This document shows positions 1 through 36,876 of a stretch of 36,876 bases of DNA, one piece after another. Source of the DNA: a virus (lineage: Duplodnaviria > Caudoviricetes). The DNA is taken from positions 1 to 36,876 of IMG/VR virus record IMGVR_UViG_3300037518_000172, one strand, 5' to 3'. A model generated the notes under the pieces. The model was not told the origin of the DNA. It was given only the letters and a program-made list of their open reading frames with translations, and did not search any database. Position numbers and translations under genes: made by a program. Each line of letters begins with the position of its first letter. Positions within the stretch are counted from its first letter, which is position 1.

Positions 1-126
1 GACTGGCCAACACCGGCCGGCGCCTGCGACAAGCCGCTGTGCCGCCGCCATGCCATCCAAGGGCCGGGCCCGAACACGGACTATTGCCAGAGCCACGGCG
101 CCTCACGCCCGGGAGTCGAGCCGTGA
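1..126 (+). CDS. 3' end of a small Cys/His-rich phage protein (partial)
   Basis: Frame 1 reads DWPTPAGACDKPLCRRHAIQGPGPNTDYCQSHGASRPGVEP*. Its TGA overlaps the GTG of the next ORF (GTGA). Confidence 0.55.
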   Translation, partial: DWPTPAGACDKPLCRRHAIQGPGPNTDYCQSHGASRPGVEP

Positions 127-323
127 CCCTGCTAGTAACCATCGCGCAGTTCGCCAAGCGCCGCTCGGCCTTCACGAAATGGTTGATCGAGCGAGGGTCG
201 GCTATCGAGAAGATCACCAATCCCTATGAGGTCCTTCGCTTCACCACTCCAGAAGGCGTCGGCATCATCTACAAGAACGGGAACGGCCAGATCACATCAT
301 GGCAGGGCGGTGCAGCGGAAGCG
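123..323 (+). pseudogene. phage hypothetical gene truncated at the junction with the tnpB fragment
   Basis: A GTG start gives MTLLVTIAQFAKRRSAFTKWLIERGSAIEKITNPYEVLRFTTPEGVGIIYKNGNG...GGAAEA, which then runs into the antisense strand of tnpB with no stop of its own. Confidence 0.55.
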
Positions 324-614
324 GGGGAAGCCCCGGCCACGGCGGAAGAACGCCTTGAAACTCTTATCGAGGCGGCGGAGAACCTGCTGCTCGGCGGTGT
401 AGCTGAAACCGGCCAACCGCGCGTCGGTGTCGCGAACGGCACGAATCTCGTTGGACTGATCGACGAAGCTGAGGCTCTTGCCCTGCCGGTCGTATGCCTC
501 GATGCGCTGTTGCAGCGCCGCGTTGTACAGGTCGCAGAAGGCGCCGAGCATGACGGTGAGGCCGTCGCCTTGGGCGCGATTGGGGTAGAGCCGAAGCTTG
601 TAGCTGATTATCAT
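297..614 (-). pseudogene. tnpB: TnpB (IS200/IS605 OrfB) N-terminal fragment lacking RuvC and Zn finger
   Basis: MIISYKLRLYPNRAQ...CDLYNAALQQR...QQVLRRLDKSFKAFFRRGRGFPRFR is the typical TnpB N-terminus. The homology-like sequence stops after FPRFR (~315). Confidence 0.9.
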
Positions 615-784
615 GCGGCGGGCTTTCGTTCCGGTTCCAGCGGATCGTTGGTCAAGAACCCGCCGAGCGTTAACGCGCGAGGCGGGTTCGCACTTCGTAC
701 CACGACGCGCCGTGCCCCACAACCCAAGCGGCGGCGCCGCATTCCCCTGTCGCCTCAAGGCGGCAGTCCCCTGCGGAGGTAATT
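315..784 (-). mobile_element. truncated IS605/IS1341-group element with intact left end
   Basis: Subterminal hairpin CTGTCGCC-TCAA-GGCGGCAG (747-766). On the minus strand, CCAT (788-785) precedes the end and GGGA lies at +15..+18 just 5' of the hairpin, fitting the IS608-type cleavage/guide pairing rule. The tnpB fragment lies downstream. Confidence 0.7.
656..689. promoter_or_regulatory. inverted repeat upstream of tnpB
   Basis: GAACCCGCC (656-664) pairs with GGCGGGTTC (681-689), with an inner palindrome GCGTTAACGC. Confidence 0.45.
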
Positions 785-804
785 ATGGTCCAAAAGCGAA
801 CGCC

Positions 805-1107
805 CTAGCTGCCGTGCTTGGCCTTCAGCCCGCTCAGCCGCTGCCGCTCGGCCTCCAGATAGACCAGCTGCTCGATCAGCGCCGTGCAGTTCGCGCCAGG
901 CACCGCCCGGCATTGATCCAGTTGCGTGCGCAATTGCGTCAGCACGATGGAGATCTGGGTGAGCTGGCTCGTATAGGAGTCGGCGGCCACTTGCCGCAGG
1001 TCCCCGGCCCGCGCCCAGAAGCGCAGGTCGGTGATGCCGAAGGCCGCAGCGGCGGCGGCCACCAGGACGACGGCCGACAGGATACCGGTGGTCTGTTTCG
1101 ACAGCAT
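805..1107 (-). CDS. membrane-anchored hypothetical protein at the end of the lysis cassette
   Basis: 100 aa with an N-terminal hydrophobic segment and a coiled-coil-like C-terminus. An AGAGGG SD-like motif lies upstream. Confidence 0.7.
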   Translation of the reverse strand: MLSKQTTGILSAVVLVAAAAAAFGITDLRFWARAGDLRQVAADSYTSQLTQISIVLTQLRTQLDQCRAVPGANCTALIEQLVYLEAERQRLSGLKAKHGS

Positions 1108-1151
1108 GGCCTAGTCCCTCTCGCATTCGGCGGCGTAGAGCGCCGCAGCTT

Positions 1152-1376
1152 TCATTTCCGACAAACCTCCAACTGCCGATTCAACGTCTCTATGTCGGAC
1201 ATGAATTGCCAGAAATCCTCGTACCCGTCATAGGGCACGTTCTCCAATTCCTCGGCTACTTTTTCATCCGCCCAGCGCGGCGGCGGACAGCTACTCGGTA
1301 CGCTTGCGGCCCCGCATCCGCTCAAGAAGAGTAGACCTATGCAAAGGAGGCTTTGCCGCAATTTTAAGCTGCTCAT
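1152..1376 (-). CDS. Rz1-like outer-membrane lipoprotein (o-spanin)
   Basis: MSSLKLRQSLLCIGLLFLSGC lipobox followed by a Pro-rich CPPP segment. Overlaps the 3' end of the Rz-like gene in another frame. Confidence 0.75.
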   Translation of the reverse strand: MSSLKLRQSLLCIGLLFLSGCGAASVPSSCPPPRWADEKVAEELENVPYDGYEDFWQFMSDIETLNRQLEVCRK

Positions 1377-1533
1377 CTTGGATCTTTCCTGTCGTTTCCG
1401 CCGCCCGCTGCCGCTCTCGTCTGATGGCAAGCCGGTAGACAAAGAAGAACCCGGCCCACTTGAAGGCGGCGTTGGCGGCTCCGACAAAGAAGCCGCCAAC
1501 CGCCTTGAGTCCAGCTAGGACGGTGGTGAGCAT
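1291..1533 (-). CDS. Rz-like inner-membrane spanin
   Basis: N-terminal hydrophobic segment and charged helical tail, in an overlapped arrangement with the lipoprotein gene inside the lysis cassette. Confidence 0.65.
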   Translation of the reverse strand: MLTTVLAGLKAVGGFFVGAANAAFKWAGFFFVYRLAIRRERQRAAETTGKIQDEQLKIAAKPPLHRSTLLERMRGRKRTE

Positions 1534-1540
1534 AACGTCG

Positions 1541-1723
1541 TTATGCCGCTGGCGGCGCGGCGTTCGGGACCAGCCAGACAAGCACGGTCGTGACCGCGCC
1601 GGCGATGGCCGTGAACGTCTCGGGGCTCATGTCGGCAAAGAAGCCGATACCGAAAAACTGGCCCAGAAAGAAAAACAAGCCACTAAGAACGGCCACAATT
1701 GCTTTATCGAAGGTCGTAACCAT
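1541..1723 (-). CDS. putative holin (2 TM)
   Basis: MVTTFDKAIVAVLSGLFFFLGQ...AIAGAVTTVLVWLVPN has two hydrophobic helices. GGAG SD; located near the endolysin. Confidence 0.65.
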   Translation of the reverse strand: MVTTFDKAIVAVLSGLFFFLGQFFGIGFFADMSPETFTAIAGAVTTVLVWLVPNAAPPAA

Positions 1724-1737
1724 TTGATATGTCTCCG

Positions 1738-1971
1738 TTATTGTTCCCTGGTCCAGTAGAATGCGCCCAGGACGCATATGGTGACGATGTTCGCCGCCAT
1801 CTCATCGGCCATCGAGGTTAGCGGAAAGCCGTTGTACAGGGCCACGGCCGCCATCTGATCCCAGGCGAATTTGATCACTTCCTGCCCGGCAGCTATGCCC
1901 CCGACCGCCGTGATCGAGGCCATGCCAAATTTCTTGTGACCGTGAGCAGGCGTACCGTTTTCCGTAGCCAT
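1738..1971 (-). CDS. small membrane protein (holin/antiholin-like)
   Basis: 77 aa with two hydrophobic stretches, directly after the endolysin stop. Confidence 0.55.
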   Translation of the reverse strand: MATENGTPAHGHKKFGMASITAVGGIAAGQEVIKFAWDQMAAVALYNGFPLTSMADEMAANIVTICVLGAFYWTREQ

Positions 1972-2388
1972 TCACTCCCCCCGGATCATCGCGGCCACGC
2001 GCTTGGCCCTGGCGGGCGTCTGGACCTTGGCCCAGCGGCTATTCAGGGCGGCACCAGCGGCCTTCTCCAGTTCCCCGGCCTCCAGGCACCTCAGCATCGT
2101 CTTGAAACCACAGACCCCCTCCACGCCCATCTGGTAGGCCATCAGAACCAGGGCGTCCTGGACGGGCTCCGGCTGCGTGGTCCACCACTTGATTTTCCTA
2201 TCAAGGGCCTTTCGTATCAGGGCCAGGCGGTTGTTGAGCAGATAGCGGCTTTCTTCGATGGTGATCCCGCCGCCCTTGCGCTCATCGACCAGAATGCCGT
2301 GCCCGATCGTCCAGTACCCCAGGTGGTCTTTGTAGACGTGGGGGACAAAGCCCTCTTCTTTTTCCAGGATGCTGACGATATCGGTCAT
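1972..2388 (-). CDS. endolysin, T4-lysozyme-like (GH24)
   Basis: EEGFVPHVYKDHLGYWTIGHG shows the catalytic E-x8-D-x5-T pattern. The C-terminal MAYQMG...SRWAKVQTPARAKRV resembles T4 lysozyme. Confidence 0.92.
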   Translation of the reverse strand: MTDIVSILEKEEGFVPHVYKDHLGYWTIGHGILVDERKGGGITIEESRYLLNNRLALIRKALDRKIKWWTTQPEPVQDALVLMAYQMGVEGVCGFKTMLRCLEAGELEKAAGAALNSRWAKVQTPARAKRVAAMIRGE

Positions 2389-2690
2389 TCCGCCGCCCCG
2401 CCGCGAAAGCGCCGCCACAGCCGGTCGATCTGCGCGTCCTGCCTGTCGTCGTTCTTGGTCAAGGCTTCCTGGCGGATGGTCACCCGCTCCAGCACCCGCG
2501 CCGTCTCCAGGGCCGTCGCTTGCGCGGTGACTTGCGCCGCCTTGAAGTCGGCACGCCATTCCAATGCGATGGCGCCGATCGCCGCCAGGACGAAGGGCAT
2601 CAGGATCATCGCAAACCGCGACGACAAGGTGAGCCACACCCAATCGACGACCTTCTGCCGCGCCGCTCGATCCGTTTGTGCGTCGCTCAT
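2385..2690 (-). CDS. membrane protein with coiled coil (lysis region)
   Basis: GGAGG SD before MSDAQ; one TM segment; ATGA overlap with the endolysin start. Confidence 0.7.
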   Translation of the reverse strand: MSDAQTDRAARQKVVDWVWLTLSSRFAMILMPFVLAAIGAIALEWRADFKAAQVTAQATALETARVLERVTIRQEALTKNDDRQDAQIDRLWRRFRGGAAE

Positions 2691-2734
2691 TATGCCTCCA
2701 ATCGGATCAGCAGATCGGCCCCCACGGTGATCCG

Positions 2735-3049
2735 TCACGTATCGGGGCCCACGGGCACGGCCGGCACCCCGCGCCAGCCTTCTCCCGCCGCGATCAGGCA
2801 CGACATGCCCTGTGGGCTTGTCATGATAATGGTCCAGGTGTTGCCGTCGCCCGTGGACAGCACTTCCACCAGGCCGCCCGAGCTGGTCACGCCGATGGCG
2901 ACCGGGGCTTCCTGATACTTGTTGGCGAGATGGCCGAGCACCTTGGTGCGCGTGTCGCATTGGGAGACTTGCCCGACGGCAGGTGCCGGGCTGGCCATCC
3001 CCGCCAGGAAGAGTGCCGCCGCCAGAATTACCGTGGGCATGTTTCTCAT
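2735..3049 (-). CDS. secreted hypothetical protein
   Basis: Signal peptide, then CDTRTKVLGHLANKYQE...TWTIIMTSPQGMSCLIAAGEGW. GAGGGA SD. Confidence 0.75.
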   Translation of the reverse strand: MRNMPTVILAAALFLAGMASPAPAVGQVSQCDTRTKVLGHLANKYQEAPVAIGVTSSGGLVEVLSTGDGNTWTIIMTSPQGMSCLIAAGEGWRGVPAVPVGPDT

Positions 3050-3058
3050 TGTTCCCTC

Positions 3059-4027
3059 TCAGTCATCCCGGCCGCGGCGGTCGATCCAGCCGTGGGCTGT
3101 GATTTTGACGGCAGTATTAATCCCGGAAAAGGATACCCTGTATCGAACCTGGGCGGAGGTATTCGTTCTGATCCGGAATTGCCCGCTTTTCTGAGTGCCG
3201 GATATATGATGCCCAATGGAAAAGACGGTCGCGGAGGGTGCCGTGTCGGTCTGATCCAGCGACGTGAACAGTAAGTAGGAGTCGTCCCCGCCCTCAAAGT
3301 ACATTGAACTGAAAAGAGCGTCCACCTGCACCCCAGTTGGAACATGCAGCGTGGCCGCGACCGCCGAGGTTCCGGGGTTGGACGCATTGACACTATTGAT
3401 CGGAACCTTGCGCAGAAACTCGTCACCGCGCTGGGTGAACGGTACGTTGACGCCGCTGACGCGCATGAACGACCCGATACGCCGGCTGAGATCGTAATTC
3501 GCTGGCAGGGTCGGCGCGGTTGGGCTCAGCGAGAACAGGGCGTCCACTACGCCCGTGTCGCTGCGTAGGATGGCATGGACGTGATATGTACCGGTGCTGC
3601 TGACCGCGCCGGTATCCAAGCCGCCGTTGCCGGAACCGACCGCCCAGGACGCATCGATTCGTTTCGTCAAGGCGCTTGCTAGGATAATATCCTCGGCATT
3701 GTCCTTTGACCGACACTGCCCTTCCGCTATGTCGATGTCGTTGGTTGCGTCGGTTGTGTTATTGCTGAGTTTCAGCCCAGTCAGGTGGCCGCGCGGCAGT
3801 GTCGCGTTTGGCGCTGGGGTGGCGATCAGCGTATCGGCGTTACCGGCGCCATTGTCGGTGACCGTCAGGCCATCGCCCACAACCATCGCCGCCAGCGGCG
3901 CAAGGGTTGCCAGAGTCGTATTGAATTTGTCTATTAGATCGAGCAGATCGACGCGCGCCAGCTTTGGATCGTCGCCGCCCTCGTCCACCTTGGTGTTGCT
4001 GACATCAGCCGGGAATGATTTTGCCAT
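3059..4027 (-). CDS. tail fibre/receptor-binding-like protein
   Basis: 322 aa, Gly/Ser/Thr-rich and beta-type, immediately downstream of the tail tip protein. Confidence 0.6.
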   Translation of the reverse strand: MAKSFPADVSNTKVDEGGDDPKLARVDLLDLIDKFNTTLATLAPLAAMVVGDGLTVTDNGAGNADTLIATPAPNATLPRGHLTGLKLSNNTTDATNDIDIAEGQCRSKDNAEDIILASALTKRIDASWAVGSGNGGLDTGAVSSTGTYHVHAILRSDTGVVDALFSLSPTAPTLPANYDLSRRIGSFMRVSGVNVPFTQRGDEFLRKVPINSVNASNPGTSAVAATLHVPTGVQVDALFSSMYFEGGDDSYLLFTSLDQTDTAPSATVFSIGHHISGTQKSGQFRIRTNTSAQVRYRVSFSGINTAVKITAHGWIDRRGRDD

Positions 4028-7000
4028 CTAAACCTTGAACCCCTTCAGTTCCAAATCGACAGTCGCATCCTGGAGCGTCCAAGTGCCTGATATATCCTTA
4101 TATATCTTGAACTCTGCAGCGGGCAGACTACCCCCGGTGATCGTGGTTGCCTTGCTGAGCAGATCAACGTGCCACCCTCCAGCTCCGGTATTCTGGAAAG
4201 CCACCACCTTCGCGGTGATGATAGACCCAAAACGTCCATCGCTCTCGTATTTGAAATGCCCTGTGTCGATGCGCTCAAACCGGCCGGCACTCGCTGCCGA
4301 CGTATCAACATCTTCGACATCCTGGATCACTGTCTCGCCATCGAGGAATGTCACTAGATCGCGGATCAGCGGCGTGGTCCCGGCAATGCTTGCCTTAAGG
4401 TGTATGTAACGTGCCACAACGCTCGCCAATGATACGAAGCCGCCAGTTGGCTCGCCATCGGCATCCGTGCCTGTCTCCATGGTGATCGTCGGTGTGCCGA
4501 GCCCGTCGAAGGTGACCGACGGCGTGAAGCGCAGATCAGCGCCCAGATCAATGACCTCGGTAGTGTAGGTGATCGGCGAACGATTCGTCACAATGCCGCG
4601 CCATGTGTCCGCCAACTCATCCCAGGTGTTAGGCAGATCATCCCAGGTGCCGGTCGTGGCGTCGCCCATCGCCTCCGCATGGCCAGAAGGATTCAGGAAA
4701 CAATCGACCAGAGTCCCGGGAAAGCCGAGCGAGAATTCCTGACGCTGATGGATAACCCCGCGCAAACGCGGATCGCCAATGGTTGCCTCAATCAAATTCG
4801 CATTGGTTGATTCATTGCCGAAGGCATCCACCATCTTGATCCCGAAGGTATACGTGCCGGCGACAAGCTCATTGGTTTCAACCGGGCTGGTATTCAACAG
4901 TCCTTGTGTGAACAGCGGCGTCATGTCTGCCCACGCTCCGCCCGCGCCCGTCTTGTAACGAATGACAAAGCCGCCGCCCAGAACCACATCCGGCGGGATG
5001 GTCGAGGCCGCCCAGGAAAACCGGCGCGTCCCATCGGCCAACCTAGAAATTGAGAATTCCTCAACCGCAGGCGGCGGCGTCAATTTGCCGAGCACGTTGT
5101 GATTGGAAATCAGCGTCCAAGTGCCCGGCGGGGCGCCTATGAAAGCGTAGCGCAGACGCACGTCGTAGGACACGCCGTCCTCCACTGGGGCCACCGATAT
5201 CTCACGTGTGTCGCGAGGAAACGGGCCTAACGGAAGCCATGATCCATCCGATGTGCTTGGCCGAAACTGCACTTCTATACCGGAGATTCGTGAGAGCGCG
5301 AGCGACCCCGGCGCCCCCAAGGCGATCAGAATGCGCGAGTCCAGCGAGCCATCGGCGGCTCGTACCATCACCGTTTCATCCGAGCGCGCCGAAATGACGA
5401 AGGGCTTGTTCTGGCCGACCAACGGCGAGAGTTTGGAATCGAAGGCCGGGATGGCTTCCGTGTCGGCAGTATAGACCGCGGCGGATTCCGGCACCGCCGT
5501 GATGATCGCCGCTTCATCGTTAAGCCGCCGGATCGAATAGACCAGAGATCGGATCGTCTCCAATCCGGCCTCGCCGAAACCGAATAGATCGCCAGCGGCC
5601 ACCGCGCCAGGCGCCAAGGCTGGCGACAGGGTGACCGTGGTTTGCTCCCCGGCGTCGGTGACCACAGGCGCGCTCACCCGTCCGCCCGGCGTTCGCACGA
5701 TCAACGCATAGTCCGTGTCGGCCTCCATGGGCAGCACTTCATCGCTGACGATCCCGGTGATGTTGCCGCCGCCGTCGGTTATCGTCGACTTGATCCGCCC
5801 GCTGGCCCGGCCGACCAACAGCACGTCATGGGTGATCTCGATCAGATCGCCACGGGTGCAAACGATATGTTCGATGTCGGTTTCGAACTCGTAGCGTTCC
5901 GGACGCAATTCGGCGACCGCCATGTGATAACGGGTATCGCTCCAGATATGTGCCGGATCGGTAATGCCGAACGGACGATAGCCTTCGAATTTCGTTGCGG
6001 TCCCTGCATCGTATCCGTCGCGGTAGACGATCCGTTCGTCAGCCTGCCAGCCCTGCTCTCGATTGAAAAAGGTAACGCGCAGGGCATGCGGCATATCCGC
6101 GTAGACGCGCGTGGCATTGAAGTTGAGCGAATTGCGCGGCGTGAAATGCTGGACAACCGTGCTCTGTGCTTCGTCGAAAACGACGCTCCGTTTATTGTCC
6201 CGCCGCCGCAAGCTGGCACGTCCGGAGGCGGCAACCGCAGCAAGTAGGTCGCGCACCGAGATCGGTGTATCGATGACCGCATTGAATTCGCGCCCCGCAG
6301 CGGTGTTGATCTCGTGCCAAGCCTCCAGGGTAGCCAAGTCGATCCGCGCATCGGCCACGGGGTTAGCGTTCGCCGCGCCTTGCAAGATCTCCCGATAGAT
6401 CGACGCCGGGTTGGCGGTTGGCCGCACCGTTTCCCAATCCGAGCCATCCCAGTCCGCCAGGATTGAGGTGGCGACGCAGTTGAGCGCATCGACCACGCCG
6501 GACAATTGGTTGGTCGCCCGGATGCGCAATGCCGTCATCGCCACACCGGCCATGTTGACAGGCGGCTCGTTGGTGAACGTCCGCAGCGAGGTCCATGTTG
6601 CCACATCGAAAATGCTGCTCGACGTCGTGTCCGCCGTGACTCGTCGAATGCGCACGTCGTACTGGCCGCGCGTCACGGTCAGGCGCACCGATTTGCGCAC
6701 AACAGATGATCTTTTGGCCGATACGTTGATCGCCGTGGAGGCCGACCAAGAGCCGCTGCCGGCCACCGCCGTTTGCACCTGCAGACTGACGCTGCGGCTT
6801 TTCTTGGCGCCTTGCGAATCGAATTCCACAAGTCCTTGCAAGAACGTCACATCGACGCTGATCTCATCGGCGTCTGGCTGGGTCGTACGCACTTGCCAGC
6901 TATCGGCGGCGAGCAACGCGATAGCCAACCCCTCTTCAAACACATCATCCGGAAACAAGCTGATCGGATCGTCGCCGTCGAAACCCTGCCGATGCTCGAC

Positions 7001-7771
7001 TTCAACATCATCGAATTCATCGAGCGACGTCTCGCCGATCTTGAAATCCTCTAGCAGCAGCGGGCCGTATCCCCAGACGATCAGGGTACGAAGGTATTGG
7101 TCGTCGCCGACGATCTCGGTGTATTCGCGGGCGCCCTTCGGCCCCCACAACCGGTGTTTGCCAAGGACGCGCGGCACCGGCTGAAACGGGCGCAGCTCAT
7201 TCCGGCCGCCTGCGATACCGAAGACCGGGCTTTCCCGGCTAGGGCCCGCCAGTTGCCCCAGGTCGGGACGCGGCGGCGGGGCAATGGCATTGACCAGCAG
7301 ACTGCCGACGATGCCGATGCCCACCTGGAGCCCTGTCGCGGCCAGCGCACCGCCGGCTGTTGCCAAAAATGGCGCGCTGAAAATTGCGCCAGGGATGACG
7401 ACCGCCGCCGCCAACACGGCGATCATCAGGATGGTCCGCAGCGGGTTCTTGCCACCGCCGCCGCCGCCGGACGGCACTACCCGAATGCTGACGGTTGTGC
7501 CCGGCTTGGGCCGCACCCGGTGCCAATTTTCGCGGGGGATGTAGTGGTCCCCGACAAAGACGTGGGCATGCCTTCGCAGCACCGCGTCAGGCTGAGCCCG
7601 GGCGAATATCTCGGCCAGGGTGGCGCCTGCCTCGACGGACAAGTCCACCCGAGCCATGCTGAACGGGTGCGGGCAGGCGGAGACCCGGACTAGCCCTTGG
7701 CCTGGCGCCAGGATTTCGGTTATCCTGTCAACCGGTTCCAGAGATATCAGAGAGGACTCGGGCATGCGCAC
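4028..7771 (-). CDS. tail tip / host-specificity protein (lambda gpI-like N-terminus fused to gpJ-like, with FN3-type domains)
   Basis: 1247 aa. Contains GGGGGGKNPLRTILMIAV, PVPRVLGKHR, RGQYDVRIRRVT and TANPA motifs; follows the NlpC gene. Confidence 0.9.
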   Translation of the reverse strand: MRMPESSLISLEPVDRITEILAPGQGLVRVSACPHPFSMARVDLSVEAGATLAEIFARAQPDAVLRRHAHVFVGDHYIPRENWHRVRPKPGTTVSIRVVPSGGGGGGKNPLRTILMIAVLAAAVVIPGAIFSAPFLATAGGALAATGLQVGIGIVGSLLVNAIAPPPRPDLGQLAGPSRESPVFGIAGGRNELRPFQPVPRVLGKHRLWGPKGAREYTEIVGDDQYLRTLIVWGYGPLLLEDFKIGETSLDEFDDVEVEHRQGFDGDDPISLFPDDVFEEGLAIALLAADSWQVRTTQPDADEISVDVTFLQGLVEFDSQGAKKSRSVSLQVQTAVAGSGSWSASTAINVSAKRSSVVRKSVRLTVTRGQYDVRIRRVTADTTSSSIFDVATWTSLRTFTNEPPVNMAGVAMTALRIRATNQLSGVVDALNCVATSILADWDGSDWETVRPTANPASIYREILQGAANANPVADARIDLATLEAWHEINTAAGREFNAVIDTPISVRDLLAAVAASGRASLRRRDNKRSVVFDEAQSTVVQHFTPRNSLNFNATRVYADMPHALRVTFFNREQGWQADERIVYRDGYDAGTATKFEGYRPFGITDPAHIWSDTRYHMAVAELRPERYEFETDIEHIVCTRGDLIEITHDVLLVGRASGRIKSTITDGGGNITGIVSDEVLPMEADTDYALIVRTPGGRVSAPVVTDAGEQTTVTLSPALAPGAVAAGDLFGFGEAGLETIRSLVYSIRRLNDEAAIITAVPESAAVYTADTEAIPAFDSKLSPLVGQNKPFVISARSDETVMVRAADGSLDSRILIALGAPGSLALSRISGIEVQFRPSTSDGSWLPLGPFPRDTREISVAPVEDGVSYDVRLRYAFIGAPPGTWTLISNHNVLGKLTPPPAVEEFSISRLADGTRRFSWAASTIPPDVVLGGGFVIRYKTGAGGAWADMTPLFTQGLLNTSPVETNELVAGTYTFGIKMVDAFGNESTNANLIEATIGDPRLRGVIHQRQEFSLGFPGTLVDCFLNPSGHAEAMGDATTGTWDDLPNTWDELADTWRGIVTNRSPITYTTEVIDLGADLRFTPSVTFDGLGTPTITMETGTDADGEPTGGFVSLASVVARYIHLKASIAGTTPLIRDLVTFLDGETVIQDVEDVDTSAASAGRFERIDTGHFKYESDGRFGSIITAKVVAFQNTGAGGWHVDLLSKATTITGGSLPAAEFKIYKDISGTWTLQDATVDLELKGFKV

Positions 7772-8205
7772 CTTAATTTCTTTTGATCAATCTGCGGGTG
7801 CCGGAATATCCCGACGATCCGCTGCCGCCAGATCGGCGAGTCCAGGCGCTCGATCACCGCATTGATCCCCGCCTCGATGTGCAGCATGCGCCCGCGCGCC
7901 ACGATCAAGCCCACGTGCATCGGCCAGCCCTTGGTGCGCAGCAAGGCCACGTCGCCCAAGCACACGTCCGCCTGATCGACTTGCCGCCAGTCATCCTTGT
8001 GCGCGGCAATCAGCGGCGCCACATTGCGGCCTGAGTTCGCGTCTTCGTAATCCTCGGCATAGCTTGGCAGATCAATGCTGAATTGCTCGGCCAACACGAG
8101 GCGGACAAGCCCCCAGCAATCGCACCCCGCGCGGTCCCGGCCCAGCGAAGCGAAAGGCAGGCCGACGTACTCACCAACCCACGCCGGCGGCTGGCGGGCG
8201 ATCAT
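7747..8205 (-). CDS. NlpC/P60 tail assembly protein (gpK-like)
   Basis: YVGLPF...GRDRAGCDCWGLV...HVGL...MLH with catalytic Cys and His residues. Confidence 0.92.
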   Translation of the reverse strand: MIARQPPAWVGEYVGLPFASLGRDRAGCDCWGLVRLVLAEQFSIDLPSYAEDYEDANSGRNVAPLIAAHKDDWRQVDQADVCLGDVALLRTKGWPMHVGLIVARGRMLHIEAGINAVIERLDSPIWRQRIVGIFRHPQIDQKKLRCACPSPL

Positions 8206-8945
8206 CAGAAGACGCCGGGGAAAAGCCCGGGCGTGAAAGAGTCCTTCGGGTAGGGCTCGGATAGAAAATTCTCGTCATCGACGGTGGCGCTCACAATCAG
8301 CGCGTCCCAGCGCACTTCGGCAATGCGCATGTTATCGAATGACATTTCCACCGTATCCGGGTCCGCCGCCCGCACCACCTCCAGCAGCACGCTCGGCGGG
8401 GTATTGATCGAGCGGATTGCCTCGGTAATTTCCAGGCTCACATTCTGGATAGCCAGCGTCCCGGCGGAGACTCCGGTGTCATCCTCGCCAGGCAGTTCGC
8501 GCTCGAAGGGCATGGCCGTGAACGTATTGCCCCGGCTTTCCATATCGACCGCGTCACTGCACACGCGAATTGGCAAGGCCAGATCATCGTGGTCGATAGT
8601 CACCAGCACAATGAATGCCTCAGCCGTTTCCTGAGCGAACACCGCCGCCCTGGCTGTAGCGGATACACCAAGATTTCCCTGTACTGCCGGCGCAAATGCG
8701 CGCGCCACAGTCTCAGCCAGTGGCACGGCAACGACAGCAGCCTCCGACACCGTAGGTGCAAGGGCCGCAGTCTCCGTCGCGGCCAGGGGAATGACGGCAA
8801 AAGCACCCGCCGCCACCGCAGGCGCAAATGCCTGCGCCACGGTCTCAGCCAAGGGAACGGCAACGATAGCATTATCGGCGGTGGCACCCCAGGATGTGCC
8901 CCAGGATGTGCCCCAGGATGTGCCCCAGCTTATGCCGGCCCCCAC
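8205..8945 (-). CDS. DUF1833-like tail tip protein with a repetitive N-terminal extension
   Basis: C-terminal LVTIDH...PIRV...FTAMPF...FTPGLFPGVF. The N-terminus has SWGT repeats and three 22-aa PLAxT repeats. Confidence 0.8.
   Translation of the reverse strand: MGAGISWGTSWGTSWGTSWGATADNAIVAVPLAETVAQAFAPAVAAGAFAVIPLAATETAALAPTVSEAAVVAVPLAETVARAFAPAVQGNLGVSATARAAVFAQETAEAFIVLVTIDHDDLALPIRVCSDAVDMESRGNTFTAMPFERELPGEDDTGVSAGTLAIQNVSLEITEAIRSINTPPSVLLEVVRAADPDTVEMSFDNMRIAEVRWDALIVSATVDDENFLSEPYPKDSFTPGLFPGVF
8887..8928. repeat. 12-bp tandem repeat (CCCCAGGATGTG x3.5) encoding SWGT repeats
   Basis: Read directly from the sequence. Confidence 0.95.
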
Positions 8946-9505
8946 TCGGTTCCTATACCGCCGTCGCCGGTGACTTCGATTTCATTGACGTGCGTGATAT
9001 TCGCGTCTGCCTTGCCCGCGACCGTAAAGGTCAAACTGTCCGTCTTACCCTTGATCGCATCCAGATTCAGTCCGCCCACGTCGCTGATCGGCAGCCCGCC
9101 AGCCGCGTCAGCGGCGGCGTTCGGCAGCGCCGTCAGGCCAAGTCTCACCGTATCCTCCGGGTCGTAGTCAACCAGCCGCACGCGCCCACCCTCTACGATC
9201 ATGCCTGTCACCGTGCCGCCGATATCGACGTGATTGGCGCCGGTCGCGAAGGCCGCGTCCGGCAGATCGAGGCGATACTCACCGTTGCCGATGTGCAGAA
9301 AGCCGCCGTCGGTGTGAGCCGTGGTCAGCGCGGCCAGCGTGGCTTCCGTGATGGACACCAGCGCCGAGGACTCCCGCCGGTACCATAGGTCGATGCCCGA
9401 GGTATTCCACACGACGCCAGTTTCAGGAAGGCCGGTCGTATCGTCATAGATAGAAAGTGTGACCGATCTGTCAGTAGACCCCTTTTTAACGATATCGAGT
9501 AGCAT
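8930..9505 (-). CDS. hypothetical virion protein
   Basis: 191 aa with a GAGGG SD, in the tail module. Confidence 0.75.
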   Translation of the reverse strand: MLLDIVKKGSTDRSVTLSIYDDTTGLPETGVVWNTSGIDLWYRRESSALVSITEATLAALTTAHTDGGFLHIGNGEYRLDLPDAAFATGANHVDIGGTVTGMIVEGGRVRLVDYDPEDTVRLGLTALPNAAADAAGGLPISDVGGLNLDAIKGKTDSLTFTVAGKADANITHVNEIEVTGDGGIGTEWGPA

Positions 9506-9520
9506 TCGTTCAACCCTCTT

Positions 9521-10339
9521 TCAAGTGTGCCAATCGCGCACGAAGCGGTTGATTGTATCTACTATCCCCGCCGTTTGTAGTTCTGCCCATGACCCGCCTG
9601 TTTGTTGGAATCCCCAGAACACGACCCCATCGCAGTCACCCATGTCGGCATGAGATTTAATCGTGTCTAGGATGGACCGAAAATATTCATGCTCGATGAT
9701 GCTGAACGGAGTGGAGTTGTGGTACGGCTGCACATAAGCGAATATTTCCTTGTTTGGCCCGAGGCGGCGGGCTTCGGGAAATACCTCGTTCAAGAACTCT
9801 ATGTGGTCAGCCTTGGGCCAAATGGCTATTTCCGGTGCGTAGCAGGTAACGTAGAGCGTATCCAATGCGTCATGGACTTCGTTGAACGCATCCTGATCCG
9901 CCTTCCACTGAGTTTTCTGCTCGATCGTTCCTATAGCCCAGTCACGGTTCGGCGTGGGCGCGACGTTGTAGCAGCCGATCTTCAAGTCCGGCCGGACATC
10001 GCGCCATATGGCAATCATCTGCAAGAATTTGGCCTTGCTATCCGCCACGGTCGCCGCGTCGTGAAACTCGCTATCGCTATGCCCATAGTTTTCGATATCC
10101 AAAAGTATCCGTGGCGTCGGGCCATTAGCCGACGATCCGCCATTGAACAGCAGCGTTGGAAAATACGTCTCCCGAAGGAAAGTTTCCTCGGTGCCTTCGA
10201 TCTCCGTTTCTTGAGATAGCGGCTTGAGACTTTCGTCCCACATGTCCCCAGCAGCTTCGCTTTGGAATGCCATGCCGCGCATAGGCCCGGAGGGTTTCCC
10301 GGAAATATTCAGCTTATCGAGAAAGATCAACCCCGTCAT
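9521..10339 (-). CDS. putative TIM-barrel glycoside hydrolase-like protein (hyaluronidase/GH56-like motif order)
   Basis: Motifs LLDIENY, RPDLKIGCYN, LDTLYVTCY and DGVVFWG. The function is inferred. Confidence 0.45.
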   Translation of the reverse strand: MTGLIFLDKLNISGKPSGPMRGMAFQSEAAGDMWDESLKPLSQETEIEGTEETFLRETYFPTLLFNGGSSANGPTPRILLDIENYGHSDSEFHDAATVADSKAKFLQMIAIWRDVRPDLKIGCYNVAPTPNRDWAIGTIEQKTQWKADQDAFNEVHDALDTLYVTCYAPEIAIWPKADHIEFLNEVFPEARRLGPNKEIFAYVQPYHNSTPFSIIEHEYFRSILDTIKSHADMGDCDGVVFWGFQQTGGSWAELQTAGIVDTINRFVRDWHT

Positions 10340-11526
10340 GCGGTTAACGCATTCATTTCTGCGTCCGTCTTGGCAACATCGTAGTATTTGATGCTACGGA
10401 AATGCCCATTAAAGAAATTATTTGCCGAGCGCCGGCCGATCCGCATGGTTGTGAACGGGTCAGGCGTCGGAACGCCGACGCTCGTGTCCTCTGTCCCAGC
10501 GACGCCATCGGCGGAAATGTTCACGTCGTCGTCCGCATAGCGCACGGCGAGGGCGAATTCGGTATCTTCGGAGTCAGCAGACTCCGCGACGAACACGAAC
10601 GCATCGGTATCAGCGGAATTTACGAACTCTCCTTGGAACCTACGGTTATTTATACTCTGTTCGACAGAAAAATTATCGGTGGTCCCCCCGTCGTCGAGAA
10701 CGAACAACCACCCGGTGCCGACAACAGATGACGGAACTAGCGGCGTTCTCCCGGAGATGTAGACCGTGCCCGCATCCTGGTTCACGAAGCTCATATCCGT
10801 CGAAAGAAGAAATTCAGAATTTCTCGTCACCGCTGCGGTCGTTGTGAGGATGGGACTTGACGGATAGGGGGCCTGGCCAAGATCAGGCCCCTCAAGTTGG
10901 TCGCAATCAACGATAACCGCATCTCCATCCGCAACGATCCTGACGCCGAACGTCGGATCGGCCGCTGATGCGCCTAGAACGTAATACCTTGTGAAATCAA
11001 CGGCGCTCAATCCCGTGCACGTTGTCCACGTCGTCCCGCCGTCAACCGTGATGTCGATATCGCCCGTGCCGGTTTTCCGCTTGATGTAGACGCTATAAGA
11101 ATTAGCCTCCGCTGCCTTGGTGACCGTCTGTAGGCTTGTCCCATTCGCGGCCGTCGCCGTCAGCGTTGAACAACTGTTCGCAGAACCGTCGAGCCCGACC
11201 GCATCTTTGGCTGCGGTTATGTTCGTGTTGATCCATGCCGCTTGAGTTCGGTCGCGGGAATGGAGGGCCTCGTTTATCCTAATCTGCTCGATCAGTAACC
11301 CGAGCGGCGTACCGGCGAAGTTGTGATCGAAACGTGGTTCGTCAGTGCCAGCCGAAATGAGCAGGCCGTTTTCATCGAAGTACCATGCCGTGCCAGAGCG
11401 CGTGAAAGTCGGCACGGGGCCGCGTTTCACTATCGCCGATATGGGCGTTCCGGCATGGTGGAGCATCTTGTAGTACAGCGTCAGCGTGTCGTCGGCCATC
11501 ATTACGCGACGTTGGTGCAGAGACAT
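10336..11526 (-). CDS. spike/fibre protein with a C-terminal LamG/ConA-like domain
   Basis: TFTRSGTAWYFDENG...DEPRFDH...GLLIEQ and a C-terminal FNGHFRSIKYYD. Confidence 0.7.
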   Translation of the reverse strand: MSLHQRRVMMADDTLTLYYKMLHHAGTPISAIVKRGPVPTFTRSGTAWYFDENGLLISAGTDEPRFDHNFAGTPLGLLIEQIRINEALHSRDRTQAAWINTNITAAKDAVGLDGSANSCSTLTATAANGTSLQTVTKAAEANSYSVYIKRKTGTGDIDITVDGGTTWTTCTGLSAVDFTRYYVLGASAADPTFGVRIVADGDAVIVDCDQLEGPDLGQAPYPSSPILTTTAAVTRNSEFLLSTDMSFVNQDAGTVYISGRTPLVPSSVVGTGWLFVLDDGGTTDNFSVEQSINNRRFQGEFVNSADTDAFVFVAESADSEDTEFALAVRYADDDVNISADGVAGTEDTSVGVPTPDPFTTMRIGRRSANNFFNGHFRSIKYYDVAKTDAEMNALTA

Positions 11527-11560
11527 ACTCTAGCACTCGCTCATTGCGACGTGGGCGCTC

Positions 11561-12019
11561 TTACGCCGGCGCGCTCCACAGATGGATACCGTTGGCGTCG
11601 AAGGTAACGTCGAAGTCCGCACCTACATCCGCCGTCTTGGCGCCGTCGAAGTCGACGAAAAACAGCAAGTTCTTGACTGCCGGCGAAGCTTGGTCATCGT
11701 CGTAGATCACACCAAATGACGCCGGGCCGATGGCTACGCCAGTCGCCGTGACAGAGATATCAACGGCATCCAGCTTGGCTTCGTTAGTGTTTACCACCGT
11801 AACGGCAGCGCTTGCCAGCGCCTCGCCGCCGGTCGTCCAGCCGCCGCCGTCTACTTCATTCGCACTTAATGCGTCGATGGTAGTGTCCGTGGCATCGAAA
11901 ACCGCCGCAGGCGATGTCAGGTCGAGATCAAGCAACATCAACTTGAGGTTAGCGAGATTGACTTCGCCGTTGGCAAACAGCTTTCGGGTATGGTTATAGA
12001 ACGTGATGGTCACGGCCAT
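11561..12019 (-). CDS. hypothetical virion protein
   Basis: 152 aa with an AGAAGGA SD, in the tail region. Confidence 0.75.
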   Translation of the reverse strand: MAVTITFYNHTRKLFANGEVNLANLKLMLLDLDLTSPAAVFDATDTTIDALSANEVDGGGWTTGGEALASAAVTVVNTNEAKLDAVDISVTATGVAIGPASFGVIYDDDQASPAVKNLLFFVDFDGAKTADVGADFDVTFDANGIHLWSAPA

Positions 12020-12040
12020 GGTGCAAGTCCTTCTTCAGAG

Positions 12041-12400
12041 TTAAGGCAGGATTTCCAGCGGGAAACTGACGGAATACAAATCTTCCGAATCGAGCGGCTG
12101 GGGATGGGGCGGCTGATCGGCGATGAACCGCATTGTGACGGCAGTTCCGGTACGCGGGTGAACCCAGGTAAACGACAGGACACCGCCACCCGTATCCGTC
12201 TTCCAGAATGTAAGTAGCGTCTCCACCTGGGCGTTCGTGAGCGCCAAGCGAATGCTGATCGGCGTGACGGCGGCGGTGGAGCGGCGGCGCTGTTTGGCCG
12301 GTCCGGCATCCATCGATGAGCGCAGGCCCATTTTGGGGAACTGCTCGTCATAGCCATTCACGAGCGGCGATTGCGGCAAGCTTACCGGCCACGCGGCCAT
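12041..12400 (-). CDS. distal tail (gpM-like) protein
   Basis: WPVSLPQ...RSSMDAGPAKQRRRST...FTWVHP; directly after the tape measure gene. Confidence 0.8.
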   Translation of the reverse strand: MAAWPVSLPQSPLVNGYDEQFPKMGLRSSMDAGPAKQRRRSTAAVTPISIRLALTNAQVETLLTFWKTDTGGGVLSFTWVHPRTGTAVTMRFIADQPPHPQPLDSEDLYSVSFPLEILP

Positions 12401-12403
12401 GAT

Positions 12404-14638
12404 CTATCTCAATGCCAGGGCGCGGCGGGCGCCGAAAGTCTCGGATAGCGCCGCCGCCGTATCGCTGCCCGGCCTGCGCACCTGACGGGCAACCGCCTTG
12501 TCGAGAGTAACCTCCAGCGATACGCCGCCGCCCGTCGTCGACGATTCGCGCACGCCGACCTCGGCACCGGCATTGTTGATGATCGTCACCTGTACCCCGC
12601 CGCGCGCTTGCTGCCCCGGCGTCTCGATGGTCACGCGCTCGCCGGGCGTTGCCCAGAAATTCACGGGCTGGCTATCCGTGCCGCCCGCACCGCCAACCAT
12701 GAATGAACCGCCACTGGCAAAGGCGCTACCACCGCCCTGCACGAAGCCGCTTGGCGTCATAGGTGCGCCGCCGAAAAAGCTGCCGAGCGAACCGACCGCC
12801 TTGCCGATGAAGTCGGAGAACAGGTTGCCGGCCGGTTCGGTGATGATCGAGCGCGTGAGGATGCGCAGGATATCCTGCTCCAAGCCGCGCAGGATATCGC
12901 GCAGGCCGTTGCCGCTGACTATCGCATCCTCGAAGGCGGACGACATGGTAAGGCCGAAGTCGCGCGCGAAGTCCTTGGCCCGCCGCGTCTCGTTGCCAAC
13001 ATCGGACATTGTGCGCTTGGTGCGTTCCAAAGTCCGTAGCCAGATCATTGTCGCCTGGGCTTGCGTGAGCGCGCCTTGTTCCACCAATTCGTTCAGGCGT
13101 TGCTGTAACTCAACCCGTTCTTCATGGCCTGTTTGCACGGATTTCAGCAGTGACTCGGCTTCCGTCAGGGATTTAACCGCATTCCTCTGCCGTTCCGTCG
13201 CCTCGACAATGGCGAGGATCGACAGGACCCGCTCATCGCCTGTCTTCGAAAGAAGCTTCTGCGTCTCGATGAGCGTCTGTGTCGCCGGGATCAATTTGGA
13301 GTCGATGAGCGCCTTGTGCGTCTCCAACTCGATAGTATGACGGCGCACGGCGTCAGCGCCTTGCTCTGTCGCCAGACGAAGGCTGTTGACTTCCGAAAAC
13401 TGCTGGGCGAGAGACGACGTGGTGGAATCGAGTGCGTTCTTGGTTTTCTCGAATGCCTCCGTGGCATCGTCGGCGCCTGATGTCAGGGTGCCGAACGCTT
13501 GTAAGGCGTCCGTGATCGAGGCATCGACGGCCTCGATGTTCACCATGATCGCGGCGAACGCCGCCGCCGCTGCGACCAACCCGATCAAGCCTTTCTTGGC
13601 ACCCGCCGATACCGCGGCCAGCAGGCCGCCAGAGACGGCCGCCGCCTTCATGGCGAGGGCCAACGTCAGAAACGCCCGAGCCATGGCAATAACGACACCG
13701 GCCAACTTGAGCGCGATCAACGCACCGGCAACGGCCACAATTTCACGCATGTTATGGCCCACGAATTTTACCGCCGCAGCGACACCGCGCATGGCGGCGC
13801 CGACCGCCTGGCCGAATTCCTCGCCGATGCGGCGCGCCTCCGTCATGGACTCGACCATGGCATCGACGCTTTTATCGATTGAGCCCACGAGTCCCTCGAT
13901 GATCTTCGTATCGAAGCCGGCGGAGAACGCTCGCTTCAACCTTGTCATCTGATCGCCGAGATCTTTGGACGCTTCGATCATCTCGTCACTGCGCGTGACC
14001 AGCGCCACCATTCTGGGATCGAGCTTGCCGGCCTCTTCCGCCAACAGGACCATCGCCTGCCCGGCTTGCCGCCCGAACGCTGCGGCGGACAACGCCTGCT
14101 TGTCGAAGGCGGACCCGGCGTTATTGATGGCGTCCAGCATAATCCGAAAGCCCTCTTCCGTGCTTCCGGCCGCGAGCAACTGGTTCTTCAATGCCTTATT
14201 GGACTTGTCGAGGATCGTTATAAGCGTGCCAGTGCCGGCCCTTAATTCACCGACACGCTTCGTGAACGCACCTAGGCCGCTTCCAAGCTTCTCCGTCGTT
14301 ACACCGGCAAGCTCGCCTTCGATACTAAATCTTTGGAACGCGGCGGTGGATATTTGCAGCTGCTTCGATTGTTTCTCGATAGCATCGCCGGTGTCGATAG
14401 CTGCCTGCGCGAACTTAGCGAACTGACGCACGGCAAACGCACCGGCCAGTGCGGCAACGGCACCGCGAAGCTGGCTGAACTGGCGTTGCACTCTACGCGC
14501 TGCCTGCTCGACCCGCTGCATGGCACGGCGCTGCTGCGCTGTCTGCGAATTTATCGCGCGCGTGACCGCTCCAAGATCGCGCTGGAATGCCGCGGATTCC
14601 AGCCGCATATCAGAGACGAGCGAGCCCATTGTTGCCAT
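12404..14638 (-). CDS. tail tape measure protein
   Basis: 744 aa, Ala-rich and helical. N-terminal MATMGSLVSDMRLESAAF; C-terminal FASGGSFMVGGAGGTDSQ. Confidence 0.93.
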   Translation of the reverse strand: MATMGSLVSDMRLESAAFQRDLGAVTRAINSQTAQQRRAMQRVEQAARRVQRQFSQLRGAVAALAGAFAVRQFAKFAQAAIDTGDAIEKQSKQLQISTAAFQRFSIEGELAGVTTEKLGSGLGAFTKRVGELRAGTGTLITILDKSNKALKNQLLAAGSTEEGFRIMLDAINNAGSAFDKQALSAAAFGRQAGQAMVLLAEEAGKLDPRMVALVTRSDEMIEASKDLGDQMTRLKRAFSAGFDTKIIEGLVGSIDKSVDAMVESMTEARRIGEEFGQAVGAAMRGVAAAVKFVGHNMREIVAVAGALIALKLAGVVIAMARAFLTLALAMKAAAVSGGLLAAVSAGAKKGLIGLVAAAAAFAAIMVNIEAVDASITDALQAFGTLTSGADDATEAFEKTKNALDSTTSSLAQQFSEVNSLRLATEQGADAVRRHTIELETHKALIDSKLIPATQTLIETQKLLSKTGDERVLSILAIVEATERQRNAVKSLTEAESLLKSVQTGHEERVELQQRLNELVEQGALTQAQATMIWLRTLERTKRTMSDVGNETRRAKDFARDFGLTMSSAFEDAIVSGNGLRDILRGLEQDILRILTRSIITEPAGNLFSDFIGKAVGSLGSFFGGAPMTPSGFVQGGGSAFASGGSFMVGGAGGTDSQPVNFWATPGERVTIETPGQQARGGVQVTIINNAGAEVGVRESSTTGGGVSLEVTLDKAVARQVRRPGSDTAAALSETFGARRALALR

Positions 14639-14685
14639 GCGGATCGACCTCGGTTAAGGTTATCCCCCAAAAATGGGAGGTTTCG

Positions 14686-15237
14686 ATGTCCAAGATGATC
14701 GACCGAATAAACCAAGCGACGGCCGAACTAGAGGCGGAAACCGCCCGAGTCAAAGCCGGTGGTGCGCCTAAAAAACCATCGGTGGGCGATGCCATTGGCG
14801 CCGTCACCGTGCTATGCCTTGTCGCCTCTGGCGTTCTCTACTACTTCCGGTCCGATATTCAGAATACGTGGTCGGATCTTCGCGCAACCGTCGACTCCGC
14901 CTACGCGGAGCGCACGACGGCGGAGCGCGCCGAAGCCGAGCGGGCGGCCAAGGAGAAAGCTACTCAGAACGCTTGGGAGTTCCGGCTCGCAGGCGCGCAC
15001 CGTGACTGCGAGAATGCCGTTCGCCAATACAGCAAGTTCCCGAGCAAAGCCAAGTTCCACCGCGACGTCATGGATATCCTTGCTCAATATTCAATCGCGC
15101 CGAATTCCCGGACGGGACGGTTTCGAGGCCGCGTTGATATGATGAACGGCTTCGGCGCAATGATCCCGCATCGCTACACATGCATCCTCGATGTGCCGAA
15201 CTGGAAGTTCACCAGCGTCACCGTAGCGGAGGGCTAA
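14686..15237 (+). CDS. moron-like membrane protein on the opposite strand
   Basis: GGAGG SD before ATG at 14686. One TM segment, then a C...VD..NGFGAM...YTC domain. Confidence 0.8.
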   Translation: MSKMIDRINQATAELEAETARVKAGGAPKKPSVGDAIGAVTVLCLVASGVLYYFRSDIQNTWSDLRATVDSAYAERTTAERAEAERAAKEKATQNAWEFRLAGAHRDCENAVRQYSKFPSKAKFHRDVMDILAQYSIAPNSRTGRFRGRVDMMNGFGAMIPHRYTCILDVPNWKFTSVTVAEG

Positions 15238-15657
15238 TCACCTCACCGGCTTCGCCAACTTCGCGGCTTCCCGCGCGAGCCCGCGCGCCATCACCTTTCC
15301 CATCTCTTCCAGAGCCTCGCCGACCTTGCTGTCCATCGCCGGACGCATGAACGGCTTGGCCGCCGAATGCGATGTGCCAAACTCGACAAAGTGAGCCCTC
15401 CAGCTGGCAGTCCGCTTAAACCCCATCAGCACTATGCGCTGTTTATCATTTCTGGGTTTTCGCACCATGATAGTGATGCTGTCCCGCAGAGCGCCGGTTC
15501 GCACAGGAACCAGCCTCTTAGCTTCTGCGACGATCACCTTGGCGCCCGCGCGCAGCGCTTGATCGCCGATCTTCGAGGCAAGTACGGGTCCAAGCTTCTT
15601 CAACAGCGCCTCCATTTCCTTGGCGCCCTTGATCGTGAACTCAACCTTGCCCACCAT
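15238..15657 (-). CDS. HK97 gp10-like tail component
   Basis: VPVRTGALRDSI...AHFVEFGTS...AKPFMRPA. Confidence 0.92.
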   Translation of the reverse strand: MVGKVEFTIKGAKEMEALLKKLGPVLASKIGDQALRAGAKVIVAEAKRLVPVRTGALRDSITIMVRKPRNDKQRIVLMGFKRTASWRAHFVEFGTSHSAAKPFMRPAMDSKVGEALEEMGKVMARGLAREAAKLAKPVR

Positions 15658-16024
15658 CGCCCTTGTCCTTCCGCTTGATCCGATTTCCGAACGCGGCGAT
15701 GAACTCTGCCTTGACCCGCTTCGGATCGAGCCCTTCCGGGACTTCCTTCAAACCGCCGCGTTGCTCGTTGATCCGCCTTGGCATGAAGTCGGTTGGCGCG
15801 AAAGGTTCTCTGCGCTTCTTTTGGTCACGATGAACATTGGCGATAGTCGAGGCGACGATACCGGCGCGGTAGAAAGCGGCTTCCTCTCCGAACGGCTCAA
15901 TGGTCGTGTAGATCATCCATTCGTTCAGTTCGCGCTCGGAGATCGTGTCTTCAAGTTCGGCTACTGTTCGTCCGAGTGCGAGGGCGAGACGGAAGCAGAA
16001 TCTTCGGCGTCCGTCGTTGCGAAG
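15641..16024 (-). CDS. tail assembly chaperone, T portion (-1 frameshift extension of the upstream TAC)
   Basis: The -1 frame from the slippery site reads LRNDGRRRFCFRLALALGRTVAELEDTISERELNEWMIYTTIEPFG... and is in frame with the 15641-15916 ORF. Confidence 0.85.
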   Translation of the reverse strand, partial: LRNDGRRRFCFRLALALGRTVAELEDTISERELNEWMIYTTIEPFGEEAAFYRAGIVASTIANVHRDQKKRREPFAPTDFMPRRINEQRGGLKEVPEGLDPKRVKAEFIAAFGNRIKRKDKGDGGQG

Positions 16025-16413
16025 TTTTTTTCCAGTTCCTCGATATCGCTTTCAGTCAGGCCGGATAGCCGCTGGGCCACGGTGACGATGCGCTCCATCG
16101 CCGCCGCCGACTTCTTCGACAATGCCGCCACGTCCTCATCCGTGAACAAACGATTGCCGTTCTCGTCAACGACCGTATGAACGACAAGGCGCTCACGAAC
16201 CTGTTTGATCGCGGCACGATTCCGCTTCAACTCCGGTTCGCCACGGCGCCCCTTGACTTCCATCATGAAGGCCGATTCATACTCTCCACGCTCCTTCGCC
16301 GTCATGCCGACGACGCGGACGGACCCGCCCCATTCAGGAACCGGGACTATCTCTTCCGGGATATCCCGCGCCTCCATGATGGCGTCACGGGTCAACAGTG
16401 TTTTCTTTGCCAT
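15961..16413 (-). CDS. tail assembly chaperone (G)
   Basis: LLTRDAI...VPVPEWGGSVRV...VDENGNRLF...ELEKNF; follows the tail tube gene. Confidence 0.9.
   Translation of the reverse strand: MAKKTLLTRDAIMEARDIPEEIVPVPEWGGSVRVVGMTAKERGEYESAFMMEVKGRRGEPELKRNRAAIKQVRERLVVHTVVDENGNRLFTDEDVAALSKKSAAAMERIVTVAQRLSGLTESDIEELEKNFATTDAEDSASVSPSHSDEQ
16024..16030 (-). promoter_or_regulatory. -1 ribosomal frameshift site A_AAA_AAC
   Basis: In-frame GAA AAA AAC (E-K-N) forms an X_XXY_YYZ heptamer, and the -1 frame is open into the T ORF. Confidence 0.85.
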
Positions 16414-16456
16414 GGATTCCTCATCGTTCGTCGCTTAATTGCGACGGCGGTTGATA

Positions 16457-16876
16457 CTATGCGGAGAATTGCAAGTCGCCGGTCGGCTTCAGCACAACGC
16501 GCAATCCAACCACGTTGTCGATCGCGATATCCGTGATAGACCAGTTGGTCACCAGCGCATTGAAGGTGATGGTATCTGCCGGGCTATTCGACAAGGTGAC
16601 GCGATAGCCACGGGCATTTTCGGAATTGTTGTCCGTCTTGAGCGCGGCCTGCGTGACGTTGTCCGGGTCATACTGCATGACGACCTCGATTTCCTGGCCG
16701 TCCTTGATCGCCTTCTTGTACTCTCTGGCGGTGCTGGATAGGTTCGTGATGTCGATCAGGCCGCGGTCCTGACCGACAGTCCCGATGCTGACGACTTGCG
16801 GAAAATTAGTGTAAGTGAGCGGCGAATTTGCATTGCTGCGGGCAATGGTCGTGCCGTCCGCGACATAGACTGCCAT
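16457..16876 (-). CDS. major tail tube protein
   Basis: IDITNLSSTAREY...DGQEI...YRVT...ITFNALVT. GGAGG SD; precedes the TAC gene. Confidence 0.88.
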   Translation of the reverse strand: MAVYVADGTTIARSNANSPLTYTNFPQVVSIGTVGQDRGLIDITNLSSTAREYKKAIKDGQEIEVVMQYDPDNVTQAALKTDNNSENARGYRVTLSNSPADTITFNALVTNWSITDIAIDNVVGLRVVLKPTGDLQFSA

Positions 16877-16972
16877 TTTCAAGGGCCTCCATCTAAGGGC
16901 TGCGACGCATCACTGCGTTGCGATCAAAGCGCTGGCCAGACGCTGATTTCTGTGGCCGTTCCCTTGCGGGAA

Positions 16973-17305
16973 TTAGGTGTCGGTGGTTGGCGTCCGTCTT
17001 TCAGTGCGCTCCGTTCCGGTATCCAGGTTGCGGTAGCGGCGGCGGCCTCTGTCGGCAAGCGTTGTCACTTCGACCTCGCGCGGGGCGTCTTTCTCCGGCT
17101 CCGCTTGGACTGTCGTCGCCGGATCGGCTGCACCAATCACGGAACCATCCGCCGTAATCACGCCTTCCGGCCCATCCTCACTGACGCGCGAGATGTTCGC
17201 GCCGTCCAGGCCGGATAATTCCAGCGCACGGTGCCCGTTCTTTGCACGGATCAGCAGCACGGTCTCCGGCGGTGTGCCGGGGGATGATATGAAATAGAGA
17301 GCCAT
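16973..17305 (-). CDS. hypothetical protein
   Basis: 110 aa with a GGAG SD, between the tail terminator and tail tube genes. Confidence 0.65.
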   Translation of the reverse strand: MALYFISSPGTPPETVLLIRAKNGHRALELSGLDGANISRVSEDGPEGVITADGSVIGAADPATTVQAEPEKDAPREVEVTTLADRGRRRYRNLDTGTERTERRTPTTDT

Positions 17306-17309
17306 TAGA

Positions 17310-17717
17310 TCACTCCGAATGCGAGATCAAAAAATCCTGCGTCACGCGATACAGGCCGGTGTCTTCCTCGAATAGATCGCGCTCGTTGTCGAGCCGGACA
17401 ACGACGGTGCGCAGCGATGCAGGCGAATTCCCATCCGACAACTTGCCGATAAACCCGTTGAACGAATTACGGATCGCAGCGGCAAGTGCTTGCGCGCCGT
17501 TATACGTAATCGCCCACGAATCGTATTGGATACGGGCCATGCCGAAACCGGCAGCGCCACCCAGTGCCTGAAGACGTGAGCCTGATATCCGCTGAAACGT
17601 CACGTATGGCTTCGTCGGATTCTGCGGCGCCTTCAGTGGATAGATGCGCGTTCCGATAAGTCCATTGACCGTGCCGTTCGCCACAAGCCGGTCCTGCAAT
17701 TCCTTCTCGACCGTCAT
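17310..17717 (-). CDS. tail terminator (DUF3168-like)
   Basis: LIGTRIYPLKAPQ...PYVTFQRISG...RIQYDSWA. Confidence 0.88.
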   Translation of the reverse strand: MTVEKELQDRLVANGTVNGLIGTRIYPLKAPQNPTKPYVTFQRISGSRLQALGGAAGFGMARIQYDSWAITYNGAQALAAAIRNSFNGFIGKLSDGNSPASLRTVVVRLDNERDLFEEDTGLYRVTQDFLISHSE

Positions 17718-18043
17718 GCGATATCCGCCGGATTGAGGGCTTCGACCGACAATTCCAGCCATCCCTGTCTGTATGAATCTGCGATACCAACAATCCCATA
17801 GACCGTGCCGGCATCAATGATCCGCATTGTTTCGTTGAGTCCTGCCAGCCAGCGCATTCGGTAGGTCGCCGTCCGCGTGGCGAGCGTTTGCTCGGACGTG
17901 AATCTTTCCTGGCCTTTCACGTCGCGGCGCTGCGCCAAGACTTCGGCGAAAGTAGAAAACGTCTCGATAGGCTGACCAACAGAATCTTGCACCGTCGTGG
18001 CCGACTGAATGATGATCGAACGATCCAGCGCGCCAATACGCAT
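17714..18043 (-). CDS. head closure / head-tail adaptor (SPP1 gp16-like)
   Basis: MRIGALDRSIIIQ...DSVGQP...MRII...YGIVGI. Confidence 0.88.
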   Translation of the reverse strand: MRIGALDRSIIIQSATTVQDSVGQPIETFSTFAEVLAQRRDVKGQERFTSEQTLATRTATYRMRWLAGLNETMRIIDAGTVYGIVGIADSYRQGWLELSVEALNPADIA

Positions 18044-18630
18044 CAGACCCACACCCGGAACGGCGCAAGCAACGCATCGGCAGCCCTCGGGATTTCCGCA
18101 ACGGACTGCCCAATCACCACCGATTGCCTGTTTTCGTACAGATCGCCGATCATGATCTTCAGCGCCGCCGTGATCGATGCCGGTACATCTGCCGGGTTGC
18201 TGCCGTAGCCGCAAACAAATCTCACTGTCACCGCGCCAGCCTGATCCCGCGTGGTTGGCCATATCTCGTCATAGGCCAGATCGGCGCGAGGGCGCCAGTG
18301 CTTGCCGGCGCTCAAGACATACTTGGCGGACGACAGAGTTTGTTGCGTGCCGTTCTCGTCGATATAAGTGATGGACGTGATCGACTGGACCGGTGGCAAT
18401 GGCAGAGAAATGTAATCGGCGGCGGGGAACCTATCCAGCGTCAGATCCCAAGTGGCGGTTATCAACTGCCTGCCAAGCCAGCCGTCTCGCCCGTCGATAT
18501 GCTGGCGAGCAGCGACGATCAACTGATCAATGAGGGCATCTTCAATGGCGTGCGTGACGCGCAGATGATCCTTTGCTTCCTGCAGCGAGATCGGCTCTAT
18601 GGCCGGTGCGGTAACGAGAGACAGACTCAT
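18043..18630 (-). CDS. head-tail connector (gp6-like)
   Basis: EPISLQEAKDHLRV...EDALI...IGDLYENR. Confidence 0.9.
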   Translation of the reverse strand: MSLSLVTAPAIEPISLQEAKDHLRVTHAIEDALIDQLIVAARQHIDGRDGWLGRQLITATWDLTLDRFPAADYISLPLPPVQSITSITYIDENGTQQTLSSAKYVLSAGKHWRPRADLAYDEIWPTTRDQAGAVTVRFVCGYGSNPADVPASITAALKIMIGDLYENRQSVVIGQSVAEIPRAADALLAPFRVWV

Positions 18631-18935
18631 GCGACGTTGGACCTCAAGACGTAGCGCTCCCCAGATACCGCCGCGACAACCGTGCCGGTTCCAGCCCATT
18701 CGATGAAGTGGCGGCCTTCCTGGGCATAGGTGAAGTCGGACTCGAAGGTGCCGGTAACATCGTTCGTTATCGTGGCCGGGCTATCCGCTGTAGTGCGCGT
18801 GACCACCGTGCCGTTCGGCTGCCTGATCTTCAGCGTTACCGTGGTCGGATTGGCCGCGACGGCAGGACTGGCGTTGTTCGTGAAGCTTGCCGTCAACGTC
18901 TCGCCGTCGCCAATATCGCGCACCTCAGTGGTCAT
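18627..18935 (-). CDS. hypothetical virion protein (Ig-like)
   Basis: 102 aa, beta-rich, with ATGA overlaps on both sides. Confidence 0.7.
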   Translation of the reverse strand: MTTEVRDIGDGETLTASFTNNASPAVAANPTTVTLKIRQPNGTVVTRTTADSPATITNDVTGTFESDFTYAQEGRHFIEWAGTGTVVAAVSGERYVLRSNVA

Positions 18936-20980
18936 GCTGCTTCTCCCCTAAGTTGCCCACTCTCCGTCGCGCCTGTCGTCCTGCCGCCCAGGCTTGCATT
19001 CGCCTTCCGGCCACCCGCAACCGCGCCGGATGACGTGCCGGTCATGGCCGCAGCGGAGAGCCGACCGCTTTCAACCGCCGTGCCCATTGTTATCGCGAGT
19101 AAGGTAGGCGCGAACGCAATGGTTTCCGTCTCCGCCAGCGGGATGACAATCCTGGACCCGGCCGCGACTGACGGCGCGATAGAAGCCGTTTCGGTTTCCG
19201 CCAGCGGGACGGCAATGTTCGCACCGGCAAGTATCTCGATTGTAGGCGCGAAAGCAGCCGCCACCGTTTCGGCCAGCGGAGCAACCACACGGGCACCCGC
19301 CGCGACTGCCGGTGCAAATGCCGCCGCCACCGTTGCAGCCAAAGGCAGCACAATGCCGGAGCCCGCCACGATACTCGGGGCAAGCGCATCCGCCTGTGTG
19401 GCGGCAAGAGGCACCGTGACGACTGCCCCGGCGGCCACCGCAGGCGCTAAGGCACTTGCCTCGGTTTCGGCCAGGGGCACGGCGATACGAGCGCCCGACA
19501 CCACCACAGGCGCAAGAGCGTCCGCCTCGGTAGCGGCCAGCGGCATATTGACGTTTGTGCCAGCGGCGATACTGGGTGCGAGAGCGCTTGTTTCCGTCGC
19601 TGCAAGTGGCACCGCGATATCGACAGCAGAACCAGCCGCAACGGCAGGCGCCAGGGCCGATGCTTCGGTTTGCGCCAACGGAACGGCAACAGCAGCGCCT
19701 GCCACGACCGCCGGAGCAAGCGCGGACGTTTCCGTCGCGGCCAGCGGTACGGTAGTACTGGCGCCTGTTGCAACGGCCGGCGCGAGTGCGCTAGCCGTAG
19801 TCCCGGCCAGAGGAATTGTCGTTTTCGCGCCCGCCGCGATGCCGGGTGCCAAGGCGCCAGCCTCGGTGGAGGCCAGCGGAACAACTATACTAACGCCGGG
19901 TGTTTCCGGCTCCGCGAACTGGACCACCTCGAAGGCATAGGCACTCGCCAGCGACCCGGTGATGCGCCGGCTGGCGCGCACCGTCGTATCGGCGGCGAAG
20001 GTGAAGCCGAGGACGAAGGACGCGGCCCCCGTCGTCGTGTTCGTGTGTCCCATGGTCAGGCTCATGTTCGAGCCCGGATTGATGACCGAGCGCGCCTGGT
20101 CGATGGCCGTGATCGTCGTATCGTCGGCCGTCTCGCCGCTGCCGATCGTCGGCTGCGCACGCTGCACCGTCCATTCGTCGTTGGCGCAGGTGACGACGAA
20201 GACGGAGGTGTTCATGAAGTGGCCGGCCGGCGTGCCCCCGCCGAGCCGCTGGAACTGGACGTTGGTGGTGCTGGTCAGCGCCCACCACATGGCGCCATCT
20301 ACCGGATCGTCGTCGTTGTTGCCCGCCGTGTAGCCGCCGACGATGAACGTCTTGGCCATGTCGACGGCGCTGATCGCCTGGTTGTAGGCCGTGGCGCCCT
20401 GCGAGCTGGCGTCGTTGCTCAACTCCAAGAACTGCACCGCGAACTCGGTGCCGATGCACTCGACCACGTAGAACCGCCCGGTCGTCGTCTGGAGGGTGGA
20501 CGACGTGAACCGGGAAAACGTGATTTCCGTATCGGACGTGAACTTGGCCCGGTGGCAGGCCCGGTCGAACCAGAAGCCGCTGGCCGTGGCCATGCGCCAG
20601 GACGGAACGATGAACGCCTTGGACTGGTCGACGGCGGAGATCGCCGCCGTGCCGAACACCTGGCCGGAGGCGATGGTGAAGGTGCCCTGCTGGACGTTGA
20701 CCTTGGTCAGATCCCATTCGACGACGAAGATCTCGACCTGCACGTCGTCGCCGGTCAGCAATTGGGCATTGACCCGCGCCGTGCCGCCGTTGTCGTCGAA
20801 CCACACTTCCGGCAGCAGGTTGCCGTTGACCCAGGTGACCGCCGCGCCCGCCTCGCGGATCGAATAGTACGGCGTGCAGGCCGCCGGGTCCTGCCCCTTG
20901 GTCAGGTTCGCCTGCGCCGGATTCGTCCCCGACGAGAGCGTCAGCGTGACATGCTCGATGGATTTGTGCAGCGCGGGCAT
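18932..20980 (-). CDS. large modular virion/fibre protein: four ~90-aa beta repeats plus twelve ~22-aa PLAxT repeats
   Basis: The repeats are visible in the translation. Starts immediately after the stop of the upstream gene. Confidence 0.8.
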   Translation of the reverse strand: MPALHKSIEHVTLTLSSGTNPAQANLTKGQDPAACTPYYSIREAGAAVTWVNGNLLPEVWFDDNGGTARVNAQLLTGDDVQVEIFVVEWDLTKVNVQQGTFTIASGQVFGTAAISAVDQSKAFIVPSWRMATASGFWFDRACHRAKFTSDTEITFSRFTSSTLQTTTGRFYVVECIGTEFAVQFLELSNDASSQGATAYNQAISAVDMAKTFIVGGYTAGNNDDDPVDGAMWWALTSTTNVQFQRLGGGTPAGHFMNTSVFVVTCANDEWTVQRAQPTIGSGETADDTTITAIDQARSVINPGSNMSLTMGHTNTTTGAASFVLGFTFAADTTVRASRRITGSLASAYAFEVVQFAEPETPGVSIVVPLASTEAGALAPGIAAGAKTTIPLAGTTASALAPAVATGASTTVPLAATETSALAPAVVAGAAVAVPLAQTEASALAPAVAAGSAVDIAVPLAATETSALAPSIAAGTNVNMPLAATEADALAPVVVSGARIAVPLAETEASALAPAVAAGAVVTVPLAATQADALAPSIVAGSGIVLPLAATVAAAFAPAVAAGARVVAPLAETVAAAFAPTIEILAGANIAVPLAETETASIAPSVAAGSRIVIPLAETETIAFAPTLLAITMGTAVESGRLSAAAMTGTSSGAVAGGRKANASLGGRTTGATESGQLRGEAA
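19090..19895 (-). repeat. degenerate ~66-bp coding tandem repeat (12 copies of xxxVPLAxTxAxALAPxVxAGA)
   Basis: Counted in the translation of 18932-20980; boundaries are approximate. Confidence 0.85.
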
Positions 20981-21829
20981 CTACGAAACCGCCGCCAAGT
21001 CTTGCATGCTGCGAACCTCGCGCAGACACTCCCAAGCAAAGCCGCTCGATATTTCGTCGGCAGTGTACTGGCACCACGCCAGCTTTCTTGCCCACGCCGT
21101 GCGGTCCTGCCGCGCGCAGTGATCCCAGTCATATGCCGCAACGCCCCAAACCATTGAGCCGCGATCCCGCGCGATGGTTGGCACCCCGGCTAGGACTGCA
21201 TCAACCCCGGCCCCGCTGTTGAATGTCACGACCAAAGCCGCCCTCTTCAGCGCATCTTCAAGCGTTCCGCCGATCAACATGGCGCCATGCGGCAAAGGCT
21301 GATCCGCGTCTCGCGGGTGCGGCCGGAACATCACCGGCAGTTTCCAATCGAAGCAACAGTTCAGCACCGCCGTCAGATAGAAGTCGTCCATGTTCACGCC
21401 CGCCAAGCTGGCATCGCCGCGAACTTGGCCCATCAGAAGTGCGTAGTCGCCGTCTTTTCGCCCATTGCGCCATGGCTTCATCATGTGGCCGAAGTGCTTT
21501 TGCCAACGTTCGCCGCCGTCCCGTGCATCCGGGAACTTGGCGCGGCCATTGAGCCCGTCAAACCCTAACGAAGTCCACTCGCGGCGCATCGTGATATCGC
21601 CGATATAGCCGCGCTCCATGACAAGATAGTGCGCACCGGCCTCGCGCTGCATCGCGTGCAGTTCCGTATCGCGGTGATTCCAGACAATGGCCAGATCGGA
21701 GACTCGCCAGTCGCCCTTGCTTCGCTCTTCTGGCGCCAGCCCGTGGGCACGCAGCCCGGCCAGCATGGCATCCTCAACCGGCGCCGCCCATGGCGTGTCG
21801 GCTCGGTAGAGAACAATGTCTAGGGTCAT
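20981..21829 (-). CDS. capsule-modification (KpsC/KpsS-like, GT-B) glycosyltransferase-like protein
   Basis: VMERGY, LLMGQVRGDAS, FRPHP and VVTFNSGAGVDAVLAGVP motifs. Confidence 0.7.
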   Translation of the reverse strand: MTLDIVLYRADTPWAAPVEDAMLAGLRAHGLAPEERSKGDWRVSDLAIVWNHRDTELHAMQREAGAHYLVMERGYIGDITMRREWTSLGFDGLNGRAKFPDARDGGERWQKHFGHMMKPWRNGRKDGDYALLMGQVRGDASLAGVNMDDFYLTAVLNCCFDWKLPVMFRPHPRDADQPLPHGAMLIGGTLEDALKRAALVVTFNSGAGVDAVLAGVPTIARDRGSMVWGVAAYDWDHCARQDRTAWARKLAWCQYTADEISSGFAWECLREVRSMQDLAAVS

Positions 21830-22392
21830 TTGTGCTGCAATTGAAAAACTAAACCGAACCCAAAGCCGCGCTTAGGCCCAACGATCTCGCGTGTTTTATA
21901 GTGGTCCCGTATTTCATTCCAAAGCCGGGGAACCTCCACCTGATACCGATAGGCTGGCTTTGTTCCGGCCTCCCAGTCGATATCATGAAACGCGATGATC
22001 GGCGCCAACAGCCGGTAGAATTCCCAATCCAACCGCACCGCCTCGTACCTATGGTCTGCGTCGATGACACAAGCGTCGAACGGTGTCAGCGCCAAAATGG
22101 CGGCACGGACGCTGGCCGAATGACTGTCGCCAAAGATAACGTGCCCATCGAATTTCTCGACTACGCTTTTCAGCTTTTCCGCCGAGTCTGGCCGCCCCCA
22201 TGCCGCACCCGGCATATCAACGGCGACCCCAAACGCACCCGGCCCAAGTCCGCTCATGACGTGAGCGAAAAAGACGCCGGAGCGGGCGCCGATTTCCAGA
22301 TAACGCCGGACGCCAGCCTGCCGGAATTCGCTTACAAGCTCATCAAGTTCCCATTGACCGGATTTCCGTCCGTCCAGAAACGTGTCGGTCAC
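21826..22392 (-). CDS. class I SAM-dependent methyltransferase (Methyltransf_24-like)
   Basis: YLEIGARSG, GDSH, IDADHRYEAV..DW and IAFHDI motifs. Confidence 0.85.
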   Translation of the reverse strand: MTDTFLDGRKSGQWELDELVSEFRQAGVRRYLEIGARSGVFFAHVMSGLGPGAFGVAVDMPGAAWGRPDSAEKLKSVVEKFDGHVIFGDSHSASVRAAILALTPFDACVIDADHRYEAVRLDWEFYRLLAPIIAFHDIDWEAGTKPAYRYQVEVPRLWNEIRDHYKTREIVGPKRGFGFGLVFQLQHK

Positions 22393-23096
22393 CGCCAGTG
22401 CTCCCCGATGAACGGATATTCTTTCTGCATCAGCGGCATGGCGGGCGAGCGCGGGCCGTTGAAAAACACGACGCGCGCCCGGCCCGGATCAGACACGGCC
22501 CGCACGGACACTATGTCGCCATCCCACGGCCACACGGGTTCACCGTTGCCGAGCACATGCGTCAGCCAGGACTGATCGTCTACGGCAAGGCTCGCCGCAG
22601 CGAGCTGCCCTGGCGACGCGTCCAGATCGAATTGCTCCCATACTTGCGGCCGGGCGCCGGCATCTAGCAGCACGAACGACATATTGTAGCGGCTATATGG
22701 CCTGCCCGCTTGGTGGTACAGGCGCGGCTCCCATGATTTGAAGTCTCCGGCACCCTCTAGCAGCGGGTCCAGGTCGCGCAAGATCACGCAGTCGAGATCC
22801 ATCAGCAAGATTCGTGTCCCCAGCCACGCGCCCGCTTCCGGGTGGAAGATCACAAGGCGTCGAAACCAGCCCGGAACGTCGTCGCGCAACACCACATCCG
22901 CGTGCGGCTGGGGCACGACATGCACGCGCGGGTCGATCCCGTCCGGCATATCTGTCACACAGACCAATTCGTGCGGTTGCTTCAGGTGCCGCTCCAGCAT
23001 CGAACGCAGCCGGTTAACGTAATCCGCCGAATAAACGAACAGGTGGTTGTGACGGCCGTTGGGATCGAACCAGAGAAATGTCACTACCGTCAGCAT
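22389..23096 (-). CDS. GT-A glycosyltransferase (GT8-like)
   Basis: YVNRLRSMLERHL...VCVTD, LLMDLDCVI (DxD), DQSW and VVFFNGP motifs. Confidence 0.82.
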   Translation of the reverse strand: MLTVVTFLWFDPNGRHNHLFVYSADYVNRLRSMLERHLKQPHELVCVTDMPDGIDPRVHVVPQPHADVVLRDDVPGWFRRLVIFHPEAGAWLGTRILLMDLDCVILRDLDPLLEGAGDFKSWEPRLYHQAGRPYSRYNMSFVLLDAGARPQVWEQFDLDASPGQLAAASLAVDDQSWLTHVLGNGEPVWPWDGDIVSVRAVSDPGRARVVFFNGPRSPAMPLMQKEYPFIGEHWR

Positions 23097-23620
23097 GACA
23101 ATATCTTTGCCGCGTTAACCTCGACCGCTCCCGTCATGTCCAGTACAAGTATCGGTGCGCCGCGTTCTGTCATTGCTTCGAGCGCGCGGCGAACATCGCG
23201 AACCGCTGCGGGCGTGTCATATGTCCGGCCCGGCTTGAGGCCGGACCTGATGCGTTCTGCCAACCGCGCCTCGATAACCTCGACCGGCGCCAGACAGAAC
23301 GCCGCCGTATCGGGCAACGGAATGCAGTCAAGATAACCGGGCGGCGCGCCTATCGCCCGTTGCAGTGGCATGTGCGCATCAACCGCAAGGCCTTCGATGA
23401 AGGATAACTGGATAGCAGCCGCACGCCGCAGTGACACTTCGGCTACCTCTTCCCACTGCGGCGAACCGCCAAGCGCGCCAATCCATTCAATGTCCGCATC
23501 CGTCCGGTTCATCGACACGAACGACCGCAACGAATTTCCATGCAGCGCTTGATCGCCGAGGGCTTCAAGCAGCGTCGACTTGCCCACACCCGGCGCGCCG
23601 CAGATTTGAACCAGCCTCAT
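23090..23620 (-). CDS. P-loop kinase (NMP-kinase-like)
   Basis: Walker A GAPGVGKST at the N-terminus and an RLAER lid-like motif. Confidence 0.75.
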   Translation of the reverse strand: MRLVQICGAPGVGKSTLLEALGDQALHGNSLRSFVSMNRTDADIEWIGALGGSPQWEEVAEVSLRRAAAIQLSFIEGLAVDAHMPLQRAIGAPPGYLDCIPLPDTAAFCLAPVEVIEARLAERIRSGLKPGRTYDTPAAVRDVRRALEAMTERGAPILVLDMTGAVEVNAAKILSC

Positions 23621-24159
23621 CGCGGCTCTTTATGCGTCACCACGCAAGCATACTCTTTCTGGCGCGTGGCAAACGGCTTGACCGCGAACCGCGACTCCAG
23701 CTTGCCTTGCCACCAATCGCCGTCATGCACGGACAGGTGCGGGTTGCGCCCATCCGGCAAACAGTGGCTGAGCGCGTACTTCGTGGCGATCCCGATCAAT
23801 CCGACCCGACGTACCAGCGAGGCGAGATGATCCAGCACGTTATCGACGTAATCCGGCTCGACATGCTCCATCACGTCATTGCATATCACGAAATCCGCTG
23901 GCCCCGGCAGACCGTCCTTGCCCGAAATGGCCGGGTCATACTCGGCTACCGGGATATTGATAAACTTCGCCAAGGCCACCGCAAACGTGCCCTTGCCGCA
24001 ACCATAGTCGAGCGCATCCTTGCAACCATGATCAGCGATGAGCTTGGCCGCTTTCTGCGCCCATCGGAACGATTCCGCGCCGAAGTCCGCGGCCCTGTGC
24101 ATCAGTCTGTTCTGCTCGACGTAGGACTGCGAGATCAGGGCTCGCCCGTCCCAGTTCAC
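23617..24159 (-). CDS. class I SAM-dependent methyltransferase
   Basis: ALDYGCGKG, EYDPA and DFVICNDVMEHVEP motifs. Confidence 0.88.
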   Translation of the reverse strand: MNWDGRALISQSYVEQNRLMHRAADFGAESFRWAQKAAKLIADHGCKDALDYGCGKGTFAVALAKFINIPVAEYDPAISGKDGLPGPADFVICNDVMEHVEPDYVDNVLDHLASLVRRVGLIGIATKYALSHCLPDGRNPHLSVHDGDWWQGKLESRFAVKPFATRQKEYACVVTHKEPR

Positions 24160-25049
24160 AGCGGCACCATCAAAAATGATGCATGCGATCCGTTGAGCAG
24201 CGCCACGTCCGACTTGTCCTTGCTGCGTCCGCCGTTCAGCTTCGTCTCAGCCACCAGAGGCAAAGCCGCGAAGCGCACGCCCAGCATGGTAAAGTGGTAA
24301 CGCGGATCGCCAATGATCTGGTCGTCGGTCAGAGCGACCGGGCGGACTGTGCGGTGATATCCAGCCGCCGCGAGGTCGATGCCCGGCACAATGTCCTTGA
24401 TGCCCGCGGCGCCGAACTTCCGGCGCGCGGCACTATCGAGAATGATATCTATATCGTTCGACTCGCGCAGCCCGCAGGCTTCGAACACCCCGCCCGAGAT
24501 CACGCACGCCTGCCGCCGGTCGATACCGTTCTCGGCACACCAGACCCGCATCCTGTGTAATCTGTCGTAATAGGCCGGGCGCAATGGGAACGGCCGCCGG
24601 TGGACGTGCGCAAGACTCACCGGTTGGAGCAGATCGAGCAGATAAGCCGCCTCAGCCTCACCGTCCGACGCATGAACGTTGAGGTGCATCTTCGTCCCGG
24701 CGACCCGCGCTGGGTAAGCTTCCCGCAGCACCACCTTCATCGCATCGCACGCTTGGCCGAGCGCTCCGTTGCGCGGGCGCGCGATAATGGCGCGAAGGCG
24801 AAACCCATGCGGCTCCAGTAGTCGGAGCCGTTCGCGGTTGGGGTTGATGTAACTCCGCTCCCGTGCGTCGGGATGCATCGCAATCGATTTGAGCATGTAG
24901 ACGTCGCAGTTGAACGACCAGAACGTCTCCATGCTCGCGAAGGCCAGGTCTATGCGCCGGTCGATCTCGAACCGCTCGGCGATCATCGCCTCCATCGCGC
25001 CCCAGTGTTGCCGCACTGCCGACCAGAGCAGGAACACGCCAGGCGTCAC
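24156..25049 (-). CDS. hypothetical enzyme with a C-terminal nucleotidyltransferase-like motif
   Basis: VISGGVFEACGLRESNDIDII and a terminal RSKDKSD; VHASD in the N-terminal half. Confidence 0.55.
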   Translation of the reverse strand: MTPGVFLLWSAVRQHWGAMEAMIAERFEIDRRIDLAFASMETFWSFNCDVYMLKSIAMHPDARERSYINPNRERLRLLEPHGFRLRAIIARPRNGALGQACDAMKVVLREAYPARVAGTKMHLNVHASDGEAEAAYLLDLLQPVSLAHVHRRPFPLRPAYYDRLHRMRVWCAENGIDRRQACVISGGVFEACGLRESNDIDIILDSAARRKFGAAGIKDIVPGIDLAAAGYHRTVRPVALTDDQIIGDPRYHFTMLGVRFAALPLVAETKLNGGRSKDKSDVALLNGSHASFLMVPL

Positions 25050-25768
25050 AACAGCGCCCGCACCGACGATGGATACTCGCCCTCGTACCGGGCAACCGGG
25101 ATGCGGCGTGCGGCAATTGTCTGAAAATGCGGGATCGACTGCCAGTCAGCCGGCCATTGGCAAGTCGCCGACTCCAGCGGCTTCCTCGCCCATTTAAAAT
25201 GCAGGAACGCGGGTCTGTGATCGAAGGCATCGTCTGCATCGGGGACGCCTTTGAGGTTTTGCGTGACAGGCCCTTGCTCATACCGGACGCCGGGGCCGGC
25301 CCTGTAAATCCCGGTTGTTCTGCACAATGGATGAACGCCAATGTGCGTCAATGCGTCGCCCACGATGTCCCGGCCCTCGAAACGGATGCGGTCCCGGCCT
25401 TCGCCCAGAAGCCGCCTGATCTCCGCACCTAGCCAGTCCATCGCCACCATGTCGCCGTCCCATTTCAGGTGATGCGTGCCGGTTGCCTTTGATGCCGTGA
25501 AATTGTAGAGCGCGGCGCTTGACCTGGGATCGGTTGCCGGGATTTGCGCGTGTCGCGGCCCCATTTCCCAAGTCTTGTAATCGTGTTCATAGACCTTGGT
25601 CTTGTCGGGGTGTTCCGCCGCGAATTTGGCAACAATCTGCGGTGTAGCATCGGCGGGCTGATTGAGCACGATCACCACTTCATCAACCCACTCGACAATT
25701 GATTCGAGTGAGTGGTGACACCAAACCTCTTCGTCTCTAAGTCGGACAAGCGCGGACAATCTAGTCAT
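25046..25768 (-). CDS. GT2-family glycosyltransferase
   Basis: LSALVRLRDEE...SLESI...VDEVVIV...DAT, and LKWDGD (DxD). Confidence 0.82.
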   Translation of the reverse strand: MTRLSALVRLRDEEVWCHHSLESIVEWVDEVVIVLNQPADATPQIVAKFAAEHPDKTKVYEHDYKTWEMGPRHAQIPATDPRSSAALYNFTASKATGTHHLKWDGDMVAMDWLGAEIRRLLGEGRDRIRFEGRDIVGDALTHIGVHPLCRTTGIYRAGPGVRYEQGPVTQNLKGVPDADDAFDHRPAFLHFKWARKPLESATCQWPADWQSIPHFQTIAARRIPVARYEGEYPSSVRALL

Positions 25769-25777
25769 GTTGGGCTA

Positions 25778-25807
25778 TTGACATCATGTGCCAGATTGGC
25801 ATAGGGT
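25778..25807 (+). promoter_or_regulatory. sigma70-like promoter with a palindromic operator in its spacer
   Basis: TTGACA (25778-25783), an 18-nt spacer, then TAGGGT (25802-25807). TGCCA-GAT-TGGCA inverted repeat at 25789-25801. Confidence 0.7.
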
Positions 25808-25835
25808 ACGAACGTCGTAGCATCGACAGACCATC

Positions 25836-25907
25836 TTAGCCAGGCCGGGCATCGCTACGCGAAGCCGCGCCGGGCATGGCTCGGCGTAGCGAGGCAAAGC
25901 ACAGTCC
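25836..25907 (+). repeat. pentamer array 1 (candidate guide RNA)
   Basis: ttAGC caGGC cgGGC atCGC taCGC gaAGC cgCGC cgGGC atGGC tcGGC gtAGC gaGGC aaAGC acAGT cc: 13 consecutive GC at exact 5-nt spacing. Confidence 0.92.
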
Positions 25908-25944
25908 CTTTAACCATTCGTGGCATCAGGCCGTGGAGAACATC

Positions 25945-26532
25945 ATGCAAATCAAAGTCTTCCGTTTCACCGGGTTAACCCCCCTTCTCATGTCCAACAT
26001 CGAGAGCGTCAACCGCGATGCTCCTACGCTCAAGCTCGGCACGAAGCCGAACAAGGGCGACATCGAAAAGATCGCGGAGGCCGCTACCTACCGCGACACC
26101 GACGGCTCGCTCTACCTGCCAACGCAGGCGCTCCGATCTTCGTTGCTCGACGGCTGCTCGGGACAGAAGGTCGCCGGCACCCGGATCGGCCCGAGGAAAA
26201 TCTTTCAGGGCGTTCTGTTTTGCAGCGAGGATCGCGCAACGCTCCTGAACCCCAAGAGCAAGCCGATCACCGAATACGAGATACAGATCGACAGCGGCGT
26301 CAACAAGGCCAACAAGGCACGCATCATCGTCGTCCGGCCGCGCATCGACGAATGGCACGTCGATGTTCCTTTCGAGATTGACGACGAGTTCGCGCCTACC
26401 AACTTCGAACAGTTTCTCGACACCGTGCTTTCCATCTGGAACCGGGCCGGCCGTGCCGTCGGCGCTGGCGCGTGGCGTCCTCAGAACTCCGGACGGTTCG
26501 GGCGGTATAGTGTCGAGATGGTCGGTAAGTAG
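25945..26532 (+). CDS. stand-alone RAMP-superfamily (Cas7/Csm3-like) protein
   Basis: GGAG SD; 195 aa. Beta1 FTGLTPLLM, then LYLPTQALRSSL (cf. P.IPGSSLKG.LR), and a C-terminal glycine-rich loop GRAVGAGAWRPQNSGRFGRYSV. Confidence 0.75.
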   Translation: MQIKVFRFTGLTPLLMSNIESVNRDAPTLKLGTKPNKGDIEKIAEAATYRDTDGSLYLPTQALRSSLLDGCSGQKVAGTRIGPRKIFQGVLFCSEDRATLLNPKSKPITEYEIQIDSGVNKANKARIIVVRPRIDEWHVDVPFEIDDEFAPTNFEQFLDTVLSIWNRAGRAVGAGAWRPQNSGRFGRYSVEMVGK

Positions 26533-26545
26533 TTTCACGTTTTGG

Positions 26546-26610
26546 AACGATGCGGAGCGGTGCTTTGCTTAGCGTGGCCCGGCAGCGCGTCGCCCAGCAC
26601 AGCACAGTCC
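26546..26610 (+). repeat. pentamer array 2 (candidate guide RNA)
   Basis: AACga TGCgg AGCgg TGCtt TGCtt AGCgt GGCcc GGCag CGCgt CGCcc AGCac AGCac AGTcc. Confidence 0.92.
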
Positions 26611-26778
26611 TAACCATGGCCGATGCCGGTGAATTTATCTTTCGGTGCTTGGCCGAGCGAGGCCCAGCGTCGCTTAGCGTGGCCCGGCAGCGCGTCGCCC
26701 AGCACAGCACAGTCCTAACCATGGCCGATGCCGGTGAATTTATCTTTCGGTGCTTGGCCGAGCGAGGCCCAGCGTCGC
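26567..26778 (+). repeat. exact 105-bp tandem duplication
   Basis: 26567-26671 is identical to 26672-26776, plus 2 further nt. Confidence 0.95.
26646..26715 (+). repeat. pentamer array 3 (chimera of array 4's 5' half and array 2's 3' half)
   Basis: TGCtt GGCcg AGCga GGCcc AGCgt CGCtt AGCgt GGCcc GGCag CGCgt CGCcc AGCac AGCac AGTcc. Confidence 0.9.
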
Positions 26779-26815
26779 CATGCATAGATGGGCCCGGCAA
26801 AGCAAAGCACAGTCC
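26751..26815 (+). repeat. pentamer array 4 (candidate guide RNA)
   Basis: TGCtt GGCcg AGCga GGCcc AGCgt CGCca TGCat AGAtg GGCcc GGCaa AGCaa AGCac AGTcc. Confidence 0.92.
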
Positions 26816-26835
26816 TTTAACTCAGGAGACCTCCC

Positions 26836-27501
26836 ATGAAAAAGCACCCACTCTCCAGCCTAGTTCTCGACTTCGACTTCTACCCGCGCGGCAGCGTGGA
26901 CTCGCATCACGTCAACGAGATCGCTTCGGCCATGCAGGCTGGCGCGCCCATGCCGCCCATCGTCATCGACAAGAAGTCCAAACGCATCGTCGATGGTTTC
27001 CACCGTTACCGGGCCTATCTCCGGCTGCATGGCGAAGCCTTCGAGATCGACTGCGTTGAGAAAGACTACGCCAACGACAAAGAGCTATTCCTCGATACCA
27101 TGCGGTTCAACGCCAGCCACGGCAGGGCGCTCACTCAGCACGACAAGGCTCACTGCATCATTCTGGCGAAACAGTTCCGCATTCAGCATGAGCTCATTGC
27201 CGAGGCGCTGAACATCACGCCGGACCGGATCGGCGTGCTCACGTCTACCCGAATGGGCAAGGTCGGCGCCGCGCCCATAGCCCTCAAGAGCACGATCTCC
27301 CACATGGCCGGGCGCAACCTGACTCCGGCGCAATCGACGGCCAATGACAAGCTGTCCGGCATGCAGCAGTCGTTCTATGCGAACCAACTCATCACGCTCA
27401 TCGAGAACGACCTGATCGATGCCGAGGACGAAAACCTGATGCGCAGCCTTTCGCGCCTGGCCGACTTGCTCCCGCGCGTGCTAGAAAGGAAGGCGGCTTA
27501 A
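26836..27501 (+). CDS. ParB/Srx N-terminal domain protein with a downstream HTH
   Basis: AGGAG SD. YPR...PPIVID...IVDGFHRYRAY box; NASHG; ELIAEALNITPDRI is HTH-like. Confidence 0.85.
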   Translation: MKKHPLSSLVLDFDFYPRGSVDSHHVNEIASAMQAGAPMPPIVIDKKSKRIVDGFHRYRAYLRLHGEAFEIDCVEKDYANDKELFLDTMRFNASHGRALTQHDKAHCIILAKQFRIQHELIAEALNITPDRIGVLTSTRMGKVGAAPIALKSTISHMAGRNLTPAQSTANDKLSGMQQSFYANQLITLIENDLIDAEDENLMRSLSRLADLLPRVLERKAA

Positions 27502-27503
27502 CC

Positions 27504-27563
27504 AACGGGGCGTTGCGCTGCCCGGCACTGCCCGGCAAATCCAGGCACATCAAAGCACAGTCC
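27504..27563 (+). repeat. pentamer array 5 (candidate guide RNA)
   Basis: AACgg GGCgt TGCgc TGCcc GGCac TGCcc GGCaa ATCca GGCac ATCaa AGCac AGTcc. Confidence 0.88.
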
Positions 27564-27564
27564 T

Positions 27565-27738
27565 ATGACAGGATCAGAACTCAAAGCACTTCGTAAACGC
27601 CTCGGTCTGTCGCTCGCTCAGGCGGCGCGGCAGGTCGAGGTCAGTGTCCGCACCTGGGCCAGATGGGAAACCTCAGAGCGCGTCCCAGATGGCGCGATCA
27701 AGTTGTTCGAGATCGTAAACCGCCTACGCAAGCCCTAA
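27565..27738 (+). CDS. small XRE-family HTH regulator (57 aa; absent from the ORF track)
   Basis: MTGSELKALRKRLGLSLAQAARQVEVSVRTWARWETSERVPDGAIKLFEIVNRLRKP*. Confidence 0.9.
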   Translation: MTGSELKALRKRLGLSLAQAARQVEVSVRTWARWETSERVPDGAIKLFEIVNRLRKP

Positions 27739-27756
27739 CCATGAAAGGATAGGAAG

Positions 27757-28002
27757 ATGCTGAAACATTGTTGCACCGCACTCCTGGCCAGCGCCCTCAT
27801 CGGCTGCGCGGGCTATCTCCCGCAAGCCAACGAGTACTGGATGCACTCCAACGGCTTCGGCCAGGCGACGACTTCCGATCTCACCGCCTGCAAGTACGAA
27901 GCCGCCAAGTCCGGCGGCTACGATTGGATCGACGCCAGCCTGAGACGCAGCAAAGTGTTCGACCTCTGCATGCGCACCAAGGGCTATATCCCTCGCGTGT
28001 AG
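27757..28002 (+). CDS. small lipoprotein
   Basis: LLASALIGC lipobox, then DLTACKYEA...FDLCMRTKGY. AGGA SD-like motif. Confidence 0.8.
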   Translation: MLKHCCTALLASALIGCAGYLPQANEYWMHSNGFGQATTSDLTACKYEAAKSGGYDWIDASLRRSKVFDLCMRTKGYIPRV

Positions 28003-28019
28003 GCTATTACTGACTTTAC

Positions 28020-28079
28020 AACGCCGCAAAGCGTCGCGCAGCGCAGCATGGCGGAGCGTGGCCAAGCACAGCAAAGTCT
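28020..28079 (+). repeat. pentamer array 6 (candidate guide RNA)
   Basis: AACgc CGCaa AGCgt CGCgc AGCgc AGCat GGCgg AGCgt GGCca AGCac AGCaa AGTct. Confidence 0.9.
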
Positions 28080-28107
28080 ATCTACACCGGAACCGGCGGG
28101 CCAGGCG

Positions 28108-28809
28108 TCAGGCTGCGCGGCTGACTCCAACCAGCGCCATCACCCGCTCATGGAATGCCATGGTGGCCGCGCGGCAACCGGCCAGTGTTTCACATGAAAC
28201 ATTGTGGAATTTCGAGCTGTAGCCGTGGACTTCGACCTTGCGGCCAAGCCATGAGGCCCACGTCATGCCATGGTAGCTATTCGTCACCACCGTCTCCGCC
28301 GATCCCAGGAAGGCGACGATATCTTCCATCGGCGCGGTGTTGTCCAGCATCGGCAAGCCGGTGTTGTAGGCGGCCGGGTACCTGGCCCTGATAGTCTCGC
28401 TGGCGTTCACAAAGGCAACCGCCGGGCGCGTCACCGGGTATTCCAGATCGAACAAATAGCTCATGCAGGACGGGCACGGCGCCCACAGCCCCGCCTTCTC
28501 CCGCTCCGGCGTCCATTCCCGCGTGCCGATCAGGGAAAAGCCATCGGGGTCCGGCCACGGCTGCGTCTCTCCATGCCGCGACGATCCGGCCCCCCAGATG
28601 ACCTTGGGCGTGATCTCCGATGGCCGGTTACTGTTGAGCCAATTGACCATCGTTCCGCCGCCGTAAATCTGTATCTCGCTGTCGTACCTGACCTGATCGC
28701 TGTAGTTCAAAACCTCGATCTGATCAGTGCCGAAGTCGAAATACTGCGCAGGGCAGGACGCCATGTCGCCCGTGTTGCGGGGATCGCGGATATGGACGAA
28801 GGAGAGCAT
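28108..28809 (-). CDS. polysaccharide pyruvyl-transferase-like protein
   Basis: NTGD, IYGGGT, VIWGAG, IGTRE, PCPSCM and VVTNSYHG motifs. Confidence 0.78.
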   Translation of the reverse strand: MLSFVHIRDPRNTGDMASCPAQYFDFGTDQIEVLNYSDQVRYDSEIQIYGGGTMVNWLNSNRPSEITPKVIWGAGSSRHGETQPWPDPDGFSLIGTREWTPEREKAGLWAPCPSCMSYLFDLEYPVTRPAVAFVNASETIRARYPAAYNTGLPMLDNTAPMEDIVAFLGSAETVVTNSYHGMTWASWLGRKVEVHGYSSKFHNVSCETLAGCRAATMAFHERVMALVGVSRAA

Positions 28810-29093
28810 CAGCTATTCGATGGCTTACGCCCACCGCTTCCCATATTCGGCGGGTTGGGCGGTGGGTTTGACGGTGGCCGGCCATCGGCGCGCGGGCGGT
28901 AGCCTTCACCCGGCCGCCTTGGAACGTCCGTATCATCCATTGCGATTTCTAGTCCTGTCGATGCAACCCATGCCCCGAGCACGAATATCTTGGCTGCTAG
29001 CCAATGGCGGAAGTTCAGCGCTCGAAGGCCAGTCACGGTGATCGTCACATATTCACGTGACAACTTGGCCGCATTTATTGTCATCGCCATCAC
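28809..29093 (-). CDS. hypothetical protein
   Basis: 94 aa, coupled by stop/start overlaps on both sides. Confidence 0.55.
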   Translation of the reverse strand: MMAMTINAAKLSREYVTITVTGLRALNFRHWLAAKIFVLGAWVASTGLEIAMDDTDVPRRPGEGYRPRADGRPPSNPPPNPPNMGSGGRKPSNS

Positions 29094-29713
29094 AAAGCCT
29101 CTTCCAGCTTTAACTTAGGAAACATGTCCAAGGCCGTGTCCCTGCTACAGTTTATGACCTCAACGCCAGCTTTCGCAAGATCGGGGACCATGGTCGCGAA
29201 CTTTTCTCGCCATTCCTGCAACTGGGCCTCGGCCGGATTCCGGCCGGCATGATCCTTGTGCCAGTGCCTTTCGCCATTCGGCCCGAACTTCATGTCGTAT
29301 CCCAGCAACAGAATACGCTTGGCCCCCAGAAGCACCGCGAGATTCACGCCCTGGTAGCCCGAATTGGACCCCGTGCACAGGTACTCGGGATCGAAGCTCA
29401 GGCCGGTGTTGGTCCCATCATGATGGTACTTCAGGACGTGAACATCGCGGAACTCAATTGCCTCCAGGCAGACCTTCAGCCCCCTGAAGCCGGGGGCGTT
29501 CTGCGCCTCCCGCCACCATGTGGCATCGGCCCCGTAGAGGACGTCAGCCCACTTGGCTCGCTCGAAGGTTCGATTGACGACGAGGACTCGGCATCTTCCT
29601 TCGTCTCGGGCGCGGCGGACGTACTCGATGTCTCGATCATTGAGACTTGGTCCGGAGGCACAGCAAACGGCAGTTTGCCCTTCCCAGAGTCGGGGGACGC
29701 GCCATGGCCCCCC
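29090..29713 (-). CDS. sugar-transferase-like (GPS...NSG...LLGYD) domain with no in-frame start codon; probably reached by frameshift
   Basis: The frame reads WRVPRLWEGQTAVCCASGPSL...VVNR...WADVLYGAD..WW...GSNSGYQGVNLAVLLGAKRILLLGYDM...VINCS. There is no ATG/GTG/TTG upstream of 29347 in this frame. Confidence 0.7.
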   Translation of the reverse strand, partial: GGPWRVPRLWEGQTAVCCASGPSLNDRDIEYVRRARDEGRCRVLVVNRTFERAKWADVLYGADATWWREAQNAPGFRGLKVCLEAIEFRDVHVLKYHHDGTNTGLSFDPEYLCTGSNSGYQGVNLAVLLGAKRILLLGYDMKFGPNGERHWHKDHAGRNPAEAQLQEWREKFATMVPDLAKAGVEVINCSRDTALDMFPKLKLEEAL

Positions 29714-29907
29714 TTTGTAGGAGGGGCTGGCGGGGCCTTGAGAACGATCTTCGGGGCACCAACGAACTCGGTCGCCCTGTTGCGCCTGATCCAGCGCCGG
29801 GCGGAGGTGGTGGATAGCTCCACCACCTCCCCGGCCCGGAAGGACTGTTCGACGCGGCCAAGATGATCGCGAATCTCCGTGTCCTCGGCGAACATGACTT
29901 TCATCAT
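29476..29907 (-). CDS. small head-associated hypothetical protein (first ~65 aa credible; the tail overlaps the next frame)
   Basis: GGAGGTG SD. MMKVMF...FRAGEVVELS..SARRWIRR; follows the decoration-like gene. Confidence 0.6.
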   Translation of the reverse strand: MMKVMFAEDTEIRDHLGRVEQSFRAGEVVELSTTSARRWIRRNRATEFVGAPKIVLKAPPAPPTKGGHGASPDSGKGKLPFAVPPDQVSMIETSSTSAAPETKEDAESSSSIEPSSEPSGLTSSTGPMPHGGGRRRTPPASGG

Positions 29908-30764
29908 ATCACCTCCGCTACCGATGCCAGATTGTGAGCGGAACCGATGCCGATCTTCGGAAACACGCCGAATGCCACGGCCCCGACGTCCGAAGTCGCG
30001 TTCTCCGGCGACGACGAATCGGCAATCGTCACCGACAGCTTGACGAAGCGGTAACCGTTGGCGGCGTCGAGATCATCGGCCCGCAGATCCAGCTTCACTT
30101 GCTGGTTGGACTCGGCGGGCGAGTTCGCCTGAGCGAATGTCGCCGTGGTCTTCCCAGAAACATCCTTGTAGATGCCCCCGGCGGTCGTGGCCTGCGTCCA
30201 CTTCATGACCACGCTTCCGTCGGTCCCGAGGTCGCCGATCATCAACACGCCCATGGCGCAATGCCATTTCGACATGTCGATCGCATCGCTCAACTGTGCG
30301 CCCGGAGCGTATGCATCAGGGTCCACAGTCCCCACGAGGCCGACGACTTCCGACGGCAGCATGTTGGCGACAAGGACGCCCTTGAAGCCCAGAAGCAACG
30401 ACGCCGAGTCGGCGCCGGCCGTGGTCAGCGTCCGCACCATCTTGACGTAGCGATGGCCTTCCGTCAGTTCCGAGCGCCGGAGATTGATCAGCGCCTGCTT
30501 GTCGCTGTCATCGGGTGACGCTTCGGTAAGCTGGGTAATCGCCTTGCCGACGATATCCGAGCCACCGGACGCCGCCGTGTTGGACTGAAGCTTGAGATCG
30601 TACTTGCCGGTGGAGACGATGGTGCCAACCAGGCCAACGGCAAGCAAGGCTTCGTAATCGGACATGTCGGCATAACCGCTCGACACGGCCGCCTGCGTGT
30701 AAGCATCGGGATCGACAGCAGCGACGCAATCGATGACCTCGCTCGGCAGTAGATTCGTGAACAT
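29904..30764 (-). CDS. capsid decoration/cement-like protein with two tandem homologous domains
   Basis: Directly after the capsid gene, with an AAGGAG SD. NLLPSEV..V..VDPDAY occurs twice. Confidence 0.7.
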   Translation of the reverse strand: MFTNLLPSEVIDCVAAVDPDAYTQAAVSSGYADMSDYEALLAVGLVGTIVSTGKYDLKLQSNTAASGGSDIVGKAITQLTEASPDDSDKQALINLRRSELTEGHRYVKMVRTLTTAGADSASLLLGFKGVLVANMLPSEVVGLVGTVDPDAYAPGAQLSDAIDMSKWHCAMGVLMIGDLGTDGSVVMKWTQATTAGGIYKDVSGKTTATFAQANSPAESNQQVKLDLRADDLDAANGYRFVKLSVTIADSSSPENATSDVGAVAFGVFPKIGIGSAHNLASVAEVI

Positions 30765-30779
30765 GGAATTCTCCTTTCA

Positions 30780-30810
30780 AGGAAAGGGGGCAGCCCCGAA
30801 AGGCCGCCCC
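30780..30810 (-). terminator. UUCG-loop hairpin after the capsid gene (weak terminator or mRNA stabiliser)
   Basis: GGGGCGGCCT-TTCG-GGGCTGCCCC followed by CTTTCCTT. Confidence 0.55.
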
Positions 30811-30821
30811 ACTGCCTAACG

Positions 30822-32261
30822 CTAACCGCGCGCTGCAAGGGAAACGAAACACGACAGGGTATTGGACCCGTTCGCCGGTTGGATCGCCGAGCCCCACCAC
30901 GGCAAGCCCGCCATCCGCAGGATAAACCGGAAGGCCAGCGTGTCATAATCGAACCACAGGTGCATGGACACGTCCTGCCGGATTCCACCGGTCTTCATGG
31001 CGGTCATGTACTGGGTCAGATCGGCAAGGATGATATCGCCGACATCGCCGAGCGTCTTACAAGCTTCGACCGGTACGACCGGGCGGCCCTTGAGAGTCGC
31101 GAACGGAGAGGCCGACAAGCCGCCCGCCGGCATGAACAACGGTGCCGTCGGGTTGGTTCCCGGCATTTGCAGATAATCGAGCTGCGGCTCGACGTCCTGG
31201 TTGATCAGCCAGATCGCATTCGAACGGCTGGGCGCATACATGCGCGCCCACATGTTCGTAATGTTCTGCGCCAGAACGGTATCGGCCACTTGGCCCGATT
31301 CCTTGGCGACTTCCACCAAGGCATCGGACGCAAGAATGCCCTTCGGCTGGCCGGCACCGGTGCCATTGATGATGGCGTTCTGGATTTTGTAGTCGAACTT
31401 CTGCGGTGCCTTCCGATTGATGTAGGTGGAAAGCGCCGACGCATCTTCCAGAAGTTCCTCGGTGACCGGAACCAAAGCCGTCAGCTTGTTCAGGCGGATC
31501 GTGGTTTGCTCCAGGGCGACCTTGGACTGCGTGATCAGAGATCCTTCACCTTCCCAAAACGCCTGAATACCGCCGGTCGATTGCCACGGCGTTGTTTCGT
31601 CTTTCGGCAACGTGATCGAGTTGGACGCGGACGTGAGCTGGTCGGTGCGGGCCAGCAGGCTATCGACGCCCATGACCTTCTCCGTGATCGCCGTGCGGAA
31701 GTCAGGCGGCACTGCGAAACCGCCGTCAGCACCGACACCCTCGGTTGAGGTCGTGGTCGGGGCATTCATCGTGAGGCGAGGATCGAGCCCCCCAGGCGCC
31801 GCACGAACCGCGGCCTTGACGGACTGGGCAAACTCGCCGAACGACCGGAAGCCGTGACGTCCCACATCCGCTGTATCGCGGGGGCGGGCCGCTACGGTGC
31901 GCCGCTTCGTTCCCTTGTGATCGGGATCGGACGAAGCCGCCACATCGTCGGGGTCGGTTTTACGGCCAAGAGGCTCGGCAATGCGGGCCTCCGTGTCCGC
32001 GATCTTCTCCCGGCGATCGATCTCCGCTTCGACGAATTCGAAGCGTGCGAAAATCTTCTCGATCTCCGTGTTCTCTTCATCGGACAAGCCGCGCTTTTCG
32101 GCGTCGGCCGTGGCCTGAAGGGTTTTGGCCTGATCGGAAAGGGTCACGAGTTCATCGCGAAGCTCGTCGACCTTGGTGCCGTCGTTGAAAATCAGGGTGC
32201 GGATGCTGGCGTTCTCACGCAGATACGCTTCAAGCTCCGTCATCTTGCTGATAACGTTCAT
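30822..32261 (-). CDS. HK97-fold major capsid protein with an N-terminal scaffold (delta) domain
   Basis: Coiled-coil N-terminus; DGGFAVP, VTEELLED, IINGTGAGQPKGIL and TLKGRPV motifs. Confidence 0.95.
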   Translation of the reverse strand: MNVISKMTELEAYLRENASIRTLIFNDGTKVDELRDELVTLSDQAKTLQATADAEKRGLSDEENTEIEKIFARFEFVEAEIDRREKIADTEARIAEPLGRKTDPDDVAASSDPDHKGTKRRTVAARPRDTADVGRHGFRSFGEFAQSVKAAVRAAPGGLDPRLTMNAPTTTSTEGVGADGGFAVPPDFRTAITEKVMGVDSLLARTDQLTSASNSITLPKDETTPWQSTGGIQAFWEGEGSLITQSKVALEQTTIRLNKLTALVPVTEELLEDASALSTYINRKAPQKFDYKIQNAIINGTGAGQPKGILASDALVEVAKESGQVADTVLAQNITNMWARMYAPSRSNAIWLINQDVEPQLDYLQMPGTNPTAPLFMPAGGLSASPFATLKGRPVVPVEACKTLGDVGDIILADLTQYMTAMKTGGIRQDVSMHLWFDYDTLAFRFILRMAGLPWWGSAIQPANGSNTLSCFVSLAARG

Positions 32262-32315
32262 TGATTTATTTCCTTCTAAGGATAGCCGGCGCTTCACAGC
32301 GCGGGCGTCGTGTGT

Positions 32316-33062
32316 TCAGGCGGTTTCGCGCCCGTGATTGCGCTTCAACAGGCGCGCTTCCATGAGGGCAACGGTCGGGTGCGGCCGGCCCTCCTGGTAT
32401 TCGGGTTTGGCTTCTTCGGCTGCCTTCGCCAGAGGCTCGGGCACATGCTGAAAAGCCGACAGGTCGTGCCTGGCGAGCGCGGCCATGGCGACCTTTTCCG
32501 TGATAACATCGGCAAGACCGGCCTCAACCGCTTCCTCGGCGGTGAACCACGTCTCTGCCGTCATCCATTCGCTCAACTGGTCTTCCTCGGATGTGGTCCG
32601 CTCGACATAGCTGGTCAGGATTGTCTCTCTCACCTTGTCGAGACTATCGGCCATCTTCCGGAAATCCACCGCCGATCCCATGGCGATTGCCCACGGATCG
32701 TGAATCATCATCATGCCGTTGGCTGCGATTCTGATCTCGTCGCCAGCCATGGCAACCACGGAAGCAATCGAGGCCGCGAGGCCGTCGATGTAGACGATCT
32801 TCCGCGCCGAATGCCGCTTGAGCACGTTGTGGATTGCGGTGCCGTCGAACACGGAGCCGCCGGGCGAATTGATGTAGACGTTCAGGGTATCGACCCTGCC
32901 GATCTTCTTCAGATCGTCGGCAAACTGCTTGCCCGTGGTGCCTTCCCACGAATCGCCGATAACATCATACAGGTAGACTTCGCCGGTCTTGTCCTGCGCC
33001 TTGATTTCATAGGGCCGCTCCCGGTTCGCGGGGCGGAGAGGTATGACTGGACCGTTGAACAT
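32316..33062 (-). CDS. ClpP-type prohead protease
   Basis: YINSPGGSVFDG, IDGLAASIAS, MMIHDP and ETWFTAEEAV motifs; GGAGG SD. Confidence 0.95.
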   Translation of the reverse strand: MFNGPVIPLRPANRERPYEIKAQDKTGEVYLYDVIGDSWEGTTGKQFADDLKKIGRVDTLNVYINSPGGSVFDGTAIHNVLKRHSARKIVYIDGLAASIASVVAMAGDEIRIAANGMMMIHDPWAIAMGSAVDFRKMADSLDKVRETILTSYVERTTSEEDQLSEWMTAETWFTAEEAVEAGLADVITEKVAMAALARHDLSAFQHVPEPLAKAAEEAKPEYQEGRPHPTVALMEARLLKRNHGRETA

Positions 33063-33067
33063 GGCGG

Positions 33068-33403
33068 TCACCTCCACTTCTCAAAAGATACGTTCACTGA
33101 TACGCCTTCCGGCGTTGTTTCCTCTGTAACCAAGACGCGATATTCCGGGGCTTGTTCCCCCAACGAAACCTTATCAAACATCTGGCCGCACGCGGTATAT
33201 TCCACCGCATCTATATCAAAACGACGTTCCGCACGAAGAACAATCATTCCATGAAACACGGATTCAGTTCCGGGAAAGTTGTGTCGAATTAACTCCTCCG
33301 AAACTTGAAACCGGCCATATCGACGCTCGTTCAGCGGGCTGATCACTGGTTCGCTTTCTGGTTCGCTTTCCAGAGATTCTACTGCTACCACCATGGCGAT
33401 CAC
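33068..33403 (-). CDS. hypothetical protein between portal and protease
   Basis: 111 aa, overlapping the portal stop codon. Confidence 0.65.
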   Translation of the reverse strand: MIAMVVAVESLESEPESEPVISPLNERRYGRFQVSEELIRHNFPGTESVFHGMIVLRAERRFDIDAVEYTACGQMFDKVSLGEQAPEYRVLVTEETTPEGVSVNVSFEKWR

Positions 33404-34995
33404 CTTCTGATCAATGTTGTCAGCGTTTTCGCGATTTCATCGGCGCGGAATTCGGGATCGCACCACTGGCCGAGGGTTTGTGTCTCATTGTCGAAGGCCG
33501 CGAAAAACATTGCGGCATCTTCTTTGATAAAATCTACAAGGGCCTCGCGGATACCAGCGGGCTCGCTCTGTATGCTGAGCGCCGCCAAGCACTCGCCTAC
33601 GAGCTTGCCAAGGTAACGCGCTTGTTCCCCGTTTTCGTGCGCAACCGCATCGCGAAGACGGCCAGCATCGCACCCGCCTACTTCCAGGTATTGCTCGGCC
33701 ATGCGCGTGCGGCGGTTTAATGCCTTGAGCGCGGCCATGCGGAACAAAGCGAAAGCTGCATCGTCGGCGGGTTCGGCAACGGGAGCATCGACACCTATCT
33801 TGTCAAGCGTCGTCATGTTGACCTGGACGGTGTACTTGTCGAGGTCCGGGCCGCCGTTGTTCCAACCGCGACGTTTGCGCGCCTGATTGCGGTTGATAAT
33901 TCCGTTAGAGACCAGGATCGCATCGGTTTCCGCTTTCGACTTGGCGTTACCCTCCGCCGCCCATTCCAGATCTAGACGGGCGCGAATGGCAGGCCACGGG
34001 CGCAGCAGTTTCCGGTTGACCTCTTGTGCGGCACGCTCCGCCCACGGCGTCAGCGCATCGCGGACAAATTCAATAGACTGCTCTTCAATATTGCTGAATG
34101 TCGCACGCAGCAGATGCGCCACCTTGTGTGGCGGAACGCCGAAGATTCGGCACACTTCCTCAATGAGCAGGAACCTCGTTTCGATGAACTGGGCTTTTTC
34201 CGGCTCGGTGCCGAAGCTATGATACTTCGGCCCATTATCGAGAACCAGCAGGCCCCACGCCTTGTCCGATCCTTTATGGCCACCTTCGATAGCTTCCTTC
34301 ACCGACGTGCGGGCCTCTTTGTTTAGGTTTTGATCGAACGACAGCATCCCGCCAAGTTGCGTGTTGTTGTGATAGAACGACTGCCCGAATCTTTCCGCCG
34401 CTGCAGAGTGGGCCAGCGTTCGCGCCGCCATTGTTACGGTGTCGAATCCCGACAGCCCGTCCACACCGGGGCCATGTACGTGAAAGACCTCTTCGCCATA
34501 GTCCAGAACCGACTCTCCGTCGCCCCGGTTTCTCACCACCAGGACAAGGCGGTTATCCGTTTCACGTTCCAACGTGCAGCGCTCCGGCGCCAGCGGCCAC
34601 AACGCAACCGGCCTGCCACCTCGATCCTTCTCTATCTCGGCGTAGAAGTTTCCCCAGACCAACGCCTGGATGTACATGGCCTCCATGAAATTGAAGGCAC
34701 CCGTCTCTGAATTCGGGCTATCGTTCAGCAACCGATAGGTCATCAGTTGCCGGCGCGGGATACGATCTCCATTGTCGCGCTCGAGAAAGACTTCCCAATC
34801 GCACGAAGCCAGCGCTTTCGATATGACGGTCACGCACGCCCAGACGGCCGAGAGACGCAAGGCCTCGTCCGGCGTCATGCGGATACCGCCGAGATGCTTG
34901 CTGGGCAACCAGATCACGCGCTCGCCGGAAAATTCCGGGTTGGGCTGCGTCCGGCGCGCGGCAAGCAATGTACGAAGGCCGGACAAGAGCCCCAT
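33400..34995 (-). CDS. HK97-family portal protein
   Basis: SAVWACV, WGNFY, QFIETR...EEVCRIFGVPPH and TFSNIEEQ motifs. Confidence 0.96.
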   Translation of the reverse strand: MGLLSGLRTLLAARRTQPNPEFSGERVIWLPSKHLGGIRMTPDEALRLSAVWACVTVISKALASCDWEVFLERDNGDRIPRRQLMTYRLLNDSPNSETGAFNFMEAMYIQALVWGNFYAEIEKDRGGRPVALWPLAPERCTLERETDNRLVLVVRNRGDGESVLDYGEEVFHVHGPGVDGLSGFDTVTMAARTLAHSAAAERFGQSFYHNNTQLGGMLSFDQNLNKEARTSVKEAIEGGHKGSDKAWGLLVLDNGPKYHSFGTEPEKAQFIETRFLLIEEVCRIFGVPPHKVAHLLRATFSNIEEQSIEFVRDALTPWAERAAQEVNRKLLRPWPAIRARLDLEWAAEGNAKSKAETDAILVSNGIINRNQARKRRGWNNGGPDLDKYTVQVNMTTLDKIGVDAPVAEPADDAAFALFRMAALKALNRRTRMAEQYLEVGGCDAGRLRDAVAHENGEQARYLGKLVGECLAALSIQSEPAGIREALVDFIKEDAAMFFAAFDNETQTLGQWCDPEFRADEIAKTLTTLIRR

Positions 34996-35009
34996 TCATA
35001 TCCTCCGGT

Positions 35010-36737
35010 TCAGGCCCACATCACGAAGGGCTCTATCGGCTTTTCCTGATTCAACATCGCCAGCCGCACGGCCATAGCCAATGCAACGATTCCATCAATC
35101 CGTCCCGTCGCCTTGCGTTTGGTGAACTTGCGATTGCCCGCGGCGTCCTCTTCCAACACCGCGCTCGCGACGTTCCAGCGCAGCACCGGATTGATGTGGA
35201 CCCTCAGCGTCCCGTTCAAAATTACTTCCTCGATAGCCTCGACGGCCGGGCTCATGTCCTTGAATCCCTGCCCGCATTCGACGAGGTTCAGATCTACCCC
35301 TTGCTCGTCGAGATCGGCTTTCAGGTTTTCGATGCGCCAGCGGTCATAGGCCGTTTCGGCGATCTCGACTTCTGCTGATCGCTCACCCAGGCGCTTCACG
35401 ACGTGCGCGTAATCGATGACCTTGCCAGGTATCGCATGCAGATGACCATCTTGCACCCATTTCAGATACGGCGCGCGGTCTTGATCTTCGCGTTCCTTCA
35501 GCGTGTCCTTGGGAGTCCAGAATTCGACAAAGGCGTCAAGCGTGCCGTCATCGTTAGGGAAGACCTCGGCATATGCAGTCAAGTCCCGTCTACCGGACAG
35601 GTCCAACGCGCCGTAGCACTTCCGGCCCTTGAAGGACTCCCTGTCCATGTCGCGCTCGCACGCCAGCCACGCATCGCGCCCGATCCACGCCGACTCCGCG
35701 TCCGTCCAGCGGCAGAAATTGAGCCGCAGCACAAGATTCTGTTTCGACGGCATCCCCAGCGCCTGCCGCACTTGCTCTTCCAAATACTTCGGTTGGAACG
35801 TAAGCCCTAACGACGGGTTTGCCTTTGGCCAGCACGACGGATCGTGCAGCGGATCATCCTCTTCATCAAGACTACAAACGAACGCGAAGAACGAATCATC
35901 CTCAATATCACCTGCGCAGACCTTCACCGCGTAGTCGTGATAGTTATAGCAGACGGACTCCCGATCCGAACCGCTGTTCGTTATCATGAAGATCAGCGCT
36001 TGCCGCCTACCCTTCGTGCCGGCGCGCATGATCTCAACCATGGCGTTGGTCGGGTGTTCGTGAATCTCATCCAGCAATGCACAGTGAGGGCGCGGACCGG
36101 ACTGGCCCTTCCCCCGGTCATCCGTCGATATCGGCCTGAAGAAAGATCCCTTGCGCAGATAGGCGATGTTATGTTTTTCGGTGCCGCCGGACATATGCAA
36201 AAGTTCGTCAAGCTCTGGCGAGGCATTAACCATCGCCACAGCGTCCCGAAACAACACCTTGGCCTGATCTCTTTTGGTCGCCGCAGCGTACACTTCCGCG
36301 CGGGACTCTCCGTCTGCCGTCAGCATGTAGAGGCCAACCCCAGCGGCCATCGGACTTTTCCCGCTGCCCTTGCCCGTCTCGACAAAGGCCATCCGGAAAC
36401 GTCGCGACTCATCCGGCGCTTTCCACCCGAACAACGACCCAACGACGAAGGCTTGCCAGTCAATCAGATCAAACGGCTTGGTATCGCCACTAAAATTGTC
36501 GCCGGCCACCCGGTCGACCACTAGCACATCTGGGAAATACCCGATGACCCGGTTTGCCGCTTCGATGTCCCAGACAAGCCCGCGTTTCGGCCCGTTTTCC
36601 AAATCGTCCAGATGACGGACGCAAGCATTGTAAACGTCCGGCCCGGCAACGATCCTATCGGCAACTACACCGCGCGCAAAGGCCGTGGTGCGATCAGGTG
36701 AAGTAGGAGGCTTTTTTCGGCTTTTCTTTTTTGCCAT
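35010..36737 (-). CDS. terL: terminase large subunit
   Basis: Walker A GKGSGKS, Walker B LLDEIHEH, nuclease motifs ALDLS and RIDGIVA. Confidence 0.97.
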   Translation of the reverse strand: MAKKKSRKKPPTSPDRTTAFARGVVADRIVAGPDVYNACVRHLDDLENGPKRGLVWDIEAANRVIGYFPDVLVVDRVAGDNFSGDTKPFDLIDWQAFVVGSLFGWKAPDESRRFRMAFVETGKGSGKSPMAAGVGLYMLTADGESRAEVYAAATKRDQAKVLFRDAVAMVNASPELDELLHMSGGTEKHNIAYLRKGSFFRPISTDDRGKGQSGPRPHCALLDEIHEHPTNAMVEIMRAGTKGRRQALIFMITNSGSDRESVCYNYHDYAVKVCAGDIEDDSFFAFVCSLDEEDDPLHDPSCWPKANPSLGLTFQPKYLEEQVRQALGMPSKQNLVLRLNFCRWTDAESAWIGRDAWLACERDMDRESFKGRKCYGALDLSGRRDLTAYAEVFPNDDGTLDAFVEFWTPKDTLKEREDQDRAPYLKWVQDGHLHAIPGKVIDYAHVVKRLGERSAEVEIAETAYDRWRIENLKADLDEQGVDLNLVECGQGFKDMSPAVEAIEEVILNGTLRVHINPVLRWNVASAVLEEDAAGNRKFTKRKATGRIDGIVALAMAVRLAMLNQEKPIEPFVMWA

Positions 36738-36876
36738 TACCGCCCAACCGCGCCCGCGAGGCCGGGTCGAGTCCCAATTCGGAACCCAAATACCGGAGTT
36801 GCCCGAAATACGCGGCCGTCATCTCCGATGGTTTCTTTTCCCATTGCGCAAATAACACACACCATTGATGAGCTTT
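36694..36876 (-). CDS. terS: terminase small subunit, P27-like (3' part)
   Basis: ...QLRYLGSELGLDPASRARLGGNGKKEKPKKASYFT*, overlapping the terL start. Confidence 0.8.
   Translation of the reverse strand, partial: KAHQWCVLFAQWEKKPSEMTAAYFGQLRYLGSELGLDPASRARLGGNGKKEKPKKASYFT

What the first reader, a model, noticed from the sequence alone, without database searches (positions are those of the whole stretch)
25836..28079. All arrays read as stop-free codon strings, with further partial codon-phase matches to tail genes
Seen in sequence, variable triplets: array 1 TTA CAG CGG ATC TAC GAA CGC CGG ATG TCG GTA GAG (LQRIYERRMSVE); array 4 GGT TTG CGA GAG CCA GTC CAT ATA TGG CCG (GLREPVHIWP); array 5 GGG GTT GCT CCG ACT CCG AAA CAG (GVAPTPKQ); array 6 GCC AAA GTC GCA GCA ATG GGA GTG CAA (AKVAAMGVQ). 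The array 5 dinucleotides GT-GC-CC-AC-CC-AA match six consecutive codons (VAPTPN, minus 9964-9947) at codon positions 1-2. Array 4 matches GITDPAHIW of the tail tip gene (minus 5968-5942) at 6 of 9 dinucleotides. Each match is individually compatible with chance and was found by eye. Whether the code is NN-skip-one or a full NNN remains open.
Basis: inference. Interest (0 to 1): 0.7.

Follow-up and report, generated by a model that had tools for sequence, protein, structure and literature searches.

The report
Phage VIPR guides with codon-like scaffold
A phage carries six five-base repeat arrays, likely guide RNAs, beside a VIPR-type RNA-guided protein; their matches to its own tail genes are at chance level, but in related phages the normally fixed base after each variable pair avoids stop codons, which likely records the targeted gene's codon and would hint at how such guides are made.

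Summary
The six arrays are real: NN-X-G-(C/T) pentamers around a Vipr RAMP gene (25945-26532; SUSP1 Vipr hit, E 4e-4), i.e. a phage VIPR locus. P(no stop in 52 triplets) is 0.16-0.29. The six-pair run of array 5 has family-wise P 0.14 (13/20 bases overall); the array 4 match P 0.50; homologs of both tail genes do not extend either match. No target was found for the window's arrays. Yet the hunch partly holds at clade level: in 11 related loci stop triplets are 4 against 14.4 expected (P 1e-4), TGG is 14 against 4.1, and NN fits codon positions 1-2. This Vipr lacks both residues that read the first scaffold G in SUSP1 (H17, D177). A distant relative with fixed X hits a phage gene 22/22 under skip-one with X matching 1/11. 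Best reading: skip-one pairing, with a freed X likely keeping a trace of the target's third codon base. Three-base pairing is not excluded. Array 3 is a read-supported in-register chimera of arrays 4 and 2.

The parts
25796..25823 (+). sigma-70-like promoter match just upstream of array 1
   Evidence: 9 of 12; 1 found, 0.8 expected in shuffles, so weak on its own
25836..25905 (+). array 1, 14 NN-X-G-Y units, predicted vrRNA upstream of vipr
25945..26532 (+). vipr gene, 195 aa single-RRM RAMP; S17 and A176 replace SUSP1 H17 and D177; R131, W177, R178 kept
26549..26608 (+). array 2, 12 units
26567..26778 (+). 105-bp tandem duplication (26567-26673 = 26672-26778, GC overlap) that creates array 3
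   Evidence: junction contig 26644-26701 in runs X1 and X4 and doubled depth; absent from L001
26644..26713 (+). array 3, 14 units: units 1-6 of array 4 joined in register to units 5-12 of array 2
26749..26813 (+). array 4, 13 units
26836..27501 (+). accessory gene, ParB-like N-terminal domain, conserved next to vipr in L122 and L127
   Evidence: phrog_1033 E 4.5e-16
27507..27561 (+). array 5, 11 units (two ATC)
27565..27738 (+). small XRE/Cro-type HTH gene, also present in L122
   Evidence: PF13560 E 2e-10
27757..28002 (+). 81-aa ORF of no known family, hydrophobic N-terminus with a Cys (lipoprotein-like; inference)
28023..28077 (+). array 6, 11 units

Best explanation
This is a phage VIPR locus whose six NN-X-G-Y arrays are predicted to be guide RNAs that the Vipr protein likely uses to bind and silence genes of competing phages by pairing only the NN bases and skipping each third target base, while the freed base X likely keeps a trace of the target's third codon base. 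Shown: the protein family, the arrays, loss of the two residues that read the first scaffold G, codon-position-1-2 composition of NN, avoidance of stop triplets in the clade, and a perfect skip-one target for a distant relative. Inferred: transcription, Vipr binding, silencing, the targets of these six guides (none found; not the phage's own tail genes), and the reason X is codon-like. The likely reason is that guides arise by copying target triplets between GY spacers, after which X drifts, whereas in GGY systems the protein forces X to G.
For: Vipr: phmmer hit to SUSP1 Vipr 36pp E 4.2e-4, model pLDDT 92, 133 PDB matches at E<=0.001, all 35 rows shown being CRISPR type III/VII RAMP complexes. 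Residues: H17>S, D177>A, while R138, W178, R179 are kept (roles from 10.64898/2026.04.26.720927); first scaffold base A33 G22 C11 T9 of 75 units, second G in 73 of 75; L004, with D in the G-loop, is 100% G. Skip-one: L133 guide 22/22 on L007 starting at an ATG, X 1/11, surprise 6.5 vs shuffled maximum 1.9 among 147 guides; X is invariant in L006 (A), L136 (A), L010 (G), L015 (T) while NN varies. Codon phase: NN of 461 clade units fits sense positions 1-2 by +22 bits against -19 to -144 for the five other frames with window genes; L127 guide lies on the conserved GQPTW motif of 150 homologs, P 0.01. X: stops 4 vs 14.7, 4 vs 15.2 keeping N2-X pairs, 4 vs 14.4 without the window, TGG 15 vs 4.6, 2 vs 9.8 after removing repeated unit pairs; reverse-strand stops 9 vs 9.6; no dependence of X on the next NN.
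Against: No target for any of the window's guides, so neither the pairing rule nor the X trace is shown directly in this clade; the 22/22 case is a 27%-identical Vipr with X nearly fixed at A. Outside the TA/TG boxes the X-given-NN signal is not specific to codon phase (z 2.0-4.0 in phase 0, 1.9-4.6 in phase 2). TTA, CGA, GGA and ATA triplets are common although rare as codons in GC-rich genes (recalled). An L122 guide has TAA over a Tyr codon of the homolog in its own contig. Ten distant variable-X loci show no significant depletion (8 vs 10.5, P 0.17). Loci are related and only 34 of 461 units begin TA or TG. L010 and L146 have A at D177 yet 100% and 75% G, so the residue link is not strict.
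Confidence: 0.55

Rival explanations
1. Three-base code: with the G1 pocket lost, X pairs with the base that canonical VIPR skips, so the guide reads contiguous target triplets and only GY is flipped out (3+2 instead of 2+3).
For: X follows NN directly on the guide, so pairing is geometrically possible (order; inference); both G1-reading residues are lost; X entropy 1.76-1.99 bits in all 12 clade loci; stops avoided and TGG enriched.
Against: L133, also with A at D177, hits 22/22 with X 1/11; X fixed in several loci with the same G-loop; thumb residue R131 and G-loop W/R kept; TAA over a Tyr codon in L122; X is not phase-specific outside TA/TG; NNN scans of the window are at null and external core hits match X at most 4 of 8.
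Confidence: 0.17
2. Ordinary VIPR variant: X is a relaxed, neutral scaffold base, and the stop depletion comes from shared ancestry, recycling of units between arrays, or local sequence preferences.
For: Relaxed motifs (NNNGG, YNNNG, NNNNG) are already listed; only 34 informative units; generic neighbour effects in all frames; no significant depletion in distant variable-X loci; units are visibly reused within loci.
Against: Depletion survives removal of repeated unit pairs (2 vs 9.8, P 6e-4), removal of the window, and a null that keeps N2-X pairs; strand-specific; TGG, the one non-degenerate sense codon of its box, is the most enriched of 64 triplets while other xGG triplets are scarce; only 0.3% of 41,664 triplet trios are as depleted.
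Confidence: 0.22
3. The guides target the phage's own tail genes (self-regulation of late genes).
For: Both matches are in frame; array 5 run has single-array P 0.017; partial in-frame hits to genes of the own contig occur in L008, L014, L122, L127.
Against: 13/20 and 16/24 bases, below the 80% used for natural targets; family-wise P 0.14 and 0.50; 0 of 120 TipJ homologs beat the window's own 6 of 12 compatible residues, and conserved columns contradict the guide; 2 of 2 homologs of ORF 9521 keep the residues that break the array 5 match.
Confidence: 0.04
4. The arrays encode peptides or are translated, which is why they lack stops.
For: No stops in the NNX reading.
Against: The triplets are separated by GC, so no ribosome reads them in series; in a 5-periodic array only one unit in three is in frame, which cannot give a 73% depletion (inference).
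Confidence: 0.01

Closest known systems
VIPR, type II prototypes SUSP1 and Pseudomonas fulva prophage (PMC13142463; 10.64898/2026.04.26.720927; 10.64898/2026.10.15.759431)
   Same: Phage-borne small RAMP with G-loop and thumb Arg; one array upstream and several downstream of vipr; 11-14 pentamers per array with a constant 3' end; DNA-binding-type accessory genes; codon-phase NN.
   Different: First scaffold base is free (G in 22 of 75 units) and H17/D177 are replaced; X is codon-like in the clade; ParB-like plus HTH accessory genes; very short constant end with no structure detected; protein similarity limited to residues 120-193.
Non-canonical VIPR arrays (YNNNG, NNNNG in the PMC13142463 supplement; WGT/NN, TGH/NN, GAC/NN in 10.64898/2026.10.21.760802)
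   Same: NGY scaffold equals the listed YNNNG repeat.
   Different: In the passages I saw these motifs are described as relaxed scaffolds; no link to G1-pocket residues, to the skipped base or to guide origin is made. Type I-VII assignment could not be read from figures.
Class 1 CRISPR Cas7/Csm3 backbones
   Same: RAMP fold (Foldseek E about 1e-6, TM about 0.5).
   Different: No cas1/cas2 or other cas genes and no repeat-spacer array seen in the window; period 5 instead of 60-79.

Membership tests
VIPR | Vipr RAMP protein with RRM core, thumb and G-loop | tested here: met
VIPR | 9-16 tandem pentamers, GGY/NN or a related consensus | tested here: met
   11-14 units, NGY = listed YNNNG variant
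VIPR type II (canonical GGY) | invariant GG with H17 and D177 reading G1 | tested here: not met
   G in 22 of 75 first positions; S17, A176
VIPR | invariant, structured 3' tail | tested here: inconclusive
   constant end AGC-ac-AGT-C in all six and similar ends across the clade; folding z -1.3 to +0.8 for 5 arrays
VIPR | minimal locus with vap accessory gene, virus-encoded | tested here: met
   ParB-like and HTH genes; terminase, portal, capsid, TipJ in the window
VIPR | targets follow the 1-nt skip rule, skip on wobble | tested here: inconclusive
   no target for window guides; met for distant relative L133; clade NN fits codon positions 1-2
VIPR | vrRNA expressed and bound by Vipr; silencing | not testable with these tools
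   needs small-RNA sequencing, pull-down and reporter assay
VIPR types I-VII | position in the published Vipr phylogeny and vap1-6 class | not tested
   figures S16, S17, S21 are pictures; only legends seen
CRISPR-Cas class 1 | repeat-spacer array of period 60-79 and several cas genes | tested here: not met
   period 5; no cas family among 30 proteins scanned
TIGR-Tas | arrays of period 18 with a Tas effector | tested here: not met
   period 5 and RAMP fold (period)

The most novel reading that the evidence does not exclude
A VIPR clade in which loss of the G1 pocket has turned the first scaffold base into target information: guides are target codons interleaved with GC, either as a footprint of templated guide acquisition or as a true three-base-pairing code, and new guides are also made by in-register recombination in the GC scaffold, as caught in array 3.
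Probability: 0.4. Interest if true: 0.8.

Novelty: new variant of a known kind. Interest (0 to 1): 0.57.

Why it matters
The VIPR sections I read do not say how guides are made. A scaffold base that still mirrors the skipped target base would be a direct footprint of acquisition and would make that question testable with sequence and one reporter assay. If X pairs, it is a second VIPR code with 50% more specificity per unit. The H17/D177 link gives a protein-side reason for relaxed scaffolds. The read-supported chimera shows one route to new guides. If the depletion is an artefact, this is an ordinary member of a family described in 2026.

Tried and rejected
Window scans under seven spacing rules with shuffled arrays: nothing significant at full length. 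Exact 8-pair gapped scans of viral contigs for arrays 1, 4, 5, 6, 2 gave 4, 9, 45, 27, 17 loci; flanking pairs extended at 1-5 of 12, 0-2 of 10, 1-4 of 6, 0-2 of 6, 1-3 of 8. 41 of the 45 array 5 hits are one protein family at 32-37% GC scoring 19/22 (one 20/22); counted as one chance family against a 61% GC phage, though not strictly excluded. Array 3 was not scanned externally. An 11-pair scan of metagenome contigs for array 1 found 0; one mismatch in a core would hide a true target in all these scans. Guides against 0.96-1.7 Mb of VIPR-phage DNA and 2.3 Mb of baseplate-gene loci (both strands counted): only L133 clearly exceeded shuffles; L127's 24/28 hits come from loci selected for that motif and are not independent. 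Self-contig scan: 7 of 179 guides at p<=0.02, 11 at p<=0.05, a small excess. No cultured phage or plasmid match for this Vipr; one distant genome locus; host not determined (terminase below 60% to all). Array folding not above shuffles. No RNA holder listed. Earlier-findings look-ups returned nothing.

Full report
What is there. The window is a lone virus record of 36,876 bases, 61% GC, with terminase, portal, capsid, TipJ and lysozyme genes on the minus strand. A plus-strand island at 25.8-28.1 kb holds six arrays of NN-X-G-(C/T) pentamers, 11-14 units each, all ending AGC-(ac/aa)-AGT-C. They surround a 195-aa gene, a ParB-like gene, an HTH gene and an 81-aa ORF. The 195-aa protein matches SUSP1 Vipr (PDB 36pp, E 4.2e-4), folds at pLDDT 92 and resembles CRISPR type III/VII RAMP complexes. 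This is the layout of VIPR, where NN pairs read DNA with one skipped base per unit, mostly the wobble base (PMC13142463). That paper's supplement already lists YNNNG repeats.

The triplets and both matches are as quoted and in frame. They are not beyond chance. Only 2 of 52 non-redundant units start with TA or TG, so P(no stop) is 0.16-0.29. No array beat shuffled arrays at full length under any of seven spacing rules, and 1 of 6 best NNx hits was in sense codon phase. The array 5 run has P 0.017 alone and 0.14 over five arrays, with 13/20 bases; the array 4 match has P 0.50. If these sites reflected targeting of a relative's gene, homologs should fit better. None of 120 TipJ homologs exceeds the window's 6 of 12 compatible residues, and both homologs of ORF 9521-10339 keep the residues that break the array 5 match. 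External scans found no target; they needed exact cores, so absence is weak.

NN or NNN. I gathered related loci: 17 viral, 1 genomic, 27 metagenomic, and 4 new from a second viral scan. Evidence for skip-one: a guide of L133 (Vipr 27% identical, X mostly A) matches L007 at 22/22 from the start codon of a gene, X agreeing at 1 of 11; the best of 147 shuffled guides scored 1.9 against 6.5. In L006, L136, L010 and L015 X is invariant while NN varies. In an alignment with a SUSP1-like Vipr whose numbering reproduces the published residues, this protein has S and A at H17 and D177, the readers of the first scaffold G, and keeps R138, W178 and R179. That explains a free first base. L004, with D, is 100% G, but L010 and L146 are 100% and 75% G with A, and my search patterns favoured the A form.

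The surprise is in the close clade: the window plus 11 loci at 57-81% Vipr identity. I left out L001 (same virus), array 3 (chimera), one opposite-strand array of L002, the last three units of each array and units without G-Y, leaving 461 units. NN fits sense codon positions 1-2 by +22 bits against -19 to -144 in other frames. Stop triplets are 4 against 14.7 (0 of 2000 shuffles), 4 against 15.2 when N2-X pairs are kept, and 4 against 14.4 without the window; TGG is 15 against 4.6. After removing repeated unit pairs they are 2 against 9.8 (P 6e-4), while reverse-strand stops are 9 against 9.6 and X is independent of the next NN. An L127 guide lies on the conserved GQPTW motif of a 150-member family (P 0.01), with X giving Gln and Trp where 149 of 150 homologs have them. 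Against: outside TA/TG the X signal is not phase-specific; A is favoured and TTA, CGA, GGA are common; an L122 guide has TAA over a Tyr codon; 29 distant loci show 57 against 53.7 and ten variable-X ones 8 against 10.5; only 34 units are informative and the loci are related. Imperfect but real codon-likeness fits a copied base that then drifts better than strict pairing. This is inference; no exact target of a variable-X guide was found.

Array 3. A 105-bp tandem duplication (26567-26673 = 26672-26778) joins units 1-6 of array 4 to units 5-12 of array 2 at a shared GC, in register. L001, another assembly of this virus, lacks it but ends there. A 58-base contig across the junction exists in X1 (possible source) and X4, and the repeated part has about twice the depth in X1 (15.9 against 7.4-8.4). 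So it is likely real, and it shows in-register recombination making a new guide.

Mechanism. Shown: family, anatomy, residue loss, composition, one distant perfect target. Inferred: transcription from the weak promoter match at 25796, a Vipr filament on each RNA, silencing of genes of competing phages, and the origin of X. Partial in-frame hits to genes of the own contig in L008, L014, L122, L127 and L133 suggest that targets are homologs in related phages; the excess is small (7 of 179 at p<=0.02).

Literature seen. PMC13142463: results, discussion, figure legends, supplement passages. 10.64898/2026.04.26.720927: abstract, first part of results, discussion. 10.64898/2026.10.15.759431: abstract, one methods section, passages, discussion; 'stop codon' 0 hits, 'acqui' 2. 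10.64898/2026.10.21.760802: passages and one methods section. Three searches showed only these four VIPR papers. In what I read, none links the first scaffold base to the skipped base or describes guide acquisition. I did not see figures or the bioRxiv supplements, which may cover this clade, its type and its targets.

Verdict. The finding as written is chance-level on top of a known system. Its stop-free hunch replicates in relatives and points to a testable variant. New variant of a known kind; interest 0.57.

Noticed in passing
window 26567-26778: 105-bp tandem duplication makes an in-register chimeric guide (array 3); junction contig in two runs, absent from L001.
   Followed up: yes
L133:802 guide versus L007:8485 and L134:973: 22/22 and 21/22 skip-one matches at the start of a nuclease-like gene upstream of another VIPR locus; L133 carries its own diverged copy (16/22).
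   Followed up: partly
L008:10563 and L014:3584: Guides directly downstream of vipr match vipr genes of their own clade in frame (21/26; 19-20/26), suggesting VIPR-against-VIPR targeting.
   Followed up: partly
L006, L136, L139: AGC-scaffold arrays of 28-44 units; the L136 array of 44 exceeds the 30 repeats mentioned in the structure paper's discussion.
   Followed up: no
L015, L145: TGY-scaffold VIPR arrays; X is T in 41 of 41 units of L015.
   Followed up: no
L187 (Listonella phage phiHSIC, AY772740, ORF22): Cultured phage with a Vipr-like gene (H17>N, D177 kept) and three variable-first-base arrays, one overlapping annotated ORF21; a possible bench model.
   Followed up: partly
L185 (Gordonia phage MakoManhole gp78) and L186 (phage DSL-LC04): Unannotated GGY-type VIPR loci in cultured phages.
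   Followed up: no
window 8674-8855 and 19092-19879: Degenerate 66-bp (22-aa) repeats shared by two virion-region genes.
   Followed up: no
window 20981-25768 and 28108-28809: Cluster of methyltransferase, kinase-like and glycosyltransferase-like genes within the head-tail region, flanking the VIPR island on both sides.
   Followed up: no
window 8887-8928: Perfect 12-bp tandem repeat, 3.5 copies, near the start of ORF 8205-8945.
   Followed up: no

Follow-up and report, generated by a model that had tools for sequence, protein, structure and literature searches.

The stretch analysed here (the window, 36,876 nt of phage DNA) carries an HK97-type head module on the minus strand, including the phage's own capsid gene (30822-32297, minus strand; PF05065, E 2e-44). 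On the plus strand we found a cassette made up, in order, of guide array 1 (25836-25907; 14 units, tail ACAGTCC), a vipr gene encoding a RAMP/Cas7-like protein of 195 aa (25945-26532), guide array 2 (26549-26610; 10 informative units plus tail), guide array 3 (26644-26715), guide array 4 (26749-26815), an accessory gene encoding a 221 aa protein with a ParB/Noc-like fold (26836-27501), the degenerate guide array 5 (27507-27563), a helix-turn-helix (HTH) gene of 57 aa (27565-27738), and guide array 6 (28023-28079). All six arrays have the form YNNNG, with 11-14 five-base units each. An 8-GC ladder matched 19 times in the window but never in 100 shuffles, and thus the periodicity of the arrays is not due to chance. 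The sequence ACAGT(CC) closes five of the six arrays, as well as arrays of relatives, although the folding of tail and guide was no better than that of shuffles (z 0.47). By eye, we noted a candidate sigma-70 promoter upstream of guide 1 (25777-25806, plus strand), with a perfect TTGACA, 18 nt spacing and a weak -10; a promoter scan of this region called a weaker overlapping site alone (25796-25823), at chance level.

The genes around the cassette (20981-25768 and 28108-29347), which lie inside the structural module, resemble surface-glycan or modification enzymes, based on a methyltransferase domain and on weak glycosyltransferase and pyruvyl-transferase matches. We also noted an 81 aa lipoprotein-like ORF without a family between the HTH gene and array 6 (27757-28002), a gene of 286 aa behind the capsid whose two halves resemble each other (29904-30764; phrog_28483 twice), which is perhaps a tandem head decoration protein, and 66-bp (22 aa) repeats common to two tail-region genes (19092-19879 and 8674-8855).

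The cassette is a VIPR system, a CRISPR-related gene silencer described in 2026 (10.64898/2026.04.26.720920), based on the homology and fold of its Vipr, the five-base arrays and the minimal locus of vipr plus accessory gene. The vipr product had 55 database matches and belongs to no Pfam family, and a Pfam scan gave no name for either Vipr or its ParB-like partner. A profile of 50 homologues of the vipr product, searched against the PDB, matched the SUSP1 Vipr (36PP, E 7e-10), and the AlphaFold model (pLDDT 92.8) matched Csm3/Cas7 chains (E 6e-7). The protein is thus a small RAMP with thumb and G-loop, homologous to the described Viprs, and the arrays correspond to those of VIPRs, which have 9-16 five-base units with a GGY/NN consensus or a related one (NNNGG, YNNNG, NNNNG). 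The RAMPs of class 1 CRISPR-Cas systems (Csm3, Cas7) have a fold like that of this Vipr, but we found neither a CRISPR array in the window nor a cas family among the 25 ORFs scanned, and class 1 requires both a CRISPR array and a cas operon. In relatives at 57-81% identity, gene order and arrays are alike; the ParB-like gene follows vipr in all eight other close loci examined, and the HTH gene also lies behind it in L123, L125, L126 and L128.

Like the type II VIPR of Escherichia phage SUSP1, this system has a homologous Vipr, one guide upstream of vipr with further ones downstream of vipr and of its partner, five-base units, and guide dinucleotides composed like the first two positions of codons. 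In contrast to SUSP1, in which the unit is GGY-NN, the unit here is C-NN-N-G, so that GC is fixed and three bases vary. The SUSP1 Vipr reads the first G of GGY via H17 and D177, as described in the text of 10.64898/2026.04.26.720927; here, these residues are replaced by S17 and A176, while R131, W177 and R178 (listed also as R138, W178 and R179) are kept. Moreover, a ParB/Noc-like partner stands in place of vap1, an HTH gene is added, and the tail is a short ACAGT. The similarity of the partner to the SUSP1 vap1 candidate was confined to 29 residues (E 0.017), and by sequence comparison the accessory gene is not SUSP1 vap1. Thus, the cassette lacks both the GGY scaffold read by H17/D177 and the vap1 partner that mark the SUSP1 type. 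It does have the repeat of the YNNNG VIPRs, an alternative consensus named in the methods of 10.64898/2026.04.26.720920, and of the non-canonical arrays of 10.64898/2026.10.21.760802, with Y being C here; compared by text alone, those systems are listed without a targeting rule, a residue explanation or a target.

Several related Viprs were seen in other phage loci. One locus (L310, 16990-18870), with a capsid 54% identical to that of our phage, carries a canonical GGY VIPR (His17, GDYRP) among head-tail genes, with the same ParB-like partner (33% identity). Pseudomonas phage LESphi2 (L165, 2001-2585) encodes a Vipr homologue, annotated as a hypothetical protein, with canonical GGY arrays flanking it. 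Related Viprs in L134, L135, L137, L140, L143, L153 and L154, and in L145, L146 and L162, have arrays fixed to AGC or TGY; the AGC-type arrays are 85-100% A, some with more than 30 units. Finally, one guide in the GC-scaffold VIPR of L301 (9885-9939), which decodes to RKQIADYHT, agrees in 16 of 18 read bases with the vipr gene of L363 (3189) and may be an anti-VIPR guide.

Array 2 comprises 12 NNN-GC units (26549-26608), preceded by 26546-26548; the last unit ends in GT and is followed by CC. Its triplets are DGGFLVPSVPTT, and without the GC they translate as D-G-G-F-L-V-P-S-V-P-T-T. The original prediction held that array 2, with its GC removed, spells the capsid motif DGGFLVP, and this decoding, which spans units 1-7 (26549-26583), was exact on recheck. 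Also confirmed was the comparison with the phage's own capsid, which reads DGGFAVP (31727-31707, minus strand): 16 of 21 nt are identical, six of seven first-two-base pairs match, and three mismatches are at wobble positions only. The caution that a six-of-seven self match alone may be chance was well placed: when the seven dinucleotides were permuted, 32 of 1260 orders scored six of seven somewhere in the window. A reading in codon phase with the wobble base skipped had likewise been proposed, and agrees with the published VIPR rule, by which each unit is bound by one Vipr, its NN pairs, one target base is skipped, the skips fall on wobble positions, and silencing occurs without cutting (10.64898/2026.04.26.720920, 10.64898/2026.04.26.720927, 10.64898/2026.10.15.759431).

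A database search with the gapped pattern against a shuffled null, as had been suggested, revealed an enrichment of capsid genes. The 14-base gapped pattern of units 1-7 occurred in an estimated 970 or so viral stretches; among the 120 matches listed, and leaving out 7 ORFs of <40 aa, 85 of the 113 in-frame ORFs scanned matched PF05065, nearly all from the first profile position. The collection-wide null was one shuffled pattern with the same dinucleotides, which occurred in ~310 viral stretches. With a local capsid profile, 27 of 40 real matches with equal flank were capsid-like, compared to 1 of 120 for the shuffle (among the matches listed) and none of the 73 matches to a pattern taken from array 1. 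All 14 read bases match over the seven units, and DGGFLVP itself is the commonest form among the capsid matches (42 of 89, the 89 being the 85 by Pfam and 4 truncated ones assigned by eye).

We estimated the role of chance within the lineage from 80 loci that encode the closest capsids, grouped into 64 clusters. Four of these 64 clusters contain the pattern of units 1-7, while the probability that a random window of guide composition is shared by at least 4 was 1.9e-5 (corrected, 3e-4 for the 18 windows of the phage's own guides and 5e-3 for 256 windows in 71 guides). None of the other windows among the 256 matched more than one cluster. In its Ala form, which is present in 36 of 64 clusters, the site matched ties for the highest conservation among gapped 14-mers of the lineage. 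This null overstates significance, since the loci were chosen partly with the DGG pattern and only motifs of the lineage were counted; we judged the true chance of a seven-unit match to be above the computed value, at most a few percent. Thus, the capsid match of units 1-7 is probably real.

Since three bases of each unit vary here, we considered whether the base that replaces the G once read by H17/D177 is itself read. Aligned with the published structure, the third base thus freed would face the skipped target base. It is a tentative reading, on balance rather doubtful, that this base pairs the skipped base in part, bringing the guide nearer to a three-letter code. Both G1-reading residues are replaced, and retention of G tracks them among 47 loci: in all four loci that have His plus an acidic residue, 75-100% of the units retain G, compared to 4 of 42 Ala loci in which at least 70% do so (one locus has Gly), with the limit that the patterns used to retrieve the Ala loci contained this Ala and that near-duplicates occur among these loci. 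Furthermore, stop triplets are depleted among 454 units (46 guides, 12 close loci; 4 compared to 13.4 expected; 0 of 5000 permutations), a deficit that persists given the second base (P 0.0002), while antisense stops show none (12 compared to 10.8 expected). TGA is absent (0 of 17, compared to 39 of 75 in other xG boxes; P 2e-5), with 13 TGG and no TGA over 7 loci. That the literal triplets spell DGGFLVP, the commonest capsid form, also favors this reading.

Other observations count against a third-base reading. The effect is mostly in the TG box (TA box alone, P 0.14), there was no significant stop deficit in 25 guides of four more distant loci (P 0.17), and in SUSP1 three of six non-G third bases equal the skipped base, which is too few to tell. 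In four-fold boxes, A is frequent as the third base (GGA, CGA, GCA), in contrast to codon use in the carrier phage, and this rules out that the third base is a plain copy of the wobble base of a GC-rich target. Avoidance of a GCTNAGC restriction site was rejected as a cause of the stop deficit, as TTA units are common (8 of 18). A broader picture is equally tentative, in which the branch without G-reading residues would read the skipped base where it is invariant (Trp, and partly two-fold codons), with near-literal codon strings set between GC spacers, a ParB-like clamp partner and in-register duplication, aimed at the most conserved motif of rival capsids.

The original prediction had the guide aimed at the capsid gene of rivals; units 1-7 fit capsid genes far beyond chance, but units 8-10 (26584-26598) do not. 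Units 8, 9 and 10 match the capsid in 1, 1 and 0 of the 89 capsid matches, and after VP the capsids mostly continue P-D/E/Q-F, compared to S/R-V-P in the guide. The 18-base nine-unit pattern had no viral matches. Over ten units, the best totals were those of one distant capsid gene (L034), with 17 of 20 read bases, of the best close relative, with 15 of 20, which falls below the published 80% requirement, and of the phage's own capsid site (DGGFAVPPDF; 31698-31727, minus strand), with 13 of 20. For calibration, SUSP1 guides match their satellite in 22 of 26, 28 of 30 and 21 of 24 read bases, with mismatches mainly far from the tail, while a fourth guide has no clear site (19 of 28). The mismatches of array 2 are at the tail-side end, the reverse of the SUSP1 pattern, and cryo-EM places the start of Vipr assembly at the tail end of the guide (as described in the text of 10.64898/2026.04.26.720927). 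Since CCA units are frequent just before the tail in arrays of relatives, unit 10 may be scaffold, in which case two discordant units would remain.

If the seven-unit match were a coincidence, the real target would be an unsampled non-capsid sequence that matches all ten units. This we consider improbable, although the match does end at unit 7, missing the units nearest the tail, and the conserved motifs of all phage families form a larger target than the lineage null counts. A few bacterial genes match nine units, one of them at 19 of 20 read bases, but these 7 stretches in bacterial genomes are not capsid-like by eye, and 7 matches of 18 bases in 596 Gb are not above chance. Moreover, the corrected chance within the lineage is low (3e-4 to 5e-3), and the site matched is the one conserved best in the capsid family to which the carrier's own protein belongs.

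Thus, we think it likely that array 2 acts as a VIPR guide RNA, and that selection has fitted its first seven dinucleotides to the conserved DGG motif in the HK97-type capsid genes of rivals, which would be bound and silenced; since no motif of HK97-type capsid genes is more conserved than the one spelled by the first seven units, the guide likely aims at rival phages. According to this explanation, array 2 would be transcribed from the plus strand, one Vipr would bind each guide unit, two bases per unit would pair with the target while every third target base is skipped, and bound Vipr would repress the target by DNA binding without cutting. The targets would be capsids of the Leu or Phe type, encoded by phages or satellites less closely related to the carrier, unlike the satellite recombinase targeted in SUSP1, and the carrier's Ala-type lineage would be matched less well. 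Either the true target is a capsid variant outside the collections, or the three tail-side units may have been replaced, leaving a weakened guide or a relic. We conclude that array 2 is probably a true VIPR guide, and that its capsid match, although incomplete, is probably genuine as well.

The distribution of capsid forms indicates who would be spared by this guide. DGGFAVP is the commonest form among aligned relatives (39 of 79), and Ala is found at that codon in 19 of 27 relatives of at least 50% identity. Capsids that match all seven units, with Leu (TTR) or Phe, are found in 10 of 79 relatives, nine of them at about 40% identity and one above 50%. Since Ala predominates in the capsid lineage, close kin would be spared as well. 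We also considered that the guide is aimed at the carrier's own lineage, either damping its own late capsid gene or excluding superinfecting kin, as its own site, like that of most close relatives, matches six of seven units. This is very improbable: with 13 of 20 read bases matched, self includes a full two-base miss in the middle of the guide, and no self targets at 80% are reported in the published analysis, as far as the text of 10.64898/2026.04.26.720920 goes. Nor does the idea that the carrier escapes by a private substitution of its own hold, since Ala is the majority state of its capsid lineage and of its close kin, and thus the carrier did not mutate away; it is likelier that the guide survived because it spares its own lineage.

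A replaced 3' end of array 2 would fit what we observed of guide turnover. A perfect 105-bp tandem duplication (26567-26776, plus strand) in the five-base register has made array 3 a chimera of arrays 4 and 2, in which the six leading units of array 4 are joined to units 5-12 of array 2. This duplication is real and polymorphic among sequencing runs: contigs with the duplication junction are at full depth in run X1 (8.1 compared to 7.4-8.4) and in run X3 (18.1 compared to 18.8-19.6, with the unit at 39.9), from either of which this DNA may stem, and at minor depth in run X4 (2.5 compared to 7.75), and one contig of run X7 skips the 105 bases. The locus L001 was rejected as proof of a single-copy strain, since it forms, with L300, a pair of fragments separated by a break at the repeat, and run X7 is the better evidence. 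With this duplication, a swapped 3' end of array 2 becomes plausible.

Searches with the other guides yielded nothing convincing, either for arrays 1, 4, 5 and 6 (guides of 12 close loci against 1.25 Mb, and a 71-guide set, with at least 7 units, against 80 loci of capsid relatives) or for array 3 (against the 1.25 Mb of fetched loci). The central pattern of array 1 had 73 viral matches, the best of which (21 of 24) is antisense to an unrelated gene, with 0.26 expected by chance, and was rejected.

Part of this picture is in print. The mechanism has been described, the targeting of conserved codons with wobble alignment is a published pattern (10.64898/2026.10.15.759431), and the YNNNG repeat variant is listed, although uncharacterised in the text. 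Capsid or ParB is not mentioned in the text of 10.64898/2026.04.26.720920, and in the passages of 10.64898/2026.10.15.759431 examined, the word capsid is used for helper hijacking and for filters rather than for a target. Thus, capsids were not found named as a target class in the VIPR texts examined; data S3 and S4 may include capsid targets and a type with the GC scaffold.

Array 2 offers a natural example of a wobble-blind guide that covers those codons of a structural gene which are conserved best. How new guides arise is an open question in the field, and the polymorphic in-register duplication illustrates one route. The cassette also represents a VIPR branch in which two bases form the scaffold, with an explanation for this at the level of residues and with statistics that hint at a reading of the freed base, all of which is testable. 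If the third base is read, each unit of a VIPR guide could carry 50% more information, which bears on the use of such guides as programmable tools and on the transition between gapped pairing and the contiguous pairing of CRISPR.
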